Shown here piece by piece: positions 1-64,000 of a DNA stretch of 64,000 bases. A program made the position numbers and the translations under genes. Source of the stretch: a virus; the IMG/VR virus record IMGVR_UViG_3300017963_000208, positions 3,601 to 67,600 of that record; one strand, 5' to 3'. The number at the start of each line of letters is the position of its first letter. The stretch's first letter is position 1. The notes under the pieces are model-generated. The model saw only the letters and a list, made by a program, of their open reading frames with translations. It searched no databases and had not been told where the DNA came from.

Positions 1-82
1 AGTGGCGGCAGCGGTGGTTGCCCGAACCGTCAACAGTAAAGTGAGTAGACCCACAACCCATGCAGCGATTAATAATTTTCAT
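1..82 (-). CDS. Small Cys/His (possible Zn-finger) protein, truncated by window edge
   Basis: Manual translation MKIINRCMGCGSTHFTVDGSGNHRCRH...; ATG overlaps the end of the upstream ORF; below the ORF-track cutoff. Confidence 0.5.
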   Translation of the reverse strand, partial: MKIINRCMGCGSTHFTVDGSGNHRCRH

Positions 83-236
83 TGATTCGCTTCCTTTCCT
101 CTTCAAGATTCATGGCGTGGAAGTATAGAATAGCCTGTTGATAATGATATCGAGCCACATGGATTGAGCCCTGCGCCTTGAACCTTTCAGCTAACTTTCT
201 ATGGGTTAGCCATTTATGTTTGTTGTTTGTCTCCAC
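69..236 (-). CDS. Hypothetical small protein (~55 aa, GTG start)
   Basis: Manual translation VETNNKHKWLTHRKLAERFKAQ...RKRINENY*; tiles with neighbouring minus-strand ORFs. Confidence 0.4.
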   Translation of the reverse strand: METNNKHKWLTHRKLAERFKAQGSIHVARYHYQQAILYFHAMNLEEERKRINENY

Positions 237-384
237 CTTTCTTAAACCTTTCGTACAGCTTGTCTGCTGCTAATTCCAAAAATCTTTTCTTCTTTGGCGA
301 AGTATTACCAGGAAAACCATACACATCATCCATTGCTTTCCTAATGATCTCTTTAACTTCGCTTATGTCTGATTTCTTGATCAT
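214..384 (-). CDS. Hypothetical small protein (56 aa)
   Basis: Manual translation MIKKSDISEVKEIIRKAMDDVYGF...KQQT*; fills the gap in the minus-strand gene tiling. Confidence 0.5.
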   Translation of the reverse strand: MIKKSDISEVKEIIRKAMDDVYGFPGNTSPKKKRFLELAADKLYERFKKGGDKQQT

Positions 385-395
385 ACTTCATTCTA

Positions 396-698
396 TCAAA
401 TGTCAACAGGTTTGTCAAATTTATTTTTCCTAGTATTTTTCATATGCTGTATAGTAGAGGGTCTAAGAAGTTCCTCGGTAGTGGCCCCATTGATATCTAA
501 ATAGCGTTTGCAACTAGGAGGAAGTTGCTGGTTGTCTAAAAATTTTATGCGATACACATTATCATTCCCTTCCTGTTCCCAATTTCCCTGACTAACTAAT
601 TTGGTTACAGTGGCGGGAATGTGAAATGATTCGCAGTACCAACACCACACCATCACCTCATCCCCTGGAAAGTATTTCTGTTCAATGGGTTGGCTCAT
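396..698 (-). CDS. SH3/KOW-like small protein, conserved C-terminal motif family
   Basis: KYFPGDEV N-motif; C-terminal STIQHMKNTRK. Confidence 0.7.
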   Translation of the reverse strand: MSQPIEQKYFPGDEVMVWCWYCESFHIPATVTKLVSQGNWEQEGNDNVYRIKFLDNQQLPPSCKRYLDINGATTEELLRPSTIQHMKNTRKNKFDKPVDI

Positions 699-894
699 CC
701 TCTTCCTCTTGCAGTTCTTTTAATCTAGCTTCCATTTCTTCGGTAGTCATGTTTTTGACTCTTTCGTTGATCTCCCGAATACCTTTTTCCATAAAATCAT
801 AATGCTCATGGCACAAATAAACCAAATCATCTCCAACTCTTATAATCCGGTTGGCGTGTTTAGAACAATTTTTGATTTGACAGGTTTTGCTCAT
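682..894 (-). CDS. Hypothetical protein with Cys/His Zn-binding motif and acidic coiled coil
   Basis: CQIKNC...CHEH; overlaps neighbouring genes. Confidence 0.65.
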   Translation of the reverse strand: MSKTCQIKNCSKHANRIIRVGDDLVYLCHEHYDFMEKGIREINERVKNMTTEEMEARLKELQEEEDEPTH

Positions 895-1085
895 TAAATA
901 CCCGCCAACTCGTAGGATTTCTTAAACATTTCGTAACAGAACTTCGCATGGCGCAAGGCTTTCTCACAATCATGGAGAATACCATAGTCACGAAACTTAA
1001 TCCACATCTTTTTAAAGGTAAGTGCCTGATAGTATGCTTCTATTCCTGTCATTGTTTTTTCCTCCCTATTAATTGATCGTACCAA
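894..1085 (-). CDS. Hypothetical protein
   Basis: ORF tiles with neighbours; likely start at MTGIEAY. Confidence 0.55.
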   Translation of the reverse strand: MVRSINREEKTMTGIEAYYQALTFKKMWIKFRDYGILHDCEKALRHAKFCYEMFKKSYELAGI

Positions 1086-1366
1086 ATTAATTCGCTCTTG
1101 TCAAATTCTTTTTTTACCTTATTTATCATACGGTTAAACTGCATTGTACGGATCGTATCTAGTCGATAATCGGTTAAGCACTCAACCTCTATTTGGTATA
1201 ACAAAGGAGGATTGTTCAGAAAAACTCTGGCTAAATGCTCACTTATATCATCCCCCACTGTCAATACATACATTTTATTTTCTTTTTCTGTCTCGGGTAG
1301 AGAGTAGAGAAATCGTACTTCCCACGATCTTTTCTCTGGCAAAATTCTGTAAACATTTACAATCAC
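1049..1366 (-). CDS. Hypothetical protein (internal DTIRTM resembles the family motif)
   Basis: GTG start overlapping the upstream stop; YRLDTIRTMQ. Confidence 0.6.
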   Translation of the reverse strand: MIVNVYRILPEKRSWEVRFLYSLPETEKENKMYVLTVGDDISEHLARVFLNNPPLLYQIEVECLTDYRLDTIRTMQFNRMINKVKKEFDKSELIWYDQLIGRKKQ

Positions 1367-1836
1367 TTAGCCCACCCCGGTCTCTGTCTATTAGTCCACT
1401 GTGGCTTTCTCTTATCATTTTCCCACTTGTCTTTTAGACATAATCTGTAAGCCTTGAATATATTGAGCTCTTTTTTGAATTTAGTACAGTTAGGAAACAT
1501 AGTGATTTCATTAGACTCTGGCATGAACGCATAGCCGGCATAGAAAATCTCCAAATATTGCTTACACTTATGTGTTTTACCGTAACGAAAGTTATACTCA
1601 TCGCACAAGGCTCTGAAATGGTTTAATAACCACAGGTAGTTAGCTGCGTTAGTCCTTGTCCAGATTGCACAAGGATGGTTGACATGAGTGGGGCGATAGG
1701 GAGCATTAGTAGCCCCCATAACGTGCATAGCGGTAGAGAGCAACTGAGCAGATTCTAGACACATTTTGATCACTCGCTTGTTGTCCAGTACTCTAGCTGA
1801 CTTGTGAGCGTCTAAATATGTAACAAAGATGTTCAC
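1363..1836 (-). CDS. Pyrimidine dimer DNA glycosylase / endonuclease V-like protein
   Basis: MNIF..LD...DNKRVIKMCLESAQLLST and THVNHPCAIW motifs typical of the DenV-like family. Confidence 0.8.
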   Translation of the reverse strand: MNIFVTYLDAHKSARVLDNKRVIKMCLESAQLLSTAMHVMGATNAPYRPTHVNHPCAIWTRTNAANYLWLLNHFRALCDEYNFRYGKTHKCKQYLEIFYAGYAFMPESNEITMFPNCTKFKKELNIFKAYRLCLKDKWENDKRKPQWTNRQRPGWAK

Positions 1837-2048
1837 GCCTTACCTCTCTTCATATATTCTATAGGAGAAACCACTTGTAATTCCCTGATGTTATCGGTTT
1901 CTACGACCCTTCCGGGGATAAACAAATCTCTCAGCAATACTCTACTAAACACATAGTTGATATCATATCTATATTCTATACGGCAGCCTTCGAAAGAGAA
2001 AAGGCATCCCTGGTAACTAACAATTTTGTTTTTTAGATTAATTACCAC
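1833..2048 (-). CDS. Small protein of the conserved C-terminal motif family (N-motif degenerate)
   Basis: C-terminal SPIEYMKRGKA. Confidence 0.65.
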   Translation of the reverse strand: MVINLKNKIVSYQGCLFSFEGCRIEYRYDINYVFSRVLLRDLFIPGRVVETDNIRELQVVSPIEYMKRGKA

Positions 2049-2307
2049 TCTTTCCCTCTTTCATCATAGTCACTGTGTCTAATCCCTGAATATCCGTAGC
2101 ATTGATTCTACCCGTTAAATCACTCCATAAAAAACTCACATAAATAATTGAAAAGATTAGATTACCCTCAAGAGATACACCTTCTATTATATCAACTATT
2201 TCTGCTTTCTCTGTCCCGTGAGTATTATGGAAATAGGTACCAAAATCCACCTGAGAGTGCGGCCTGACAAGGATTCTGTCGCCCTTTTTGTATTTCTTGT
2301 TAGGCAT
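2038..2307 (-). CDS. SH3/KOW-like small protein, conserved C-terminal motif family
   Basis: KYKKGDRI; C-terminal DTVTMMKEGK. Confidence 0.75.
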   Translation of the reverse strand: MPNKKYKKGDRILVRPHSQVDFGTYFHNTHGTEKAEIVDIIEGVSLEGNLIFSIIYVSFLWSDLTGRINATDIQGLDTVTMMKEGKSGN

Positions 2308-2545
2308 ATCTTTTGTTTTTCATGTAGTAGAGGGTATTAAATCCTCTGATTTCATTTTCGTGCATTTCAATTTCTCCGTCAGCCCAGTCTGTAATCCAGT
2401 ATTTTGGAGACCAATCTCTTCGATCAATACCACGCTTTATGATAGTGGCCTCCCATCTCTGATCATACCATTCTATATCTACCCTATCCCCACATTTGTA
2501 TTTATATTTAGGTTTTGGTCTTTTCTTGCGCTTCTTTTTTCCCAC
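2300..2545 (-). CDS. SH3/KOW-like small protein, conserved C-terminal motif family
   Basis: KYKCGDRV; C-terminal NTLYYMKNKR. Confidence 0.75.
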   Translation of the reverse strand: MGKKKRKKRPKPKYKYKCGDRVDIEWYDQRWEATIIKRGIDRRDWSPKYWITDWADGEIEMHENEIRGFNTLYYMKNKRYA

Positions 2546-2795
2546 GATTTCTATTCCTTTTAACTTTCATCTGGTTTATTATATCATATCTAAGAATGTG
2601 TCTATCTGTCAAGTATTGACCCCACCCCATAACTTTATATTTTCTGGAATAAAGGGGCACTGACCCCGTATAAGAGTAATGTTCATAACCCGTTATTTGC
2701 TCATAGACTGATTCTATTTTGGTTCGTACCTCTGTAAGGTATGGAGGTATCCTTACCCACACCCAATCTCCCGCTTGATAGTTAGGTTTATTCAT
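2508..2795 (-). CDS. SH3/KOW-like small protein, conserved C-terminal motif family
   Basis: NYQAGDWV; DIINQMKVKR near the C-terminus. Confidence 0.75.
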   Translation of the reverse strand: MNKPNYQAGDWVWVRIPPYLTEVRTKIESVYEQITGYEHYSYTGSVPLYSRKYKVMGWGQYLTDRHILRYDIINQMKVKRNRNRGKKEAQEKTKT

Positions 2796-3351
2796 CTTCT
2801 AGACTCTTTTCTAATTTCTCCATGTTCTCTTCCGTGGCGTATTTAAAAGGAAACTTAGCCCACAAACGTACTGGATGGTACTGCTCACCACTGCTAGACT
2901 TCTTGCCAACCTTCATATTGGCGAATCTCTCACGCTTTGGGAGCTTTTTAGTGTTGAACCCTTTGTAGACCTCTAACACTTCCTTATCTAGGTCGATCAC
3001 GTAAGCGTATTCACAGAATAGAGAATCAGCAACAAAATCAATAGAGTTACATAAATCTCTAACATTACCACGACTTATCATTGATAGGATATCAGCAGCA
3101 GTATCTCTGCTAAATTCTGGGTACTTGGTGGGCCAAGCATCTCCTACTTTGTCAACTATTGCCTGTATATCCGCGTCCGATAGAAAGCTGCACTCCCTAA
3201 CTGACCACCGGAAATCCTCTAGATCCATTTCATTTTGTATAAAATCACAAATAGTTGCGCCCTGTCCAGTAGGGTATCCATCCCATTGCCCGTACTGAGC
3301 AACTTTGATCTTACCATCACAAACTACAGCGGTAATGTTCCTAGTTCCCAT
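2788..3351 (-). CDS. Conserved phage hypothetical protein (MGTR...Y.QWDGYP type)
   Basis: MGTRN start, YGQWDGYP motif, CEYAYVIDLD motif; a pattern recognised from many phage hypothetical proteins. Confidence 0.7.
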   Translation of the reverse strand: MGTRNITAVVCDGKIKVAQYGQWDGYPTGQGATICDFIQNEMDLEDFRWSVRECSFLSDADIQAIVDKVGDAWPTKYPEFSRDTAADILSMISRGNVRDLCNSIDFVADSLFCEYAYVIDLDKEVLEVYKGFNTKKLPKRERFANMKVGKKSSSGEQYHPVRLWAKFPFKYATEENMEKLEKSLEDE

Positions 3352-3562
3352 TGTTTTTCCTCCACCCTTTTGGAATTTTTCTAGAAGTTTTATCTCTGTT
3401 ATTGTATAGAGAGATAGGGAATAAAATCAACGTCATAAAAAATCCAGCAATTATTTGGCGAGTATAATACCAATCTAACATCCTATTCCACTTAGGAATG
3501 GACAGCCCCAACCAAGCCCCGAAACCTACCAACAACCAACTAATTAACAGTAACTTAACCAT
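3341..3562 (-). CDS. Small membrane protein (two hydrophobic segments)
   Basis: LLLISWLLVGFGAWLGL and IIAGFFMTLILFPISLY. Confidence 0.65.
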   Translation of the reverse strand: MVKLLLISWLLVGFGAWLGLSIPKWNRMLDWYYTRQIIAGFFMTLILFPISLYNNRDKTSRKIPKGWRKNNGN

Positions 3563-3770
3563 TTTTCCTCCCCTTCATATAACTTATTGTTTCTAAACGT
3601 AATTCATCCTCAAGGAAAAATAGTGAACAGTCCTCTAAGTAATACATATTAAAAGGTTTTCCAACTCTTTTGGATGATCTCTCTAACACAACCCCACGTA
3701 CAACTATGCCCTTATATTTCTCTTTGGCAATAACCTTATCACCTATTTTAAATTTATACTTATTTTTCAC
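3555..3770 (-). CDS. SH3/KOW-like small protein, conserved C-terminal motif family
   Basis: KFKIGDKV; C-terminal ELRLETISYMKGRK. Confidence 0.8.
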   Translation of the reverse strand: MKNKYKFKIGDKVIAKEKYKGIVVRGVVLERSSKRVGKPFNMYYLEDCSLFFLEDELRLETISYMKGRKNG

Positions 3771-3996
3771 GAATTGTATCCTTTTTATGTTTCAGAGTGG
3801 TAATAATATCTAATCCTGTTATTTCTCCCGGAAGCATTTTAATAGGGCTTGTCCAATGTTGCTTCTCTGGCAAAAACACACTGACCCTGTAAAATACTGT
3901 GTACTCACCGTGTTCTACCCCAGTAATATAGCCACTGAAGGTGTCACCGTACTTCACTATCACAAAATCCCCTTGTTTATATTCAGATTTAGTCAT
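3760..3996 (-). CDS. SH3/KOW-like small protein, conserved C-terminal motif family
   Basis: EYKQGDFV; C-terminal DIITTLKHKK. Confidence 0.75.
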   Translation of the reverse strand: MTKSEYKQGDFVIVKYGDTFSGYITGVEHGEYTVFYRVSVFLPEKQHWTSPIKMLPGEITGLDIITTLKHKKDTIREK

Positions 3997-4151
3997 GGTT
4001 AGTTGTGCCTTTCATATCTTGTACCACCCTTTTTCCACGATTTAGGCCCTTTTTAGTCCTGTGTTTTTCATTGCTTTCTCCGCCGGCCATATATGACCAT
4101 ACGTGACCATATATGGTAGGTATGCCACTATATATGACATGACACTATACC

Positions 4152-4225
4152 TGCAAGCGCCATGCCAACCTAAGCCGGCTTGCATAAAGCGTGCCAAAGC
4201 TAGAGCTCTTGCAAGGTCCGTGCCA
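4152..4225 (-). promoter_or_regulatory. Three tandem sigma54-type (-24/-12) boxes at 29-bp intervals
   Basis: Minus strand TGGCATGGCGCTTGCA (4152-4167), TGGCACGCTTTATGCA (4181-4196), TGGCACGGACCTTGCA (4210-4225); all GG-N10-GC. Confidence 0.75.
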
Positions 4226-4312
4226 AGGTCAACCTAATGGCCTAACACTAAACCGCTAGGCCTAACCCTACCCTAACACGGTAACACGTACCCTTGCCAC
4301 TCCCTATAAATA

Positions 4313-4364
4313 ATTATATAGGGGAATTTTACCCCTTGCAATTGTCAATAAATAGTGTTATGAT
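4313..4364. promoter_or_regulatory. Divergent sigma70-type promoter pair sharing a palindromic -35
   Basis: TTGCAA at 4336-4341; plus-strand TATGAT at 4359-4364 (17-bp spacer, TGn extension); minus-strand TATAAT at 4318-4313 (17-bp spacer). Confidence 0.65.
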
Positions 4365-4403
4365 CAAAAGACACAAGCAAAAGACTAATGAAAGGGGTAA
4401 GTT

Positions 4404-5282
4404 ATGAGCCAGAAAGTTTTTGAAATCGTAACCAATAGGATAATTGACCAATTAGAACAAGGGGTTATACCATGGCGCAAGCCTTGGAAAAATTCCCGCC
4501 CACCGTGTAACCTGCTTTCTGGCAAGCCTTACAGGGGCATTAATGCCCTTGTATGCTTTCTAACTACCTTTAAAGAGGGGTTTAGTTCACCATTTTGGTT
4601 GACGTTTAAACAAGCCAAGCGGTTAGGCGGTAGTGTCAAGAAAGGCGAAAAGGGCACTCCTATTGTATTCTGGAAGTGGATCAACGGCACTGATAAGGAT
4701 ACAGGCAGGGAAAAAACCTTTCCTTGTGTCCGATATTATACCGCTTTTAACCTGGATCAATGCGAAAACATACCAGAAAGCAAAATTCCACAAGACAAAG
4801 GCCTTGATTTCAAACCGATTGAACAGGCGGAAAAACTTGTTTCAGAATGGTTAGGCAAGCCTGAAATCAGGCATAGCGGCAATATGGCCTGTTATTCCCC
4901 CGCGCTAGATTTCATTAACCTACCGGACCCTAACCGCTTTAAATCGGTTGAGGGGTATTATTCCACCTTGTTTCACGAATTGACGCATAGCACTGGCCAC
5001 CCTAACCGCTTAGGTAGGTTTGAACAAAACGCGGTTAATGGTTTTGGCTCTGATAGCTATAGCAAAGAGGAGCTGATAGCAGAAATTGGCGCGGCTCTGT
5101 TATGTATGCAATGCGGAATTGATAGCGCGGACCTACACCAAAACCAAGCGGCTTACGTGCAAAACTGGTTAAGGGCTCTTAAAGATGATAGGCGCTTGCT
5201 AGTCAATGCGGGACAAGCGGCACAAAAAGCGGTTGACCTTATCAACGGCACCAAACATAAGAAAGGGCCTAGCAATGAATAA
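4404..5282 (+). CDS. ardC: ArdC-like ssDNA-binding antirestriction protein (DUF1738 plus zincin-like domain)
   Basis: GVIPWRKPW, YRGIN, WLTFKQA..LGGSVKKGEKG, YYSTLFHELTHSTGH..RL.R, YSKEEL.AE.GAA.LC motifs. Confidence 0.9.
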   Translation: MSQKVFEIVTNRIIDQLEQGVIPWRKPWKNSRPPCNLLSGKPYRGINALVCFLTTFKEGFSSPFWLTFKQAKRLGGSVKKGEKGTPIVFWKWINGTDKDTGREKTFPCVRYYTAFNLDQCENIPESKIPQDKGLDFKPIEQAEKLVSEWLGKPEIRHSGNMACYSPALDFINLPDPNRFKSVEGYYSTLFHELTHSTGHPNRLGRFEQNAVNGFGSDSYSKEELIAEIGAALLCMQCGIDSADLHQNQAAYVQNWLRALKDDRRLLVNAGQAAQKAVDLINGTKHKKGPSNE

Positions 5283-5466
5283 AGATAGCTGGATCGAGGC
5301 AAGGGAAAATCTACTAATGGAAAGGGTTAACTCTTTAGAGGCAAAGCTAAACCGTTGTCTTGAACAATGGGAAATTGACGCTATAGAGGATAGCCTAACC
5401 GAAAACGATATAGTTAACGAGTATAGCGCCATGGTTGATTATACTTTTGAACTATTGAGGGGGTAA
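5275..5466 (+). CDS. Hypothetical protein (likely start MNKDSW)
   Basis: ORF track 5206-5466; ATG at 5275 overlaps the ardC end with a GGG-rich RBS. Confidence 0.6.
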   Translation: MNKDSWIEARENLLMERVNSLEAKLNRCLEQWEIDAIEDSLTENDIVNEYSAMVDYTFELLRG

Positions 5467-5468
5467 CA

Positions 5469-6200
5469 ATGATTAAACTAAGCCACAATAACAAAAAGGT
5501 TAGTAAGTTAGACGCGGTTAGTTTTGGTATTCAGGCCTTTGCTATCCCCTTTGATATCCTGAAAATGTTTATCAACCGCTTGCCTATTGATACCGAGGCA
5601 AAGCTAGGGGCCTTTGAAAACGTCCACCTTGAGACAAAGCAAAAGACCATTGACAATCAAACCCATTGCCTAACTTGCCCTAGTGCGGGCGCTTGCGGCT
5701 CTGTATGCTATGCCTTGCAAGGGTCCTATAGGTGGAATGTAGTTAAAGCGGCTAGGGCCTGGAATACCGCTTGCACTTTTCTTGATAACTTTGCTTTTCA
5801 TATGACTAAGGCATTGACAAAGGTTAAAAGGCCTATTGTCCGGATACATGATAGCGGCGATTTTTATTCGCTCCGCTACTTCCAGCAATGGGTTAAGGTT
5901 GCAAAGGCCTTGCCGCAAAAGACGTTCTATGCCTATACCAAAAGCCTAATATTTGTCGATTTCAATGCTTTGCCTGATAACTTCAAACTGGTACAATCCC
6001 AAGGGGGAAAACATGACCACTTGTTAAACCCCCTAAAGCCTATAGCGCGTATATTTGAAAGCAGGGAGGCCCTAGAAAAAGCTGGTTTCACCTATGGCAA
6101 TGAAAATGATCTACCAGCAATTCAGGGGGTAAAGCGTATAGGCCTAGTGTACCACGGCACCAAAAAACTAACAGACCAACAAAGGCAATATTTCAAATAG
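5469..6200 (+). CDS. Gp88-like phage protein (Cys cluster, radical-SAM-like motifs)
   Basis: TCPSAGACGSVCYALQG, IVRIHDSGDFYS, FYAYTKS. Confidence 0.75.
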   Translation: MIKLSHNNKKVSKLDAVSFGIQAFAIPFDILKMFINRLPIDTEAKLGAFENVHLETKQKTIDNQTHCLTCPSAGACGSVCYALQGSYRWNVVKAARAWNTACTFLDNFAFHMTKALTKVKRPIVRIHDSGDFYSLRYFQQWVKVAKALPQKTFYAYTKSLIFVDFNALPDNFKLVQSQGGKHDHLLNPLKPIARIFESREALEKAGFTYGNENDLPAIQGVKRIGLVYHGTKKLTDQQRQYFK

Positions 6201-6211
6201 GAGTTAACCCC

Positions 6212-6493
6212 ATGAAAAACAAAAAACGCGGACCATATATTGACAACAAAGCAGAGCGGCAAGCTTTCTACCGTGACGCGCAATGGAATAAAAACTATAG
6301 AGAGCAAAACCGTTGCAAGGCTAGTGATAACCAACCTACCGCTTCACCTATGCAAAAACCGCCTATGCCATGTAGTCAATGCGGCGGTAAAGTAGTCAAG
6401 GGCCTGTTTAGGTACGCTTGCCCTACTTGCCACCCTTTCCACTTCCAAAAATGCGGTATATGCGGTGCAAAGCGCCTTTGGTGTTGCTGCTAG
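6212..6493 (+). CDS. Cys-rich Zn-finger hypothetical protein
   Basis: CSQCG, CPTC, CGICG...WCCC; RBS AGGAG. Confidence 0.6.
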   Translation: MKNKKRGPYIDNKAERQAFYRDAQWNKNYREQNRCKASDNQPTASPMQKPPMPCSQCGGKVVKGLFRYACPTCHPFHFQKCGICGAKRLWCCC

Positions 6494-6523
6494 GCCTTTA
6501 CCCCTTTAGCCTAGTTAGCAGCT

Positions 6524-6562
6524 AAGGCCCCTAGTTATTGCTTGGCTAGGGGCCTTTCTTTA
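6524..6562 (+). terminator. Rho-independent terminator of the ardC operon
   Basis: AAGGCCCCTAG/CTAGGGGCCTT 11-bp stem followed by TCTTTA. Confidence 0.75.
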
Positions 6563-6756
6563 TGATTTCAACCACTTAAATGTTGCTCAGATTGCTTTCT
6601 AAGGGCCTTAAATGGTCTTAGGTATGCTAGGGTACCAGGGGCCTTGAAAAAATCGCTTACAAGCCAAAATAGAGAGCCATAGGACTAGCGGCAAGGCAAA
6701 GGAAAGGGGGTTAAGCATTGCACCTAACCCCCTAGTGTAAAGCAAAGCGGCTAAGG

Positions 6757-6858
6757 CTAATAACCAGCCTTGACTATACGCTTTGCCCTAGTCAAATTGT
6801 TGCGGCGTAGCCTGATAACCACTAGCCAATGTTTCAACCTATCAATCAACCTTTGCAT
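6757..6858 (-). CDS. Very small basic protein (33 aa)
   Basis: MQRLIDRLKHWLVVIRLRRNNLTRAKRIVKAGY*; GGGGG RBS just after the upstream stop. Confidence 0.4.
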   Translation of the reverse strand: MQRLIDRLKHWLVVIRLRRNNLTRAKRIVKAGY

Positions 6859-6867
6859 GGTTTCCCC

Positions 6868-7029
6868 CTAGTCCTGCCTTACGATAACCCTACGCTTGCC
6901 ATTGATAGTCACGATATCAAGGCGCTTGCTAGGCTTGTTTGACTGGTTATCGCTTGCCTTGTCTTTGTCTTGTTTCCTGATAACCTTCGCTTTGTCGCTG
7001 GTTATGATTATTAGGCCTTGTTTGCTCAT
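6868..7029 (-). CDS. Small basic protein (53 aa)
   Basis: MSKQGLIIITSDKAKVIRK...RVIVRQD*; AAGGGG RBS; directly downstream of a strong sigma70 promoter. Confidence 0.55.
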   Translation of the reverse strand: MSKQGLIIITSDKAKVIRKQDKDKASDNQSNKPSKRLDIVTINGKRRVIVRQD

Positions 7030-7061
7030 TGTCTAACCCCTTTGTTTGTCGGTATACTTCG

Positions 7062-7089
7062 ATCATACCAGAAAAAGGGAAAATGTCAA
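7062..7089 (-). promoter_or_regulatory. sigma70-type promoter
   Basis: Minus strand TTGACA-16 bp-TATGAT with TGn extension. Confidence 0.65.
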
Positions 7090-7098
7090 TAAAAACTA

Positions 7099-7128
7099 TT
7101 TAACTATGTATAAGTAGCCACCTATAAT
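7099..7128 (+). promoter_or_regulatory. Phage-specific promoter motif copy 1
   Basis: TTTAACTATGTATAAGTA then TATAAT 6 bp later; upstream of 7143. Confidence 0.7.
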
Positions 7129-7142
7129 AGGGAGTAAAAAAC

Positions 7143-7631
7143 ATGAGTGAAAATAAACTAGAGAAAATCAGGCAACATATTGAAAACACAGTGGGCTTGC
7201 ATAAATTTCTTGATAATTTCTTAGCCAATTTCAAGCGGGAATGTAAAAGAGAAGAAAGAGAGCGCAATAAGTGGCTGAAAAAACAAAGCAGCAAGCCGCA
7301 AAAGCCTTGGACTGGAAAGGCCTTTCAAGCTAGGTTTACCTATGCCAAAAAACAAGCTAGGGAGAGAAGCATTAAATGGACCTTAACAGATAAACAGTAT
7401 TATCAATTGGTTGAAAAGGCTTTATGTTCCTATTGCGGTTACCCCTTAGCAGGTAAAGGAGTGGAATTAGATCGAATAAATAGCAAAGGCATATATGAAA
7501 CAAACAACGTAACCCCCTGTTGTGGTCTATGTAACATGACTAAGGCGCGGGATAAATTTAGTTATAGAGAGATGTTAGACCATATAGGTCCATCCATATC
7601 GAAAGTCAAATACCTACGTGATAAAAAATAG
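7143..7631 (+). CDS. HNH-like (CxxC..DR..N..CxxCN) endonuclease with N-terminal coiled coil
   Basis: CSYCG...ELDRINSKGIYETNNVTPCCGLCNMTK. Confidence 0.75.
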   Translation: MSENKLEKIRQHIENTVGLHKFLDNFLANFKRECKREERERNKWLKKQSSKPQKPWTGKAFQARFTYAKKQARERSIKWTLTDKQYYQLVEKALCSYCGYPLAGKGVELDRINSKGIYETNNVTPCCGLCNMTKARDKFSYREMLDHIGPSISKVKYLRDKK

Positions 7632-7994
7632 TCAAATGAACATTTTGCCCTATTTCCATTAATCTAATAATATCCACAACATACCTACAATACAAAATAC
7701 CCGTGTAATCTACCTACTTAGTGAATATTAAAGGGAAATTTAGTTTTCCCTTTCGAGAGCTCGTCTATGGCATAAAATGCGTTAACTTTTGCCGGCAACG
7801 GCCGGCCAATTAAGGGGCTTTATTCCAGGCGGGACAAGCAAAGGCCTAGCAGGTAGATCAAACCCCCCTTACAAGCCAAATAAGAGCCCTATAGGTATAC
7901 ATATAGAGCCCTATACAGGCCTAGTTAGTTATTGGGTTACATACAGATAAGGTTAGGTGGTTAGTTATTGGGGTAGTAGGGTGGAAATACGGGT

Positions 7995-8485
7995 TGCAAG
8001 ACCCATGCCAACTCTCTATATATCTCAGAATAATTATACCCCTTACCCTATATATACCCCTATATAGGTATATATTGACTACCCTATATGACACTATATG
8101 GCTATCAGTGCTATTAGCCCGCCCCTGCAAGACCTATACCACCATATACGTAACTATAGTTACTAATATATACCCATATATTAATAAATCAGTGTATTTA
8201 TAACTATTGATTATTATGTGATTAAATGCTGGTACTCCACCGATAGAGTAAGCAAGATATATACCAACATAATGGCATAGATATTGAATGGCTATGCAAC
8301 CTTTGTGCCAGAGCTCGCGGGCCTAGATAGAGAACTATAGTTACCCAATGCAATTAATATACCAATGTAGTTATATAGAATGGTACATATATTGCAATAA
8401 ATTAAAATGACCATATATGGATATACATGTATATAGGGGTATGGTAATGTAAAGGGGTACGGTGCTATATGCAAAGACCGTGCCA
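7995..8485. promoter_or_regulatory. Second cluster of sigma54-type boxes
   Basis: Minus: 7995-8010, 8126-8141, 8251-8266, 8295-8310, 8349-8364, 8470-8485; plus: 8381-8396 (and imperfect 8273-8288); TGG(C/T)A(C/T)-N5-TTGC(A/T). Confidence 0.65.
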
Positions 8486-8713
8486 TGGCTCCATCCGGTA
8501 AATCACACACAAACCTAATTTAACCAACTGAACAAATATTCATACTCTATATGGGTCATAAAATAACCCAATTAAGGAATCTATTTGGGTCATTGAGAGA
8601 AGTACCAAAAACCGAGGGGAACAAATATTCAAACCCAGTAAAAATAATCATGAAGAAAAACCCAATGATTTCAAGACTAGGTTAAAACTAGAGTGCTTTT
8701 CGTATAATTATTA

Positions 8714-8743
8714 TTTAACTATGTATAAGTACGCTACTATAAG
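8714..8743 (+). promoter_or_regulatory. Phage-specific promoter motif copy 2
   Basis: TTTAACTATGTATAAGTA then TATAAG 6 bp later; upstream of 8764. Confidence 0.7.
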
Positions 8744-8763
8744 TAGAGGGGGAAAATAAGAAC

Positions 8764-9051
8764 ATGAGAGACTTAATAGATAAAGCTGACCATATATTGA
8801 GAAATAGTCATAGATTTAACGTGGGAGATAAGGTTAAATTTAGAATATCAGATGAAGCTGGAGCTAGAATAGTAAGGGGCAAAGTGCGGCGTGTAGAGAT
8901 AAATTATTTGTGGTCTGGTGTCTATGAAATAGAATTAGATAACCCCTGGGATAAGATATACAAGGACGAGGCTCCTAGAAATACTATGATGATAAGAGAG
9001 GACGTACTCACATTGGATACTTTAGACTATATGAGAAAGAATAAGAAATGA
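8764..9051 (+). CDS. SH3/KOW-like small protein, conserved C-terminal motif family
   Basis: RFNVGDKV; C-terminal DTLDYMRKNKK. Confidence 0.8.
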   Translation: MRDLIDKADHILRNSHRFNVGDKVKFRISDEAGARIVRGKVRRVEINYLWSGVYEIELDNPWDKIYKDEAPRNTMMIREDVLTLDTLDYMRKNKK

Positions 9052-9248
9052 GATTCGAGGTCGGGGATAAGATCAAATTCAAGTGGGGTAAAGGCCATAT
9101 GGTTGGTACCCTATCTAAGTATATAGGTGAAGACTACTGGTGGGTGTTATTTACAGATGGGTGTTTTGACAGGTGTATAGAGATGAGAGGCTACATGTTC
9201 TCCCACGCCAACCCAGTGACTTATATGAGACGTAAGAGGGAAGGATGA
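9048..9248 (+). CDS. SH3/KOW-like small protein, conserved C-terminal motif family
   Basis: RFEVGDKI; C-terminal NPVTYMRRKR. Confidence 0.8.
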   Translation: MRFEVGDKIKFKWGKGHMVGTLSKYIGEDYWWVLFTDGCFDRCIEMRGYMFSHANPVTYMRRKREG

Positions 9249-9529
9249 GTAAATTCGAGCCAGGCGATATAGCTATACATGAGTACCTAAGCATCAGGCA
9301 GAGAGGAGACTTGCCAGATACACTAGAGATACATTGTGAGTGGGTAGCGGATAGAGTAGAGATTATTAAAGAAGCTACGGGGGAGAATCCACACTTAAGT
9401 AACTATTATCGGGATGGCCTTTACTTTGTTTGTAATAAAGACGGAAAGGCTTATATGGTTCCTGTCCAAGAGTTGAGATTGGACGTCGTTAACACTATGA
9501 GACGGAGAAAAGAATCTCGTGAGCAATAA
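9245..9529 (+). CDS. SH3/KOW-like small protein, conserved C-terminal motif family
   Basis: KFEPGDIA; C-terminal ELRLDVVNTMRRRK. Confidence 0.8.
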   Translation: MSKFEPGDIAIHEYLSIRQRGDLPDTLEIHCEWVADRVEIIKEATGENPHLSNYYRDGLYFVCNKDGKAYMVPVQELRLDVVNTMRRRKESREQ

Positions 9530-9746
9530 TAAGTATAAGTTAGGTGATAGGGTTAGATTTAATAGTCAGGGGCTTAAAGGAGTAGGGGTAGTGGTGGCTA
9601 TTTCTCAATTTGCTCCAGATTGTTATGTGGTTCAAGGCCCGCCCCGAGCGGGTGGTCGCGGCCTCCGGATAGACTTACACGAGAAAGAAATGGAATACAG
9701 CGTAATTGGATACATGGTAAGGAAGAAGAATGGGCTGGAAACCTAA
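9519..9746 (+). CDS. SH3/KOW-like small protein, conserved C-terminal motif family
   Basis: KYKLGDRV; C-terminal SVIGYMVRKK. Confidence 0.8.
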   Translation: MSNNKYKLGDRVRFNSQGLKGVGVVVAISQFAPDCYVVQGPPRAGGRGLRIDLHEKEMEYSVIGYMVRKKNGLET

Positions 9747-9978
9747 GTTACACCTATTTCAATTAGGAGACAGGGTAAACTTTAGTTACCTAGGTAGAAA
9801 GGTAACGGGGAAGATTATAGGTATAAGGCCCACTAAATCTCCTTATTCTGGATTCCCCTTATTTCAAGAGTATACGGTAGAATTCTCGGATGGCCCCCGC
9901 ATGAATATGTGCTACTGCAAAGAAAGTGACCTTATGCTGGCAGATACTATAGAGTATATGAAAAGGAAGAAACAGTGA
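9730..9978 (+). CDS. SH3/KOW-like small protein, conserved C-terminal motif family
   Basis: LFQLGDRV; C-terminal DTIEYMKRKK. Confidence 0.8.
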   Translation: MGWKPKLHLFQLGDRVNFSYLGRKVTGKIIGIRPTKSPYSGFPLFQEYTVEFSDGPRMNMCYCKESDLMLADTIEYMKRKKQ

Positions 9979-10205
9979 AATATAAGGTAGGAGACAAGAT
10001 TAAGCTGTCTACGGGGTACGAGTTTAACCCCCAGGTTTATATTGGAACGGTGGTCAAGGAGCCTACCAAGAAGAATAATCTATACCTAATAGAGTTCAAG
10101 GCAGACGAAAGAGGGACCCAGAGGATATACCTAACCGCCGAACAAATACAGCCCTTGAATGTGATGACCTATATGAAAAGGCTTAAGAAATCTCAGACTG
10201 ATTAA
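9975..10205 (+). CDS. SH3/KOW-like small protein, conserved C-terminal motif family
   Basis: KYKVGDKI; C-terminal NVMTYMKRLKK. Confidence 0.8.
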   Translation: MKYKVGDKIKLSTGYEFNPQVYIGTVVKEPTKKNNLYLIEFKADERGTQRIYLTAEQIQPLNVMTYMKRLKKSQTD

Positions 10206-10290
10206 AATAGTCGGCTCAGAACACTAGAGAGCCATATTTCGACCCTATTTTGGCTTAAAAAGACCTGAGTAATACCGGAGGATACCCCAA

Positions 10291-10527
10291 ATGATTAAGA
10301 AAATCACTAAAATCACAGAAGTCGAAGAAATTCGGACAGTTAGTATTACCTGTGACGTGTGTCAGAAAAAGATTACTCCGGACGATATTTGGGAGTGGCA
10401 AGAGATATATTTCGTGGTTTTCACGGGTGGCTACGGTTCTGTGTTTGGAGACGAGACTAAGGTGAGGTGTGAAATCTGTCAACACTGTCTCAAGAAGCTT
10501 ATAGGACCATATTGCCGCTATGAATAA
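10291..10527 (+). CDS. Zn-finger hypothetical protein
   Basis: CDVC...CEICQHC; GGAGG RBS. Confidence 0.7.
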   Translation: MIKKITKITEVEEIRTVSITCDVCQKKITPDDIWEWQEIYFVVFTGGYGSVFGDETKVRCEICQHCLKKLIGPYCRYE

Positions 10528-10792
10528 ATATCAAAAGAAGGATAGGGTCAAGGTTAGGGTGCTGATGCCCCAGAAAGAACCAGGAGTAGCTCGGGGTGAA
10601 AGATGGGTGTCGGGGGAAGTACTGGCCGTAGAACACAATGATTTATTCAATGATTCCTACATCGTATATGTAAAACCCAAGGCTGAGGATAAGTTTCCCT
10701 TCCCGGTGAATATGGCAGCTCCCATACTACACGTAGGTCCAGAGAATTTAAAAAGAGACGTTATAGAGCATATGAGGAAGAATAAGAAATGA
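10520..10792 (+). CDS. SH3/KOW-like small protein, conserved C-terminal motif family
   Basis: KYQKKDRV; C-terminal DVIEHMRKNKK. Confidence 0.8.
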   Translation: MNKYQKKDRVKVRVLMPQKEPGVARGERWVSGEVLAVEHNDLFNDSYIVYVKPKAEDKFPFPVNMAAPILHVGPENLKRDVIEHMRKNKK

Positions 10793-11088
10793 GTAAAGAC
10801 GATATCTTAGAAGATCTCAAGGATGTGTGTGAGGACTCCAGACACCCCTATTTAAAGAAACCTAGATTCTATAGGGTTGTAAATAAAGGTAAAAAGCCGT
10901 GTCCTAGCAGTCGGAATGGCCTCCATTACCCCGATAAGTTGGAGTGGGGCGTAGACCTGAGAGACCATATGGTAGACCTGTGGTGTGGAGATTGCGGTAA
11001 GAAATTCAGAAAGATACCCTTTAGGGACCTACCTGAAGAGTGGAAAGACCAGATAAATAAGACGTTGGAGGAATCTATTGATGACTAA
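10789..11088 (+). CDS. Hypothetical protein, possible Zn ribbon
   Basis: CPSSRNGLH...WCGDCG. Confidence 0.65.
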   Translation: MSKDDILEDLKDVCEDSRHPYLKKPRFYRVVNKGKKPCPSSRNGLHYPDKLEWGVDLRDHMVDLWCGDCGKKFRKIPFRDLPEEWKDQINKTLEESIDD

Positions 11089-11407
11089 GGCAGAGAGATT
11101 ATTAAAGAAAAAGAAGAAGTTTGAAGATAGGGCTGAAAGAATCCAGGGACGAATCGAGTATCGGAAGTATCAATGGAAGGATACTCTACAGTTTTCAGGA
11201 AGTGAGTCTAAGAATGAGCCTCATGTCTATTTAGCCGCTGGTAGAGATTGGAAGGACGGGTCTCTTCGTTTGGACCTAAGAATCGATGATAAGACAATAG
11301 TCTACGGAACTGATAAAATTCGGGAACTTAGGGACTGGTTAACCGAAATGCTGTCCGATTCCTTGACTTCGGAAATGCGTGAAATTAAAGGGAAAAATAA
11401 GGGGTAA
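11078..11407 (+). CDS. Hypothetical protein (possible divergent member of the motif family)
   Basis: KYQWKDTL and C-terminal DSLTSEMREIKGKNK. Confidence 0.65.
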   Translation: MMTKAERLLKKKKKFEDRAERIQGRIEYRKYQWKDTLQFSGSESKNEPHVYLAAGRDWKDGSLRLDLRIDDKTIVYGTDKIRELRDWLTEMLSDSLTSEMREIKGKNKG

Positions 11408-11439
11408 CATTTTTTACAGGAACAATTGTTACCATTCTG

Positions 11440-11470
11440 TTTAACTATGTATAAGTATTAGCCTTATTAT
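11440..11470 (+). promoter_or_regulatory. Phage-specific promoter motif copy 3
   Basis: TTTAACTATGTATAAGTA then TATTAT 7 bp later. Confidence 0.65.
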
Positions 11471-11599
11471 AGAGGCATTTTTAAGGACATGTGCCTGGGT
11501 GGTTAGCTTGTCCTCCTAGCCTGTTTCCGGTAGCTTTCTGCTACCTACAGGTAACACTTTATTAAATTCGTATCTATCCCCACCTGAAGACGGATTATT

Positions 11600-11788
11600 A
11601 TGAAGCCGATAGTTGACTGCCCAGGCCTAAACCAATTAGCTGAGGCCATAGAACTTTGTGATGAAATACTCGCTAGCCACACCCAGGCCAAAATAATTTC
11701 CCTTAAAGAGCATAGATTCATAAAGGAAATGAGAGCGGAACTTATGGAAGAATTCCGCCGTCTTAGCCGCAAAATGCTATTTGGATAA
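11600..11788 (+). CDS. Hypothetical helical protein
   Basis: ORF track; weak RBS; start lies inside a predicted RNA helix domain. Confidence 0.5.
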   Translation: MKPIVDCPGLNQLAEAIELCDEILASHTQAKIISLKEHRFIKEMRAELMEEFRRLSRKMLFG

Positions 11789-11797
11789 TGGGCAGAT

Positions 11798-12187
11798 ATG
11801 GGTTTCAGAAAATTCCTACGGAAACTCCTTCCTAATCCGGAAGATCAAGTCAAAATTCCCATTAAAGACGTAAAATCGCTAGAAATTTCCCCTATTTGCA
11901 AGACAGAGAAAGAATACAACGACAGGATGATTCTTAGTATAGGCGGTCTTCATCGCAAGATTGGTATACTTAAACGTCCTGATGTCTATGGTCCTGAAGA
12001 TTTAATAGAGGAAAAGATAGCATTAGAGTCTGTGGGCGCTGAATTGATTATTCCTGCCATAATTATCCCACACGGAGTATCACAAGAAGGTTGGATACCT
12101 TACATAGTATTTTTTACTCATGATAAGAAGTTATTTGTATGTCCAGCCGATTATGATGCTTTTTCTGATACAGGGTATGAGAGGTAG
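11798..12187 (+). CDS. Hypothetical protein
   Basis: ORF track, 129 aa. Confidence 0.65.
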   Translation: MGFRKFLRKLLPNPEDQVKIPIKDVKSLEISPICKTEKEYNDRMILSIGGLHRKIGILKRPDVYGPEDLIEEKIALESVGAELIIPAIIIPHGVSQEGWIPYIVFFTHDKKLFVCPADYDAFSDTGYER

Positions 12188-12306
12188 ACGAGGGTAACTT
12201 TGGTTACTCTCATGTGATTCCTCCCATTACTTAGTAAGCCTAAGTAACTTCCTCCTCGTCTGTTGGGCGGAGGGGCTGGTTTATCTGGTCCCTCCCCCGA
12301 CAATTT

Positions 12307-12507
12307 GTGGAAATCATTATGAAAATTACATTGACACCATCCAGGAAAGATGATTTACGCGAAATAAGGGGGGCTCTCAAGCTATTACAGGCCTTGGGAG
12401 GCGGAGTTCTAGAGCTTGCACCGGGCACATACACTGTTGACAACAAGCTTGAAGTACCAAATGGATGTACTATTGTTGGTGGTGGTAAGCAAACTAAAAT
12501 CAAGTAA
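12307..12507 (+). CDS. Stand-alone N-terminal cap fragment of a pectate-lyase-like beta-helix
   Basis: LQALGGGVLELAPGTYTV..KLEVPNGCTIVGGG matches the first rung of the three tailspikes in this window. Confidence 0.6.
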   Translation: MEIIMKITLTPSRKDDLREIRGALKLLQALGGGVLELAPGTYTVDNKLEVPNGCTIVGGGKQTKIK

Positions 12508-12524
12508 GGAGGTACAGAGTCCAG

Positions 12525-12719
12525 ATGGACCCTGCTAGTTTATCTATTATAGAAGAAGGCGTAACCGACCCTCCCAGAGGAAGTGAATTAGTGGAATGGT
12601 ATGAATTTTTGGGCATTATGATTCTATGGGATCTAGCTCGCTCGGTATTTACAGCTTGGTTAACCAAATATTGGCTCAGTAAACGGCCAGTGAGCAAGAG
12701 GAAAGCAAAAGATGCCTAA
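12525..12719 (+). CDS. Small membrane protein
   Basis: AGGAGG RBS; hydrophobic segment FLGIMILWDLARSVFTAWL. Confidence 0.6.
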   Translation: MDPASLSIIEEGVTDPPRGSELVEWYEFLGIMILWDLARSVFTAWLTKYWLSKRPVSKRKAKDA

Positions 12720-13038
12720 AATTCGTCGCAGAGGACCCATCAGATACTCCGAAGCTACTGGAATTGATAAGCCTAAGAAGCTTATTGATACAGATAAGAT
12801 AGATGTTATACGGCAGAAGCCTAATCGCGTGAAATTAGGCATCGAAGAGGGTGAGACCCGCTTTCCACCCGAGGCTATAGCGCCAAATAAGCGAAAGTAC
12901 GACGAAAAAGGGCGTTATATTAAGCACAAAAATGATTTTACGAAGAAAAAAGAGGACTCCGATGAAAGAAAAGAGCCCTCTATGGTAGAAGCAATGAAGA
13001 ATACGTCCCTATCTAACCCATATCGGAAGAAAAAGTAG
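12712..13038 (+). CDS. Basic hypothetical protein
   Basis: K/R-rich 108 aa, overlaps neighbours. Confidence 0.65.
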   Translation: MPKIRRRGPIRYSEATGIDKPKKLIDTDKIDVIRQKPNRVKLGIEEGETRFPPEAIAPNKRKYDEKGRYIKHKNDFTKKKEDSDERKEPSMVEAMKNTSLSNPYRKKK

Positions 13039-13589
13039 TGTCAAACAAGAAAAAAAGTGTAAAAGTTCTTGAAAATATTGCTGATGCTAAGGAAGAGGCA
13101 GCAAAAAGACGCTTAAAAGGGCTTTCGAAAGACGGTTGGAGTGTTATTCAGCTATTTTTACAAGAAATTCAGGCGAATGACCTAGTTTCAGAGGTAGTAG
13201 GTGGAACTAAAGTTACTCTTACTAACCAAATTGAGGCTCTAAAGGAACGTATTCAGTTCGAATTTGAAGACGACGAAGAGGTTAAAAAGTTAATTATGGC
13301 TAATTTCCCCACCTATAACACTATTCGTAGGTGGACCAAGGCTCAAGGTTGGCAGGATGCTGTCTATGGTAGCATTAAGTATGCCAATTTATTTGATAAT
13401 TACCATAAGGCTAAAGTTATTGACGGCGTGTATAGAAAAGCTACGGCTGATGGACGCCAGGATATGAAAGCTGCGGAGCTTTATTTCAAAATTGAGGCCG
13501 ATGTATTTGGTAAAAATAAAGATAAGGGGTCTGAGAGCTTGCAGGATGAGCTCACTAATGTGGTCTTGGGGAAAAAGAAGTCTAAGTAA
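13038..13589 (+). CDS. Putative terminase small subunit (phBC6A51-like HTH)
   Basis: Immediately before terL; TIRRW..W.D.V...KVIDGVYRKAT..D.KAAELYFK pattern. Confidence 0.55.
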   Translation: MSNKKKSVKVLENIADAKEEAAKRRLKGLSKDGWSVIQLFLQEIQANDLVSEVVGGTKVTLTNQIEALKERIQFEFEDDEEVKKLIMANFPTYNTIRRWTKAQGWQDAVYGSIKYANLFDNYHKAKVIDGVYRKATADGRQDMKAAELYFKIEADVFGKNKDKGSESLQDELTNVVLGKKKSK

Positions 13590-13598
13590 GGATAGGGA

Positions 13599-15092
13599 AT
13601 GGAAGCCTACGTAGAGTATGGTGAACCTTTAAAATTACACGAACTTCACATAGAAGAGCTTGTAAAAACACTGGAAAAAAAGGGTGTTAAGTTAGTTAGT
13701 TCTAAAATAGGACCCCTAACTCCTAAGCAATCTCTTATATGTAAGGACGAAGCAAGATTTAAGGTAGTGGCCTGTGGACGTAGGTTTGGCAAGTCTATGC
13801 TGTGTACACTTATCGCTCTGGCTGTGTTGTTACAGCCGGGACGAAAGGTGTGGGTAGTAGCTAAAGACTATGGACTCACAGATAGGGTGTTCAAGGAACT
13901 CTATCATTTGGTGGTTAATGAACTAAAACTCGCTAAGAGTAAGTCCATGTATCACCGTTTCGTAACCTTGAAGAATGGAAGTGAGTTTAGAGGCAAATCT
14001 TGCACCAACAGAACCTCCTTGGTTGGTGATGCCGTAGACCTTATAATTTGGGATGAGGCTGCTCTAGAAGAGCAAGCAGAAGATATATGGAACCAGGAGC
14101 TTCGGCCCTGTCTAACTGACCGTAAAGGGTCGGCTATCTTCATTTCTACCCCCAGAGGTCGTAATCACTTCTATGAATGGTATAGATTAGGTAAGAAAGG
14201 GGAATTACTACGTAAAGCCCTGGAAGGCTCTGATACGGAACTTACTGAAGAGGAAGTGGCCTTGTCAGACTGGTCTTCATATAAGTTTACCTCTTATGCC
14301 AATACCATTGAAGAAGGAGGATATTTAGATAGAGCTGAGATTGATGCGGCTAGGCTGACCCTACCGCCGCTGAAATTTAAGCAGGAATATCTGGCAGATT
14401 TTACGGCTGTTTCAAATAGGTCCTTTCCAGAATTCGACTTTGACGTACAAATTGTCGATGAAGATTTTGGAGGGCATATTATTCAGCCGCATAATCCAGA
14501 AGTCTTCGCCAGTATGGATTTCAACTACTCTACCCCCTGTACCACTCTGTATGCTCAGATGGATGGGAGCCTAAATGTTTTTATCTTTGATGAGTTTGTG
14601 CCCAAAGAAGCACAGACTACTGTTCATGCCCAGGCTAAACAGCTTCTGGAAATAGATAAACAGTTAGGCGGAGTAATCCACACAGTAGTAGCTGATATCG
14701 CTGGGAAACAAAAAGACTTGGCTGGAAGAAGTGCTTGGGATGATTTAGCTTCTTGGGGCATTCATCCTACGGGTAGAAAGCAGCGGATAGAAACAGGATG
14801 TGATTTAATCCGTCTTTGGTGTAGATATCCTGTTGTAGATGATAATGGAAAGATACTATTTGAAGAAGACGGAATAACTCCAGTAACTTATCCAAAATTA
14901 TTTGTACATAGTAGGTGTGAAAACCTTATTTACGCTTTAGAAACTGCTACAGCACAAGAAACACAAAATGGAATTCTGAAGGAAGGGTATAAAAAGGACG
15001 GAAAGACAGACGGACCTTTGGACGCTCTCAGGTACTTATTGGTGTATTTGCTCCATGATTCAGGATATGTTGGAGCCATTCCGGTAATTTAA
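13599..15092 (+). CDS. terL: Terminase large subunit
   Basis: Walker A GRRFGKS, Walker B LIIWDEAA, ISTP coupling motif, RNaseH-like SMDF and D..DALRY. Confidence 0.95.
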   Translation: MEAYVEYGEPLKLHELHIEELVKTLEKKGVKLVSSKIGPLTPKQSLICKDEARFKVVACGRRFGKSMLCTLIALAVLLQPGRKVWVVAKDYGLTDRVFKELYHLVVNELKLAKSKSMYHRFVTLKNGSEFRGKSCTNRTSLVGDAVDLIIWDEAALEEQAEDIWNQELRPCLTDRKGSAIFISTPRGRNHFYEWYRLGKKGELLRKALEGSDTELTEEEVALSDWSSYKFTSYANTIEEGGYLDRAEIDAARLTLPPLKFKQEYLADFTAVSNRSFPEFDFDVQIVDEDFGGHIIQPHNPEVFASMDFNYSTPCTTLYAQMDGSLNVFIFDEFVPKEAQTTVHAQAKQLLEIDKQLGGVIHTVVADIAGKQKDLAGRSAWDDLASWGIHPTGRKQRIETGCDLIRLWCRYPVVDDNGKILFEEDGITPVTYPKLFVHSRCENLIYALETATAQETQNGILKEGYKKDGKTDGPLDALRYLLVYLLHDSGYVGAIPVI

Positions 15093-15112
15093 GCCAAGTA
15101 AAAGGAACTAAT

Positions 15113-15433
15113 ATGTCAGACAGTATTACTTACAGGAAAACAATTCGTCAGAGATTTGATGCTACCGCGTTTCATCAGACTGGTGTATTGGATGCTACAA
15201 CCTCAGTATCTAAGATTAAGTTGGATATTGTGGCAAAAAAAGTTACCATACAACCAGCCGTTGGAGTTACGGTAACTGTAGATGTTTCTCTGGACGGAGT
15301 AAGATGGACACAGATCGTTACTGGGTTAACTGCGATGTTAAGTTATGGCGATACTGTGGGAGATTATCTGGTTAAACATGTGCGTGTAACTCGTACTGCT
15401 GGATCAGGTAATGTGGTTATCGTTGGAGCCTAA
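15113..15433 (+). CDS. Hypothetical beta-rich virion-type protein
   Basis: V/T-rich 106 aa in the head module. Confidence 0.65.
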   Translation: MSDSITYRKTIRQRFDATAFHQTGVLDATTSVSKIKLDIVAKKVTIQPAVGVTVTVDVSLDGVRWTQIVTGLTAMLSYGDTVGDYLVKHVRVTRTAGSGNVVIVGA

Positions 15434-15435
15434 GT

Positions 15436-15666
15436 ATGCCAGATCCCATCCCCAAGCTAGTGATATATGTGAACGGAAGGTTTCGGCTGATTAAGCCTAA
15501 CCTGCCGAGTTCAGTGCAGGGCGATGCGGAAATGCAACGTAAGTTGCTATTGCTTATGGCTCACAAATATCGCTTTTTTGACTGGGGAAATAAACTTCCA
15601 GAAGAAAAGTTTGAAGAAATCAACACTTATGTGTACAATCTAGTTAAAGACTTATACGAGGAATAA
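15436..15666 (+). CDS. Hypothetical protein
   Basis: ORF track, tiles with neighbours. Confidence 0.6.
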   Translation: MPDPIPKLVIYVNGRFRLIKPNLPSSVQGDAEMQRKLLLLMAHKYRFFDWGNKLPEEKFEEINTYVYNLVKDLYEE

Positions 15667-15669
15667 ACC

Positions 15670-15975
15670 ATGCCCAAACGCGCAGATAAAGCTACAGGAA
15701 AGAGCACGCTGAAACATAGAGGGCATAGCCGTAAACAACAAGGGAAACCGGGTACTCAGGCGTACAAGGCCGAGACTGAAAAAGTCAAGCCTAAACGTAT
15801 GAAGGACCGTGGACCTGGTTCGGCGTTTGCACACGCTCTCTATAGGAGCGAAGCTGCTCGTCTTAAAGAAGAGTCAAAGAAGCCAGGAAATCTGGGCTAC
15901 AAAGAGACTATTCCTGCTGGCCCTCAAGCAATGAACAAATCTTTGACTAAACATCTTAAAAAAGGCAAGAAATAA
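15670..15975 (+). CDS. Small highly basic protein
   Basis: K/R/H-rich, contains LKHRG. Confidence 0.65.
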   Translation: MPKRADKATGKSTLKHRGHSRKQQGKPGTQAYKAETEKVKPKRMKDRGPGSAFAHALYRSEAARLKEESKKPGNLGYKETIPAGPQAMNKSLTKHLKKGKK

Positions 15976-16232
15976 TGCCTGAAGATAAGAAGAATTCTCC
16001 TCAAGGTACAGCTCCAAATAATTCTGTACAGCAGACTCCGGTGGTGAGGCCTACCAGAACCTCTAACAAAAAGAGGATTATAGAGGCCCTAAAGAAAAAA
16101 GACCACCTATCAGGGAGTCTCTACGTTGATGCTCATAAAGATGTTGAAGTGTATCAGAAGCTGTTTGAGAAAAAGGGGCATAATATTATTGAGAATTCCA
16201 AAAATTTAAAGAAATCAAGGAGTAAAAAATAA
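15975..16232 (+). CDS. Small basic protein
   Basis: TAATG-coupled on both sides. Confidence 0.65.
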   Translation: MPEDKKNSPQGTAPNNSVQQTPVVRPTRTSNKKRIIEALKKKDHLSGSLYVDAHKDVEVYQKLFEKKGHNIIENSKNLKKSRSKK

Positions 16233-17152
16233 TGGGTGTTGGACGTAGACTTATTCAACGGCGTCATAAACTTCGTGACGACGTTAGAGACGACGTTCCT
16301 AAGCGTGAAAAGGTGGATAAGCGAGATGACGTTCTGCAGGACTCCCCCGGCGCTTTTGGAGCAATGAGAGGACTGCGTCGAAGACAGGAAGAAGATTTTG
16401 GTCAAGATGTGTTCGAGGTCAAAATTGAGAAAGCCTGGGAGTCTGATGCTGACATCGAAAGAGTTGACTTCGGTGGCGGAGACTTCGGACTCAGAGTTAC
16501 CTTCGCACAGTCCATCCAAAGTTTAGACAGGGGTTTTATTGAGGGGGATGAACTCCAAATCATAGAAGAAGGTTCTGCCCTTGAATCGTACAGGTATGAG
16601 GGAATTGAAGAAGCGAATAGTGGTGACGTTGCAGCCGGTCGGGTCCGTGTTGTTTCTGATACAGTTCTTCGACTCCCAGATGCCTCCCCGACTGCAGCCG
16701 TTGCAGCATGGGGCTTCATAACCTTAGATGCTGCGTTTACGGGTGGAGACTTAATTGATGGAGAAACTATCGTTCTAGACGATGGAACCAACCCTGCAGT
16801 AACTTTTGAGTTTGATGATGGTCTTGGTGGTGGTGTGACCCCTGGAAACGTAGCCGTTGGATTCGTGCCAGGAGATACTGCCTCAGACATCAGAGATGCA
16901 CTCGTTACAGCTATCAATGGCGTAGGGGCGGGATTAGCAATTACAGCCTCGCCTGGACCTGGATCAAATCCTAGTGTTGCATTGGTAAATGATACCCCCG
17001 GAGTCGCTGGTAACGTTGCTATAACGGAGACAGTTGCTGATACTGGATTAACGGTAGCAGGAATGTCGGGAGGTGCAGATGCCTCTCTTAGTTGGGCGGA
17101 TGAATTAGGCGTAAGAGTGCGAGCAAAACTAGCTGCTGGTGCCCGCCTGTAA
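16232..17152 (+). CDS. Virion-type protein with charged N-terminus and a C-terminal domain shared with baseplate J
   Basis: TIVLDDGTNPAVTFEFD...GNVAV...LAITA domain also found at ~47176-47526. Confidence 0.75.
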   Translation: MGVGRRLIQRRHKLRDDVRDDVPKREKVDKRDDVLQDSPGAFGAMRGLRRRQEEDFGQDVFEVKIEKAWESDADIERVDFGGGDFGLRVTFAQSIQSLDRGFIEGDELQIIEEGSALESYRYEGIEEANSGDVAAGRVRVVSDTVLRLPDASPTAAVAAWGFITLDAAFTGGDLIDGETIVLDDGTNPAVTFEFDDGLGGGVTPGNVAVGFVPGDTASDIRDALVTAINGVGAGLAITASPGPGSNPSVALVNDTPGVAGNVAITETVADTGLTVAGMSGGADASLSWADELGVRVRAKLAAGARL

Positions 17153-17181
17153 AATGATCATTTTCAAAAGGAGATTGTATA

Positions 17182-17328
17182 ATGGCTAAAGAGAAACGTA
17201 AAGTTTCGGATAAGGCTTTTGCGTTAAAGCATCGTGGCAAAAAGCTCAACCAGGGTGACCAGGTTGGCATGCCTAAACCTTTGGCAAAAGAAGAAGTTGC
17301 TAAAAGCCTAAAAAAGAAAAAAAAGTAA
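17182..17328 (+). CDS. Small highly basic protein (48 aa)
   Basis: MAKEKRKVSDKAFALKHRGKK...KKKKK*; AAGGAG RBS; below the ORF-track cutoff. Confidence 0.65.
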   Translation: MAKEKRKVSDKAFALKHRGKKLNQGDQVGMPKPLAKEEVAKSLKKKKK

Positions 17329-17427
17329 CATTTGGAAATGGGGAGCAAGATTACAGTTCGAGTGTCCTGGTACCGGGTAGAACAGAGTAATGCAGCTCCC
17401 CTTCCTTTAATTTAGGAGAGAGGAAGT

Positions 17428-19317
17428 ATGTCCTTTAATCTCGGTGTTCAAAACTATCCTGGTGGTTATCTAGGAGGGTTTGGATTTGGTACAGTAGGTA
17501 TCTATCTATATGAGGATATTTACTATCGCCAATGGATCACCGAAATTGCTTTAGCTTTTTATGAAGGCCGACAAGACGAGTTTGTTTGGCTTGATTTACT
17601 AAAGCAGTTTAGGAATCCTGAAAAGCAACAAATCCTACCTTTAAATCTCACTAAAGAGATTATTGATGAAACTGCCATTTTGTACCGAGAGCCACCTATT
17701 TACGTGGTCAAGAGTAGAAAAACTGGTAAACCTCTAAAGAATGACCAGAGACTCTGGGAACAAATTATGCAGGATTGCCGGTATCTTCAAACCATGGATA
17801 GAGTGGACAGATGGTGCAGGCTACTGGGCACAGTTCTCCTGAAGGTTTCATTCATTGATGAATCCACAGGGAAAGTGGTCGAGAAGAACGAGGGAGGAAA
17901 AGTTCAACTCGACGTACTCCATGGTGGAGTTTACGATGTTAAGTACATAGACAGCCCTTATTATATTTCTGAGCTTCTTATTGGCTTTGGTCAAGGATTC
18001 TTGGGATTTAATCGTGGTGCTGGTGGTATGGGACAAACTCGTAGAGGACCTTTGGGGCAGTTGACCGGAATTGGAGCCGGTGCAGTAGGTAAGATGGGGA
18101 ACTCCCAACATGGGCAGATTAGTACTATTTACTGGTCACCCACTTCTCATAAAGTCACTGGAGAAGATGGTGAAGATATGCATGATGGGCAAAACCCGTA
18201 TGGATGTATTCCCGCAGTTCCTTTCTTTAATGCTGACCCAGCTCACTACTATTTCTTACCTATTAATGAGCCTCTGGTTTATGCTAATCACGCCATTAAT
18301 ATGCGTATAACAGACCTTAACCACATAGCGAAGTTTCAATCTTTTGGTGTACCGGTTCTGTCGGGTGTAGAAAGAGGAACTTCTATACGTAGAGGAAGAC
18401 CTGTCGATGATTTCAACTTTTTTAGGGCAGGTTCTGCCACTCGTAGCCACGTTGGAGCTGTCGCCCGTTTTGGCCAAGGGGCTCAATTTCGGACTTTTGA
18501 TAACAGCTTCGGATTCTTCGCTGATGGTAATGCTGACGCTAACGCTGTAGGAGCTAGTATAGGTCCTGATACTGCAATAGCGGTTGGTGAGAAGGGTGAC
18601 TTCAAGTTCGCTAACCCCGATGCAGATATTACGGGGCTCGCTAAAACTATTCAACAATTACAAGACTGGGTAAGGGTTAGTCATGGACTAAATCCCAAAG
18701 GTGGGTCTTTTGACCAACCCCAAAAAGAATCTGGTTTTAGTAAGATGTTGGAGAAGATTGGCGTTATAGAAGAGAATGTTCGTCGCCAGAAGCTTTTTAT
18801 GGAGAGAGAACAACAGCTTTTTGACACTATCAAGAAGTTGTGGAATACTCACTATTCTTCTGGTAAGAACAGATTTGCAGAAGACGCCTACTTAGAAATC
18901 AATTATGTAGAACCACACTTTCCTACCGATCCTCTGACCAAGATAAATCTCCTTGAGGGGGAGAGAAAGATCATTGAGTCGGGAGACCGTAGAGCTATTC
19001 ATACCCTGTTCAAACACCTATCTGAAGATGAAATTACTCAAATGATTAATGACTATCATAAGGATAGAATGGAACAGATGGATAGAGAGATGCAGTTAAT
19101 GAAAAAACAAGCCTCGGCTATGGAAGCTATGGGCTTACAATATAACGCTTCAGAGACTGCTACTCAATATAATGCTTCCGTTAAAGCTAAAGGAGCAGAT
19201 CCTTCTGTATCGAGTCAAGATAATCGAACCAAACATGCTGTAGATAGTTCTAAGCAGAAAGGTAAGAATATGGATACTCGTAAACAGAAGAAAGAGGAGA
19301 GAGCGAAAAAGAAGTAA
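17428..19317 (+). CDS. Portal protein (SPP1 gp6-like)
   Basis: Position after terL; NLTKEIIDETA.LY.EPP, NPYGCIPAVPF, final helix pattern; 629 aa. Confidence 0.85.
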   Translation: MSFNLGVQNYPGGYLGGFGFGTVGIYLYEDIYYRQWITEIALAFYEGRQDEFVWLDLLKQFRNPEKQQILPLNLTKEIIDETAILYREPPIYVVKSRKTGKPLKNDQRLWEQIMQDCRYLQTMDRVDRWCRLLGTVLLKVSFIDESTGKVVEKNEGGKVQLDVLHGGVYDVKYIDSPYYISELLIGFGQGFLGFNRGAGGMGQTRRGPLGQLTGIGAGAVGKMGNSQHGQISTIYWSPTSHKVTGEDGEDMHDGQNPYGCIPAVPFFNADPAHYYFLPINEPLVYANHAINMRITDLNHIAKFQSFGVPVLSGVERGTSIRRGRPVDDFNFFRAGSATRSHVGAVARFGQGAQFRTFDNSFGFFADGNADANAVGASIGPDTAIAVGEKGDFKFANPDADITGLAKTIQQLQDWVRVSHGLNPKGGSFDQPQKESGFSKMLEKIGVIEENVRRQKLFMEREQQLFDTIKKLWNTHYSSGKNRFAEDAYLEINYVEPHFPTDPLTKINLLEGERKIIESGDRRAIHTLFKHLSEDEITQMINDYHKDRMEQMDREMQLMKKQASAMEAMGLQYNASETATQYNASVKAKGADPSVSSQDNRTKHAVDSSKQKGKNMDTRKQKKEERAKKK

Positions 19318-19335
19318 TCGCTAAGGGAGGATCAC

Positions 19336-19662
19336 ATGGCTGTTACACACCAGCTAGTATTGGATACCTTACCGGCTACTTTTGCCGTAGACGAAGGCAC
19401 TGAAGATCAGATGATCAAGCTCCACAAAAAGTGGAAACAGAAAGTCTTCTATGGTAAGAGCAAGACCATAAGTATCCCTAATCCGGAAGATTTGCCTGTT
19501 GATGTCCGTCCTGAATCCATTATTGGTATTAGGGTGGTCAGAATTCCGGAGGATGAACAATTAAGACGACGGGCAATGCAAGACCCTAGATCCAGAATGT
19601 TCTTAGACAAAACTAATGAGTTTGAGGAGGGCATTGACTTACTGGATCAGGGTAGAAAATAA
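19336..19662 (+). CDS. Hypothetical protein
   Basis: GGAGG RBS, between portal and scaffold. Confidence 0.7.
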   Translation: MAVTHQLVLDTLPATFAVDEGTEDQMIKLHKKWKQKVFYGKSKTISIPNPEDLPVDVRPESIIGIRVVRIPEDEQLRRRAMQDPRSRMFLDKTNEFEEGIDLLDQGRK

Positions 19663-19721
19663 ACCCGAGTAGACCTCGGTAAGGGTTAATTTTAACCAGG
19701 GTAGACCCCAAAGGAGGCGAT

Positions 19722-20606
19722 ATGCCAGATCTTCTTGACACTCTCGGAAAAGACGCTGAAGCTAAGGCTCAAGCATCTGATGATGCTGCTGCAGCAAAGG
19801 CTGATAATGATATGTTGGACGGAGACCCTAAAAAGGTCGATACAACTACGGTTGATCCTACTCCGCCCACAGACGAGGGTAAAAGCACAAAGAAAACCGA
19901 TGAACCAGCAGAGGACGATCCCTATAAGGATTGGACCCCAAAAGATTTTGAAAAAGCTCTTAAAGATGCTCGTAAGGATGCGGGAAAGTACCGCACCAAG
20001 GCTAAAGACCTTGAGGATCAAATGGATTCCAAATTAGAATCCAAGCTTAGAGAAATCGATGATAAATATGCTCCTCTCAAAAAGAAAGCCGATGAGTTGG
20101 ATAAACTTAAGGCTGAGCAAGAAGATAAAAAGAGGGACATGTCACAAAAGCTGGCTCACAGGGAATCTTTAATTCGTGAATTAGAAGAAAAACTGGAAGA
20201 AGCCAAAAACCTTTCTCACAAGGAGAAGGTAGCATTACAAGAAGAGCTTACAAAGACCAAGGGCGATCTGGAAGGTCATTTGGCCTACTACAGAGAGCAG
20301 CTTGACAAGGAGTTGGACGCAATTCCAGCTCAGTGGAAAGAAGTTGCAGACGCTATGGTGAAAGGCACAAGTGATACAAGAGAAGCTCTAGCTCTGATTC
20401 GTGATGCTAAAAATAAGAATTTCTTCGGAGATAAAAAGGTAGATGTCTACCACGGGGCTCCTAAAAAAGCTAGCGAAGGCGCTAGAATGAGTTCCACTCC
20501 ATCTGAAGACCAGAAGAAAGACATGAAGTCCAAAGATAAGATTAAAGCCGGTCTGAAAGGTCTAGTTTCCGAAGTAAAGACAACAAGAGGTAAGTTCGGT
20601 ATCTAA
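19722..20606 (+). CDS. Capsid scaffolding protein
   Basis: Acidic disordered N-terminus, long coiled coil, basic C-terminus, directly before the major capsid gene. Confidence 0.8.
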   Translation: MPDLLDTLGKDAEAKAQASDDAAAAKADNDMLDGDPKKVDTTTVDPTPPTDEGKSTKKTDEPAEDDPYKDWTPKDFEKALKDARKDAGKYRTKAKDLEDQMDSKLESKLREIDDKYAPLKKKADELDKLKAEQEDKKRDMSQKLAHRESLIRELEEKLEEAKNLSHKEKVALQEELTKTKGDLEGHLAYYREQLDKELDAIPAQWKEVADAMVKGTSDTREALALIRDAKNKNFFGDKKVDVYHGAPKKASEGARMSSTPSEDQKKDMKSKDKIKAGLKGLVSEVKTTRGKFGI

Positions 20607-20628
20607 CCTAGACAGAGGTAATTAATCA

Positions 20629-21996
20629 ATGGCACAAGTTGTTACTCTTTCCGAAGCTGCAAAACTTTCGAACAACCTTCTGGTCGAGGGCATTATCGAG
20701 GATATCGTAACGGTTGATGACTGGTATCAGTACCTTCCGTTCGTGGTGTTTGAAGGCTTAGCCTACACTTTCACCCGTGAAGCGACCCTCGCTAAAGCCG
20801 ATTTTGCGGCTCCTGGCACTTCCCTTGCTGCTACTAAGTTTCAAGGTGGTGCAACGTTCCAAAATGTGAACGTGAACCTAGCGGCCATCATTGGCGACAT
20901 CATTCTCGATGGTCAAATCGAGGATCAACTCAGCGACCATAATGATCAGCTTCAGGTGCAAATTTCTTCCAAAGCGAAGCAGATTGCACGTATCTATATG
21001 AACGCGATCATCAACGGTCGTAGAATTCCTGGTGGCGCTCTGACTCAGGCCAATAGTGGTCCTATCGGCATCGAAGCCAAATTCGACGGCATGAAGAGAA
21101 TTCTTGAAGCCGAAGCTGGCAACGTCGATGACGTCAACCATCCTTTCTATAACGCCGGTGCGTCTACTCAGACCTTGGCTCTCGTTGAAGATGATGCTTC
21201 GTCTTCGCGTGTTGGTCGTCCAGGTCGTGTGTTCTCACTTGAAGATTTGGACAATCTGATTGACCGTGTTACGGTTGGTCGTCCTGACTTCTTGATGATG
21301 AACGCTCGTGAGATTCGGACGCTGCGTGTCCTCTTAAGGAACACCGGTGGTGGTACGGATGCGTATCAAATCCAACAGCAGGGTCTTGGTAACATGAAGC
21401 CTATGCTTTATTATCAAGATATTCCTATTTTCCGGAATGACTTCATTTCGAAAGAAGACGGTGTCAACCTGGTTGATACTGGTGCTGTTGCGGCAGTTGG
21501 TGCTACGAGCATTACTACGGCTGAAGACTACAGTGTTGCCGTTCCCCAGGCTCTCCTGGATGGTATCGCTGCTGGTACGGCTGAAGTCCGTGTTCGTGAC
21601 GACGACGCTATCCTTCGTCGCTGGAAAGTTACGAATGCCACTGGAGCTAACCCTTCAGTGCTAACCGTGACGGCGACTGGGCAGTTCCTAGATGTCGAGA
21701 ACAACCGCGTGGAAAGCGTGTTGGCTCCTGACGACGCAGCCTTGAGTCTCGTGGCTGAAACCTATGAGATTTTTGAGAGAGCTGACGGCTCTACCGTTTA
21801 CGCTGGTAAATGGGGTGAGTACGAAGGCGTCGTGGGCTTTACATCCGCTCAAAACGCTGGTCTTAAGCTTGAGTATGTCGGTCCTCGTGAAGATGAGAAC
21901 GCCTATCAGTATCGCCTTAAATGGTACTGTGGTTTCGACCTTTACAACCGTCTCGCTCTTGCTAGGGCTAAAGACGTTCTGCCGCTGGGTGCTTAA
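20629..21996 (+). CDS. Major capsid protein (HK97 fold) with an inserted domain
   Basis: LSEAAKL..GIIE.I...LPF...EG.AY.F.RE, Q.Q...KAK.IAR, YQDIP.F.NDFI, YRLKWYCG; strongly biased high-expression codon usage. Confidence 0.9.
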   Translation: MAQVVTLSEAAKLSNNLLVEGIIEDIVTVDDWYQYLPFVVFEGLAYTFTREATLAKADFAAPGTSLAATKFQGGATFQNVNVNLAAIIGDIILDGQIEDQLSDHNDQLQVQISSKAKQIARIYMNAIINGRRIPGGALTQANSGPIGIEAKFDGMKRILEAEAGNVDDVNHPFYNAGASTQTLALVEDDASSSRVGRPGRVFSLEDLDNLIDRVTVGRPDFLMMNAREIRTLRVLLRNTGGGTDAYQIQQQGLGNMKPMLYYQDIPIFRNDFISKEDGVNLVDTGAVAAVGATSITTAEDYSVAVPQALLDGIAAGTAEVRVRDDDAILRRWKVTNATGANPSVLTVTATGQFLDVENNRVESVLAPDDAALSLVAETYEIFERADGSTVYAGKWGEYEGVVGFTSAQNAGLKLEYVGPREDENAYQYRLKWYCGFDLYNRLALARAKDVLPLGA

Positions 21997-22015
21997 TCTA
22001 GCGTAGAAATTATAG

Positions 22016-22049
22016 TACGGGCGGGGCATTAAGCCCCGTCCCTACTTTT
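22016..22049 (+). terminator. Rho-independent terminator after the major capsid gene
   Basis: GGGCGGGGC-ATTAA-GCCCCGTCC stem followed by CTACTTTT. Confidence 0.75.
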
Positions 22050-22064
22050 CCTTGAGGAGGGAAA

Positions 22065-22700
22065 ATGTACTGGAATCGCAAGGTTACAGACAATGAATAT
22101 ATTGTCGTGAAGCATCCTTTGCGGGATTCTTCAAATACCTATTATCATGGAATCAAATTTACTAGAGGCTTTGCGGTCATAGTAAAAAATTCCAAAAGTC
22201 ATCAGTTTATCAAAACTGCTCCGTTTCTAAGAAATCATAAAGTATTCGATTTAACCTACCTAAAAAACATCTTCAGACTTAAAGAAATCGAGATGATCTA
22301 TGGTAAGGATGTTTACTGGCATTATTTAAAAGCCATAGGTCTCCATGCAAACGAATTACCCACTGAGAAAACGGAGGTCACACCACAAGACGAAGTAATT
22401 ACACAAGAAGAACAGCCAGTTACAGAGGCTCTCGTAGAGGAACCTGTATCTGAACTGTCAGGTTTGGGTGATGACGACGCTCCTCAATATATACTTGAGG
22501 AAAAAGAAGAGGAAGAGGAACCTCTTAATCTAGAAGAACTTACACCAGAACAAAGAGCTGAAGCTCATAAAACTCTGGGGCTTTGTTCATATATCCGTAA
22601 AAAAGACGGAAAAGTGTGTGACAACAAGGCGTTAAAAAGTAGCCCAGCAGGTTACTGTTTCGCCCATGTTAGGTTTGATCCTGAAAAGAGGAAGAAATAG
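22065..22700 (+). CDS. Hypothetical protein with acidic linker and C-terminal C3H Zn finger
   Basis: CSYIRKKDGKVCDNKA...YCFAH. Confidence 0.7.
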   Translation: MYWNRKVTDNEYIVVKHPLRDSSNTYYHGIKFTRGFAVIVKNSKSHQFIKTAPFLRNHKVFDLTYLKNIFRLKEIEMIYGKDVYWHYLKAIGLHANELPTEKTEVTPQDEVITQEEQPVTEALVEEPVSELSGLGDDDAPQYILEEKEEEEEPLNLEELTPEQRAEAHKTLGLCSYIRKKDGKVCDNKALKSSPAGYCFAHVRFDPEKRKK

Positions 22701-22709
22701 GGAGGAATT

Positions 22710-23045
22710 ATGGGTCTTTTAAGATTAGACAGACAACGTCTAGAAATTAATATGATTTTGGGTGTACTAGAAGAGTATAAACCCACAGCTCAGGTGAAAC
22801 GTCTCCAAAAACGTTTAGAAGGTCTTCGTAAGAAGTATTCAGATGCTATGGAAGTTTTCCGTAAGGTAACTCAAGACGAAATATCTCCAGAGCTGAACTC
22901 TATTGAAGAAGAAGTTAACGAAATTAATAATACAGCTTATCCGGAATTAGCTCAATTACAACAAGGTGATGTTGTAGAACCCCTTAAAATCAAAAAAGAT
23001 AAGCCTAAATCCAAAAAGAAAGCTACCAAAAAAGCTAAGAAATAA
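22710..23045 (+). CDS. Coiled-coil hypothetical protein with Lys-rich tail
   Basis: ORF track; GGAGG RBS. Confidence 0.7.
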   Translation: MGLLRLDRQRLEINMILGVLEEYKPTAQVKRLQKRLEGLRKKYSDAMEVFRKVTQDEISPELNSIEEEVNEINNTAYPELAQLQQGDVVEPLKIKKDKPKSKKKATKKAKK

Positions 23046-23053
23046 GGGACTCC

Positions 23054-23791
23054 ATGGGCGCTAAAGGCAGTACAGGAGCAGGAATTCAACACACGTCTAA
23101 AGGACCTACCCAAGGTGTCTCTATAGTTGGACCTAATGGGCGACCCGTAGATGTGCTTATAGACGGAGATGGTAAAGTACGTCTCCTGGTTGATGCTAAT
23201 GTAACTGTTGAGAATGCTACAATAAATGTAGATTTAGACTCTGAAGACGGCGATAACGTCGCTATAGGCAATCTATCTAATTCCGATAAACTTTTTGTGC
23301 ATTCTGATGGCACTGTCAGCATTCGTTTACTAGATGAAGCTGGTGCTGCTTTTTCTGCTCTCAACCCCCTTCATACTGAAATAGTTATCCCCGCTGGGGG
23401 CTTAGAGGTAAAATTAGAAGCCTCTAGTGGAGATACTGTAGCTGTTTCAGGTCACCAAACACAAATATACGCTGAGAACGAAGTAACTATCAATGCAGGA
23501 GGGAGTTATACCAACGTTCTAACGTATGTAGTTCCATTTAATGATACATACATAGCCTTTGCAGAGATTACTGGTCCAGTAGACTCTGTGGTTCGTATGA
23601 GACTAAATGGAGTAACTATTAGAAAGAAGCATCTTACGGCTGGGTCTCCAAATGTGGAATTTCCTTTCTTGGAGCCTAGACGGTTAGCTTCTGGGCAAAC
23701 CTTAACCATAGACGTAAAACCTGATAAGACTCCTCCGGCATTTCTGTCTGGAGTGGAATTTTTTGCATCTATTCAGGGGTTTAGGGATTAG
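23054..23791 (+). CDS. Fibre-like virion protein, paralog 1 of tandem array
   Basis: D..GD.V.I repeat units plus a ~100-aa C-terminal beta domain ending IQGFRD. Confidence 0.7.
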   Translation: MGAKGSTGAGIQHTSKGPTQGVSIVGPNGRPVDVLIDGDGKVRLLVDANVTVENATINVDLDSEDGDNVAIGNLSNSDKLFVHSDGTVSIRLLDEAGAAFSALNPLHTEIVIPAGGLEVKLEASSGDTVAVSGHQTQIYAENEVTINAGGSYTNVLTYVVPFNDTYIAFAEITGPVDSVVRMRLNGVTIRKKHLTAGSPNVEFPFLEPRRLASGQTLTIDVKPDKTPPAFLSGVEFFASIQGFRD

Positions 23792-23850
23792 GCATCTGGG
23801 AGGATTGGAATCAAGCTCAATGACTATTCATACTGATTCAGGAGAAATAA

Positions 23851-24918
23851 ATGGCTGATTTCAATCAATTTGGAAATCTAGTAGGTGAACATCTCACCTC
23901 CTTGCCAACCCTATCTAACGGAGAAAAACGGTCTGTACAACTAGACTCATCTGGCCGGCTAATTGTAGCTGGTAATTTTGATGTTAATCTAGACCATACG
24001 GCTGGGGACTCCGTTCAGGTAGGTGACGGTACAGATGTACTTGCCATCTTTGCTGATGGTTCTATAACAGTTCGTCTTAGCGACGGTACTAATACGGCGG
24101 TGGTGGACGGTTCTGGTAACCTCCAAGTCGTGGAAACCAATAGTGCTGATATTTTAACCTCTTTACAGCTCTTAGATGATGCTGTATTTTCTGTTAGTGA
24201 CGTGGCTGGTGCCACGGATGCGGGTATACAGGCTTTAGCCGTTAGAGATGATGCTCTAGGTACCCTGACAGAAGTTGATGGAGACTATACCCGTCTTCGT
24301 ACTAACGACCGTGGTGCTTTGTGGATAGTTCCAGACGGCGACGTTAATGTTACCGCCACAGACTTAGATATTAGGAGCTTAACTGACGCTTCCGATAGTG
24401 TGTCTATTGGAGATGGTACAGATACTCTAGGCATCGAAGCTGATGGGTCAATTCTAGTTCGCTTGTATGACAGTGGTGGTACTGGCTTAACTAGTACCTT
24501 AGTTGGTGCTGACCAAGCACTAGATGTTAACGTTGTCTCCACAGTTGATGGAACCTCTGGCACAGAGACAGATACAGTTTCTGATGGAGGAGATGATGGT
24601 CTCATAGCTATGACGGGAGGCGTAGATACTCTGATTAGCCTTGCTGTCGGAGCTGGTACTACCTACCACATCTCTGCTTTTCAGTGGGCAGCTAGTGAAC
24701 AAGCTGACTTTAGATTAGAGGTCAGAGATAGTGGGGCTCTAACAGAGACTATTAGAAGGAGTTTAAACTCTGGTGCTACTCCTAGTGGAGAATATACTTT
24801 CCCCACAGAAATAGAAGTAGCTGGAGCTGCTAACCGAACCTTAGAGGTTAGAGTAAGAAATGCAGGTGGGGACGCTTCAGGTCTCGCACATGCAGCTATC
24901 AATGGATTTACTACTTAA
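23851..24918 (+). CDS. Fibre-like virion protein, paralog 2
   Basis: Repeated DSV.IGDGTD.L.I.ADGSI.VRL units; C-terminal beta domain ending INGFTT. Confidence 0.75.
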   Translation: MADFNQFGNLVGEHLTSLPTLSNGEKRSVQLDSSGRLIVAGNFDVNLDHTAGDSVQVGDGTDVLAIFADGSITVRLSDGTNTAVVDGSGNLQVVETNSADILTSLQLLDDAVFSVSDVAGATDAGIQALAVRDDALGTLTEVDGDYTRLRTNDRGALWIVPDGDVNVTATDLDIRSLTDASDSVSIGDGTDTLGIEADGSILVRLYDSGGTGLTSTLVGADQALDVNVVSTVDGTSGTETDTVSDGGDDGLIAMTGGVDTLISLAVGAGTTYHISAFQWAASEQADFRLEVRDSGALTETIRRSLNSGATPSGEYTFPTEIEVAGAANRTLEVRVRNAGGDASGLAHAAINGFTT

Positions 24919-24931
24919 TATAGTGTAATTT

Positions 24932-26188
24932 ATGGCAGATTTCGGTCCTACTGAACAAGAAGTAAAAAATGTAATTAATTCTGAAGAGAATTATTCAGTC
25001 ATTATTGACGGAACGACTCCTACCTATAAGGCTGTAGTAGATTCCACCGGGGCGTTGAAAGTGTTTGGCGCTGGTGGGGGAGAGCAGTATGTCGATGGCA
25101 CGGCTGATACTGGAGCCGAAAAGGGTAATATAGCTTTAGGTAGTGATGGAAGTAACTTTTATTACCTCTTGACTAATAATCTTGGTAGGCTTCAGGTAGA
25201 CGTAATTGGGGGCGGTGGAACTTCGGGACAGCTAGTTACTGACGCCCAAGCTGTTGCCCCAGGAGATGTAGGTCGTATTTTTGCTGGCTCAGACGGATCT
25301 AATTATAGACATGTGTCGGTAGACAGTTCAGGACAGTTACAAATTGACGTGCTTACCTTACCCGCAGACGTGGATATTAGGGATTTAGATTCCGCCCAAG
25401 ATTCAGTAGCTGCTGTGCAGAGTGGTACATGGACGGTTCAGCAGGGTACTCCTCCTTGGACAGTTTCTGCTACAGATCTAGACATAAGAGATCTGAGCCA
25501 TACCCAAGATAGTATCAGAATTGGAGATGGGACCAATCTGGTAGACGTACTGAATGATGCTGGAACATACAGACTTCAAGTAGCAGCTAAAATAGAAGCT
25601 GGTGGGGCTTCTCAAGATGTACATCCAATAGATACAAATGGAGTTGACTTAGATGTAGCACTAGATACTGCAAGACCGGCTAATACTAGAGCATTTATAT
25701 TTTCTGGTTTAGACGAATCAGATATTGTCAGGGTTCCCAGTATTACGGTTGATGCAGAAGACGGCAAACACCGTGTAGAAATTGTTGGCAAAGTATCTAC
25801 TAGTCCCCCAGAAGCACCCGCTGCAACTACACCAGTAACAATAGATGGAAGTAGTCCTCTATCTTTATCTGGTACAGATACGGAAGATTGGATTATCCCC
25901 AATGGAGAAACTTTTACCATGTCACAATTGACAGCGGGCTCAGAAGGAGATCCAACGGAGAAGGGTTCTAAAGTCGAGGTACTATATGTAGACGCAGCCT
26001 CTGTAGAGCATCTAATTAGTCGAGTCTATTTAACTGGTTTTACTACAGAAATTTATCCAAATACATCCCAAGCAAGAGATGGAACAGTGATGACAGGGAA
26101 TGGTACAACCACATTAATTAGGATTTATCGTGAGCACTTCGGTGGTGGTACTAGAGAACTCGATGCTGTAGTGAGAGGATACTACTAA
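24932..26188 (+). CDS. Fibre-like virion protein, paralog 3
   Basis: GSDGSN.....G.LQ.DV and DLDIRDL...DS repeats; C-terminal IPNGET...GNGT...RGYY domain. Confidence 0.75.
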   Translation: MADFGPTEQEVKNVINSEENYSVIIDGTTPTYKAVVDSTGALKVFGAGGGEQYVDGTADTGAEKGNIALGSDGSNFYYLLTNNLGRLQVDVIGGGGTSGQLVTDAQAVAPGDVGRIFAGSDGSNYRHVSVDSSGQLQIDVLTLPADVDIRDLDSAQDSVAAVQSGTWTVQQGTPPWTVSATDLDIRDLSHTQDSIRIGDGTNLVDVLNDAGTYRLQVAAKIEAGGASQDVHPIDTNGVDLDVALDTARPANTRAFIFSGLDESDIVRVPSITVDAEDGKHRVEIVGKVSTSPPEAPAATTPVTIDGSSPLSLSGTDTEDWIIPNGETFTMSQLTAGSEGDPTEKGSKVEVLYVDAASVEHLISRVYLTGFTTEIYPNTSQARDGTVMTGNGTTTLIRIYREHFGGGTRELDAVVRGYY

Positions 26189-26913
26189 TGTCATTCTTAG
26201 GTAAACTAGAAAAATCATGGGCAGACCTAAAGGCTTTAGTTTCCGCTAAAGAGATTGAATTCCAATACCACGAAACTACTGAGAAGTATTTTATATTTGC
26301 CTTTGAAAATTCTCTAGTATATTTTGTAGATATACATAAAGCCGGGTACGAGCCCGCAGGCATCAATATTTCACAAAATACTGCCGACAGAACAGATTTT
26401 GAAAATAATTATAAAGCCTCGGCTAATGGCAAAATAACTCTTAAAGTAATTACGGAACAGGCTAGTGGGTCTCATACAGAAATAGTTATTCGGGATAAGG
26501 ATAATTCTAACTATAAGGCTTCTGTGAGCGCCGCTGGTAGATTGTTAGTATCTCAGGAACCTCCGGAAGCTCCTCCTGGAACTACAGAAATAAGTGTGAC
26601 AGAATATAATAATATGTCTGGCACAGATACAGATTACTATACCATACCTAATGGGGAAACTGTAGTTATCCAACGCTTATCTGGAAGTTCAGAGGAAGCC
26701 AACGGTGGTTGCGCCATTGAATTGTGGTATGATTCCAACGGTAACGGGAATGGTATGACCATTATAGATGTTATACATGTTAATGCTTCTAGTGATCAAC
26801 ATGATTTGAGTTTTACCGTTGAAGGAAATGGGACCAGGAGAATTGCTTTGAGACGGAGGCGATTGGGAGGTGGTTCCGCAGAAATCTTTGGTCGCTGGGA
26901 GGGATACTATTAA
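26188..26913 (+). CDS. Virion protein, paralog 4
   Basis: PPEAP linker then IPNGET...GNGT...EGYY domain. Confidence 0.75.
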   Translation: MSFLGKLEKSWADLKALVSAKEIEFQYHETTEKYFIFAFENSLVYFVDIHKAGYEPAGINISQNTADRTDFENNYKASANGKITLKVITEQASGSHTEIVIRDKDNSNYKASVSAAGRLLVSQEPPEAPPGTTEISVTEYNNMSGTDTDYYTIPNGETVVIQRLSGSSEEANGGCAIELWYDSNGNGNGMTIIDVIHVNASSDQHDLSFTVEGNGTRRIALRRRRLGGGSAEIFGRWEGYY

Positions 26914-27233
26914 TGGAAGTTTTACACAAGTACTACTACAAGGAAGTATCCTCTAATACTGAAGACTCTCAAGAGTTTGTGATTCCAGACGGAGAAACGT
27001 GGGAAATTACTCGGTGGAATGGTTCTGCTAACGCTTATCGAGAAACGCACGTTTGTGTTATATGGGACTATGATGGAACACAGGAACTCATAGCCATTAC
27101 CTATAATTCAGAAAAACGAGATATATTGAGAACATTTACCGGTGATGGTACGAAAAAAATGGCCATTGTTTTGGTTAATGATTCCCCAAACGCAGAACGT
27201 TTAGGGGCAGAATTTGATTATAAGGTACTATAA
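26913..27233 (+). CDS. Virion protein, paralog 5 (C-terminal domain only)
   Basis: IPDGET...GDGT domain with no N-terminal extension. Confidence 0.7.
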   Translation: MEVLHKYYYKEVSSNTEDSQEFVIPDGETWEITRWNGSANAYRETHVCVIWDYDGTQELIAITYNSEKRDILRTFTGDGTKKMAIVLVNDSPNAERLGAEFDYKVL

Positions 27234-27235
27234 TC

Positions 27236-27877
27236 ATGCCAACTAAAGCTAGACCTAGAAAGAATGACAGAGCAGCCGATGGACGTCAGCTTGTACGTTC
27301 AGATAGCCGTCCTATTGACTCTACGACTTATTTTACCACGCGGGGGGATAGTTCTACAGCTATAGGGGACGGGACCATTATTCAGTGGGATTTTTCCACT
27401 TCCGATGACGTAGTTACCGATTCTATAACGACCTCGATTCCTAGTGGGTTTAAGAGAAAGAGGCTTAAGTTAAGTTTCGTAGATGATGTGCGAGTAAAAG
27501 AGGGTTGTTTATACTGGCTTAATGCGCCCTTCGGTACCTTTGTTGATTTTTGGGTTATATGTCCAACCAATGGATATTATAAAGACCCTAACGGTACAAT
27601 TCCAGCTTCTATGCTTGGGTTAGACGGAACTGATATGTACACCCAGGCAACGGCTGATACTCCTCTTGTTCATTATGTAAATCATCACATGATTATGGGT
27701 GATTGTCCCATGGGCGATGAAATGAATACGGAGGCTGCGAACGAGAATCCCATCCCCCCAAGCTATGAGTTGTGGGTGGAAATAACGGTAGATTCAAATA
27801 ATACAGACTGTGTAGGATGTGGGGAATTAGAACTCTATAGAAATCGTACTCATCTACTACCAGGAGAATCTGTATAA
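27236..27877 (+). CDS. Hypothetical virion-type protein
   Basis: 213 aa, beta-rich, translationally coupled. Confidence 0.7.
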   Translation: MPTKARPRKNDRAADGRQLVRSDSRPIDSTTYFTTRGDSSTAIGDGTIIQWDFSTSDDVVTDSITTSIPSGFKRKRLKLSFVDDVRVKEGCLYWLNAPFGTFVDFWVICPTNGYYKDPNGTIPASMLGLDGTDMYTQATADTPLVHYVNHHMIMGDCPMGDEMNTEAANENPIPPSYELWVEITVDSNNTDCVGCGELELYRNRTHLLPGESV

Positions 27878-28257
27878 TGTTACAACTTTGGGCACTTATT
27901 AATACACCCATTATGCTTCCTATGATGGTTGCTCAATTGATTCTAGGAGCATTAATTTACGTAGCTGGCAAATTATTTCGCAGTAAAAAGTTAGAGACTC
28001 ACGGTAAGGATTTAGCCATAGCGGTAGACCAGTTTATGAATGTAGTGTGGTTAGGCAACCCTGACGAAACTATTAGTTCTAGGACAGGGAGAGCAATCAG
28101 GTCAGGTAGGCCTAAGTGGTATATCAAATACCTGTTACATCCTTTTGTGGATAAGGCTGCTCAGTTCTTTGGAGATGGCCCCAACCACTGTATAAACGCA
28201 ATTGAAGAGGACGAGTACGAAGAAGGCCAATACGAAGTGTGGAAATGGCATAAATAA
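27877..28257 (+). CDS. Conserved phage hypothetical protein with N-terminal hydrophobic segment
   Basis: AVDQFMNVVWLGNPDETISSRTG motif. Confidence 0.7.
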   Translation: MLQLWALINTPIMLPMMVAQLILGALIYVAGKLFRSKKLETHGKDLAIAVDQFMNVVWLGNPDETISSRTGRAIRSGRPKWYIKYLLHPFVDKAAQFFGDGPNHCINAIEEDEYEEGQYEVWKWHK

Positions 28258-28426
28258 CTTAGGGAGAAAGACATGAGGAGGATAGAGACTAGAAAGAAAC
28301 CTAAGTCTCTGGAAGCTAAGGGGAGAATCCGTATTCTTAAAAACACTCATCACACATGGATTAAATTTTCAGTCTTTCTACAACTAATACAGGTTGCTTT
28401 ACTCATAGCAATAGCTGGAAAACTTT

Positions 28427-28804
28427 TTGGCTATTTTAGTTTTTAGGTGCCTTATGAAGACTGAGAAATTGATAAAAAAGATGAAAAGCTCCAGAGATGT
28501 ACAACCCAAACAGTTGGGTAACACCCCCCAGGGTACTATACAAACACAGGCTGATTCTTCTAAAGTAAAAGAAGAAGTGATGGCAGAAGTAGAAGAAATG
28601 TTGGTTCAGAAAGAAGTAGCCGACGCAGAGTACTTTGAGGGAGAATTTAAAGCATTAAAAAATGAGATCAGGTCTCTAAAATCTAGCTACAGTACTTTGA
28701 TGGCAGAAAATGCTAAATATAAAGAGAGATTAGATACTCTTTTAGAGACTATTGAAAAAGCTAAGGAACAAAAACCTAAAGTTTTTGAAAGGTTGTTTAA
28801 GTAA
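28427..28804 (+). CDS. Coiled-coil hypothetical protein
   Basis: ORF track; true start probably at MKTEK. Confidence 0.6.
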   Translation: MAILVFRCLMKTEKLIKKMKSSRDVQPKQLGNTPQGTIQTQADSSKVKEEVMAEVEEMLVQKEVADAEYFEGEFKALKNEIRSLKSSYSTLMAENAKYKERLDTLLETIEKAKEQKPKVFERLFK

Positions 28805-30096
28805 TGTCAGTCGTTATAGATTTTACATCTCCTGGTAATCCTCCCAATAATATTACCAGTTTTCAAATAGAGAGAAGTGTTAGGGCTGCTAGCGGCACTA
28901 TAGCCGCCGCTGGAGACGTAAATAACGTAACTAAAGTTGTCACAGTTACTTTTGATGGTACTCCTCCAGCCGATAACGCCCTGTTGGGAGACCAGATGGA
29001 GATTGGCGGATTACTATACAACATTATAGCCAATACTTCCACAACTATCACTTTTTCTCCTACTACCGACCTATCCACCATCACTACGTTTCCGACAACG
29101 TTTGTCGTGCTCAATGATCTCGCAGAGTTCAGTACTTTTGAGACTGTTGGCACTGTAACTCCAGACGTTCCTTTCACAGATAACGTTGTCCACCAATATA
29201 CCGACTCTACAGGTACTATTTATGATTTTTATCAAATAAAAACAGTAGATTCTGGTGGAACGGTTAGTGCCGACCCTCTCACAGACCCCTTCAGACCTGG
29301 CCAGGTAGTCAATCTTGCTGTTGATGAAAAAAGACTCACTCCTAAAGACCAACTTGCTGGAATCATAGGAGGAAGTCTGTCTTTTGAGGTTACAGTGATA
29401 ATTGGAGGACGCCGGCAAGACCCAAAAGATAACCGGGTCGTGGCTGACGTCTTTACTCCTCCTCACATATCTCCAAATGGACGTATGACAGCGATTGCTG
29501 AGTTAGAGATGACTCGGGTGGGTCTAGGTCAGTACAGAACCACCTGGACGATTCCTACGGAAGCTCCACAGGCAGTTGGAGGGTTCACCTTATATCCTGA
29601 TGATCAGTACATTGTAGCGTACAAGGGTAACTTCACAGGTCTTATAGGAGGTGCTCCAGATAACTTCAGAGAGTTTGACAGTGAGTTATTCTCTCTGAGA
29701 TTCCTGGACGGACCTATTCACGGCAGATTTCCAGCAAACGCAACTCTTGAAGATTTAAGGCAAACTTTCTTTGAAATAGACGCCTATCTTCCAGAGGCAT
29801 TGTCAGAAAAGACTGACGTAGAAGCAAGAAATAAAGTTCTTCAATATCATCTTGAGAGAGCTTCAGATAAGCTTAATGAAGAGCTTAATATGCATCAAAT
29901 TAGAGGCAATTCCCAAGACCGCAGGGAGTATGTGACCTCTAGGGCTGTATATACTATCCTCATGGCTGCCAGGGGCCAGAATTCTTCGGCCATTTCGGAC
30001 AAAATGCTGGAGTTCTGGAGGGATAGAGCTGAGTACGTCCTAGCACAACTCAAACGCGAGGGGATTGCCCAAGGATTTCCTCTGGGTAGAGGTTAA
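28804..30096 (+). CDS. Head-tail adaptor (C-terminal helical domain) fused to N-terminal beta domains
   Basis: C-terminal ATLEDL...LERASDKLNE.L...AVY.IL...W...A...LA.L resembles Mu gp36/DUF1320 type; position before neck genes. Confidence 0.65.
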   Translation: MSVVIDFTSPGNPPNNITSFQIERSVRAASGTIAAAGDVNNVTKVVTVTFDGTPPADNALLGDQMEIGGLLYNIIANTSTTITFSPTTDLSTITTFPTTFVVLNDLAEFSTFETVGTVTPDVPFTDNVVHQYTDSTGTIYDFYQIKTVDSGGTVSADPLTDPFRPGQVVNLAVDEKRLTPKDQLAGIIGGSLSFEVTVIIGGRRQDPKDNRVVADVFTPPHISPNGRMTAIAELEMTRVGLGQYRTTWTIPTEAPQAVGGFTLYPDDQYIVAYKGNFTGLIGGAPDNFREFDSELFSLRFLDGPIHGRFPANATLEDLRQTFFEIDAYLPEALSEKTDVEARNKVLQYHLERASDKLNEELNMHQIRGNSQDRREYVTSRAVYTILMAARGQNSSAISDKMLEFWRDRAEYVLAQLKREGIAQGFPLGRG

Positions 30097-30725
30097 TGGC
30101 AAAAGACAATCTCAAAATAACGGTAGAAGGGCTAGAAAGTACCGAAGCCTTTTTCGACGCCTTAGAACCTGCTTTGAGGACCAGAATCCCAAGAGGATTA
30201 CGTACGTATATCAAACGAAATCTAGTACCTCGTATAAAGAAACGTTTGTCTCAGGCCACTCAATCTAAAAACTATACCCCCAATCCTAGTGGGGCTGGAG
30301 CAGCTTCCGGGGGTTATGGAACTCCCAAGAATGCTCCGGGATATAAAGAGTGGAAAGATACTAGAGTCAATTTACCCCAAGTTGGGGGGCTGTCTACTAG
30401 AGAGTTTGTAGCTACAGGACACTTTGTAGAGTCCATTGCTCTAACTAAGGTAGATAAGGTACTAGATAGAATTACCTTTGAAGTTGGACCTACTCCAGGT
30501 CCCAGACCATCAGCTAAAGCATTTTCTGATGATGGAACAGGTGGGGCTAATATTAGTAAAGTAGTTGAAAATACGGAACTTGCAGAGTGGTTAGAGGATT
30601 CAGATTATAAATTCTGGGCAACAGAGTATGAGGACGTAGTTAGGGATATTCATCCAGTACTCACTAGAATTATTGTTCAAACTATCAGAAGTCTAGTCAA
30701 AGCCTTCTCTAGGATGAAGAAATAA
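30096..30725 (+). CDS. Neck / tail completion protein
   Basis: Position; KITVEGL start, helical N-terminus, F.ATGHF.ESI motif. Confidence 0.55.
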   Translation: MAKDNLKITVEGLESTEAFFDALEPALRTRIPRGLRTYIKRNLVPRIKKRLSQATQSKNYTPNPSGAGAASGGYGTPKNAPGYKEWKDTRVNLPQVGGLSTREFVATGHFVESIALTKVDKVLDRITFEVGPTPGPRPSAKAFSDDGTGGANISKVVENTELAEWLEDSDYKFWATEYEDVVRDIHPVLTRIIVQTIRSLVKAFSRMKK

Positions 30726-32170
30726 TGGCAATAGATTTTATTCGTGTTATTGAGGACATAGAAGAGGCTCTTTCCAGAGAGATACGCCGTATGGTGTTTT
30801 TCGAAAGGAGACAGAGAGGTAACCCCGGAGTCACTTTTAGGGAAATGTTCGACCCCTTTACCGGGGAGTTTGTTCGTAAGCCCATAGAGCCCAGATTCTT
30901 TGATGATACTGCGGATAGTCTTGTATCTACAAGTCCTCGATTTACTTTAGAACTATTGAAATTATATGAGGATTTAGAGACCAGTAGGGTTCTTCCCGCC
31001 ATTGGTAATGAGTGCGTAGAGGTTCTGCCTGGTCCTGGAGCGTATGAAGCTCTTTTTGGAGGGGCTGACCTGTTGACAACCAACGGCGGTACCTCAAGTA
31101 CTGTAACCCTCAATAACCGTAAAATTAGGTCACTTACAACCTCCCATGTGCTAAGAATTCAAAGTGGGGAAAATCAAGGGACTTACAGAATCGAATCTAT
31201 ATCCCTAGTCGGCAACGGACCCCATACCCTAACCCTTAGTAATGATTTAGTGATAGACCTACCCACTTTTAAATATAATCCAGCCGCAGGTATTATAGCT
31301 TTTGATAGTTTCGTAGACCTCACCGCAGTCAAAGCTGGTGATGAAATTGAAGATATCGCTGCAAATACCATAACAATTACTGCCGTCAATGTGGGTGATT
31401 CCACCTTAGCTGTGGCTCCAGGAAGTGTTGTTGTTTCTGGCCAAGGAGCTAAAATAGCTCGTGTGGGAGATGTTTTACAAGGTGATGATGCGGGAGATGC
31501 TCAATATTATCTGGTACTTGACCCCTCTCAACCTATCGAAGGAAAAGGAACCAGTTATAGAAAAAGAAGCTTTCCTATACCTTATACTTTCATTTACTTT
31601 ATAAAAATTACCAGTCGTGAGAGAGACGACCACATAGCCATAGCTGACAGGATGATGCAAGTCTTTAATCCTGCTAGAGGAACACTACCTATGATTGTTA
31701 GGTCAGACGAGTCATTTGAGTCAGAGGCTATTAAGGGAGTAACGGCTGGAGATACCACTATGTTTGTGGAAGATGCTACTCACTTCTATGTTAATGAAAA
31801 AGTACGTCTTTTAGATAACTTAGACATAGGAGAGGAGCTTACAATTCAGAGCGTTAATGTAGCTAGTAAGACTGTTACCTTTACTTCACCGGTTACGAAG
31901 ACTTATGCTTATGACAATTGTCCTATATTAGTAAGTAACTACCGGTATTTATATTTTCAGAGAGATTTCAGGAACCATGTAACGGAAAACAGACAGGATG
32001 AGCAATTTTGGATTCATCGTTTTACCTATAGAATCGAGGGGTGGATTGATTCTAGGATTCCTGACTACTCAACTGAACAGACTTTTGAAGACGTAGGGGA
32101 TGTTAATTTCGTGGAGTATGTAATGGAAGATATGGAGGGTACTGAAAGAAGTGACCCCCTCATTCCATAA
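30725..32170 (+). CDS. Tail terminator-like protein with inserted beta domains
   Basis: Position before sheath; YTF.Y.I.I.S...DD...IA..M.QVF and FTYRIEGW patterns. Confidence 0.55.
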   Translation: MAIDFIRVIEDIEEALSREIRRMVFFERRQRGNPGVTFREMFDPFTGEFVRKPIEPRFFDDTADSLVSTSPRFTLELLKLYEDLETSRVLPAIGNECVEVLPGPGAYEALFGGADLLTTNGGTSSTVTLNNRKIRSLTTSHVLRIQSGENQGTYRIESISLVGNGPHTLTLSNDLVIDLPTFKYNPAAGIIAFDSFVDLTAVKAGDEIEDIAANTITITAVNVGDSTLAVAPGSVVVSGQGAKIARVGDVLQGDDAGDAQYYLVLDPSQPIEGKGTSYRKRSFPIPYTFIYFIKITSRERDDHIAIADRMMQVFNPARGTLPMIVRSDESFESEAIKGVTAGDTTMFVEDATHFYVNEKVRLLDNLDIGEELTIQSVNVASKTVTFTSPVTKTYAYDNCPILVSNYRYLYFQRDFRNHVTENRQDEQFWIHRFTYRIEGWIDSRIPDYSTEQTFEDVGDVNFVEYVMEDMEGTERSDPLIP

Positions 32171-32182
32171 CATGGAGGAATC

Positions 32183-32461
32183 ATGAGATTTTATAGAAAT
32201 ATTTCTGGGAGTATGCTTCCGCTAGACTGCCTCACCTATACTAAATATCTGATGCCTGGTGAGATAGCAGCTCTTCCCGATTCACGGGACGTAAGACACA
32301 ACGCCAGACAAGGAAAATTGGTACTTGTCAGAGGCATGGTGGAGTCTAAACCCAGGAAAAAGAAGAAAAAGTACAGACCTCGGAAGAAAAAAACCAAGGT
32401 TCTGGAAAAGAAGACTAAACCCAAAAAAGAAAAACAATCAGAAAAGACGGAGAATAAATAA
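32183..32461 (+). CDS. Small protein with Lys-rich tail
   Basis: GGAGG RBS, directly before sheath. Confidence 0.65.
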   Translation: MRFYRNISGSMLPLDCLTYTKYLMPGEIAALPDSRDVRHNARQGKLVLVRGMVESKPRKKKKKYRPRKKKTKVLEKKTKPKKEKQSEKTENK

Positions 32462-35043
32462 TGGCCATTAATACAAATACTGGTCCAGAGAGAGTAGAAG
32501 TCACTCCGGTAGCTACTGGTAGTATTCAGGTCCCTGGGGCACCTACTGCTATCACGGCTTTTGTTGTGCGTTCTACGTTGGCAGGTGCTCCGGCTGACAC
32601 CCCCGTTGAGGCTTTGAGCCTTGAAGAGGTTGTGGAGCAGTTTGGTGATGTGGAATTGGGCGACGCCTTTTATGCTATTCGAGGCTTCTTCGCTAATGCT
32701 GGTACTGGCAACAAGGTCATTATCGTGAACGTTGCTCCGACTGCTTCTGGGTCTACCGTGGATGATCGCGGTGTTGCAGAAGCGGCTGGCGCTGGTTTTG
32801 TCGAAGATGAGGGAGAAATTGTCACAAGTTTGGCAGTTTCTGGCTACACAGACACTACTGGCGTGTTGGCGTTCAGTGGCTCTCCTGACCTCTCAGAAGT
32901 GAAGGTTGGAGACTACTTTAAAGACGATGATGGACGTTTGTTCCAAATTACCGCTGTGGACGATACTGCTGATACGGTCACTATCACTACTGGTCTTTTT
33001 ACCGTTACTGGCGAAAAAGTTTTCTCTTCAGGCGGATTAAAGGTTGGTTCTACCGCAGGTAAGATTTTGCGGTTGTTTGAAGTGGATGAGCATAATGGCA
33101 AAGCACTGATTCAGGAAGGTACTTCCAAAGGTGCAGTTACGGTTGACAGCTCTGTTTCAACTACGGTTGGAGCATCTGCTGGTGGATTTCTGAATATCGG
33201 CACTAAAGTGGGTGATATCCTTGTGGATTCAGCCAGTGCAGTGTTTTATATCACGGCTGTTGTTGATGATGACCAAGTCACTGTTGACAGAGCTGGTTGT
33301 GCTGTTGGCGCAGCTACCGTGTATACGGGCGTGGTAGAGATTATTCAAGATACCCTCAGAGCGGCTGGTAGTAATGCTTCTGTGGCTCCTCAAAACAGTG
33401 TTGCTTTTGAGAGTTCAGGAGCTGGTTTTGGTATTCTGCCGACGAGTGCGGGTCCATGGCCTGCAGACGCTCTCGACGGGCATTTTGCCCTTATCGGAAG
33501 CGAAGAGAAGCAGATCCTAACCTCTACTGTGGTTGCTAGCGGTACTCTTAATGCTCAATTCGGTACTTCAGCAAATACTCTGGTTTACACTGCGGCAACG
33601 GGTGTGATTCAGTTTGGTGGTGCTGAGGACCTTTCCACAACTAATCCTGGTGACGTGTGGCGTGATGCTGGTGGTACGGATTTCATTATCAATGCAGTTG
33701 ATGATGGTACTGACCAGATTACTATTGCTCTCAATCAGACAGTTAATACAGCGGTTGGTTCGACTATCAGAGACGGTCAGGTAAGGGTCAATTTTGTTGA
33801 CACAGCCTTTGATCCGGGTACTGCTGATGTTCCTACCTTCTTTGAGCCAGCGAGTAAGCTGGAGATTCCTACTGATGCTACTGGGTTAGCTGATGATTAT
33901 TTTGTCGCTGACGCTGTGGCTCAGGATTCTGACTATCTAGGCGACGCTGCGGATGGTAAGGGGCTACATGCTCTTGATGATGTTGACGATGTCAATCTCG
34001 TTACCGTTCCTGGAGTTACCTCTCGGGTGGTACAGAATGGTCTAGTAGATTACTGTGAGACTTTTAGGGACGACTGTTTCGCCCTGTTGACTGTTCCTCA
34101 AGCTGTTCGCTATGCGGCAGTAGATAGAACTTTGGTCAACGTGGTTATCAGTTCTATTGTGAATGGTGCTATTTATAGTACAGTCACTCTGTCTGGTAGT
34201 CCCAGTCTTGCTGGAGTCTCTGAAGGCGATCTATTAAGTTTTAACAGTACTAAGTACTTGATTGTTGACGTAGACGATACTGACAAGAAATTGACTGTGG
34301 AATCTACTTCAATTTCAGGTTCTGGGGCAGCTACTATAGTGGCTCCTAGTGCGATTTCTTACAAAGAGACTATTATTAATAATCCTAGTAAGAGAGCGGC
34401 TTGGTACTTCAACTATGTCAAGGTGTTGCGTTCATCTGATAGCGCCATCTTGACTGTTGATCCTATCGGCCATGTGGCTGGTGTTATGGCTCGTATCGAC
34501 GGTCAGATTTCTCTGGGTGGCGTGAGTCGTGCTCCTGCGGGCATCGGTCCGGCTGGATTGGCAGATACGGTTGGCTTGGATCTTAGTATTTCTGAGCGTA
34601 CTGAGGCAGGTCCGTTGCGACTCAGCTTCATTAACCGGATTACTGAGTTTCCTGGCGCTGGTAGGGTAATCTTTGGTCCTTATACTGCGGATAGTGGCAC
34701 TTCCCCAGCTTTTACGGCGGAAGAGCAGCTCATCCAAGTACAAAGATCTATCCTGTTTATCAAAAAGTCTCTTGAGCCTGGTCTCAGATCGTTTATCTTT
34801 GAGAACTATTCTCCTCTGACTCGTGTTCAGGTAGAGAATGCTATCTTATCGTTCTTGAGGAATAATTCGTATCTGTTCCCTGCAGGTTTACCTGAGAGTG
34901 AGCAATTTAAAGTGGTTAGCGTTGAGCCTACCGCTGCTCAAGAAGCTGTTGGGTTGATGAAGTTTCGCATTCAAGTGAACTTCAACACTCCTGTAAGGTT
35001 CATTGACATTGACCTGGAATTCCCGATTCCAGAGGCTGCATAA
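32461..35043 (+). CDS. Contractile tail sheath protein (with several inserted domains)
   Basis: ITAFV..T..G, YAIRGFFANAG, GLHALD.VDDVNLV.VPG, AAWYF.Y, P.GHVAGV.ARID, RAPAG, I.VQR...FIK.SL, P..FI motifs. Confidence 0.92.
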   Translation: MAINTNTGPERVEVTPVATGSIQVPGAPTAITAFVVRSTLAGAPADTPVEALSLEEVVEQFGDVELGDAFYAIRGFFANAGTGNKVIIVNVAPTASGSTVDDRGVAEAAGAGFVEDEGEIVTSLAVSGYTDTTGVLAFSGSPDLSEVKVGDYFKDDDGRLFQITAVDDTADTVTITTGLFTVTGEKVFSSGGLKVGSTAGKILRLFEVDEHNGKALIQEGTSKGAVTVDSSVSTTVGASAGGFLNIGTKVGDILVDSASAVFYITAVVDDDQVTVDRAGCAVGAATVYTGVVEIIQDTLRAAGSNASVAPQNSVAFESSGAGFGILPTSAGPWPADALDGHFALIGSEEKQILTSTVVASGTLNAQFGTSANTLVYTAATGVIQFGGAEDLSTTNPGDVWRDAGGTDFIINAVDDGTDQITIALNQTVNTAVGSTIRDGQVRVNFVDTAFDPGTADVPTFFEPASKLEIPTDATGLADDYFVADAVAQDSDYLGDAADGKGLHALDDVDDVNLVTVPGVTSRVVQNGLVDYCETFRDDCFALLTVPQAVRYAAVDRTLVNVVISSIVNGAIYSTVTLSGSPSLAGVSEGDLLSFNSTKYLIVDVDDTDKKLTVESTSISGSGAATIVAPSAISYKETIINNPSKRAAWYFNYVKVLRSSDSAILTVDPIGHVAGVMARIDGQISLGGVSRAPAGIGPAGLADTVGLDLSISERTEAGPLRLSFINRITEFPGAGRVIFGPYTADSGTSPAFTAEEQLIQVQRSILFIKKSLEPGLRSFIFENYSPLTRVQVENAILSFLRNNSYLFPAGLPESEQFKVVSVEPTAAQEAVGLMKFRIQVNFNTPVRFIDIDLEFPIPEAA

Positions 35044-35057
35044 GGAGATAGAAGACT

Positions 35058-35618
35058 ATGGCTAGAAGTTGCAAAGTAGACGCAATTGAAAAATTTCGCT
35101 TTACGGTGTCCTTTGATGGGCTCTCCAGAGCGGGATTTCATGAAGTCTCTGTTCCTAAGCAGACCACTACCAAAGGTGAGTACAGAGAAGGTAATGCTCC
35201 GGAAAACATGCAATTGTTTGCTGGCTTGCATCGGATGGAAGATGTTGTGATGTCGCGTGGCGTCACGACTAATAAGGATTTTTACGACTGGGTCAAACTG
35301 GTCTTCGATCCTGAAAAAGTTCCTGAAGGTCAACCCAACGTGCAGGGACCGGACATTGTTCCTCTGGGTAATGAAGAACTTTATCGCAAAGACATTACTA
35401 TCACTCTTTGGCAGCGTAAGGGTGTTCCCGCCAAGCAATGGGTTCTCTATAATGCGTTTCCAGTAGCGTTTCAACCGGGTTCGGATATGAACGCTTCTGA
35501 GGACGGTGAGAAGTCCATGGAGCAATTGACTGTGGGTTACGAGTCCTTCGTGGAACTCAGTGGCTCGGAGATTACTGCTCCCGAGGCTGGTGAAGATCAG
35601 GATACGCCAGTTACGTAA
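35058..35618 (+). CDS. Tail tube protein (T4 gp19-like)
   Basis: FRF.V...G...AGF.EVS, EYREGN, V.MSRG, WVLYNAFP, E.L.V.YE; directly after sheath. Confidence 0.88.
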   Translation: MARSCKVDAIEKFRFTVSFDGLSRAGFHEVSVPKQTTTKGEYREGNAPENMQLFAGLHRMEDVVMSRGVTTNKDFYDWVKLVFDPEKVPEGQPNVQGPDIVPLGNEELYRKDITITLWQRKGVPAKQWVLYNAFPVAFQPGSDMNASEDGEKSMEQLTVGYESFVELSGSEITAPEAGEDQDTPVT

Positions 35619-35722
35619 TATTTTCTAGAATAGGGGAGGGCAGTAGAGTAGATGGCCTAGCTAACTCAGGTTAGTTAGTAGTGGTTTCATCCCATCGCTG
35701 TCCTCCTCTCTAGGAGAGTGGT

Positions 35723-35893
35723 ATGGCTAAGAAATGTATGAAGGGACAGAAAAAAGTCCGTAAGGTCATGAAGGAATATAAGAGCGGAAAGCTTCGTTCT
35801 GGTTCCAAAAAAGGACCTAAAGTTAAAAGTCGTAAACAAGCAGTTGCTATTGCTATGTCCGAGGCTGGATTGTCCAAGAAGAGGAAAAAGTAA
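35723..35893 (+). CDS. Small basic protein, DUF6496-like
   Basis: KVRKVMKEYKSGKLRSGS..KVKSRKQAVAIAMSEAG; 56 aa, below the ORF-track cutoff. Confidence 0.75.
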   Translation: MAKKCMKGQKKVRKVMKEYKSGKLRSGSKKGPKVKSRKQAVAIAMSEAGLSKKRKK

Positions 35894-36183
35894 TGGCAGC
35901 GAAGAAAAAGAGCAAATATGTTGGTTTTAGTAAACTAGTTAAAAAAATGGGTGCAAAAACCAAGAAAGCTCATAAGGATCGTCTTAAGGGTGGTTTAGCA
36001 GATAAAAGTAAACCATCAGATTTTTCTAAAAAACAGTTGGAAATGGGTATTAAAGTAGAGAGGGAACATACCAGCAATAAGAAGATTGCTAGAGAAATTG
36101 CTATGGATCACCTGAAGGAAGACCCTAAATATTATACCAAATTGAAAAAGATTGAAAAGAAAAAACCAAGGAGAAAGAAGTAA
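35893..36183 (+). CDS. Small basic protein, DUF5661-like
   Basis: QLEMGIKVEREHT...AREIAMDHLKEDPKYYTKL. Confidence 0.75.
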   Translation: MAAKKKSKYVGFSKLVKKMGAKTKKAHKDRLKGGLADKSKPSDFSKKQLEMGIKVEREHTSNKKIAREIAMDHLKEDPKYYTKLKKIEKKKPRRKK

Positions 36184-36311
36184 TGGCTTTCATTCGTAGG
36201 ACTCCTGAAGAAATGGAAAAACTCCATAAGGAGATGTCTCCTAAAAAGAAGAAAAAAGAAAAGAAAAAAAAGAAAGAGAAGAAAGAAAAAGTAGAGGAAA
36301 AAGAGGAGTAG
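36183..36311 (+). CDS. Very small Lys/Glu-rich protein (42 aa)
   Basis: MAFIRRTPEEMEKLHKEMSPKKKKKE...EE*; TAATG coupling. Confidence 0.5.
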   Translation: MAFIRRTPEEMEKLHKEMSPKKKKKEKKKKKEKKEKVEEKEE

Positions 36312-36318
36312 AATGTAA

Positions 36319-37005
36319 ATGGCTCGGTCATCTAGTGTAGACGCCGTAGAGAGATTCAGATTCAATGTATACGTCTTTAACGTAGGATTTGACCTCTCTA
36401 ATGTTGCTAAGAATTTTACTGGGTTTTTAAGAGCTGGTTTCTCTGAAGTTACTTTGCCTCGACAGAATACTCAGGCTATAGAGTACAGAGAAAATGTAGA
36501 TCAGGCTCATCCGCAACTTATACCCGGCTTAACTAGATACGAGCCAATCGTATTGAGGAGAGGAGTTACCTCTAGCTCAGACTTTTTTAGATGGGCAAAA
36601 GATACCCACAATCCTTCCGAAATCGTTTCCACAGGTATTCAGAGGCTCAGCGGTGATGCTTCTGCTGCCCCTCCCGCACAAACTGCCGATTTTCGTAGAG
36701 ACGTGTTGGTTGTCGTGTATGGGCGAGGTGGTGGAACACAAACGGAAGACCCCACAGGCATCAGTCAAAGAGTCGTGGGAGCTGCTGGAGCGGCTTCTGG
36801 ACTATCGGCTCTAGGGGATGTAAAGAAAGCGTGGCTTCTCAGGAACGCCTGGGTATCTTCATATAAACCTGGGGACGACTTATCTGCAACCGAAGATACA
36901 ACGAAGCTGGTAGAGGAAATAGAGCTTCGTTACGAGTCTTTCGAGGAAATCTCACTTGAGGCACTTACAAGTCAGGCCCTATCTCTTGGTACAGGTATTC
37001 TTTAA
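36319..37005 (+). CDS. Tail tube paralog 2 (gp19-like)
   Basis: MARSS.VDAVERFRF, AGFSEV, EYRE, I.LRRG, E.IELRYE. Confidence 0.82.
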   Translation: MARSSSVDAVERFRFNVYVFNVGFDLSNVAKNFTGFLRAGFSEVTLPRQNTQAIEYRENVDQAHPQLIPGLTRYEPIVLRRGVTSSSDFFRWAKDTHNPSEIVSTGIQRLSGDASAAPPAQTADFRRDVLVVVYGRGGGTQTEDPTGISQRVVGAAGAASGLSALGDVKKAWLLRNAWVSSYKPGDDLSATEDTTKLVEEIELRYESFEEISLEALTSQALSLGTGIL

Positions 37006-37547
37006 TGGCTAGAAGTAATAATGCAGATCCTTTAGATAGATTTAGATGGAAAGTATATATTGTAGCTCCTGCGGGAACACAGTTTTCTAGAGCTGGTTTT
37101 ACTACCTGTTCATCCCCTGGAATTACTATAGATTATAATGCTTATCCCGAAGGTGGAAGTCATATGGTTCCTAGATTGATCCATAATGGAGCCACTTTTA
37201 AACCTATTACCCTTACTAGAGGAGTCATTTCTCAAAAAGGGGTAGATGATTTCTCTAAATGGATGGAAGATGTATTTAAGGCCTTAAATCCTGAACCAGG
37301 CTCCGCCCCTGTTAAAAACTATCGTAGAGATATAGTGATTGAGCATTTAGACAGGGATGGAGATGTAGTGAAAAGGTATACTATGAGAAATTGTGTGCCT
37401 ACCGCCTACGAGCCTGCGTCCGATTTTAGTTCTATGGATGAGACAGCCCTCAGTATAGAAACCCTATCATTCAGCTATGAGGGGTTTGAGGAGCATACCG
37501 AAGGAGACTTAACTTCAGTTTTAGATAACCTAAGAGGCTTGTTCTAA
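37005..37547 (+). CDS. Tail tube paralog 3 (gp19-like)
   Basis: MARSNNADPLDRFRW, AGF..CS, Y.EGG, ITLTRG, IETL.F.YE. Confidence 0.82.
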   Translation: MARSNNADPLDRFRWKVYIVAPAGTQFSRAGFTTCSSPGITIDYNAYPEGGSHMVPRLIHNGATFKPITLTRGVISQKGVDDFSKWMEDVFKALNPEPGSAPVKNYRRDIVIEHLDRDGDVVKRYTMRNCVPTAYEPASDFSSMDETALSIETLSFSYEGFEEHTEGDLTSVLDNLRGLF

Positions 37548-37559
37548 TAAGGAGGAATT

Positions 37560-38300
37560 ATGCTTATTGAACTACCTTGCGGCATCGTAAAAGATGACGT
37601 AGTGTACGATCACGTACGAATCAAAGAGCTTACAGGAAAGCAACAAAACTACTTAATGGACTTTGATTTGGCAGGAGACACTCTCGGACACATCCCGAAA
37701 ATGGTAAAGGATCTCGCCGTAGAATACCAGACCAAGGATGGTCAGATGGCAGAAATAAAGCCTGAAGAGGCCCTTGACCTTCTGACTACAGATGATATTG
37801 AAGTTATTCTGGTAAAAATTCGAGAGGCAACTTTTGGTAAGATGTTGGCCATGCAGGTCACTTGTCCTATGTGTGGTAAACAGCAGACAGTCAGTTTGGA
37901 CTTGTCTAAGCTTAAAATCAAGAAGCTAAAAAACAAGAAAAAACGTACTGCTAAAATTACGCTAAAAAAATCTAAGAAACAAGTAGTAGTCAGAATGTTG
38001 GGATTACAGCAACTTTTTGACCTTAACAAAGCTATTAGGGAATCCAATAAAGAATTCTACACCACTACCGTAGCCTTGTCTATTCAAGAAATTGATGGAA
38101 AAGTGGATGTCGTGGCAGAAGATATTGAGGAAATCCCCCTGACTGATCTACAACAAGTGGATAAAGCCTTTGATAAGATTCGGGGTTCTATAGATAATAA
38201 AGTTCAGCATGACTGCGAGGCGTGTAAGTTTGAGTTTGAGACTCCGCTGCCCGTAGTCGAGCCAGCTTTTTTCGCCCCATCGCAGACCCTTTCAATATAA
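37560..38300 (+). CDS. Tail assembly chaperone / baseplate hub assembly protein (Zn-binding)
   Basis: Before tape measure; CPMCG...LDLS and CEAC motifs; ends just after slippery T TTT TTC. Confidence 0.75.
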   Translation: MLIELPCGIVKDDVVYDHVRIKELTGKQQNYLMDFDLAGDTLGHIPKMVKDLAVEYQTKDGQMAEIKPEEALDLLTTDDIEVILVKIREATFGKMLAMQVTCPMCGKQQTVSLDLSKLKIKKLKNKKKRTAKITLKKSKKQVVVRMLGLQQLFDLNKAIRESNKEFYTTTVALSIQEIDGKVDVVAEDIEEIPLTDLQQVDKAFDKIRGSIDNKVQHDCEACKFEFETPLPVVEPAFFAPSQTLSI

Positions 38301-38479
38301 TACCTACAGATTACATAGATCATCGATCTGATCTGTTAATGGATTACGGGTATTTAGGCGAAGCCTACAAATGGGGTCCGGACCAGGTTGATGGCCTTCC
38401 GTGGAGTTTTCGGAAGGAATTAATAGAAATTGATAAGACAGCAAGACAGGAAATAGCAAAGGATGGCAGGCGCTCATAG
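37560..38479 (+). CDS. Predicted -1 frameshift extension product of the tail chaperone
   Basis: T TTT TTC at 38267-38273; -1 frame open to TAG at 38477-38479, encoding ...DLLMDYGYLGEAYKWGPDQVDGLPWSFRKELIE... Confidence 0.7.
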
Positions 38480-40604
38480 TGTAAATATAGTCATTAGTGC
38501 TCACAACAGAGCTTCTAAACCTATAAAACAGGTTCGAAAGGACTTGAGTAGGTTCAGAACTGAGGTTGTACGCTTCAACCGAAATCTGTTTACGGCCAGT
38601 GCAATCATAGCCACTTTTGCCGCTGGATTCAGAAGGGCTTTTAACCTAGCGGGGGTGGGAGCCCAGTTTGAGTTTGTTCGGCAGCAATTCTTAAAGACTT
38701 TTGGGCCTCAGGACTATCTCCCTACTCTAAAGAAGGCCGCAAGAGGCACCATGGATTCTCTAACCATGATGCAATTGGCTGTTAAAAACTATGCTCGTGG
38801 GCTAAGTAAGTATGAAACAGAAAAGATATTTACTTTGTCCGTGGGAGCTGCAAAGATTTTGGGCACCAGTACTGCCAATGCTGCAAAACAAATGTCTTCT
38901 GCCTTTACCAACTTGAGTGTAAAAGGACTTCAAACATTTCTAGTTGCCTTAAACACCAACAACCAATTCTCCAACATGAACGTCCTTATCCAGAAGCTGA
39001 CTAAAGGACTTAACGCTGCAGGTCGGATGACCGAAAACTTTCGTAGGGTAGCTCTAGCCGAGCTATCTAAGGCTCTAATGCAGTTTGTGGATACAGGGGA
39101 TAACGCTCTCCAAGTATTTATGGCTGCCAAATCTAGTTTTCAAGATTTGCGTCAGGTCATAGGATCATTCCTAGGAAGAGCTATGGCTCCCCTGGCCAAA
39201 CAAGTAGCCATGTTGAACTTTGGTATCTTTGCCAAATTACTACCTATTTTAGATGGTGCAACCGACCACATGAAGAGTTTGCGAACAGGAGTTGTTGCTC
39301 TCGCACAGTCTATCGGCGGGTTGTTAACAATGGTTGGAGGTTTAGTAGGTGGTTGGTCTCTTTTACGTCTACTGTCTGCTACCTTGGGATTTAACTTAGC
39401 CCCATTAATCGGAATTATGGGCGTTCTAGGTGGAGCTTTTTGGGCTGCCAAAGATAAATCTAAAGGTTGGATGGAAACCCTGGCAGATATTGGGGCTGAA
39501 ATGAAGTTTTATTTCCAAGCCTTTGCCAGCTATAAAGACGGAATTTCTACCTTCTCCAGAGACGTAGCCATGAGAATTGGTGGAATGAGTGATAAGACCC
39601 AGGAAAGAATTTTAATGATTGCTAGAGCCTTAGTACACGTCAAACAAGCTCTAATGGGATTTTTTGATGGGGTAAAAGCGGTCTTTGGCCTTGTCGGGGC
39701 AATTGCGGCCAAGGTTGGAAGCGTTATAACAGGTATCGGTAAAGTCTTTGGCATGCATAAGCAGTTTTCCATAGAAACTGGGGCAGTAGTAAAGACAGGT
39801 GGTAAGCTTCTAGGGGTCGGAGCGGCTGCAGGTATTTTGGGAGGTATGGCTTTAGGCGGAGTAAACAAAGTCGCTAGATTGTTTGGCAGAGAAGGATTTG
39901 GAATAAAAGGAGGAAAGTTCTTTGACCGAATCTTTGGAAAGCGTGGAACAAGTGCTACCAAGCCTCTATATGTATTTGATGTTTCCGCAGCTCCGAAGGG
40001 CGTATTAGGTAAGTTTTTTGGAAAAGGTGCGGCAGCCGCAGGTGGAGCCGGGAGTCAGATGAGTTTATTCGGAGGAGCAGCGGCTGGCGGAATAATGGGC
40101 AAAATGGCTGCCTTCATGATGACTAGTGTGGGAGCTGCTTCTTGGACAGCTATTGCTGGAGTGGTTATTGCGGGTCTTTTGGCTGGTGGAATAATTGGAA
40201 TTCTGATAGATCACGTAATGTCCAAAATCACTGGAGAAAAGTCCTACTGGATGACAGGAGATGTCGGTCCTACTGGCAGTAGAGTCTCTTTGGAGGGAAT
40301 GACTCCTGAGCAAAGAAAAAGAATGCATGCTGGTATAGGCCAGGGAGAGGTAAGTATTGCTGGTCGAAAGGTAGACACCTCTGAACTTACTGAACAAACC
40401 AAGGAAAGATTTAGAAATCTAGTTTCTCAGGGAGGTATGGTTTCTACAGCTCAGTTGGAGCGGATATTGTCAGATATGAAGCTGACAAACGAGGAATTAC
40501 TAGAAGTCAATAAGATGATGGAGAGGGACTTGAGTAAAGAACCTTTTCAGTCTGTTAATGACAAACCCAATCAGTGGTCTAATTTTATGGGGCCTAAGAC
40601 TTAA
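38463..40604 (+). CDS. Tape measure protein
   Basis: 713 aa, A/G-rich helical with hydrophobic segments, after the chaperone. Confidence 0.85.
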   Translation: MAGAHSVNIVISAHNRASKPIKQVRKDLSRFRTEVVRFNRNLFTASAIIATFAAGFRRAFNLAGVGAQFEFVRQQFLKTFGPQDYLPTLKKAARGTMDSLTMMQLAVKNYARGLSKYETEKIFTLSVGAAKILGTSTANAAKQMSSAFTNLSVKGLQTFLVALNTNNQFSNMNVLIQKLTKGLNAAGRMTENFRRVALAELSKALMQFVDTGDNALQVFMAAKSSFQDLRQVIGSFLGRAMAPLAKQVAMLNFGIFAKLLPILDGATDHMKSLRTGVVALAQSIGGLLTMVGGLVGGWSLLRLLSATLGFNLAPLIGIMGVLGGAFWAAKDKSKGWMETLADIGAEMKFYFQAFASYKDGISTFSRDVAMRIGGMSDKTQERILMIARALVHVKQALMGFFDGVKAVFGLVGAIAAKVGSVITGIGKVFGMHKQFSIETGAVVKTGGKLLGVGAAAGILGGMALGGVNKVARLFGREGFGIKGGKFFDRIFGKRGTSATKPLYVFDVSAAPKGVLGKFFGKGAAAAGGAGSQMSLFGGAAAGGIMGKMAAFMMTSVGAASWTAIAGVVIAGLLAGGIIGILIDHVMSKITGEKSYWMTGDVGPTGSRVSLEGMTPEQRKRMHAGIGQGEVSIAGRKVDTSELTEQTKERFRNLVSQGGMVSTAQLERILSDMKLTNEELLEVNKMMERDLSKEPFQSVNDKPNQWSNFMGPKT

Positions 40605-40606
40605 TT

Positions 40607-41329
40607 ATGCGAAAATTTACCTCATACACTTCTAAGCCTTCCCTTCTAAAAGCCTTCCTAGTTCCAGTAGAGGCTAAGAATAATAGGATTCCTGTCAATC
40701 GTCAGGACCAAAATATCCTCGAATTGGGACAGTTTTATCTTAATCCAACTACTTGGAATGACAGTAAAGAAACCAAGTGGGTAAAACATATGGTTCCAGG
40801 TATGAGTGACCCTCATCAACAGTGGGTTGCTGGTGGTCCCAGAACTATTACGTTTGAGGCTCTAGTGACTCGGGATGTATCATCTAGTGAATCCAAGAAC
40901 AAAAAAGATAAAACTTCAGTAATTAATACCAGTAGAAAAAACTCAGTAGTTGCGGGTATTGCTTCAGCAGTACAGCAGATAGAAGGACTTACATCCTCAG
41001 AGGCTATCTTACAGCAGGGCGAGCGAGAAGGTTCCTTTTTGAACCTCGATATTACTGAAAAACTTAATTATTATCGTAGTTTACTTTATCCTAATGTGGT
41101 TTCTTCTGCGAATAGAGTTTCTAGTCCACCCAATCTGGTAAGACTTATAGTGGGAAGTACTTTGGGACAGAGAACCCAAACAGCCCGATTTGTAGTAGAC
41201 AAAATAGAAATTAGAGTAACCAAACAGTTTCCGGACCTTAGACCCATGGAAGCTGTGGTTGTGTTTACTCTCACCGAGTTTGTTGATAGACCTTTATCTT
41301 CTAAAAATGATATTCTTACGGACGTATAA
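40607..41329 (+). CDS. Tube-initiator / baseplate hub-proximal protein (CIS tube-like)
   Basis: FYLNPT.W, Q.V.GG.RTI.FE, PP..VRLI.G patterns; after tape measure. Confidence 0.7.
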   Translation: MRKFTSYTSKPSLLKAFLVPVEAKNNRIPVNRQDQNILELGQFYLNPTTWNDSKETKWVKHMVPGMSDPHQQWVAGGPRTITFEALVTRDVSSSESKNKKDKTSVINTSRKNSVVAGIASAVQQIEGLTSSEAILQQGEREGSFLNLDITEKLNYYRSLLYPNVVSSANRVSSPPNLVRLIVGSTLGQRTQTARFVVDKIEIRVTKQFPDLRPMEAVVVFTLTEFVDRPLSSKNDILTDV

Positions 41330-41646
41330 TGGCAAATTTTAGACCTGGCTCTAGATATACCAATGGAACCTTCACTCTGAATCCAGAAGATGAAGAATTC
41401 TTAATACTTAGAGAAAACCTAGAAATCCCGGAATCTAGCGAAGACATATTCTTTGTCGTAGAAGGCGAGCACATTTACCGTCCTGAAACCATAGCGGTTG
41501 AGGTCTATGACCGTCCTGAACTGTGGTGGGTAATTGCAGACATCAATAATATTAGAGAGCCTTTATTTGACCTAGAGGTAGGACAGGAACTTAGAATTCC
41601 TCCTTTGGCCGTTGTATTAGAAGCCTTAGATATTATCAATAAGTAA
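41329..41646 (+). CDS. LysM-like small baseplate protein (P2 gpX type)
   Basis: RPE.IA..VY..PELWWVIADINNI..P...L..GQELRIP. Confidence 0.85.
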   Translation: MANFRPGSRYTNGTFTLNPEDEEFLILRENLEIPESSEDIFFVVEGEHIYRPETIAVEVYDRPELWWVIADINNIREPLFDLEVGQELRIPPLAVVLEALDIINK

Positions 41647-41651
41647 GGATT

Positions 41652-43361
41652 ATGCTAGCTGATTTAAATGAAATGACAGCCCCTTATTTTGAGGTTAGAG
41701 TAGGTCCCCCCTACGCCACTAGCGACCAATTAGTGTTACTCCCTCCTTATCTTCACAAGCTCATTCATGTTTTTGAGTATAGGGAAGTAGTAGACGGAGG
41801 CAAGGAATCTGCTAGCCAAGTCCGTATTTTGGTATATGAAGATAAAAATCAATCTGGTTCAGTCTTAGATTTGACCTTTGATAATCAAGCTGGTGTTAAA
41901 TCCCTGACCAAAGAAGAGGTTAGACAGGGTAGGGTACTAGCAGACAAAATTAGAGAAGAAGAAGAAATTCTTGCAAATATCTCTCTTGCTGACCAAAAAA
42001 AGAAAGAGGCTCAGGCTAAGAGAGTGGTAGAGCTTCGTAAAGAGCAGGCAGAACTAGCTTCCCAAGCCAGATTTGTTTTCCAAGAGAGAAATACTATAGA
42101 AGTTACCTGGGGTTACAGAAATACCGGTAAGCACGTTGACCTTAGCCCCAGAACTGCTAGAGGTGAAATACTTCAGATTAGGCAAAGATTCTCTAATGCT
42201 GATATCCCCGTTACTGAGGTACTGGCTGTAGACCAGGGCTTAGGAGAAATGTCAAAGATTTATCCCCAGGAAGCTGTAAATTTTACTGTAGGTAAGGTTA
42301 GACAGCTCTTAAAGGATAAGGTCATTCCTAATAGTGCTCAACCGGGGTCTAGTATAGATGAGGACAAAAGAAAAGACACCGCTCCAGCACGAGTAGACCA
42401 CCTTTTACAAGCTATCACCTATGGTGGATTCTTAAAAAATATAGACCTACGTTTATATTTGACTCCCGAGGAATTGAATCTGGACATCCAAGATGAGCGG
42501 AGTGGCAGAGTTTGGGGACTAGGTACTAACCTACACGGATTTATTAGTGAACTTGCTGAAAAGTTATTTGCCCACTATTACATTACAACTGAGGGCAAAA
42601 ATAACACTACCGTCATAAACTTTGTTTCTAGACGTAAATTTGAATCAGAGGCAGCTTTCCACTTTATGTGGAAGGTGGGGCAAAGTGACCGAGGTATTGA
42701 GACCAAAGATAAACAGACTGTTTATAATACTGTCAAAAGTGTCGATTTGGCTCTTTATCCCAAGGGAGGTTCTGGAGCTAGTTCTTCCGGTATTTGTGGA
42801 ATAACTAAGAAGCCTACAGGTCACATTGCTGGAGCTTCAGTGATTTTCTCGCCCAGGCACGGTGAATTAAAGGAACTTAGAGAGCAGTTAAAAAGAGAGA
42901 ACAAGAAGATAAAAGCCCAGCAAATGCAGGCTTCTGACCCAAAGAATGCAGAAGTCAATAATTCTACAGGGCTATCTACTTATAAAGAAAACTGCGGGTC
43001 TAACGACCACGAAGCCTCTGTGGACAGACTAGCTGGTAGAATGGAGAGAAGCCTCAAACTGTCGTTTCAGACCATTGGAATACCACTTCTGACTCCAGGA
43101 ACAATTAAAATGTCCAATATAGGTCTCAGGTATTCTGGAATCTATTATATGCTCTCTGTACACCACAAAATCACTCCCCAAGAAGGATATATCTGTAACT
43201 GCGTGGGTGAATCTAACTCAGTCACCACCGGCGGCACTTCTGTTGAGGGTCCTCCGGTAAGAACAGATTTAGCGGGTAATGTTAAGCTTCAGCTTAGATC
43301 TGACCCTGGTGAAGTGCGTAAAGGTCTGCAACCATTATTCAAGAAAGCCACTAAAAAGTAA
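41652..43361 (+). CDS. Baseplate hub protein (gp27/gpD-like)
   Basis: Position; G.P.L.PG.IK...IG.RYSG.YY...V.H.I motif near the C-terminus. Confidence 0.75.
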   Translation: MLADLNEMTAPYFEVRVGPPYATSDQLVLLPPYLHKLIHVFEYREVVDGGKESASQVRILVYEDKNQSGSVLDLTFDNQAGVKSLTKEEVRQGRVLADKIREEEEILANISLADQKKKEAQAKRVVELRKEQAELASQARFVFQERNTIEVTWGYRNTGKHVDLSPRTARGEILQIRQRFSNADIPVTEVLAVDQGLGEMSKIYPQEAVNFTVGKVRQLLKDKVIPNSAQPGSSIDEDKRKDTAPARVDHLLQAITYGGFLKNIDLRLYLTPEELNLDIQDERSGRVWGLGTNLHGFISELAEKLFAHYYITTEGKNNTTVINFVSRRKFESEAAFHFMWKVGQSDRGIETKDKQTVYNTVKSVDLALYPKGGSGASSSGICGITKKPTGHIAGASVIFSPRHGELKELREQLKRENKKIKAQQMQASDPKNAEVNNSTGLSTYKENCGSNDHEASVDRLAGRMERSLKLSFQTIGIPLLTPGTIKMSNIGLRYSGIYYMLSVHHKITPQEGYICNCVGESNSVTTGGTSVEGPPVRTDLAGNVKLQLRSDPGEVRKGLQPLFKKATKK

Positions 43362-44218
43362 TGGCCATAAAGTTATTTGATTGGACAGGAGAAACTACTT
43401 ATCTGGGCAAATCCAAAGGCCTAGTAGTAGATAATAGAGACCCAGACCACAAAGGTAGGATTAGGGTTCAGAGTCCAGTTTTTGGTATAACTGGTTGGAT
43501 TCCTTATCTTTCTCCGGACGATGGGTTTTACTCAGTTCCAGACATAGGTAACGTGGTATATTTGGAGCCGGCTGGCGGAGACCTTAGATTTCCTATAGCA
43601 ACTGCTCTAATTCATGGTGGAGAAAAAGGCAGTAGAGATATTCCTCCTGACTTTCAGAGAGATATACCTACTAACAGAGGTTGGTTCTCTCCGGGAGAAT
43701 TGGGTAGTACTGGTAAACCCACTAGTTTGAATAGTGGCCATTCTCTGCAGTTTGATGATGGTTTAGCCGTACTGGACGATGGAAGTGTCACTCACAGTGC
43801 GGAATCTAGAGGGGTTCGTATGACCACTTCTGGAGGTCATGCTCTCCGTATGATGGAAGAGGCCTCAGATGGAAGTCAAGAAAATCGCGTAGATATTAAG
43901 ACCTCCAAGGGATTGACTATAGAACTCATTGACGACACAGATGGCTCTGATCCCAATAGAATACGTATTAAAAATAGTGCTGGCACCATCTTTATCGATA
44001 TTGATATGGAGAATGATATCATAGAGATAGACGCCAATAATGTGAAAATAGGTACCAATGCTGCGGAGGCTATTGTAAGAGGAGACACTTTTAGAACTCT
44101 CTTTAATAGTCACCGACATATATCGGGTGCTCCCGGAGTTCCTACAGACGTTCCTACTCAACAGATGGACCCATCCAGTTCTAATACTCATTTAAGCTCT
44201 AAACACAAGGTAGAATAA
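43361..44218 (+). CDS. Baseplate central spike (gp5/gpV/VgrG OB-fold)
   Basis: VVDNRDPD.KGRIRV, P.IG..V.LE..GGD..FP; C-terminal HRH. Confidence 0.88.
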   Translation: MAIKLFDWTGETTYLGKSKGLVVDNRDPDHKGRIRVQSPVFGITGWIPYLSPDDGFYSVPDIGNVVYLEPAGGDLRFPIATALIHGGEKGSRDIPPDFQRDIPTNRGWFSPGELGSTGKPTSLNSGHSLQFDDGLAVLDDGSVTHSAESRGVRMTTSGGHALRMMEEASDGSQENRVDIKTSKGLTIELIDDTDGSDPNRIRIKNSAGTIFIDIDMENDIIEIDANNVKIGTNAAEAIVRGDTFRTLFNSHRHISGAPGVPTDVPTQQMDPSSSNTHLSSKHKVE

Positions 44219-44220
44219 TT

Positions 44221-44442
44221 ATGGCTATGACCAAGAGTGATATGGCAGATTCCATTGAAGATGCTTTGACAGCAGCGGGTATACCTTTTAATATGAGTGC
44301 CACTACGGAAAGTGGTAAGAGTATGAGAGAAGTGTTGGAGGCTTTCTGTCAAGGACTTATTGATGGAATAGTAAATAAGGCTGAAATTACAACCACTTCT
44401 GGTGCTCCCGATAGTGAGCACACCGGGAATGTGACAGGATAA
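44221..44442 (+). CDS. Small baseplate-region protein
   Basis: Between spike and gp25-like gene. Confidence 0.6.
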   Translation: MAMTKSDMADSIEDALTAAGIPFNMSATTESGKSMREVLEAFCQGLIDGIVNKAEITTTSGAPDSEHTGNVTG

Positions 44443-44831
44443 TGGCTACTAAAAAGTATTTAGGAAAAGCTTTAAAATTTCCCATAGATACGAAATTCGT
44501 ACCTGAGGACGGAGTAGACCTAGTTTTACAGGATGTACAACTTTTGTTGCTAACTCGTCCCGGAGAGAGGGTAATGAGACCGACTTTTGGATGCGGTATA
44601 AATACCCGTCTTTTCGATAATTTAGATACAGTAGCTAGCGTAGGTGCGGTAGATATAGCAGAAGCCATACGGGAGTTCGAACCTAGAGTTAATCTCCTAG
44701 AGGTGGTTCCAGTTATAAATAGATCACAAGGTATTGTCTTGTTTAGAGTCAGAATGCTTATTAGAGACGCAAATGTAGAGACGAACCTAGTCTTTCCTTT
44801 TAAGCCTGCATCTGAACTAAGTAACAGATAA
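44442..44831 (+). CDS. Baseplate wedge protein, gp25/GPW-like
   Basis: LLLT.PGERVMRP.FG, EFEPRV. Confidence 0.92.
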   Translation: MATKKYLGKALKFPIDTKFVPEDGVDLVLQDVQLLLLTRPGERVMRPTFGCGINTRLFDNLDTVASVGAVDIAEAIREFEPRVNLLEVVPVINRSQGIVLFRVRMLIRDANVETNLVFPFKPASELSNR

Positions 44832-44841
44832 GGAATAAGAC

Positions 44842-47727
44842 ATGGCTAATTCTTCAATAGATTATATTGCCAAGGACTTTGATTCCATTGTTGACGCTCT
44901 GATCACTTTTGCTACAGTCAACTTTGGAGAGGACTCGGCAGGAAACCGACAGTGGACCAACTTCAATGAGGACGATTTTAGTCGTACCTGGTTGGAAATA
45001 GTGGCCTACGTCGGAGACCTAATTTTCTATTATCTAGATGTTCAAGCTACTCAAAGTAACCTAGAAACGGCCACCATTCGTTCGGCAGTTCTAGATATAG
45101 CTAAACAATTCGGATATATTGTTCCCACAGCTTCTTCGGCTTCTGGTTTAGCTACTTTTACTTTGAATACTAGCGATACCATTCCCGTGGGATTTAGAGT
45201 TTCTGCAGACAATGGGGCAGAGTTTTTCACTACTAGTAGCTCTCCGCAGGCTGGGTCTACTACGTTAAGTGTGATTCTCCCCGTTATCCAAGGTGAGCAG
45301 AGGTCTGAGACCTTTACAGCTAAGGGTGTTCAAAATGAGGAAGTAGTGCTTGGTTTCACTCCTCTCGTTATTGATACCACTAACTCGGTATCCACTCTCA
45401 GGTCTCCAAGGATCACTGTTAATGGCAACTCCTATGATCTAGTAAATACCTTTATTGACAGTTTACCCACAGATAGGCATTATAGAGTTGTTACTAATGA
45501 GGACGGACAAACAGTAATTCGTTTTGGAGATGGTATTTTTGGAGAGGCTTTGGCTCCCAACGATACTATCGTAGTGAGCTACCGCACAGGTGGGGGCACG
45601 GTAGGAAATATTCCAGCAAGTACTCTTAATACATTAGTAGACGAAGCCACCTTTATTGATTCTGTTATAAATACAGAGTCTTTCAGTGGTGGAGCGGATG
45701 ACCCAACTATTGATAGGTTAAGAGAACTGATTCCGGCTTCTCTTCAAACTTTAGAGAGAGCTGTGGCCGTAGACGATTATGGTGACATCATTGTTGCCAA
45801 TTTTAGTAACGTTCTAAAGGCTGCTGCAGAAGAGAATATAACGGACAGCGGAGTAGACGTGGATATCTATGTGGTACCGTCTGGAACGACTATCACTCCG
45901 ATTACCACGAATTTATCTCTTTTTAACAGTATAACTGATTACATAGATAAACGGAAGACAGTCACAACCACCTTTAGACTGTTGGATGCGAATGGTGTGG
46001 ACGTTGACCTTAAGTTAACGGCCTTTCTCCTAGAGGGAGCTTCACGGACTGAGGTAGCTCAGGATATCACCACCGCGTTTACGACCTTCTTTGACCTCTC
46101 TGAAGGAGATACTGACGGAGCAGGTACGAAGTTTGGTCAACGAGTACTGCTTAATGACCTCTACGCTCTACTGGATGATATTGAGGGCATTGAGCGGTTT
46201 GAAATCACTAAGTTTAACTATATCCCAAGAATAGAACCCACTACAGCGTCTGGTACTAATTATTTGCAAAGTGAGGTTGAGGTTCTGACTCCCTCTGAAC
46301 CGTCTGAATGGTTGGTGGCCTCTGAATACAATGCTGCTTCCCCGGACTACAACCCCTTTACCGTATATAAGAGACTTACCGGAACTGTTTCTAACCTGAG
46401 TGCGGACAGTTTGGCTGATGATGATTTGAATTTGGCCGTGGTAGAAAGTACAACTTCTGCAGTAAATACAGAAGGTTCTAACAACGTAGTTTTTGATAAC
46501 AGTCGCACCTTCGTAGTAGATGAGTTTGTTGGAGGAGGTTTTCTCCTAGTAGACTCTTCCAACAATATTTGGAATATCACTGATAATGATGCTCATTCTA
46601 TCATATTGGGAGCGAACGCTATTAACAATACTGTGGTTTCGGACGTATCTTCAGGCAGTTACAAAATCGTTCGAAGCATGATAGGCCAGAACCTAATCTT
46701 TCGTAACTTAGTGTTTTCTAATATAGATTTTAATACACACAATACCCTATATCGAATAGGCTCCAGTTTTGACCTTGTGGGAACCATCGGAGATGAGTTC
46801 AAAATCTCTATTCCCCAAACAAATATTGGAAACTTTGGGGCTCCTGTAACAATTACTGCTTTCACGTCAAGTACTCCCACAGCGGGGACAGGAAGAGTGA
46901 CCTTAGCGGGTAACCCGGACTTGTCATCTGTAACTGTTGGACCCTCTAGCAACTATCTATTAATTGATAGTAATTCCAATGTATTTGAAGTAATTGCAGT
47001 CGATGATATCAATAAAACTGTTGATATTATTCATCAGGCTGGGGTTACTACGGCTCCTACAGTGTCTGGAGGAAAGCCTGCTTCTTTGGCTCCCAGGTAT
47101 TATAGTGATGATTCCGAAGTGACCTTTGTCATAGGACAGGGAAATAGAGAGACTGGTATAGGTTTTCAGGCACGGGGCAATATTCAGACAGTTGACCCGG
47201 CTAATATTAGTGACGCTGAAACATTTGTATTGAACGACGGCTCTAACCCTGCGGTTACCTTTGAGTTCGAAAAGACCGGTGGAGTCGGTGGAGGCAACGT
47301 AGCGGTAGACATATCTTCGGCTACGGATGCAGAGGATGTAAGAGATATTATAGTTTCTGCCGTTAATGGAGCACCTCTATTAGCTATTACTGCTACTCCT
47401 GGTACAGCCACTAATATGGTGATTTTACAAAATGATGCTGTAGGAAGCCAAGGCAATCAGACCATAATTAACGGTGTTGCCGATGCAGGGTTTATTACTA
47501 CGGGCATGACTGGAGGTTTGGATTCGGGTAGTTTGCCTACTCCGGTAATTCCAGCTTCTGGGAAAACTTCTACAGACTTAGGTCTGGACACAGACGGCAA
47601 TGTTATTGATATTTTCGTCTTTAGAGTGTCCGGATATGTTGACGATATTATAAATCTGAGAAAAAGCGAAATTCCTGAATTTTCAGAAGATAATTTAGAA
47701 TTAGACCTTAGAGGGGGCGTAGCCTAA
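44842..47727 (+). CDS. Baseplate wedge J / gp6-like protein with extra domains
   Basis: DY..KDF..I, LETA..RSAV...AK..GY, FGDG..G, YR.GGG..GN, GGAD, RAV..DDY. Confidence 0.9.
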   Translation: MANSSIDYIAKDFDSIVDALITFATVNFGEDSAGNRQWTNFNEDDFSRTWLEIVAYVGDLIFYYLDVQATQSNLETATIRSAVLDIAKQFGYIVPTASSASGLATFTLNTSDTIPVGFRVSADNGAEFFTTSSSPQAGSTTLSVILPVIQGEQRSETFTAKGVQNEEVVLGFTPLVIDTTNSVSTLRSPRITVNGNSYDLVNTFIDSLPTDRHYRVVTNEDGQTVIRFGDGIFGEALAPNDTIVVSYRTGGGTVGNIPASTLNTLVDEATFIDSVINTESFSGGADDPTIDRLRELIPASLQTLERAVAVDDYGDIIVANFSNVLKAAAEENITDSGVDVDIYVVPSGTTITPITTNLSLFNSITDYIDKRKTVTTTFRLLDANGVDVDLKLTAFLLEGASRTEVAQDITTAFTTFFDLSEGDTDGAGTKFGQRVLLNDLYALLDDIEGIERFEITKFNYIPRIEPTTASGTNYLQSEVEVLTPSEPSEWLVASEYNAASPDYNPFTVYKRLTGTVSNLSADSLADDDLNLAVVESTTSAVNTEGSNNVVFDNSRTFVVDEFVGGGFLLVDSSNNIWNITDNDAHSIILGANAINNTVVSDVSSGSYKIVRSMIGQNLIFRNLVFSNIDFNTHNTLYRIGSSFDLVGTIGDEFKISIPQTNIGNFGAPVTITAFTSSTPTAGTGRVTLAGNPDLSSVTVGPSSNYLLIDSNSNVFEVIAVDDINKTVDIIHQAGVTTAPTVSGGKPASLAPRYYSDDSEVTFVIGQGNRETGIGFQARGNIQTVDPANISDAETFVLNDGSNPAVTFEFEKTGGVGGGNVAVDISSATDAEDVRDIIVSAVNGAPLLAITATPGTATNMVILQNDAVGSQGNQTIINGVADAGFITTGMTGGLDSGSLPTPVIPASGKTSTDLGLDTDGNVIDIFVFRVSGYVDDIINLRKSEIPEFSEDNLELDLRGGVA

Positions 47728-50700
47728 TGTCTACTTTGACCATCACTAGACCGCCACAATTTTTAGATCCCTGGTTTGCAGAAATTGAGCAAGTATGGGA
47801 CGAACTTGAAGCGGCTACTAACGACCAAGAGACGAGGATTGGGAATCTAGAGATAGCTATAGTCTCAGATGTGGTCACCTCTCTGTCTGCTCAAGGGGAA
47901 CCTGCTCTTACAGGTCCTGTTGTTCTAGATAAGGGAGATGATATTACTCTCACACAGGTGGGCAATACTATTACCATCGGTGGAGGTACTTTAGACCACG
48001 GAAATCTGACTCCTGCTACTCTTTTAGATGATGACCATACCATCTATCTGCTTGCAGATGGTACGAGATCTCTTACTGGAAATATGAGTCATGGTTTAAC
48101 CCAGGCTCTAAACTTTAGAGTTGAAGGATTTGCAGTTCCTCCCGCAGCAGGTAACCAGGGACGTTTAATATTTAACCAAACGACTGGTAGATTAATGATA
48201 GACGATGGGTCTGCTTTCATTGATTCTGGTGTTACGGTCCATGCTGACTTGACTGGATTAGGTGCAGACGACCACACCCAGTACGCAAGAACAGACGGTA
48301 CCAGAGATATTACTGGAGACCAGACCTATTTACAAGACATTATAGTTACTGGCCAATACCAAGCTCCCGCCACAGAGACCTGGGAAGCCTATTCACAAGA
48401 AGATGATGGAGGTTCTGCTCTAGCATTTCTTATGGATACAGCTAACCTCATGGATACGGCTGGATCGCAGGTACTGGCAGTTAGAAATGCAGGAAATGAA
48501 TTTTTTGCTATACTTAGAGATTCTGACCCGAGCCCCCTGGGGACCTTCTCTGATGAGCATGTAATTAAACTTACTGAAAAGACAGGTTCTGATGTAGGTT
48601 ATTTAGCAATGACTACCGACCCAGCACTGGTTCTACTAGGTGTGGATGGGGTTGCTGTCAATGCTATCTCAGTAGATGCTTCTGGTGATTATCTGGGCGC
48701 AGTTCAGTTGGATGGTGATGGTCCCACCCACGCTGCTCTTTTGGCTCAAGATTTAGATGGTTCCGGTTCTCCCAAAGCTGAGGTATCGGCAGAAGATACT
48801 ATTGGTGGTGGAGAAAAAGCTGAGTTTACAGCTAGTTTAGCTGCTGGCGTTGACCCTCTCGGAAGGGTTAGAGCTACAAATGGTGCGGTAACTGCTTATG
48901 CTGACCATGTATCTCAGCTCGATGGAATTAATCCAGAGGCTTGGGTAAAAAGTACTTCTGGATCAGAAACTGCTAAAACAGAAGCTAGTTTTGATGGCTC
49001 GACGGTCCCTTTTGTGGAGTTAGAAGTCGCAGCCACTGCCGGTACAGATAAGCTTCTGATAAAGAACGCTGAATTTGATTTTCAAGTAGATTCTAATTCT
49101 GAACTACAGATTAGAGCTGGAGAAGTAGAGGTTTTTGGTACCTTAATTGGTGGCTCTTCCCCATTCTTAATCGAGTCTAAGGAAACAGACGGAGCTTCGG
49201 CTATTGCATTCACCCTAGATACTCAAAACGCTATAGCCAATGACGACGCTAAATTGTTGAGTTTACAGACAAATAGCGTTGAGAAAGCATATATAGGTGA
49301 GGATGGTAAAGCATGGCTTCCCGGAATTGTCTTGGGACGTCAGACAGGAGATCCTATAAGCAATACCGAAGGTGAGGGACTTTATGTAGATAACAACGGT
49401 GATCTTCAGTATCATGGACCAAATGATAATCTGGTACAGATAACGGATGGGGATGACCTAGTTAGTAGCCTAACCTCGGATACCTCTCTTTCGGCTTTTA
49501 TCGACAGAGATGACGACTCGACTACAGAAACTTTTACTATTTATCATAATACTTTGACTCCCAATCCTGGTGACGAATTGCTCCAGGTTAGAGAGAATGG
49601 TGAAGTTGAAATATATGGAGGTCCTCTGATTGGTGGTTCGTCTACTTTTGAACTACGGTCGAAAGAAGCAGATGGAGCCTCAGCGGTTGGATTTACACTA
49701 AATACTCAGAATAACTTAGCAAATGCTGCCGCAAAGATTCTTAGCCTCCAGAATAACTCTTCGGAGAAAGCATATTTCGGAGAAGATGGGAAAGCCTGGG
49801 TGCCAGCAGTTGTTTTAGACAGACAATCTAGTGATCCTATTGGCGCTGCAGAAGGGGAGGGTATATACTCTGATTCTTCTGGAGACCTTTACTATCACGG
49901 GCCTAATGATAATACCGTCCAAATTACTGACGGAGATATCATGGCTGGCAGCTTTGTAACCATCGTTCAGCCTGGTTCTTCAGCCAGTTCTGAAATACTA
50001 GCAGCCATAAACGCTGCAGGAACGGCTGGCGGAGGTATCGTACAACTCCTCGCTGGTACTTACGAAATTGATAGTGTCATGAATGTGGCAGTAGGAACTA
50101 GCAACGTTACTCTACAAGGTGTGGGAGATGCCACAGTACTGGAACACGATGGAGTAATTACGGGCAACCTATTGCAGTTCACAAGTTTGACAATAGCTAA
50201 CAATATTAGTATTAACAACGTCACCAAAGGTGACACTTCTATTTACGCTACCACACCAGCCCAAGCAGGATCAGTTCAAACAGGAGATATCATTTTCTTG
50301 AAGGGTACGGATTCTGGCACAGAGATAGACGCAGAAGCACATGAAGCAGCAGCTAATGGTAATGGTACTACGGGCGAGATTCAATTAAAACGGAATGTAC
50401 AAAGAACCATGACCTCAGTAACTACTCAGATTTATAGAGGCGGTGAGGGTATAAAGATTCGAGATCTCAAATTTACGACCTCTGGAGCAGTTGCAGGCAC
50501 GGCAGCTATTGAACTAGACCAAACCAAAGATGCTGTTATTGAGAATATAACCATTCAGGATTGGATGCTAGCACAAACCAGTGATATGATTACTATGGGT
50601 AGTCACGGCATCAACAATTCCTTGCAGGGATGTAAATTTATTGGATGTAATGATGATTGTATTTTAACGTCTGATCAGATTGATATGAAAGTCAAAGATT

Positions 50701-51425
50701 GTCTGTTTCAGGACGTAGCCCAATCTAAATCTATCGGCATCGCGGCCCTGAATCTAAGCGGAATCTGTGTGGATACTGAGATTATTAGAAATGAATTCAA
50801 AACCGTTGGTGGAATTGGGGTGAAAATCTTCGCAGCCAATCAAAGAAGGACAGCTATCTCAGCTAATCAGTTCTATGATATCTGGGAAACCGGTATTTAT
50901 GCAGAGAAAGAAGCTGTGATTGCTAATAACTATATGGAGAGTCTTGGGGCCGCTTCTGGAACCCAGGGAGCCATAACAGTTAACGGCAACGGAAATGATG
51001 TAGTCATTCAAGGCAACCATATTAAGGATTTTAATCTAGGAATTCTGGTTGGAGCTTTAGCCTCTAGTATAGTTGTAGATGGAAATGTCTTACGTACCGG
51101 TACCGACACCGGAATTTCCTGTGATGGTACTTTCTGTACTGTGACTGGAAATACTGTTCAGGGGGCTTACTTCGGAATGTTGGTGGCCAGAGTAGGAAAT
51201 GTTGTCTCTGGTAATATCTGTAGAAGTAGTGGCTTAGATGGTATTTTAGTTTCCGGAACAGCAGATACTTGTGTTATTTCAAATAACGTTTGTCAAAGCA
51301 ACGGTGATAATGGTATTGAATTACAAGCGTCATCGGTTGATTGTATCGTTTCAGGCAATAACTGCAACGGAGATGGTATTACTAACAACGGTACAGGCAA
51401 CAACTTAGCTAATAATATGGAGTAA
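47727..51425 (+). CDS. Long receptor-binding protein / tailspike with beta-helix
   Basis: DDHT.Y...DG.R repeats, internal ~115-aa duplication, GGG.V.L..GTY cap, many N/G-rich beta-helix rungs. Confidence 0.85.
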   Translation: MSTLTITRPPQFLDPWFAEIEQVWDELEAATNDQETRIGNLEIAIVSDVVTSLSAQGEPALTGPVVLDKGDDITLTQVGNTITIGGGTLDHGNLTPATLLDDDHTIYLLADGTRSLTGNMSHGLTQALNFRVEGFAVPPAAGNQGRLIFNQTTGRLMIDDGSAFIDSGVTVHADLTGLGADDHTQYARTDGTRDITGDQTYLQDIIVTGQYQAPATETWEAYSQEDDGGSALAFLMDTANLMDTAGSQVLAVRNAGNEFFAILRDSDPSPLGTFSDEHVIKLTEKTGSDVGYLAMTTDPALVLLGVDGVAVNAISVDASGDYLGAVQLDGDGPTHAALLAQDLDGSGSPKAEVSAEDTIGGGEKAEFTASLAAGVDPLGRVRATNGAVTAYADHVSQLDGINPEAWVKSTSGSETAKTEASFDGSTVPFVELEVAATAGTDKLLIKNAEFDFQVDSNSELQIRAGEVEVFGTLIGGSSPFLIESKETDGASAIAFTLDTQNAIANDDAKLLSLQTNSVEKAYIGEDGKAWLPGIVLGRQTGDPISNTEGEGLYVDNNGDLQYHGPNDNLVQITDGDDLVSSLTSDTSLSAFIDRDDDSTTETFTIYHNTLTPNPGDELLQVRENGEVEIYGGPLIGGSSTFELRSKEADGASAVGFTLNTQNNLANAAAKILSLQNNSSEKAYFGEDGKAWVPAVVLDRQSSDPIGAAEGEGIYSDSSGDLYYHGPNDNTVQITDGDIMAGSFVTIVQPGSSASSEILAAINAAGTAGGGIVQLLAGTYEIDSVMNVAVGTSNVTLQGVGDATVLEHDGVITGNLLQFTSLTIANNISINNVTKGDTSIYATTPAQAGSVQTGDIIFLKGTDSGTEIDAEAHEAAANGNGTTGEIQLKRNVQRTMTSVTTQIYRGGEGIKIRDLKFTTSGAVAGTAAIELDQTKDAVIENITIQDWMLAQTSDMITMGSHGINNSLQGCKFIGCNDDCILTSDQIDMKVKDCLFQDVAQSKSIGIAALNLSGICVDTEIIRNEFKTVGGIGVKIFAANQRRTAISANQFYDIWETGIYAEKEAVIANNYMESLGAASGTQGAITVNGNGNDVVIQGNHIKDFNLGILVGALASSIVVDGNVLRTGTDTGISCDGTFCTVTGNTVQGAYFGMLVARVGNVVSGNICRSSGLDGILVSGTADTCVISNNVCQSNGDNGIELQASSVDCIVSGNNCNGDGITNNGTGNNLANNME

Positions 51426-51427
51426 AT

Positions 51428-53101
51428 ATGGCAGATCAACCTATTAAAAATATTAGCGGAGAAGTAGACGGGGCTAGTACAGAAGGTCACGTTTTCGATA
51501 CCGAAGAGACCTATACTACTCCAGGTGCTAAAGTTGCAGTATTTAAAACCGGGGGCAACACGGTCGCGTCTATCGCTAGAGATGGAACTATTAGTTCTGC
51601 AAATGAAGTCTTGGTTTCTCCTGACGAGGGATTTGCAGGCATCGATTCCGCCGTAACATCCCTAAACGCTTCAGGTGGAGGTAAGATTGTTCTTCTGGAT
51701 GGGGAATATAGTATGGGATCTTCTCTATATACCTGGACAGAAATAGAGAATATTGAAATAGTAGGAAAGGGTGACGCTACAAAAATAATGCTGGATACCT
51801 CCCCAGGAGTTCCTTTGTTCATTACTGGAACAGTCAAGGGAACTACCAGTGTACCAGTCAATGATACGACCGCAGGAGATACCAGCATTACCTTCACTAC
51901 CCCGGCTAACGCAGGAACTTACTTAAAAGGATACTGGATTAGTCTCGCTCTAACAGATGATGAGACTGGGGATAGTCAGTGTGAGTTAGTTAAGGTAGCG
52001 GCTGATGGAAACCCCGGCACAGGGGTAGTTGACTTAGAGTGGCCAGTGGGTAGAGACGGAACCAGTGTTACTGCGTGGGGCTGCAAACCTGCAGAAAATA
52101 TTAAGATTAGTAATCTAAGATTCATTAGAGAGAATGCTCCTGGCGGTACTGAAAGATTTATGGATCTTCAATATCTATTCAATTTTACTCTAGATAGTGT
52201 ATCCTTTGAGACAGACGATGCTACTGGAGCGAGTGATCATGCTTTTAGGTCTACGGGTTACAGCGGATTTTGGCATGTGCATAGAAATAGAATTGTTAAT
52301 ACCACTCGAATGGGAATGCACATAACAGGTACCTCCTATTCAGAGTTTACTAACAATTATTTTATGAATTCCTGTCAATCAGATTTTTCCGACAGTTCTT
52401 GTATATGGATTTCGGGCAGAGTTCGACATACTCTTGTAAAAAATAATCAATTTGTATATTCCAAACAGTATGGGGTACGTTTTGATGCTACTTCAGGATA
52501 CTCTCCTTACTTCATGACTATCAAAGATAATGAATTTTTAGGTATCGAAAACACAGCTATAAACATAGGAGCTACCAAAGATACTATAATCGAGGGAAAT
52601 AAAGGAGATTGGGGAGGCTTTCAAAAATCTGGCAGCGGGGTAGGCGTCTCCATGGCCGGAGCAGAAAGATGTCGCATCACTAATAATACTTTTGTAGGAT
52701 GTGCGTTCGGTATCGGAGTGTCTACGGCCTCCAAATGTACCATAAACCACAATACTATATATGGTAGATATTATGGAGACGGTATCTCCTGTGGTGGAAA
52801 TGGAAATAACATTTCAAATAACGTTATTACTAATGTGGGTTATGGAATTACTGTAGGAAGTGACGCTCAACGCAATGTCATTTCTAGTAATACAGTAGTA
52901 GATGTAGGGAGTACTCATGCAATCCGAGTTAATACGACAGCACATAATAACGTTTTTATAGGAAATGTTCTGATGGGTTGCAACAATGCAATTAATTTGG
53001 CCGCAACAACCTATGATAATATAATGATAGGTAACCAAGGTGGGGAAGAAGGTATTGTTGACGCCGGAACTAACAATCAACAAATAGGGAACTTTGTATA
53101 A
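51428..53101 (+). CDS. Tailspike 2 (pectate-lyase-like beta-helix)
   Basis: GGG.IVL.DG.Y cap and I.NN.I/GN repeats. Confidence 0.85.
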   Translation: MADQPIKNISGEVDGASTEGHVFDTEETYTTPGAKVAVFKTGGNTVASIARDGTISSANEVLVSPDEGFAGIDSAVTSLNASGGGKIVLLDGEYSMGSSLYTWTEIENIEIVGKGDATKIMLDTSPGVPLFITGTVKGTTSVPVNDTTAGDTSITFTTPANAGTYLKGYWISLALTDDETGDSQCELVKVAADGNPGTGVVDLEWPVGRDGTSVTAWGCKPAENIKISNLRFIRENAPGGTERFMDLQYLFNFTLDSVSFETDDATGASDHAFRSTGYSGFWHVHRNRIVNTTRMGMHITGTSYSEFTNNYFMNSCQSDFSDSSCIWISGRVRHTLVKNNQFVYSKQYGVRFDATSGYSPYFMTIKDNEFLGIENTAINIGATKDTIIEGNKGDWGGFQKSGSGVGVSMAGAERCRITNNTFVGCAFGIGVSTASKCTINHNTIYGRYYGDGISCGGNGNNISNNVITNVGYGITVGSDAQRNVISSNTVVDVGSTHAIRVNTTAHNNVFIGNVLMGCNNAINLAATTYDNIMIGNQGGEEGIVDAGTNNQQIGNFV

Positions 53102-55053
53102 TGGCTAATAAACCAGTAGAAATTAAAGGGGGATTCCCGGATGGGGCGTTGGCCGAAGCTGTATCGGTGGATACCAACACTACCTATTCGGATGATGACT
53201 CAAAAATATTAGTAATTAAAAATAATGGGAGCGAAGTAGCCCATTTTAAGAAAGATGGTTCCCTTTCAAATGCTGCCGTGGTGACTGTCCTTCCCGGAGA
53301 GGGCGGAGCAGGTATTCAGGCAGCCATCAATACCGTACATGCTACAGGGGGTGGAATTGTACAGTTATTAGAGGGAACCTATAACGTTACTTCCAATATT
53401 ATTCCTACTTTAGGGGCAAGCAATATTGATATACGTGGGATGGGTGATTCTACCGTTCTTAAAGTATTCGGGGCTAGCGTTAGTTGTTTTAATTTTCAAC
53501 CCCTAAATGGTGGAAACTGGCCATTAAATAACCCAACCGCTGCAGATACTAGCATATATACTACTACCGCTTCTCATGCAGGGTCTACTTTAGAGGGAGA
53601 GTGGGTTATTTTATTCGGCACTGATTCAAGTGGAAATCCAGTTCGTGAATGGAACTTTGCAGCAGCCGATGGTAATCCCGCCACAGGTGAGATTCAATTA
53701 GTGAATCCAGTTGTTACGACCATGACTTCTGTTACTTTGTATAGTGGGACTGGGAATATAAATAACTCATTTAGTAATATGAAAATTTTAGCGGATACTG
53801 CTACATATCCATCTGCTATTACCAACGTAAACCCTATTAGACACCGTTATGAAAACATAAACTTTGTTGGAAATTTTGAACACGGTCTTCGCTTGGTAAG
53901 TCCTGGTTTTAGTAATGTTATTTCTCGCTGTCTAATGAATGATGTTGACAAAAACCCTATTCAATTAGTTAGTCAATTTCAGGTTATTATTGAAAAGTGT
54001 TGGATTAGAGATTGTGCTGCTTTAAACCTCGAAAATAGTCACGATGTTGATGTTGAAAAGTGCTTTATTATTGATAGTAGAGGTTCTGGTATTGATGCTA
54101 CTGGTCTTAATCGTCGCTCTAAAATACGTGGTTGCAGCATTGTAAATCCTGCGGGGATTTTGATAGAAGCTGGCGATTTAGAATGTACTATTGCAGACTG
54201 TCACTTTGTAGATGGAACTAATATATCTTGTAGTGCTGGTAAGCATATCGATATTGTCGGTAATATGTTCCTTCGCTGTACAAGCATGGTGAGTGGTCAG
54301 ACCGCAGAATATATAACTGCAGTAGGGAATACTGGAAAAGAGATTTCAGGATCTGCCTTTGTTGGAGGCACAAATTATTTTGTAGTCAAAGGAAATAATG
54401 TTGATCTTGGTGGCGATGCGTATGAAGGCTCTTGCGATTATTTAATTTTCGAGGGAAATACCATTCAAGGTGGTTTTAGAGGTGTTCGCCTTTTGGGCGA
54501 TTATGCAATGGTTCAGGGAAATACCTTTATTGGAAATACACAAGATGTTACGGTTGTATCTGGTGTAGGTCATTATATTGGTCCTAACCAATTTGGTACC
54601 ACTAGAAATTTTGTAAATCAAGGCCAGGTAGATGTTGCTCAAGTAACCACTAAACGAGTTACTAAGGCATTCGATGAAACAGATTTTGCAGCGGCTGCTC
54701 TAACTAATGATATTGAAATATTCTCTCTTCCAGCTAAAGCAAGTTTAGTGGATATTTATGCAGAAGTTACACAGAGATTCTTGGGTGGTTCCATATCTTC
54801 ATACACTATTTCGGTAGGAATTTCTGGGTCATTGACTAAGTATATGTTAGCAAATGATTGCTATACTGCAACGACTATGCATGAAGATTCTACTAAAAAA
54901 GGTACAGCTCTCACAACTACTGGAAATTCTAATGTTGAAAGCTCATCTGCGGCCACGAGTATTAGAGCACAAGCCACTAGTGTTGGAGATAATTTAGATC
55001 AAGCAACTGGTGGTACAATTAAATTTTATATAACCTATAGAGACATAGTGTAA
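53101..55053 (+). CDS. Tailspike 3 (beta-helix plus C-terminal beta-sandwich)
   Basis: GGGIVQL.EGTY cap, Cys-containing rungs, extra ~130-aa C-terminal domain. Confidence 0.85.
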   Translation: MANKPVEIKGGFPDGALAEAVSVDTNTTYSDDDSKILVIKNNGSEVAHFKKDGSLSNAAVVTVLPGEGGAGIQAAINTVHATGGGIVQLLEGTYNVTSNIIPTLGASNIDIRGMGDSTVLKVFGASVSCFNFQPLNGGNWPLNNPTAADTSIYTTTASHAGSTLEGEWVILFGTDSSGNPVREWNFAAADGNPATGEIQLVNPVVTTMTSVTLYSGTGNINNSFSNMKILADTATYPSAITNVNPIRHRYENINFVGNFEHGLRLVSPGFSNVISRCLMNDVDKNPIQLVSQFQVIIEKCWIRDCAALNLENSHDVDVEKCFIIDSRGSGIDATGLNRRSKIRGCSIVNPAGILIEAGDLECTIADCHFVDGTNISCSAGKHIDIVGNMFLRCTSMVSGQTAEYITAVGNTGKEISGSAFVGGTNYFVVKGNNVDLGGDAYEGSCDYLIFEGNTIQGGFRGVRLLGDYAMVQGNTFIGNTQDVTVVSGVGHYIGPNQFGTTRNFVNQGQVDVAQVTTKRVTKAFDETDFAAAALTNDIEIFSLPAKASLVDIYAEVTQRFLGGSISSYTISVGISGSLTKYMLANDCYTATTMHEDSTKKGTALTTTGNSNVESSSAATSIRAQATSVGDNLDQATGGTIKFYITYRDIV

Positions 55054-55064
55054 GGAGACACACG

Positions 55065-55358
55065 ATGGCTTTAGAAAAAACCTTAACCACTCCTGAGGCA
55101 CAACCTAGTCTGACTAAGGTTCGGATGTATATTAAGGAAGTTAATCCAGATAAGAAACTCCTTAAAGTGGAACTTCACAAAGGTTTTCTAGATGAAAGTA
55201 TCTTCAAAACTGTTAAAATTATTCCTGTATTTATTGTAAAGGACGAATATGATTCTGTAATGGATACTGAAGGTGCTACTGGCACAGCCGTAAGAGAGAC
55301 CTTAGCAGAAGCTATTTGGACTTGGTTACAGACAAACGGTCATATTGACGTACAATAA
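55065..55358 (+). CDS. Hypothetical protein (possible fibre assembly factor)
   Basis: AAGGAG RBS, follows tailspikes. Confidence 0.6.
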   Translation: MALEKTLTTPEAQPSLTKVRMYIKEVNPDKKLLKVELHKGFLDESIFKTVKIIPVFIVKDEYDSVMDTEGATGTAVRETLAEAIWTWLQTNGHIDVQ

Positions 55359-55371
55359 TAAGGAGTAGTTT

Positions 55372-57396
55372 ATGTCCGGTTGGGGAACAGGACCATGGGG
55401 CGGTGGACCCTGGGGCGGAGGAGTTTCTGACCTCAGTCTCGTAAGAGAATTTACTGCCCGAAATTCTAATCCAAATGAAATATCCTTGACATGGAAAAAA
55501 CCTCTAGGTTTTCCCAGCGATCAGGAGATAGTAGTTGTTCGACGTAAAGATTCATTTCCTATGGAACTTTACAACGACGACCCTCTCTTTTCTGCTAAGG
55601 TAAACGTCTCTGGCTTCACAGATGTAGTTCAGGTGGAGATATTCCGGGGGTCGTTAATTCGAGGTAGTAACGGAGTGGGTACCGAAGGCAAGCTCACGGA
55701 TGCTCTGATGTCTTTTCCTACTTCCCCTTCCCTAAAAGGACGGATATTAAGAGATTCTTATAGTAAAAACTACCGAATAATCAGTAATACAGCCACAGAG
55801 ATTTTTATCGATGGGAATGACATCCCAGCAGACGGACAATATGTAGTTTTGGTTGATTTTCCAAACTCCAATGAAGCTGCTATTAGTGGCACCTCCACAT
55901 CTGTAGGCTCTGGATTTTTAAGAGATACTAGTCAAAGTTTCGAGTTAGAGTCTCTCAGAGATCGTATACTGGTTGATCAGGCAGGTAACAGATTTGTTAT
56001 TATTAATAATACCTTAGACTATATCTCTGTTTCAGGAACTCCCGCGTCGGGGGACTATACCATTTTACAAGAGTTTGCCGACTTTGTTAGTCCCTCGGAG
56101 ACAGTTAAAGGTCAGTTCAGTTACGTGGATATTTATGTTAATAGTACAGAAGCAGCAGCTCGTACAGGAACTGGTCTAGAGGATAGTCAATTCTATTATT
56201 ATACTGCTTTTACTCATAAAACTGGTGAAAATGTTGCTCAGTCTGTGTTCTCTACGTTCGGCACTGCAGACGCTACTCAAAGTGCTGCTTTGTCTACATT
56301 TGATAGAGAGTTCAAAGAGATTCTTCTAAGATATTGGCCTAATGTGTTTAAATTAGGTGACCAGACTGGAGATTTCGAAGACTTGATGGCAGTATTCGGC
56401 TTCGGATTCAACGAGATATATGGTTTTGTTCATACATTTAATTTGACAAATCCTGACCGGATGTACCATACGATTCTACCAAGTTTTACAGAACAATTAG
56501 GTATATCAGTAAGGCAGGTGGGGATAGATACTAATCGACGTATTATTTCAGACCTTCTTCCTACACTTAAACAGAAGGGCTCTAAAGAAGGTATTGTAGA
56601 TTTTATAAGAATTATAACTACTTGGGATTGCACTAATGGTACTAAGGATGCCAGCTCTATTGTAGATGATGCCCCAAACCTTAATTCTTTAAGATTCTAT
56701 AGTGACACTTTGGGGTCTGATAATACGCGGTTATTTGGTTTTCAACAGGCTTTTTTAAATGACCCTTTTGTTTCCTACACCTATACTTCAGGAACAGGTG
56801 TAATTCAATGGTCTGCTACAGTGGATTTATCCAACGTAGTTGTGGGAGACTTTTTCATTGACGGAGCAGGGTCGTTTTTCGATATTCTAGGAGTAGACAA
56901 TAGTTCAAATAATATAACTATCGACGTAGGCCAAACAGTAGATACGTCTTCAGGTGGGGATATATATAAGAAGACGCCTCTCACAGATGTGGGCACATTC
57001 TTCGATACTTTACCCGGCATCATTATTCCTGGGTTCTTTACCTTTAGGGAATTTGTGGTAGAAGTTGAGGACATAGCCTTATTTGTTGGTGAGAGCACAA
57101 ATATAGAGCTTTTTGAAGATATTAGCCGGTTGACAGATTCTACGGCTAACTTCGGCGGTATTAATAATCTCGTAGGTAACTTCTTGATTCCTAAACAGGG
57201 TCAAGTTAATGATATCTTTGAGATTATTTCTAACACCGCAACTACGATTACAGTATCAGGGGTAGCTAGAGACCCAGAACCCGTAGGAGACTATGTAGTT
57301 CTTTCACCCCTGAATACAGCACGATTTAGGGTTATTTTATCTTTGATGCGTTCATTCGCACCATCCAATTCAAGAATGGGAATACAATTTACGTAA
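55372..57396 (+). CDS. Baseplate wedge protein, P2 gpI / gp7-like, with FN3-like and inserted domains
   Basis: LL.YWP..FK..D..GDF..L, L..F...LG, RR.I......KQKGS..GI...IR.IT.W. Confidence 0.7.
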   Translation: MSGWGTGPWGGGPWGGGVSDLSLVREFTARNSNPNEISLTWKKPLGFPSDQEIVVVRRKDSFPMELYNDDPLFSAKVNVSGFTDVVQVEIFRGSLIRGSNGVGTEGKLTDALMSFPTSPSLKGRILRDSYSKNYRIISNTATEIFIDGNDIPADGQYVVLVDFPNSNEAAISGTSTSVGSGFLRDTSQSFELESLRDRILVDQAGNRFVIINNTLDYISVSGTPASGDYTILQEFADFVSPSETVKGQFSYVDIYVNSTEAAARTGTGLEDSQFYYYTAFTHKTGENVAQSVFSTFGTADATQSAALSTFDREFKEILLRYWPNVFKLGDQTGDFEDLMAVFGFGFNEIYGFVHTFNLTNPDRMYHTILPSFTEQLGISVRQVGIDTNRRIISDLLPTLKQKGSKEGIVDFIRIITTWDCTNGTKDASSIVDDAPNLNSLRFYSDTLGSDNTRLFGFQQAFLNDPFVSYTYTSGTGVIQWSATVDLSNVVVGDFFIDGAGSFFDILGVDNSSNNITIDVGQTVDTSSGGDIYKKTPLTDVGTFFDTLPGIIIPGFFTFREFVVEVEDIALFVGESTNIELFEDISRLTDSTANFGGINNLVGNFLIPKQGQVNDIFEIISNTATTITVSGVARDPEPVGDYVVLSPLNTARFRVILSLMRSFAPSNSRMGIQFT

Positions 57397-57411
57397 GTAG
57401 GAGATTAATCG

Positions 57412-60400
57412 ATGGCTCTGCCTACCAATACATTTAGACCACTGAGGTATTTTCGGAGCAAATTTCGGGAAGGTAAATACTTACTCGCTGCTGAAGCTAC
57501 CGATATACAATTAGAGACTTTTGAGGATCTTAGGCGGTTTATTCTAAATACCTACGGCGATGTTGCTGTTGGTCCCGCCTTTAGACCCGACCAGATATCT
57601 ACGACTGAAATTCGACTTCGCCCCGGTGAAGCGTGGGACGGAGGAGTTCCGTTTCAGCTTAAATCAGGTACCGACGCTAGAGTTGTAGCTGGAGTTTTAC
57701 CCACTGGGGTAACTTTAGTTGACACTTCGGCTGGAGCTTTGGACACTGGAGGTAAAAGTCTAGACCTGTCCGGAGGGCTCACAGACGGTTCTTATTCCGT
57801 TGTTATGGAAGCTTATGAAGAGATTGTTAAAGAAGCTGGTGCTGGAGCAGTAGACGGCTTTCTGGAAGGCGTAAACGTTGGGGAAGGTACTCAACATAAG
57901 TTTAGGTTAGTCTATAAGGTTAATGTGGTCGAAACCTCGGACTTAACTCAAACTCCTACCTACCCTCTATCTGGAGCAGGTATTGATTATCATTACGTAA
58001 ATGAAATTAATCTTACTCCTTCGGCTTCTGAAAATTACCTGGTTTCATCCATCGATATTACACCAGACGTTAATGGAGCTGATAGGCGGATTGTTCTTAA
58101 TAACTCCGCAAGCAATATCCCATTCTCAGTAGATGCCGAGGATTTCATCTTCGGTACGTTAGAAGACTCTGATGGAAATCTCTTTACAATTACAAGTATT
58201 TCCACGAGTGATGGTGGTGCGACGGTCACTATGTTGTTGGACCGCGAGGTGGACATCAACACCAACGTACCTAAAGCTGGCCTCCCAGTAATAACCAATG
58301 GCGTTGATTATAAGATTAAGAAGAGAGACTTCTTTGTAACAGACGCAACTGGAGTTCCGGAAGGCAAACGATTCTTTAGAGTGGCAGACTTTACCTTTGC
58401 TACTGGGGCTCTTACAGGCCTCACAGACCTTAGAACCGTAACTGAAATTAACAGTTTTGGGACTGACCCTAATGCTAGACTCTCCGGTGGTGGAGAGATT
58501 TCTTGGAGCCTGGTTACTAACGCCTTGACTCATAGTCAGGATTTTGACATAAGTCTGCCTGGATTAGCCTATTTGGGCAGCGTTCCAACTCCTCCAGGAA
58601 GTATTACTCTAGCCAGTGATGGAGATGTGGCTTATATTCTACTGGATAGGGAAGCCACTGCCGATTACAGTGCTACAGCTACAGTGGTTCCTAAAGCAGA
58701 TGTACCTAGTAGCGTAGATGTCTACGTTGTGGCTGAGCGTAGAGGAAGTCGAGTATACTTCCCTCACAATGGTTCTATTGGAGATGGAGAAACGGGTATT
58801 TTGGGAGCGTTCGGAGCAGCCTTTAATAAAGACTTGTCTCTGGACCTATTAACTGACGCCATTACGGAAAACCAGGTAGACGAGGTCTTCGCAGAGACCT
58901 TTGATACTCAGAACTACGTAGATTCTGGGGCTACTATCGGTATGAATTTTGAGCCGTTTCTCAAGAGGTACGTGTCTACGACCTCTGCTAGATTTGTAGA
59001 TTATGATGCTGACGTGCTTCCAGCAGCCGACCCGCAAGACCCATGGACCAAGGTGGGGGCTCAGGTAGAAGCTGTTGCAGCAGGCATCCTAACACTTACA
59101 GATAGCTCCATAGGCGACCAAATCGCTTATACTCGCACTGAGTCAAACCTAGTACCAGATTCTCAAAATGTGGGCAAAATGAGAGCCAGGATTACCGCTG
59201 AAGGTGGTACTGGTAACCCATTTACCTATGAGGTGAGAGATGGAACTAGTGGAAAACATTTTGGATTTGCCCTAAGTACTACCGCAGTTGACCTAATTGA
59301 TGGCTCTGGAGCTTCCTTGGCTACTTACGCTTTGGACGGTACTCTATTCCATACCTATGAACTTCAAAAAATAGGTCAGTTAGCAGTTCAGTTATGGGTC
59401 GATGGTGAGCTCGTAGCAACTCAAGATTATTCAAGTATTTCCACAGGTTCTGGTGGAAGTAGTGATATTGCTTGGGGAACTACAGTTACAGCTACGGCTA
59501 CAGTTGAGTTAGATTGGGTAATTTTCAATATCTATCAGTCCATTCTTCAGACTGTAGATATCTTTAAAACCGTAAGCGTGTTCTATCCTGGCGATACCGT
59601 TCCAGCTTCTGATCCAGACAATCCCTGGACAGTACAAGATGGTGGAGGAGGCATCTCCGAAGCGACATCGGGTGGTAGACTAACTATTACCGATAATATA
59701 GGAACGAACCGAATCGCTTACGAGCGGTCAGAGGCTAAATTAGCCCGTCATGGTAATCTTGAAGTTGAAATGAGAGTAGAGATTGAGACCGGCGGATTAT
59801 CTAGTTTTGATACCTTTGGCCTGCGTTTTGCGGATGGAGCTAAAGACATCGCAGCCTACATTAGAGATGTTGCTGGACAGTTAAAGGTGGGTCTCTATGA
59901 TGGTTCTAGCGTAGTCCTGAGAAGCTCTGAAATCGACCTTAATAATGACGAAGAGTATGTTATTAAGATCGTTAAGACTAGAGATGAAGAATGCGCTTTA
60001 TATGTGGACGGAGTTCTCCGAGACCAGGCTTCCTATGATTCCTTCAAGGACATAACCACAGATAAGAAGATTTATTTTGGTGGATTCACTGTTGCTTCCC
60101 AGTATGTGGCTAATATTGATTGGGTTCAATATGCTCTTCCTGGAGATGGTAGTCTAGCCAAAACCCCAGTGATTGAGTTGCTGGCTTCTATCAGTGGAGA
60201 TGACCCTGCCTACTCAGTGTTTCTAAGTACTGATGGAGGTACAACCTGGTTTGAGGCTCCCGAACGAGAGTTCATAGAAATTGCGGATAAGACTAAATCG
60301 GGCGCAAGTCTTATAGCTAGAATAGCTCTCTCAACCATTAGTTCTACCCTGACAGATTTTGGTGTCTACTATAATAGAACCGACTTAGCTCAGGTAGAAG

Positions 60401-60696
60401 CTCTAGATGTTGGGCAGATTATCTATCGAAAAGTAGTTAGTAATTCTAGCCCCATTCCAACTGGAGCCACATATATTGAAGTTTCTGGTTCAGGTACCAG
60501 AGCTTTAGATGATGGCGCTACTGCTGGACAAATGCTAATCCTTACGGGAGAAACTGGAGGTGGTACTGCTATCACTATCCAGGCAGCAGGAACTAATGTT
60601 CAAATGCCGTCTGATGTTACTTTAAATGAATATGATTCCATTGGGTTTATTTGGAATGGAACCTACTGGGTTGAACTTCATAGATCTAATAATTAA
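57412..60696 (+). CDS. Large baseplate-anchored tail fibre-like protein with two lectin/LamG-like repeats
   Basis: N-terminal F..GKYL.A.E..D.Q anchoring pattern; duplicated DP.DPW...G.LT.TD......Y.R.E...LWVDG...IDWV.Y units. Confidence 0.7.
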   Translation: MALPTNTFRPLRYFRSKFREGKYLLAAEATDIQLETFEDLRRFILNTYGDVAVGPAFRPDQISTTEIRLRPGEAWDGGVPFQLKSGTDARVVAGVLPTGVTLVDTSAGALDTGGKSLDLSGGLTDGSYSVVMEAYEEIVKEAGAGAVDGFLEGVNVGEGTQHKFRLVYKVNVVETSDLTQTPTYPLSGAGIDYHYVNEINLTPSASENYLVSSIDITPDVNGADRRIVLNNSASNIPFSVDAEDFIFGTLEDSDGNLFTITSISTSDGGATVTMLLDREVDINTNVPKAGLPVITNGVDYKIKKRDFFVTDATGVPEGKRFFRVADFTFATGALTGLTDLRTVTEINSFGTDPNARLSGGGEISWSLVTNALTHSQDFDISLPGLAYLGSVPTPPGSITLASDGDVAYILLDREATADYSATATVVPKADVPSSVDVYVVAERRGSRVYFPHNGSIGDGETGILGAFGAAFNKDLSLDLLTDAITENQVDEVFAETFDTQNYVDSGATIGMNFEPFLKRYVSTTSARFVDYDADVLPAADPQDPWTKVGAQVEAVAAGILTLTDSSIGDQIAYTRTESNLVPDSQNVGKMRARITAEGGTGNPFTYEVRDGTSGKHFGFALSTTAVDLIDGSGASLATYALDGTLFHTYELQKIGQLAVQLWVDGELVATQDYSSISTGSGGSSDIAWGTTVTATATVELDWVIFNIYQSILQTVDIFKTVSVFYPGDTVPASDPDNPWTVQDGGGGISEATSGGRLTITDNIGTNRIAYERSEAKLARHGNLEVEMRVEIETGGLSSFDTFGLRFADGAKDIAAYIRDVAGQLKVGLYDGSSVVLRSSEIDLNNDEEYVIKIVKTRDEECALYVDGVLRDQASYDSFKDITTDKKIYFGGFTVASQYVANIDWVQYALPGDGSLAKTPVIELLASISGDDPAYSVFLSTDGGTTWFEAPEREFIEIADKTKSGASLIARIALSTISSTLTDFGVYYNRTDLAQVEALDVGQIIYRKVVSNSSPIPTGATYIEVSGSGTRALDDGATAGQMLILTGETGGGTAITIQAAGTNVQMPSDVTLNEYDSIGFIWNGTYWVELHRSNN

Positions 60697-60707
60697 GAGG
60701 GCTTAAT

Positions 60708-61616
60708 ATGGCAATTGTTAAAGGTTCGGGGCAAAATTTCAGTAAAAAGCCCACTAATATTGGCATTCCGGTTGTCACTCAGCCCAAGGAATTGATTACT
60801 GCTTTGGCATTAACCGGCAACGGAGATATGGACGAAAATACTCCAGAAACTCTATACTTTCACGTATTTGGAGGAGTGCCTGGAGACATACGTCTATATA
60901 TCTATGGGGAAGAATTTAGTCCTTTCCACTATTCCGAGTTACCTCAGCATAATCATGGGCCGGGAAGTTACCAATCAAGTAACGTAAACTCGGGGTCAAC
61001 CACGCATGCTCATGGAAATACTTTTTCCATTAATAACACTAACCTGTCTCATGGTCATAGTTACTCTATGGGATCAGACAGTCACAGACATAGAGTTTGG
61101 TCTATTCCCAACACCCCCACTGCTTTAGGTGTTCTTTTAAGTAGTGGTAGTCAGGGATGGTATGATGCTGCTCCTGGTAATGGTCATCAGTTGTTAGAAA
61201 ATGATAGTCACTCTCATAGTTTGACTATTTACAATAACTTAGGGAACCATAGTCATGGTATTAGCGGTGGGATAACCAACAATAGTATTAATAGTCACCA
61301 ACATGCTGTAAGTAGTGGTAGTTCTTCCAACACTGGTTTGGTTGGACCAGCAGCCTTAAACACAGTAGCCGTCAAAGACTATTTTGATGATTTGCAGATT
61401 GAGGTGGATGGTGTAGACCGTACAGCTACTCTTAAAACTCAAGCAGGCGTAGCTAAATTTGGTGACGGTACGGCTGGACATTCTATAGTGACCACAGGTA
61501 TCGAGTTACAACTAGGTTCATTTATTTCCACTCCGGGACAACATAAGATTGTATTTAGTCTTGGTGGTTCTCAGAATGGTGGTAAATTGAGGTATAATCT
61601 TTATCTATTAGCGTAA
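60708..61616 (+). CDS. Tail fibre tip-like protein with seven HxH motifs
   Basis: HNH, HAH, HGH, HRH, HSH, HSH, HQH within residues ~80-200. Confidence 0.7.
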   Translation: MAIVKGSGQNFSKKPTNIGIPVVTQPKELITALALTGNGDMDENTPETLYFHVFGGVPGDIRLYIYGEEFSPFHYSELPQHNHGPGSYQSSNVNSGSTTHAHGNTFSINNTNLSHGHSYSMGSDSHRHRVWSIPNTPTALGVLLSSGSQGWYDAAPGNGHQLLENDSHSHSLTIYNNLGNHSHGISGGITNNSINSHQHAVSSGSSSNTGLVGPAALNTVAVKDYFDDLQIEVDGVDRTATLKTQAGVAKFGDGTAGHSIVTTGIELQLGSFISTPGQHKIVFSLGGSQNGGKLRYNLYLLA

Positions 61617-61620
61617 GACA

Positions 61621-61791
61621 ATGAATAAAGCAAAAGTAGAAGAACAATTAAAAATACTAGAAAATTTAGTTGAAGAAGATCTTTCTAATGGCCGTGCAGT
61701 TCAAAAACGACTTAGAGAGAAAATCACTAAAAAAGGTAAGTGTCCTCTAACTATAGTGGAAGAATTAAAAGACCTTAAGAAAGAGAGCTAA
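61621..61791 (+). CDS. Small hypothetical protein (56 aa)
   Basis: Manual translation MNKAKVEEQLKILENLVEED...KDLKKES*. Confidence 0.5.
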   Translation: MNKAKVEEQLKILENLVEEDLSNGRAVQKRLREKITKKGKCPLTIVEELKDLKKES

Positions 61792-61795
61792 TCCT

Positions 61796-62074
61796 ATGAT
61801 TGTGACTTGGCCGGTAGCCGTAGGAGTAGTGTGCTCTGTGGGCACCATCTGCTTGACAATTTTAAAAATTATTCAAATGAGAAAGCCAACTGTGGAGGAA
61901 TCTCCTGTAACTAAGTGTGAAAAATTGCAGGATAGGCTTGCAGAAGTTGAGAAAAAGCTAGCTGTTCTACAGGCACATATGGAAGAGTGCCGGCGAGATA
62001 GAGAAGAATTTGGAGAACATCTAGAAAAAGTAAATGACCTATTAATTAAGATACTTACAGACCAGAGAGATTAA
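61796..62074 (+). CDS. Holin-like / lysis-associated membrane protein
   Basis: One N-terminal TM segment plus coiled coil, just before the endolysin. Confidence 0.55.
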   Translation: MIVTWPVAVGVVCSVGTICLTILKIIQMRKPTVEESPVTKCEKLQDRLAEVEKKLAVLQAHMEECRRDREEFGEHLEKVNDLLIKILTDQRD

Positions 62075-62117
62075 ATTTTCCTACGACGAGGCCTCTTTTT
62101 AGTTTTAGGGAGGAATT

Positions 62118-62702
62118 ATGGACCTTCTCAAAATCATTATAAAAATTATAACCAGTTTTTTCAAAAAAGATATTCCCGAACCTAAAGAGCCAGAAATCAT
62201 AGAACTTGGTTATACCAACGAGGAGAGAGAAGTGAAGTGGGTAAAAAGCCCAAACTATAGCGTGAAGGCAGACAGAGAAATCTCTGCCATAATCTTACAT
62301 CACACAGCCAGTTGGAACTTTGAGAACACTGTAACCTGGTTAGCTGACCCTGCTGCTAAAGCCTCTGCTCATTACGTGATTAGCCGAAAGGGTGAGATAG
62401 TCCAAATGGTACTGGATAAGCACAGAGCATGGCATGCTGGTGTCTCAGAACTTGACGGACGCAAGCACGTAAATAACTTCTCTATTGGTATCGAACTAAT
62501 GGGAAATACGTGTGAGAAACCTCTGACAGAAGAACAGTGGAAGGCTATGGTGTGGTTAGTAAAGAAGTTGATGGCTGAATATGATATTCCAGCCCACCGA
62601 GTAGTAGACCACCGAAAGGTGTCCCCTGGACGCAAGGTAGACTTAGACCCTACTAACTTTGACTGGACTCAGTTCTATAAAGATATTGGGGCCATAGAAT
62701 AA
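62118..62702 (+). CDS. Endolysin, N-acetylmuramoyl-L-alanine amidase (Amidase_2, AmpD-like)
   Basis: IILHHTA, SAHYVI...G.IVQ.V....AWHAG.S, N..SIGIEL, H..V.PGRK.D. Confidence 0.92.
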   Translation: MDLLKIIIKIITSFFKKDIPEPKEPEIIELGYTNEEREVKWVKSPNYSVKADREISAIILHHTASWNFENTVTWLADPAAKASAHYVISRKGEIVQMVLDKHRAWHAGVSELDGRKHVNNFSIGIELMGNTCEKPLTEEQWKAMVWLVKKLMAEYDIPAHRVVDHRKVSPGRKVDLDPTNFDWTQFYKDIGAIE

Positions 62703-62734
62703 AAAAGGGAGCTAGAGATTAACCCTAGCCCCCT
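62701..62734 (-). terminator. Rho-independent terminator between convergent genes (U-tract on minus strand)
   Basis: AAAAAAGGGAGCTAG-loop-CTAGCCCCCT. Confidence 0.65.
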
Positions 62735-62769
62735 AAGTGTTGCGGAGATTGTTAGATTTATTCTCCGCA

Positions 62770-63258
62770 CTATCCTCCGAACTCCTCTTTCAAGAAATCT
62801 CTTAAATCCTCGAAAGACTTAAATACCTCGTCACAGCACCCCCTAGCCCAAGCAGGCAAAGGAGCTGACTGAACGCAATAAACAGGTTTACCTGCCCTAT
62901 AAGCGATAGTCATTTCGCTATGGGTACCTGCCCCACTCTTACATCCCTTATCCCATAAAACGATAACTGCATCCGTCTTATTTTGCACTAGGTCGCAATC
63001 GAAGTCTATGACTTTTCTCATATACCTGACGCCCCGTTCTACGTGCAGAGGGTCTTCTGAGTCGAGTAGGTCATACCAGTGAGTCATTCCCTCGGGAAGT
63101 CTTCCTGGCCGCAAGCCTTTAAGTTGTAACGGCTCTAATTTATAAGGATTTAAAACCGTGAATCCTAGTTCTTCCAGAAAGGGAGTAATGTCTTCCCTCC
63201 ACTGAGCATCGTGAGGATTCTTACCCATACGGCCTGCTAAGTAAACTTTAGTTTTCAT
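62770..63258 (-). CDS. Nucleoside 2-deoxyribosyltransferase-like (NDT superfamily) protein
   Basis: KVYLAG.M, LNP, D...V...DAVIV, GAGT.SE...AY..GKPV. Confidence 0.8.
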   Translation of the reverse strand: MKTKVYLAGRMGKNPHDAQWREDITPFLEELGFTVLNPYKLEPLQLKGLRPGRLPEGMTHWYDLLDSEDPLHVERGVRYMRKVIDFDCDLVQNKTDAVIVLWDKGCKSGAGTHSEMTIAYRAGKPVYCVQSAPLPAWARGCCDEVFKSFEDLRDFLKEEFGG

Positions 63259-63277
63259 TACGTGTATCTAACCCCGT

Positions 63278-63421
63278 CTAAAAGGTGAAATAAAGATACA
63301 TTAAGCCCATCTGGGATAACATACCCATTAGTTTAGCGACTAAGAATCCCAACCCACCGAACACTCCACACACAAAAGCGGTAACCGCTAAACCTGCCAA
63401 TGATTTAATAGTCTTTTTCAT
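63278..63421 (-). CDS. Small membrane protein (47 aa)
   Basis: MKKTIKSLAGLAVTAFVCGVFGGLGFLVAKL...; GGAGG RBS, TAATG coupling. Confidence 0.55.
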   Translation of the reverse strand: MKKTIKSLAGLAVTAFVCGVFGGLGFLVAKLMGMLSQMGLMYLYFTF

Positions 63422-63765
63422 TAATCCTCCTTAGATACGAACCGAGTTTTAAACAGAACCAAAATTAGGGCTACGGGCGGTAAAAACAAAGCCCAAAAGA
63501 TGAGCCAGCCAATTGACCCTTTATATTTCAATTTAGATTCTTTCATTTCGTTCTCCTTTTTTACCCAATCTTCATCATAGTATTCGTCCAAAGCTGATTG
63601 AACCAAGGCATAATCCTCATCTGAGAAATAATAATTCCTCTTACATTTCAACCATACAAATAGAGAGCACCACCGATCTTCCTCTTCTGGGGCATTCGGA
63701 TCAACTTCTATTTCTGAGTTATGTAGAAGGTTTATTAATTCCCGAGCTGTGAGTTTCTTGTTCAT
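63421..63765 (-). CDS. Hypothetical protein with C-terminal TM segment
   Basis: ORF track; GWLIFWALFLPPVALILVLF. Confidence 0.65.
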   Translation of the reverse strand: MNKKLTARELINLLHNSEIEVDPNAPEEEDRWCSLFVWLKCKRNYYFSDEDYALVQSALDEYYDEDWVKKENEMKESKLKYKGSIGWLIFWALFLPPVALILVLFKTRFVSKED

Positions 63766-64000
63766 TTACACACCACCGACACTTGCATATAAATTCTGCC
63801 TACCTCTATGGGCGTAATATCCACAGATATCTTCTTAGGGGACACATACCCATTTTGTCTACAGGCTATAGTAGCCGATTTAACAATAGTAAAAGAGTCC
63901 ATCTCTTTAAGGGCCATGTTTAGCCTTGCTTTTTCTGGGCCTGTCAGATTAACCTTAGTTTCATAACATCCAGCAAATCCTACAGAGATAGCTAGCAGCC
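63762..64000 (-). CDS. Putative lipoprotein, 5' end outside window
   Basis: Open frame LLAISVGFAGCYETKV...SVVCK*; lipobox-like FAGC. Confidence 0.5.
   Translation of the reverse strand, partial: LLAISVGFAGCYETKVNLTGPEKARLNMALKEMDSFTIVKSATIACRQNGYVSPKKISVDITPIEVGRIYMQVSVVCK

Follow-up and report, generated by a model that had tools for sequence, protein, structure and literature searches.

The question raised by this locus is why one phage should encode so many small proteins that differ in their bodies and end in the same short peptide. The DNA analysed (the window) was a stretch of 64,000 nucleotides from a virus record of 107,565 bp, the 107.6-kb genome of a myovirus (G000). The phage is an uncultured one from marine sediment, and its sequence is present solely in DNA runs from sediment and seawater. 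An earlier note, made from the sequence of the window, had described an array of at least 14 such ORFs. All 14 were recovered with the positions, strands and endings that it reported; its count proved low, as the window contains a 15th (1049..1366) and the genome at least 16 more. The tagged ORFs of the window are listed below (positions in the window; "barrel" refers to the predicted fold).

396..698, minus strand: predicted barrel mini-protein, 100 aa; tag PSTIQHMKNTRK at 426-461, then 14 further residues
1049..1366, minus strand: tagged ORF no. 15, 105 aa, annotated start possibly internal, body without a match to the barrel HMM; tag LDTIRTMQFNRM at 1127-1162, 30 residues upstream of the stop
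1833..2048, minus strand: tagged mini-protein, 71 aa, body divergent; tag VSPIEYMKRGKA at 1836-1871
2038..2307, minus strand: predicted barrel mini-protein, 89 aa; tag LDTVTMMKEGKS at 2047-2082
2300..2545, minus strand: predicted barrel mini-protein, 81 aa; tag FNTLYYMKNKRY at 2306-2341
2508..2795, minus strand: predicted barrel mini-protein, 95 aa; tag YDIINQMKVKRN at 2553-2588, then 19 further residues
3555..3770, minus strand: predicted barrel mini-protein, 71 aa; tag LETISYMKGRKN at 3561-3596
3760..3996, minus strand: predicted barrel mini-protein, 78 aa; tag LDIITTLKHKKD at 3778-3813, the sole Leu-type tag in this phage's genome
8764..9051, plus strand: predicted barrel mini-protein, 95 aa, the first gene downstream of the promoter-like repeat (8711-8731); tag LDTLDYMRKNKK at 9013-9048
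9048..9248, plus strand: predicted barrel mini-protein, 66 aa; tag ANPVTYMRRKRE at 9207-9242
9245..9529, plus strand: predicted barrel mini-protein, 94 aa; tag LDVVNTMRRRKE at 9479-9514
9519..9746, plus strand: predicted barrel mini-protein, 75 aa; tag YSVIGYMVRKKN at 9696-9731
9730..9978, plus strand: predicted barrel mini-protein, 82 aa; tag ADTIEYMKRKKQ at 9940-9975
9975..10205, plus strand: predicted barrel mini-protein, 76 aa, structure modelled, next gene not close by; tag LNVMTYMKRLKK at 10155-10190
10520..10792, plus strand: predicted barrel mini-protein, 90 aa; tag RDVIEHMRKNKK at 10754-10789

The 14 ORFs were aligned, and the alignment showed a near-invariant G-D close to the N-terminus and a Met in the C-terminal motif that is invariant or nearly so. 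The N-terminal motif had been claimed for all but ORF 1833, and this was correct: it is present in 13 of the 14, and ORF 1833 is the outlier, with a body that matches the family weakly (barrel HMM, E 9e-4). An HMM built from the 14 recovered exactly those 14 among the 586 ORFs of the window (E 1e-8 to 3e-24), the best non-member standing at E = 0.2. Values of dN/dS for the 14 (0.03-0.45) indicate purifying selection. For the tag itself, a loose regular expression gave 33 matches in the ORFs of the genome, against 7.0 ± 2.4 in shuffles; the motif is far above chance expectation. The search with a profile of the tag that had been proposed earlier did find ORFs beyond the 14, also in sister contigs (L004-L010); in the genome, the tag-only HMM detected 31 ORFs at E ≤ 0.26, 11 of them outside the training set, so that at least 31 tagged ORFs are present in the whole record. 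The 14 ORFs, the 15th in the window and the 16 or more elsewhere are real accessory genes, and the barrel mini-proteins are a lineage-specific family.

The tag spans about 12 residues, with the consensus x-L-[DN]-[TVI]-[ILV]-x-[YT]-M-[KR]-x-x-[KR]. Among 47 distinct tags, Met is found in 46, K/R at position +1 in 40 and K/R at +4 in 44, and in 39 the protein ends 4-10 residues after the Met, i.e. the tag usually lies near the C-terminus. Its pattern is that of an N-cap Asp/Asn followed by a short basic helix (net charge +2.6), one side of which is conserved (T/V at -4, I/L at -3, Met at 0, K/R at +1 and +4). The helix had been called amphipathic, a description that did not hold up: its hydrophobic moment is 0.29, against 0.34 in shuffles, and its mean hydrophobicity is -0.39. 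These same values speak against a membrane-targeting helix of the MinD/FtsA type, which would be strongly amphipathic with an apolar face. Mimicry of the FtsZ tail (motif LD[IV]PxFLR[KR]) was also tested, with a negative result; the Met-type and Leu-type tag HMMs aligned to none of five FtsZ C-termini from genomes of Desulfobacterota and Gammaproteobacteria.

For the bodies of the 14, profile matches and an AF2 model support the Tudor/SH3-like barrel that had been proposed. The model of ORF 9975..10205 is a small beta-barrel (4-5 strands are expected of such a fold), with strands at residues 8-12, 21-33, 36-43 and 47-53 (barrel pLDDT 80-89) and a C-terminal helix at 63-74. Its best Foldseek matches were the SGF29 Tudor domain, the MSL3 chromo-barrel, the SMN Tudor domain, PWWP and eL21, with probabilities of 0.9-1.0 but E values of 0.03-0.2 and TM scores of 0.44-0.56. 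The family profile matched Tudor_5/SGF29_Tudor/Agenet and Mind-bomb SH3 repeat proteins (E down to 6e-21, 13-26 stretches), the repeat-protein matches running through its N-terminal half, and matched bL19 weakly (E 0.003). The mini-proteins share three features with Tudor, chromo-barrel and SH3-like families (SGF29, MSL3, bL19, eL21, Sso7d-type): the strand x-[YF]-x-x-G-D-x-V at the N-terminus, the small beta-barrel and the helix at the end. The likeness is one of fold and does not imply the aromatic cage or the ribosomal setting of those families: for the 14 ORFs, Pfam gave no match better than E 0.01 and none above a family cut-off (KOW, Tudor, SH3, DUFs), PHROG gave none below E 0.02, and Foldseek E values were 0.03 or worse. 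At the level of fold, then, profiles and model indicate that the 14 bodies are Tudor/SH3-like beta-barrels.

A terminal helix is a feature of chromo-barrels, PWWP domains and Sso7d-like barrels, all of them represented among the Foldseek matches; the tag might accordingly be no more than the last structural element of each domain, with no separate role. The distribution of the tag speaks against this. Eleven of the 31 ORFs detected by the tag-only HMM have bodies that the barrel HMM does not see, among them a Zn-ribbon, Cys-rich bodies and a helical body, and in the sister contigs the tag likewise occurs on bodies other than the barrel. Conversely, protein P0151 of a sister phage ends in AVDYMKRNKK, but its 58%-identical homologue P0152 ends without the tag, as do nine more distant homologues. 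On both bodies modelled, AF2 confidence in the helix was low (pLDDT about 56, in ORF 9975..10205, and below 50), so the tag is not confidently packed into either fold. The tag is also more conserved than the bodies that carry it, barrel core included: diverged orthologue pairs are 58-92% identical in the tag and 38-67% in the body (for ORF 10520..10792, 8/12 and 44%). The tag is thus an addition, carried both by Tudor/SH3-like barrels and by ten or more unrelated bodies, and the last-element explanation is very improbable and largely refuted. The distinction that the earlier note drew between a constant module and a variable body is borne out, and its reservation that the helix could be a core element of a known domain did not materialise, given the unrelated bodies and the tag-less homologues. 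Its formula of variable barrels plus a constant tag was right about the tag and too narrow about the bodies, because the tag is not barrel-specific and many tagged bodies are not barrels.

Conservation could also act on the DNA, either through overlap with the ribosome-binding site of the next gene or at a junction of cassette recombination. Most of the genes abut or overlap the next start, an SD-like core lies upstream in 120 of 164, and some of the stretches that encode tags share 73-90% identity over 30 nt; in addition, a relative shows a gene fusion, a deletion and a tag swap, all with junctions at conserved motifs. In a relative with 95% capsid identity, ORF 9245..9529 has been deleted through recombination at the tag, and a relative's orthologue of ORF 9519..9746 has kept its body (94% identity) with its tag swapped. 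Such recombination follows from the similarity of the tags, however, and leaves conservation of the protein unexplained. In the 47 distinct tags, codon positions 1 and 2 mostly hold about 0.4-1.9 bits at conserved residues, and position 3 about 0-0.25 bits, apart from sites at which the genetic code leaves no choice; the tags differ in the synonymous codons that they use, and five tags keep the motif 30-41 residues upstream of the stop. The K/R richness of the tails is independent of the distance to the next gene, and overlap with a ribosome-binding site therefore does not explain the motif, so that the Shine-Dalgarno explanation against which the earlier note had cautioned did not apply. The codon-position pattern refutes selection at the nucleotide level as the sole explanation, and we regard that reading as exceedingly improbable. 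The tag is maintained by selection on the protein, as had been claimed.

The tag comes in two lineage-wide dialects: this phage and its sister have Met at position 0, a cousin (G002, 75% capsid identity) has Leu there, and other cousins have no tag. Some 24 C-terminal tags in the cousin follow the pattern LD[TV]Ix[TQ]LKx[LI]K, in which Leu occupies position 0 (Fisher p = 2e-16), and each of the two genomes tolerates one tag of the other dialect. No family match was obtained in genomes G001, G003, G004, G005 and G009; additional scans of G001 and G004 with the tag HMMs gave no tags. The tagged genes of G000 have no BLAST orthologue in G002, and co-evolution thus cannot be traced gene by gene; the dialects could stem from founder effects and from recombination between tags, of the kind described above.

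We favour the reading, at a probability of roughly 0.45, that the tag serves for addressing or docking and that one partner reads it. The conserved face of the helix would be recognised by a single partner of the host or the phage, and some 30 different small proteins would thereby be given the same destination or fate, which could be a host hub, a protease or, as with the internal proteins of T4, the inside of the capsid; the variable bodies would supply the individual functions. More tentatively, and somewhat against the odds, this may amount to a phage-wide sorting system in which about 30 unrelated small effectors are recognised through their helix by one receptor (either a surface of the capsid or scaffold, or a single hub of the host), the Met and Leu dialects tracking the receptor pocket of each lineage. 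With a capsid or scaffold receptor, such a system would, if true, be the C-terminal counterpart of the T4 capsid targeting sequence. The sizeable genes present in G000 and G002 and missing from G001 and G004 (two metallophosphoesterases, ThyX, an amidase and two unknown proteins of 363 and 200 aa) include no obvious tag reader; one of these phosphoesterase types was also seen in another phage, on a contig of which the 11.6 kb read carry no tag.

A tail that binds polyanions generically, with unspecific affinity for DNA, RNA or ribosomes and no dedicated reader, would fit the positive charge of the helix and bodies that are often nucleic-acid-binding folds (the predicted Tudor/SH3-like barrels and Zn-ribbons); Sso7d-type chromatin proteins have a basic C-terminal helix of this kind. 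K-rich ends are, moreover, found on many other proteins of this phage, structural ones included. The structural proteins' K-rich tails are, however, common to tag-less relatives and lack the motif, and unspecific binding needs neither the invariant Met, the fixed N-cap and the T/V and I/L positions nor the spacing of K at +1 and +4, and we consider this reading rather unlikely. It is quite improbable, in our view, that the tag is a site at which a phage enzyme such as a multi-substrate radical-SAM protein recognises or modifies its substrates, in the way that a single maturase acts on many precursors in RiPP systems. Each of the three tag-bearing lineages has a radical-SAM or radical-SAM-like ORF: G000 (genome 67813-68784, CxxxCxxC motif, 17.9 bits, below the Pfam threshold), G002 (448 aa, 43.7 bits) and L004 (281 aa, 38.1 bits). 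None was found in five tag-less relatives, a comparison of three with five related genomes in which two of the five are incomplete; in L004 the gene sits between tagged genes. Against such a role, the three proteins are non-orthologous, with only the cluster-binding stretch in common, and no SPASM domain was found in them. Finally, the tags might bind each other, or the barrels the tags, giving hetero-oligomers or chains. Tudor and SH3 barrels are peptide-binding modules, and the dialect would be uniform inside each genome, as it is, because all copies must stay mutually compatible. But the hydrophobic stripe that a coiled coil would need is too weak in the Met-dialect helix, and many tagged bodies are not barrels, which leaves this reading only a slim chance.

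An address or docking tag would have partial precedents. In T-even phages the capsid targeting sequence (CTS) lies at the N-terminus, and the prohead protease removes it by cleavage. [quoted passage not shown] The likeness consists in one short conserved peptide on otherwise unrelated small phage proteins, and in gene sets that turn over fast and recombine; the present tag differs in being C-terminal, on about 30 genes, unrelated in sequence and known from genes alone, whereas the destination of the CTS is known (the scaffolding core). The acidic tails of T7 gp2.5 and gp4 and the clamp-binding tails of T4 are cases in which the same short C-terminal peptide on several proteins of one phage is read by one partner. 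Those tails are acidic or hydrophobic, occur on a few replication proteins, and their readers are known, whereas the tag is basic and is carried by about 30 small accessory proteins. Encapsulin cargo-loading peptides are portable, C-terminal, placed on unrelated bodies and recognised by the inside of a shell with the HK97 fold, which phage capsids share. The tag, seen here only in genes, resembles them in portability, position and variety of bodies but not in sequence, and the motif is absent from the scaffold-like and head-module proteins of this phage. In large virulent phages, host-takeover modules such as the terminal-repeat module of SPO1 have similarly dense arrays of small genes at the starts of transcription arms or at genome ends; we know of no description of one common terminal peptide in them.

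The tagged arrays flank an ArdC gene at the point where two transcription arms diverge, and a possible early-effector or anti-defence role is suggested only by this position. The genome of G002 has direct terminal repeats, and its tagged genes are concentrated at 1-9 kb and 98-116 kb. The phage also encodes a family A polymerase, a DnaB-like helicase and RecA.

All 14 small ORFs (66-100 aa) described in the earlier note were present in the window between 396 and 10792, seven on each strand. Their alignment showed a near-invariant G-D in an N-terminal strand of the form x-[YF]-x-x-G-D-x-V and a near-invariant Met in the C-terminal motif, with only 12-30% identity to the first member and a mean column identity of 24%. 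An HMM built from the 14 recovered exactly those 14 among the window ORFs (next match, E 0.2), and genome-wide the family has 19-21 members. With orthologues in relatives of 95% capsid identity, dN/dS was 0.03-0.45 (synonymous sites partly saturated), and the 14 ORFs are thus expressed, constrained genes and not chance frames.

Pfam and PHROG scans gave nothing above threshold for any of the 14 members or for ten tagged proteins with other bodies, so that membership of the barrel bodies in a named family is not supported. When 1.84 billion representative proteins were searched with the profile, full-length matches came only from the phage's own proteins and a few relatives. The remaining matches were long repeat proteins, built of Tudor_5/SGF29_Tudor/Agenet or Mind-bomb SH3 units, in which the N-terminal half of the profile was matched many times each. 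In the ESM Atlas the only matches were unnamed phage clusters and proteins resembling Tudor/Agenet; among solved structures, ribosomal bL19 was matched weakly, over its SH3-like barrel (E 0.003). In the AF2 model of a 76-aa member, a barrel (pLDDT 80-89) precedes a helix (residues 63-74) whose pLDDT is only 56. The best Foldseek matches of this model, all with weak E-values, were the SGF29 Tudor, MSL3 chromo-barrel, SMN Tudor, PWWP and eL21 folds. The earlier reading of the bodies as SH3/Tudor-like barrels is therefore supported at the level of fold (profile matches and AF2 model, with weak Foldseek matches), and the family adds to the Tudor/SH3-like mini-proteins a large phage-specific branch that lacks annotation.

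The C-terminal motif (hereafter the tag) was modelled separately from the last 18 aligned columns of the family. At a cut-off of E <= 0.26 (expected false matches, 0.3), 31 ORFs of the genome were matched, almost all on the coding strand and with the motif no more than 10 residues from the stop; the feature is real and larger than first noted. When the tag was removed, 11 of the 31 bodies had no match to the barrel model (E 0.2-10). Bodies of these other kinds included a CxxC...CxxC zinc-ribbon, several Cys-rich proteins of 100-130 aa, a helical 88-aa protein and the window ORF 1049..1366. Further tagged proteins were found on contigs of a sister phage (L004-L010), among them the 153-aa P0151, which ends in AVDYMKRNKK. 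A homologue from another phage (P0152, 58% identical to P0151) stops just before the tag, which is missing from nine more distant homologues as well; the tag is therefore an add-on, dispensable for the fold. The AF2 model of P0151 was poor (pLDDT 62) and had no fold match in Foldseek; here too the tag was a terminal helix of low confidence. That a constant tag is separable from variable bodies, as had been proposed, is supported by both the non-barrel tagged bodies and the tag-less homologues. On the contig that encodes P0152 (L162:1-11632), consecutive genes have Gly/Lys/Arg-rich ends (YGRKGL, KSLGL, LYGK, KFGL, KYGR), which may be of the ribosome-binding-site-encoded kind suspected in the earlier note.

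Selection on the tag was assessed from 47 distinct tags of this genome and its sister. The consensus was x-L-[DN]-[TVI]-[ILV]-x-[YT]-M-[KR]-x-x-[KR], with Met in 46 of 47 (position 0), K/R at +1 in 40 and K/R at +4 in 44. At conserved residues, codon positions 1 and 2 mostly carried about 0.4-1.9 bits of information and position 3 about 0-0.25 unless fixed by the code, and several synonymous codons each were used for Asp, Thr, Ile, Tyr, Lys, Arg and Leu. The Met was followed by 4-10 residues in 39 tags, and in five the motif lay 30-41 residues from the stop. Genes without the tag had 1.27 K/R in their last six residues when the next gene lay within 15 nt against 1.53 when it was far; for tagged genes the counts were 2.45 (near) and 2.25 (far). 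Given the free third codon positions, the distant motifs and a basicity independent of spacing, ribosome-binding-site overlap does not account for the motif. Between diverged orthologues the tag was 58-92% identical, against 38-67% for the body. The tag is a portable C-terminal helix under protein-level selection, carried by about one sixth of the genes and uniform within a genome. The helix had been called amphipathic, which was not borne out: by Eisenberg measures it is polar and basic. By geometric reasoning, and not by measurement, the conserved positions -4, -3, 0, +1 and +4 would share one side of a helical wheel.

IMG/VR contains many capsid relatives, and arrays were present in records with 95% capsid identity. 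The exact degenerate DNA pattern of the canonical tag had no match in IMG/VR, in a search that covered records other than the phage's own and near ones. A cousin, G002 (117 kb, direct terminal repeats, 75% capsid identity), carried about 24 C-terminal tags, on barrels and on other bodies, in the form LD[TV]Ix[TQ]LKx[LI]K, with Leu for Met in 23 of 24 and usually Leu/Ile at +3. The two dialects (Met in 46/47 versus Leu in 23/24) differ at p = 2e-16; each genome holds one tag of the opposite dialect (window 3760-3996; G002 4117-4368). No tags were found with the tag models in G001 (75% capsid identity) or G004, and G003, G005 and G009, scanned with the family profile only, gave no match. Core genes of this phage and G002 are 45-75% identical, and no tagged gene of this phage had a BLAST orthologue in G002. 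Judged from these comparisons, the tagged repertoire is wholly turned over between the two phages and the tag retained.

Turnover at shorter range was seen in a close relative with 95% capsid identity (G006, contig L160), in which the genes corresponding to those starting at 8764 and 9048 are fused, 9245 is lost and the tag of 9519 is swapped, with junctions at the conserved motifs of the family. The remodelled ORFs are:
L160:3776-4150, remodelled G006 ORF
L160:4125-4367, remodelled G006 ORF
The orthologue of 9519 keeps its body and ends in a different, duplicated tag, YMKYMRRKREE, and the G006 array has two extra members absent from the window. Identity between tag-coding stretches reaches 90% over 30 nt, and together with the G006 junctions this indicates that arrays are remodelled by recombination between tags or paralogues.

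The virus record (107,565 bp, 94% complete; the window is bases 3601-67600) is that of a myovirus encoding a large terminase, major head protein, tail sheath and baseplate wedge, with a family A DNA polymerase, DnaB-like helicase, bacterial-type RecA, ribonucleotide reductase, PhoH and RNA ligase. Metagenomes from sediment and seawater contain near-identical DNA. Capsid identity to PB1-like phages is only about 35%, and the phage record collection gave no DNA match to the region and no tblastn match to a family member. For host assignment, no tRNAs were found in the genome; for RecA, counterparts in many Proteobacteria and in many Desulfobacterota are similarly close (55-60% identity), a Desulfurivibrionaceae MAG being listed first. 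Genes run rightward from about 12.3 kb (genome coordinates) on through the structural module, and leftward from about 7.6 kb and, with the record ends joined, from the far end down to 66 kb, so that the two tagged arrays form the heads of the two arms. Between these divergent arrays lie an ArdC gene (no homologue in G002), a gene of the GP88 family and a stretch with few genes. A 21-nt repeat (consensus about TATTTAACTATGTATAAGTA, copies 95-100% identical) precedes three plus-strand units and is probably a phage-specific promoter; a sigma-70 promoter scan as a whole was not above chance. The features are:
L002:4601-5575 (a stretch of the phage's own genome) = genome 72198-73175, minus strand, bacterial-type RecA (Pfam RecA, 372 bits)
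window 4404-5282, plus strand, ArdC-type anti-restriction gene (ArdcN and MPTase-PolyVal zincin peptidase, E 1e-34 to 5e-36)
window 5469-6200, GP88-family gene, adjoining the ArdC gene
window 7096-7116, plus strand, 21-nt repeat
window 8711-8731, plus strand, 21-nt repeat, heading the plus-strand tagged array
window 11437-11457, plus strand, 21-nt repeat
The plus-strand array is broken by a 78-aa ORF with two CxxC pairs (zinc-ribbon-like) and no tag (window 10291-10527, plus strand).

That one partner reads the tag is given a probability of about 0.45. Among the readings of this kind a host hub leads, although it is unlikely taken by itself. Loading into the capsid, for which the T4 capsid targeting sequence is the model (PMC3012670), would be rather less likely still; among head-module and scaffold proteins only generic K-rich tails were found, common to tag-less relatives. 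Timed proteolysis would be the least probable of the three. A membrane-targeting helix was not supported, the Eisenberg measures being those of a polar, basic segment, and mimicry of the FtsZ tail was tested and likewise not supported. Complex prediction for a barrel member and a non-barrel tagged protein, run without controls, scored 0.00 and is uninformative on binding.

No convincing candidate for a reader encoded by the phage emerged from phylogenetic profiling. The genes shared only by the tag-bearing G000 (this phage) and G002 were two metallophosphoesterases, ThyX, an amidase and proteins of 363 and 200 aa of unknown function; one phosphoesterase type also occurs on the contig of another phage, where 11.6 kb were read without a tag. 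The very basic 363-aa protein is 27% identical to its counterpart in G002, found only there, and in both genomes lies beside an SLT-like gene among tagged genes; it is a possible candidate reader. A radical-SAM or radical-SAM-like ORF was present in 3/3 tag-bearing lineages and 0/5 tag-less relatives, a link that is only a lead because the three enzymes are not orthologous. The two loci in this phage are:
L001:650-1738 (own genome) = genome 647-1738, minus strand, very basic 363-aa protein with no family match
L002:216-1184 = genome 67813-68784, minus strand, 323-aa radical-SAM-like ORF (CxxxCxxC, sub-threshold Radical_SAM match)

Recognition of the helix by a single reader would mean that about one sixth of the phage genes are handled together. 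In that case the tag would identify a set of accessory or host-interaction proteins missed by every annotation tool and could serve as a handle to pull down the common partner or to load foreign cargo. For the search for such a reader, a natural experiment is provided by the Met and Leu dialects and by the relatives without tags. Targeting or docking peptides shared by diverse phage proteins are known as a kind. Literature searches found no description of this tag, in sequence, position or scale. Terminal address peptides confined to one lineage may be widespread on small phage proteins and so far undescribed.

Many structural-module proteins end in Lys runs (KKGKK, KKKKK, KKAKK, PRRKK). These ends are separate from the tag, since some orthologues in tag-less relatives are also basic-tailed. 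They are encoded, all on the plus strand, at:
window 12712-13038, plus strand, Lys-run-ended structural protein
window 15670-15975, plus strand, the same
window 15975-16232, plus strand, the same
window 17182-17328, plus strand, the same
window 22710-23045, plus strand, the same
window 35723-36183, plus strand, the same

Follow-up and report, generated by a model that had tools for sequence, protein, structure and literature searches.

Of all bacterial promoter classes, only sigma-54 promoters are silent without an ATP-driven activator. Their classical consensus is mrNrYTGGCACGrNNNTTGCW, and the footprint of the closed complex is roughly 26–29 bp, i.e., about the distance at which the boxes described below are packed. 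In bacteria each of these promoters consists of one site, served by an enhancer close by and by its own AAA+ activator. They are hardly known from phages. Phage T7 has the tandem early promoters A1, A2 and A3, which are of the sigma-70 type, are separated by more than 100 bp and need no activator. The iterons of plasmid and phage origins, such as λ ori, are another kind of repeated site; they are read by an initiator that the element itself encodes, and they differ between elements.

A search of the literature turned up one documented case of a phage using a sigma-54 promoter, that of Pseudomonas phage YuA. The passage of PMC10914365 that cites Ceyssens et al. 2008 reports a sigma-54-like promoter, P015, and a sigma-70-like promoter, P014, both backed by a promoter trap and mapping of transcription start sites. 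No description of sigma-54 box arrays in phages was found in a literature search whose limited coverage makes it no proof of novelty. The locus analysed here carries such an array.

The three-box array of region A

The array lies in an uncultured phage genome, a 107,565-bp IMG/VR virus record with a completeness estimated by CheckV at 94%. The window, i.e., the whole 64,000-bp stretch that was analysed, comprises bases 3601–67600 of this record, and coordinates are those of the window unless the genome is named. The phage is a novel myovirus. The genes for the large terminase (13599–15092) and the major head protein (20629–21996) belong to a long rightward block, as do sheath and baseplate genes. 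A nucleotide search of phage isolates with the box region gave no match, and the best isolate match of the sheath protein is 29% identical, so that no cultured relative was found. Contigs from the same metagenomes were strain variants only.

From 3996 to the left end of the genome, genes run leftward; between 4404 and about 62.7 kb of the window they are rightward, and past that point leftward once more. The leftward small-gene operon, from 3996 down to about 70, opens with a run of small family-less genes, the first of which (3760–3996, minus strand) encodes 78 aa of no known family; it also contains a Pyr_excise-like gene of 157 aa (1363–1836, minus strand). To the right of region A are ArdC-like, GP88-family and HNH endonuclease genes. 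The GP88-family (PF17338) gene (5469–6200, plus strand) sits between the two box clusters of this phage, regions A and B, on the strand opposite to the boxes. The HNH endonuclease gene (7143–7631), located between the GP88 region and region B, has the look of a mobile insertion; a variant co-occurring in the same metagenomes skips 6845–7988.

Region A is the 407-bp gap between divergent genes. Its boxes are all on the minus strand: box 1, TGGCACGGACCTTGCA, at 4225–4210, is the furthest upstream in the direction of transcription, followed by box 2, TGGCACGCTTTATGCA, at 4196–4181, and box 3, TGGCATGGCGCTTGCA, at 4167–4152. The preliminary description had placed three minus-strand boxes with GG-N10-GC spacing at 4152, 4181 and 4210, facing the gene cluster on the left, and all of this was found again. 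The three share the consensus TGGCAYG-N4-WTGCA with GG-N10-GC in each, they lie 156 bp upstream of the first leftward gene (ATG at 3996), and they are in sense with the leftward small-gene operon. Their left ends (4210, 4181 and 4152 in plus-strand numbering) give a period of exactly 29 bp. A T precedes every box, extending the shared motif to TTGGCAYG. The DNA between the boxes is unrelated from one to the next, so simple tandem repetition does not describe region A.

A leftward sigma-70-like promoter, TTGCAA-17-TATAAT (4341–4313, minus strand; 10 of 12 matches), is found about 80 bp upstream of box 1, and a weaker equivalent is present in L122, the related contig used for comparison below. 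A rightward one, TTGCAA-17-TATGAT (4336–4364, plus strand), heads towards the ArdC-like gene, and the two have one −35 hexamer in common. The leftward −10 is overlapped by an inverted repeat, CCCTATA-N8-TATAGGG (4302–4323). A CCCCTATATA word is common to both box clusters, occurring in a related form at 4302–4323 in region A and at 8046–8075 in region B. Immediately downstream of the region A boxes are the palindromes CCATATATGA and CCATATATGG (4087–4116). The perfect CCATATATGG palindrome has only two copies in the 64 kb, at 4107–4116 and 8411–8420, each adjoining a box cluster. A second regulator may bind at the CCATATATGG palindromes and the CCCCTATATA word, or these may be candidates for an enhancer. 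The leader before the first leftward gene (3997–4080, minus strand, about 85 nt) is about 95% identical to that of L122, versus about 45% for the box region. It has no significant RNA fold (z = −0.64), and an Rfam search of 3300–9000 returned nothing credible.

The assignment of the boxes to the RpoN −24/−12 consensus, made in the preliminary description, stands at the level of sequence. In all three boxes of region A, GG at −25/−24 and GC at −13/−12 are separated by 10 bp within TGGCAC-N5-TTGCW. A logo was made from 514 boxes of the listed viral arrays (see below) and was read only at positions left free by the search pattern. At these positions, −31 to −29 are rich in A and −28 in G, −27 is T or C in 83%, −20 is G in 70% and A in 25%, −19 is a purine in 77%, and −10 is T or A. 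The ChIP-supported Salmonella sites of PMC3844500 have, by our count, G at −20 in 19 of 29 and A in 10 of 29. The preferences of the extended consensus, i.e., a pyrimidine at −27, G or A at −20, a purine at −19 and A or T at −11/−10, are all present and agree with these Salmonella sites. The identity of the boxes as sigma-54-type sites, in fine detail, is thus well supported by their sequence.

Our best explanation, held tentatively and at slightly less than an even chance, is that the boxes form a promoter cluster of the host sigma-54 polymerase that serves the leftward operon beside its sigma-70 promoter. They would be docking sites for the host sigma-54 (RpoN) holoenzyme, making up a close-packed, enhancer-dependent cluster that works in tandem with the sigma-70 promoter on the small-gene operon. 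The closed complexes would be opened by a host activator or by an unrecognised phage activator, and transcription is predicted to start about 12 nt past each GC, near 4199, 4170 and 4141. Several adjoining sites may favour the capture of scarce holoenzyme.

Selection on the box cores and the second cluster

The preliminary description had proposed a scan of the full genome with RpoN motifs. In the 107,565 bp, the strict pattern TGGCAY-N5-WTGCW has 8 matches against 0.34–0.36 expected, and these are biased to one strand and clustered: seven are on the minus strand, and six fall in two non-coding tracts, regions A and B. Two exact boxes are isolated: the first (13371–13386, minus strand) precedes the terminase gene by about 210 bp, and the second (20814–20829, plus strand) is within the major head gene; these may be chance matches or weak internal sites.

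Region B, the second cluster (7995–8485, mainly minus strand), is within a 1.1-kb non-coding tract. Its minus-strand boxes are at 7995–8010, 8126–8141, 8251–8266, 8295–8310, 8349–8364 and 8470–8485, and its single plus-strand box is at 8381–8396; four TGGTAY variants, TGGTAT among them, are included. These boxes do not precede a transcription unit in sense orientation. They aim away from the nearest genes, towards plus-strand genes and a terminator-like hairpin (7912–7883, minus strand) about 85 nt downstream of the final box, so a leftward transcript from that box would be only about 100 nt long.

The direction of the region B boxes speaks for another role, namely that sigma-54, free or as holoenzyme, binds the boxes and no transcription follows. 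The bound sites would then be a silent-complex decoy, a barrier between divergent units, or a roadblock. In the decoy version, closed complexes would titrate sigma-54 off host stress or defence operons. The position of the region A boxes, downstream of a sigma-70 promoter, is a further point in favour of binding of this kind. Taking the evidence given below into account, we regard such a role as quite unlikely.

The comparison of region A rests on one relative, L122, a metagenome contig with an ArdC-like protein of 86% identity; the contigs of the close IMG/VR relatives (L009/L017, L018 and L019) stop short of region A. L122 has three minus-strand boxes as well, spaced 19 and 28 bp apart, with TGGCACGCTTTTTGCT as the counterpart of box 2 and TGGCATGGTTATTGCA as that of box 3. 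In box 1 the core is invariant while five of the five internal spacer bases differ. Over the three boxes, all 24 core bases (TGGCA + TGC) are unchanged, while the internal spacers differ at 8 of 15 bases (Fisher p = 1e-4 against the core) and the flanks at 80 of 146 columns (p = 5e-8 against the core). The degenerate Y and W positions show four changes, all inside the allowed class. Region B, which is kept in L009 and L122, has one change at 48 core positions versus 106 at 455 non-box columns. That sole core change, TGGTAT to TGGCAT, is towards the consensus and is present in natural variants too. Cores that stay unchanged amid changed spacers and flanks are evidence that strong purifying selection acts on precisely the −24/−12 core bases that define sigma-54 sites. 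The exact 29-bp periodicity, emphasised in the preliminary description, is real in this phage but is not conserved, given the 19 and 28 bp of L122.

These numbers bear on the view that the boxes have no function and arose by chance or are left over from neutral repeats. Eight boxes where 0.36 are expected, and cores that are invariant inside a region otherwise about 55% diverged, make such a view very improbable. Evidence on it from other viruses, on both sides, is given next.

Arrays in other viral genomes

Viral contigs were scanned for two strict boxes 3–33 bp apart, and this two-box pattern was found in at least 120 viral stretches; a scrambled, composition-matched control gave 20 single hits in viral contigs, which also tells against chance. 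A three-box pattern with a box spacing of 24–30 bp was found in at least 118 viral contigs. In 596 Gb of bacterial and archaeal genomes, it matched 16 stretches, mostly trivial 15- or 30-bp tandem repeats; about five of these are genuine arrays, all in MAG contigs. Three-box arrays are a wide, virus-specific feature, almost absent from cellular genomes.

Among the matches listed there are 109 distinct viral arrays, 81 of them with three boxes, at loci of 28–66% GC. Neutral repeats would account for the 14 of these 109 arrays in which all internal spacers are identical, i.e., recent tandem duplications such as that in L372 (2478–2549), which consists of three identical 28-bp units and suggests that arrays can expand by recent tandem duplication. 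They would not account for the 59 listed arrays in which every internal spacer is different.

Same-strand spacing in the listed viral arrays peaks at 26–29 bp (counts of 116, 73, 63 and 56), with 11 cases at 24 bp and 9 at 30 bp. The 29-bp period of region A is a local case of this general packing rule. At double-spaced gaps, a test for decayed boxes gave scores no better than the null. Neighbours on opposite strands also keep fixed offsets in the listed arrays, 21 bp when convergent and 26 bp when divergent. One phage family (L210, L223, L233, L244, L269 and L277) has interleaved plus and minus boxes with a 47-bp period, alternating the convergent 21-bp and divergent 26-bp offsets. This interleaved lattice is hard to reconcile with ordinary promoters, and the existence of interleaved convergent and divergent boxes is consistent with binding that is not followed by transcription.

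In L275 (2760–2870 and 4500–4610), box pairs 26 bp apart recur between small genes and aim away from them, and two CTGCCATTTTGGCAG hairpins, which contain TGGCA and have T-runs, directly follow each pair. In other phages some boxes are antisense to adjacent genes or directed at hairpins, and in L264 the distances from box to start codon show no consistent pattern. L264 also gave a lead to Aeromonas phage LAh_7, in which no boxes are present. L332, in a 383-kb Chitinophagales contig, was considered as a possible prophage that would give a link to a host, and was dropped, as none of eight ORFs checked has a PHROG match. By eye, the array is about 20–105 bp from a contig end in about 10 of the 41 full-length contigs listed (e.g., L299, L344, L347, L363, L365, L380, L388 and L403), which far exceeds what uniform placement would give; two contigs of relatives of the present phage, L009 and L018, start near region A and within region B, respectively. 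Array positions near contig ends may be due to assembly breaks where arrays vary or to true ends of genomes.

Complete genomes of 43–46 kb have exactly one array and essentially no further box, and in larger array-bearing genomes the boxes are restricted to one region. One dense array per genome, packed at 26–29 bp, would suit sites that merely hold sigma-54. Origins and packaging sites, too, usually occupy one locus in a genome, and this raises the question of whether sigma-54 reads the boxes at all. Their reader might instead be a phage regulator or initiator, with the boxes as operator or iterons, origin or packaging signal, or it might be another host factor; the likeness to sigma-54 sites would then be coincidence or mimicry. 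Fixed-spacing direct repeats do look like iterons, AT-rich palindromes flank the arrays, and in L243 (1716–1766) two perfect DnaA boxes (TGTGGATAA) lie within the array of sigma-54 boxes, a hint that array region and replication origin overlap in some phages. In the window, AT-rich palindromes are present at the arrays. The nearest 18 kb contain no DnaA box, and replication genes do not adjoin the arrays, the DNA polymerase A gene lying far away at 80.9–83.0 kb of the genome.

In the largest clade the array is about 280 bp from a gene for a 130-aa protein that heads an endolysin-TerL-portal module, a position that could suit a packaging signal. Searches of Pfam, PHROG and PDB with this 130-aa protein gave no match, and no homologue of its family is found near the window's arrays (first 13 kb); the idea of a TerS and packaging site was therefore rejected for this clade.

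Where a phage encodes the binding protein, protein and site normally diverge in step. The arrays behave otherwise, in that one motif is kept over phages of 28–66% GC sharing no DNA-binding protein, and its match to sigma-54 sites reaches positions that the search pattern left free. Seven complete or near-complete array-bearing genomes (34–107 kb, GC 34–57%) were compared. A family-A DNA polymerase is present in all seven, and a metallophosphatase and a dUTPase are shared by subsets. No DNA-binding protein is common to the seven, as a cognate protein of iterons or operators would be, and so a common phage-encoded reader is not indicated. The sigma-54 DNA-binding domain (PF04552) was found in four of the five MAGs with genuine arrays, although binning is imperfect. 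With no common DNA-binding protein of the phages and with the sigma-54 domain in four of five MAGs, the most economical view is that the reader would be a conserved host factor. A reader other than sigma-54 is, on balance, unlikely.

The genes beside the arrays are also informative. The arrays aim in sense at a small-gene operon, repeatedly one with GP88 and Pyr_excise-like genes. GP88-family genes are downstream and on the same strand in 15 of 22 array loci, and Pyr_excise-like genes in 13 of 14. The packaging module (130-aa ORF, M15 endolysin, TerL and portal) is upstream and divergent in 63–65 loci. This steady sense orientation to a conserved operon would not be needed by a pure decoy. Moreover, three or four sites per genome would make a weak sponge for sigma-54 unless the copy number of the genome is high.

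Sigma-70-like promoters, with a background rate of 9 in 324, occur in sense downstream of the array in 19 of 84 arrays, mostly 150–250 bp off, and in antisense upstream of it in 25 of 84. The general picture, as far as sequence tells, is of an array placed between divergent sigma-70 promoters and in tandem with the sense one, a layout that fits a conditional second promoter class for the same operon. The order seen in the window, with a sense sigma-70 promoter upstream of the array, occurs in 3 of 84 arrays. The preliminary description had suggested that the boxes act as roadblocks to the leftward sigma-70 transcript. The geometry of this window does fit such a role, but since arrays are mostly upstream of the sense sigma-70 promoter or behind the divergent one, blocking cannot be their general role.

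The preliminary description had also remarked that no gene for a bacterial enhancer-binding protein is visible in the window, and the remark can be extended to the whole record. A domain search of the 107,565-bp genome (an estimated 94% complete) found no Sigma54_activat (PF00158), Sigma54_activ_2 (PF14532) or Sigma54_DBD (PF04552) domain. The Sigma54_activat domain is likewise absent from 25 further array-bearing records, and an activator gene in none of 26 records is what sites that bind sigma-54 silently would lead one to expect. Near the region A boxes there is no recognisable enhancer site, the palindromes at 4302–4323 and 4087–4116 being candidates only.

The case for the promoter cluster proposed above is made by sequence identity with sigma-54 sites, the clustering of eight boxes where 0.36 are expected, selection on the cores, sense orientation, and membership in a virus-specific class. 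Against it are the lack of an activator in the 26 array-bearing records and of a recognisable enhancer. Boxes aimed at hairpins or away from genes, in region B and L275, are hard to square with simple promoters, and convergent box pairs just 21 bp apart are awkward for them. In addition, a spacing of 26–29 bp would set each predicted start at the edge of the next box, and it follows that neighbouring sites could not all fire simultaneously. Because of the hairpin-facing boxes, the 21-bp pairs and the overlap with start sites, binding of sigma-54 alone and a reader other than sigma-54 both stay alive as rivals to the promoter cluster.

Meaning of the arrays and comparison with known systems

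Beyond this phage, close-packed sigma-54 docking arrays may be an undescribed, phage-specific class of element that captures the host sigma-54 polymerase, a proposal that is possible yet doubtful. Typically a genome would have one such element, usually of three boxes at a spacing of 26–29 bp, within the control region that separates divergent operons. If the proposal is true, such an element could be a private transcription channel, opened by a host activator that infection triggers or by an unrecognised, non-AAA+ phage factor; alternatively, it could be a sponge that disables sigma-54-dependent responses of the host.

Dense arrays in many unrelated phages, with no activator in those checked, point to an unstudied way of engaging host RNA polymerase, since the arrays are widespread in phages, activator-less and near-absent from cells. 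Early expression could be tied to host physiology or to the stress of infection, there could be a new kind of activator, or sigma-54 could be sequestered. The preliminary description had likewise suggested that the phage may tie its early expression to the state of sigma-54 and its enhancer-binding proteins in the host, or may titrate sigma-54. The arrays could also mark early control regions of uncultured phages and indicate rpoN in the host. The involvement of sigma-54 can be tested by standard biochemistry and reporters even without the natural host.

Among known systems, T7 A1–A3, three co-directional promoters for host polymerase that head an early region of small genes, resemble the arrangement proposed for region A. 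Unlike them, the boxes here are of the sigma-54 type, are 29 bp apart, and are expected to be silent without an activator. Iterons resemble the arrays as several fixed-spacing direct repeats at one locus per genome, beside AT-rich DNA; unlike iterons, the arrays keep the same host-type motif among phages that have no common DNA-binding protein.

The bacterial sigma-54 promoters (glnA, pspA, hypA, and the Salmonella set of PMC3844500) have the same bipartite TGGCAYG-N4-TTGCW with GG-N10-GC. Preferences at flanking and internal positions are alike, and region A likewise aims at a downstream operon. The phage array differs from them in having three sites 29 bp apart, with neither an activator gene nor a recognisable enhancer found.

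A pattern scan of YuA revealed no array and two one-mismatch sites only, fewer than in the reversed control. YuA has a single promoter of this type, and both its host and the activity of the promoter are known. The combination of a sigma-54-type with a sigma-70-type promoter in a phage that relies on host RNA polymerase, as related for YuA in that passage of PMC10914365, is nevertheless a precedent for the arrangement proposed here.

Follow-up and report, generated by a model that had tools for sequence, protein, structure and literature searches.

The locus analyzed here raises the question of whether a crowd of sequences resembling the −24/−12 sites of host sigma-54 RNA polymerase, lying in gene-free DNA of a phage, consists of genuine sites, and of what such sites would be for. 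As generally understood, every sigma-54 promoter depends on a dedicated ATPase activator, and we know of essentially one phage, infecting Pseudomonas, for which the use of such promoters is documented. The window, i.e., the whole stretch of DNA under analysis, is 64 kb long and corresponds to bases 3601–67600 of a 107,565-bp IMG/VR phage record. This record is a single contig of 42% GC, 94% complete and classed as linear, and sequence of the window is found in marine sediment and seawater metagenomes; no RNA run is listed for it.

The Genome and Its Control Region

The large terminase (TerL) of this phage shares only about 29% identity with T5-like terminases. The search of isolate phages with this protein gave only relatives below 42% identity, and no cultured member of either the window's lineage or the small-phage family described below; at the DNA level, no isolate phage has a similarity match to positions 7600–8800. 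The far arm of the genome, on the minus strand, codes for a bacterial-type RecA, PhoH, DNA polymerase A, a DnaB-like helicase, and a class II ribonucleotide reductase. The RecA points to no particular host, being 52–54% identical to the RecAs of five phyla alike. The window is devoid of tRNA genes.

Two gene arms diverge from positions 4000–8760, a control region that includes two clusters of boxes, cluster 1 and cluster 2 (Table 1). Cluster 2 is in a spacer (GC content 0.365) with six small ORFs, none of which matches a PHROG family. These ORFs are not conserved in L001, a relative of the phage (see below), and the longest of them carries a 1-bp indel with respect to it. Hence, we regard the spacer as gene-free. 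Logan contigs from two runs cover 7165–8728 with zero differences from the window, and those of a third run cover 7918–8481. Just to the right of 4065, directly left of cluster 1, the contigs of all three metagenome runs depart from the window sequence, and we take this as the sign of a co-occurring strain whose cluster 1 differs in sequence.

Table 1. Features of the control region, with positions counted from the first base of the window
Feature	Position	Strand	Remarks
Sister cluster 1	4152..4225	−	Boxes at 4152, 4181 (ATGC at −12), and 4210, in 29-bp steps
53-aa gene	6868..7029	−	Conserved, very basic; 67% identical in L001; no family match
HNH/endonuclease-VII-like gene	7143..7631	+	Absent from the otherwise collinear L001
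Gene-free spacer	7632..8763		1132 bp, from the HNH gene to the first rightward-arm gene; holds cluster 2
Sigma-54-type box TGGCATGGGTCTTGCA	7995..8010	−	Canonical; L001 differs at two spacer bases only
Box TGGTATAGGTCTTGCA	8126..8141	−	TGGT variant; L001 reads TGGCAT
AT-rich core between boxes	8141..8250		Among the best-conserved parts of the spacer (0.80–0.93 identity per 30 columns)
Box TGGTATATATCTTGCT	8251..8266	−	TGGT variant; identical in L001
Imperfect box TGGCATAGATATTGAA	8273..8288	+	GA replaces the −12 GC; first base differs in L001
Box TGGCACAAAGGTTGCA	8295..8310	−	Canonical; L001 keeps GG and GC, with CTGC at −12
Box TGGTATATTAATTGCA	8349..8364	−	TGGT variant; back-to-back with 8381+
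Box TGGTACATATATTGCA	8381..8396	+	Sole rightward box; first rightward gene starts 368 bp further on; kept in L001
Box TGGCACGGTCTTTGCA	8470..8485	−	Canonical
Sigma-70-type promoter	8715..8743	+	Heads the rightward arm (TTAACT, 17 bp, TATAAG); sequence read directly

Boxes of Cluster 2 and Their Enrichment

Exact boxes were defined by the pattern TGGYAY-N5-TTGCW and searched on both strands of the window and of the whole genome. The scan confirms the seven-box cluster that an earlier note on this DNA had reported, with the exact boxes 7995−, 8126−, 8251−, 8295−, 8349−, 8381+, and 8470−. When one mismatch is allowed, the imperfect box that the note had placed at 8273+ is recovered as well, together with 4181− in cluster 1. 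Because the box at 8273+ lacks the −12 GC and has its first base changed in L001, it is probably no true site. Of the two back-to-back pairs described earlier, 8349−/8381+ is real and conserved, whereas 8251−/8273+ has an imperfect and unconserved plus-strand member.

The window contains 10 exact matches, against 0.19 expected from whole-window dinucleotide shuffles. The note had considered that the excess might vanish once the AT/TA-rich composition of the surroundings was taken as background. When the spacer itself (7632–8763) was shuffled 5000 times with its dinucleotides preserved, the mean number of boxes was 0.006 and the maximum was 1, against seven observed; the enrichment thus survives the local background, and the proposed refutation fails. 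In the rest of the 107,565-bp genome, exact boxes are found only at 4152−, 4210−, and 20814+. The last one (20814–20829) falls within a gene of 455 aa and is missing from all three close relatives that cover the locus, which marks it as a chance match.

In all boxes fitting TGGYAY-N5-TTGCW, exactly 10 bp separate the GG from the GC doublet. The fourth base of TGGC is C in three of the seven boxes of cluster 2 and T in the other four; T is found at this position in 7–16% of the boxes of phage arrays (see below) and in none of 29 sigma-54 sites of Salmonella.

Conservation in Relatives

The IMG/VR terminase search gave three genomes (L001–L003) with a TerL 90% identical to that of the window, and among these L001 alone reaches the box region. 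Its DNA is 80–88% identical to that of the window, and six exact boxes persist in it, with order and strands unchanged. In the pairwise alignment of the two sequences, where the eight sigma-54-defining bases of each box were counted as core, changes affect 1 of 56 core bases versus 9 of 56 spacer and degenerate positions (Fisher p = 0.016), and 115 of the 463 non-box columns of 7950–8520 (25%; p = 1e-5). By this comparison, the core bases of the boxes are under purifying selection.

A more distant relative, the 113-kb contig L168 found in the metagenome scan, has a TerL 60% identical to the window's. Its arms diverge from a single 740-bp spacer, without an inserted block, about 5 kb upstream of TerL. 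This spacer contains two exact boxes (5091+ and 5287+) and two with one mismatch, ATGC at −12 (4829− and 5215−); no other exact box is present in 21 kb. The boxes are thus kept at the same position although blastn finds no DNA similarity between L168 and the window at the spacer. Like the window with its box 8381+, L168 also has plus-strand boxes upstream of the rightward arm.

Cluster 1 holds two exact boxes and a near-exact one. Including the latter (4181−), 9 of the 10 boxes of the window's two clusters are on the minus strand, and the two spacers, about 1.5 kb combined, contain nine strict boxes. The clusters are separated by a 3.8-kb block with ArdC-like, GP88-like, and HNH genes, which is missing at the same place in the distant relative. 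The GP88-like gene is on the plus strand between the clusters in the window and in the leftward arm in L168. Because L168 has a single spacer without the block and places the GP88-like gene elsewhere, clusters 1 and 2 appear to be the halves of one ancestral array, parted by the rearranged or inserted block.

Neighboring Genes and Other Features of the Spacers

Each transcription unit around the clusters already has a strong sigma-70-type promoter. A 16-mer of the one heading the rightward arm recurs at 7101 and 11442, and the 53-aa gene has its own, near-consensus promoter at 7089–7062 and a terminator at 6733–6705. This is the first real gene for leftward transcripts of cluster 2, at 966 bp in the window and at 434 bp in L001. 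The HNH gene is found between cluster 2 and the 53-aa gene and, since it is missing from L001, it looks like a recent mobile insertion. Transcripts starting leftward in cluster 2 would thus cross 350 bp of noncoding DNA, then, from its 3′ end, the HNH gene in antisense, and then the 53-aa gene, before reaching the terminator. The remark that most boxes have no credible gene nearby is borne out, as what lies leftward is noncoding DNA followed by a gene on the opposite strand. The nearest same-strand gene is at 156 bp for cluster 1 (with its ATG at 3996), at 966 bp for cluster 2, and at 368 bp for 8381+. Cluster 2 adjoins the rightward arm, with most of its boxes facing the other way.

The spacers contain other conspicuous words. 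A perfect 14-bp palindrome, GTAACTATAGTTAC, is present at 8150, within the AT-rich and highly conserved 110-bp core of Table 1, with a near copy at 8333. The spacers 3997–4403 and 7632–8763 share enriched CCCTATA/TATAGGG (8 versus 0.1 expected), CCATATA(TGG), AGAGCTC, and GACACTATA. The shared words and the palindrome are probably sites of other regulators. The GACACTATA words resemble SP6-type promoters, but no T7-type RNA polymerase (PF00940) is found, an absence that is weakly shown because control genomes are also blank.

Box Arrays in Other Phages

IMG/VR was scanned for pairs of same-strand boxes 10–40 bp apart. There are at least 120 matches, versus the handful expected by chance under a uniform-base estimate, and 80 of these loci were fetched. 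At least four boxes within 400 bp are found in 35 of the 80 loci, among the matches listed. One family of small phages, with a TerL 25–36% identical to that of the window, accounts for 43 loci; the other 37 have no protein family common to three or more of them. In unrelated large phages, there are up to 22 boxes in 6.5 kb among the matches listed (e.g., L091, 303–6445).

In the small uncultured phages (within L043–L122; e.g., L059, 8236–8447, and L045, 18–256), 3–10 boxes are found between divergent sigma-70 promoters. As both arms of these phages have strong sigma-70-type promoters, the array is placed between the two. In 37 loci of the family, the array is at a median of 275 bp upstream of a conserved operon coding for a small AT-hook protein, an M15 peptidase, TerL, and the portal protein. 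Of the 170 boxes of these loci, 132 are directed away from the terminase operon and the remaining 38 face it; all boxes point away in 18 of the 37 loci, and in none do all of them face the operon. An early arm of small genes starts within ~70–290 bp on the side to which the boxes point; next come genes for a pyrimidine-dimer-glycosylase-like protein and for DNA polymerase A, which have homologs in the window's leftward arm. Tandem boxes mostly follow each other at 26–28 bp and alternating ones at 21 bp. Some arrays form palindromes of 37 bp, and many are near contig ends. Directly beside the array there is often a G-rich block (GGGGCGGGGGAGGGG-like). A search for an enhancer-like conserved site between the array and the terminase operon of the family gave only strong sigma-70-type promoters and the G-rich block. 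The window repeats the plan of the small phages, with cluster 1 near the leftward gene, cluster 2 beside the rightward arm, and a sigma-70-type promoter for each unit.

Resemblance to Bacterial Sigma-54 Sites

The positions left free by the pattern allow a comparison with proven sites. The base following TGGCAY is G in 67–68%, A in 26–28%, and C or T in 5% of the boxes, alike in the 43 related and the 37 unrelated loci, and the base preceding TGG is T in 56–66% of the boxes of phage arrays. In the nine boxes of the window, the base after TGGCAY is G in 44% and A in 56%, never C or T. Among 29 ChIP-defined intergenic sigma-54 sites of Salmonella Typhimurium, it is G in 19, A in 10, and no other base (counted from the table in PMC3844500); 10 of these 29 pass the strict pattern. 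Bacterial sites thus have the GG/GC spacing of TGGCAC-N5-TTGC and the same preferences at free positions as the phage boxes. The finding of one grammar in unrelated phages and in proven bacterial sites argues for a conserved reader from the host rather than a lineage-specific phage protein. Overall, the sigma-54-type identity of the boxes is well supported: they are enriched, their GG/GC core is selectively conserved, and their free positions match those of real sigma-54 sites.

The window also differs from bacterial sigma-54 promoters in several respects. These are normally single or paired, whereas up to seven sites are crowded here into 491 bp of phage noncoding DNA, four of them being TGGT boxes, with neither an enhancer-binding protein gene nor a recognizable activator site. 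Sites without an obvious downstream gene do occur in bacteria, as 41 of 70 sigma-54 sites of Salmonella are intragenic (PMC3844500).

The same tandem-box scan of bacterial genomes gave, among the matches listed, 58 of 80 fetched loci with just two boxes. Several of the denser loci are satellite or coding repeats (e.g., in Paenibacillus and Dehalococcoidia contigs), and a few contigs of metagenome-assembled genomes (MAGs) seem to carry real arrays. Among five array-bearing bacterial MAGs checked, four encode the sigma-54 DNA-binding domain. The locus L253 (6482–6812), from a MAG labelled as an uncultured actinomycete, has four near-perfect, divergent boxes in a contig of 61% GC, and the domain was not found in its MAG. 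Either the contig was binned wrongly or belongs to a phage, or the locus is a counter-example.

A Candidate Array of Host Sigma-54 Promoters

We consider directional, activator-dependent sigma-54 promoters to be the most likely reading of the boxes, one for which belief and doubt are about evenly balanced. Cluster 2 would be a set of −24/−12 sites for the host sigma-54 holoenzyme in the control region of the diverging arms, adding to the sigma-70-type promoters of each unit. Six boxes would fire leftward, through the inserted HNH gene in antisense and on towards the 53-aa gene, and one would fire rightward, towards the structural arm. We infer sigma-54 binding, transcription starts at the boxes, and opening of the complexes by an activator, which could come from the host or be an unrecognized phage protein. 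The strong strand bias favors a directional, promoter-like function over a purely orientation-free role.

Several observations speak against promoters. Most boxes of cluster 2 have no gene at a normal promoter distance, the boxes of other phages are 21–28 bp apart or face to face, which is too close for independent promoters, strong sigma-70-type promoters already exist, and four of the seven boxes are TGGT variants. The enhancer-binding ATPase domain (PF00158) has no match in the phage genome. Of 50 other viral records with arrays, including 13 that are at least 90% complete, none has a match scoring above the family cut-off. No upstream activator site is recognized at the window's boxes, and no phage-encoded sigma-54 DNA-binding domain (PF04552) is found in the genome.

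Other Roles for the Boxes

The missing activator would also fit another role, in which the boxes bind sigma-54 or its holoenzyme without firing, as a sink for a scarce host factor (the sponge of the earlier note) or as a barrier or docking platform between the arms. In the sink version, stable closed complexes would switch off sigma-54-dependent host responses as copies of phage DNA build up. Such a role would also account for the scarcity of target genes near cluster 2 and would make no demand on units already served by sigma-70-type promoters. The steps of 26–28 bp or 21/26 bp are ~2.5 helical turns, which suits dense occupancy on opposite faces of the DNA, and nine strict boxes in ~1.5 kb may be set beside the mere 10 intergenic sites passing the pattern in the whole Salmonella genome. 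Yet a sink or barrier needs no orientation, and the bias is strong both in the window (9 of 10) and in the related family (132:38). Moreover, the weaker TGGT variant in four of seven boxes is odd for a high-affinity sink, and ten sites per genome would titrate the factor only after replication. We thus find binding without firing rather unlikely.

It is quite improbable that the likeness to sigma-54 sites is coincidental and that a different DNA-binding protein, of phage or host, reads the boxes, for instance in packaging or in the initiation of replication. Such a reader would fit the position of 43 of the 80 fetched arrays at ~275 bp from the gene of a small AT-hook protein and the terminase operon, the many arrays near contig ends, and the 37-bp palindromic arrays, which are typical of dimeric binders. 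In two Vibrio phages (VPT02 and VPG01, see below), two boxes flank three DnaA-box-like words, and the enriched words and the 14-bp palindrome of the window's spacers imply that other factors certainly bind here. Against this, the same 16-bp grammar is found in 37 loci without a common family, and a lineage-specific protein would not stay constant across them. The proximity to the terminase operon in the small phages is not seen in the window, where the array is 5.1 kb upstream of TerL and the boxes are ~4.5 kb from the gene just upstream of it. The tract has no DnaA boxes, iterons, or tandem repeats, and contigs cross the cluster at flat depth.

These last results bear on the nonpromoter roles proposed in the earlier note. 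An opening of the origin finds no DnaA boxes, iterons, or tandem repeats to act on, although the AT-rich conserved core with its palindrome does lie between two boxes, and an iteron-type origin was rejected since only the 16-bp box grammar is shared between copies, the spacers being variable. Genome entry near a physical end finds no support either, as the depth is flat and homologs of T5 A1/A2 are lacking: tblastn of T5 dmp, A1, and A2 against the genome gave no match. The contigs, which alone cannot map an end, give no sign of one at the cluster. The production of small RNAs fares no better. Rfam at E up to 1 gives no match in the tract, with three weak and unrelated matches all outside of it; the folding of five predicted leftward RNAs shows no gain over shuffled sequences (z-scores from −1.75 to +0.35); and the single terminator-like hairpin (7912–7883) is not conserved in L001. 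The arrangement of box, structured RNA, and terminator of sigma-54-dependent small RNA genes (of the Qrr and GlmY/GlmZ type) is not found, and this candidate was also rejected.

Finally, the boxes could be a by-product of chance or composition, or an old repeat in decay, without present function. The spacer is indeed AT/TA-rich and four boxes are TA-rich TGGTAT variants, but none of the 5000 local shuffles gave more than one box, the core bases are far better conserved than their own spacers, and L168 keeps a cluster at the same position. This very improbable explanation is close to refuted.

Comparison with Known Phage Systems

The promoter reading, which we prefer, has partial parallels in other phages. 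In T7-type phages, the tandem sites A1, A2, and A3 for host polymerase, ~50–130 bp apart, are at the head of the early arm and point in the same direction. These early promoters are of the sigma-70 type, fire without an activator, and help to pull the genome in, whereas sigma-54 complexes stay closed without an ATPase. The window thus resembles A1–A3 in having several same-direction sites for host polymerase in tandem, and differs from them in sigma-54 replacing sigma-70.

The tract is also reminiscent of the "injection stop signal" tract of T5 and of the tract of VPT02 and VPG01, which are gene-free, 1–1.8 kb long, rich in repeats, next to early genes, and found with a T5-type large terminase. 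However, T5 itself has no box cluster, and the window has no A1, A2, dmp, tract DnaA boxes, or sign of a terminal repeat. A first-step-transfer or injection-stop region of the T5 type was rejected for the lack of A1/A2/dmp and of any sign of a terminal repeat.

VPT02 and VPG01, T5-like phages whose host is Vibrio parahaemolyticus, were reached by BLAST of one array against isolate phages. Their genomes of ~120 kb have four and three exact boxes, respectively, all within the first 3.4 kb (MN954399.1, 762–3345; MW398869.1, 2494–2926). These are in and beside a 1.35-kb gene-free tract, where two boxes converge on three DnaA-box-like TGTGGATAA words.

The closest functional parallel is Pseudomonas phage YuA, which uses sigma-54-type host promoters and is not known to encode an activator. 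The use of its −24/−12 promoters is supported by their activity in a promoter trap and by the mapping of a start site (Ceyssens et al. 2008, as cited in PMC10914365). The record of YuA (NC_010116) annotates three −24/−12 promoters dispersed in the structural region (38392–38570, 40888–41035, and 47152–47312), and none of them contains a match to TGGYAY-N5-TTGCW even with one mismatch. In terms of sequence, this only studied phage case is a much weaker fit to the pattern than the boxes of the window, which differ from those of YuA by forming dense, near-consensus clusters in an early control region.

Implications

Many unrelated phage lineages carry oriented arrays of apparent host sigma-54 sites without the ATPase. 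It is possible, if on balance doubtful, that this reflects a general strategy, consisting either of a new route of opening, by an unrecognized phage activator or a stress-switched host activator, or of the capture of the sigma-54 pool. The phage of the window would then be a large-genome case in which the array is split in two. In phages without an activator, the arrays would mean either that phages time their early expression by tapping host signalling (nitrogen status, membrane stress, motility, or quorum regulators), or that they manipulate the sigma-54 pool. Either possibility, if true, would be a new layer of phage–host takeover. The question is directly testable, as two cultured phages of V. 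parahaemolyticus have the feature, and the RpoN of this host is among those that have been studied (PMC9817140). The boxes would also make early control regions easy to recognize in the sequences of metagenomic phages, and the use or capture of host sigma-54 by phages may be much more common than one would judge from the single case studied.
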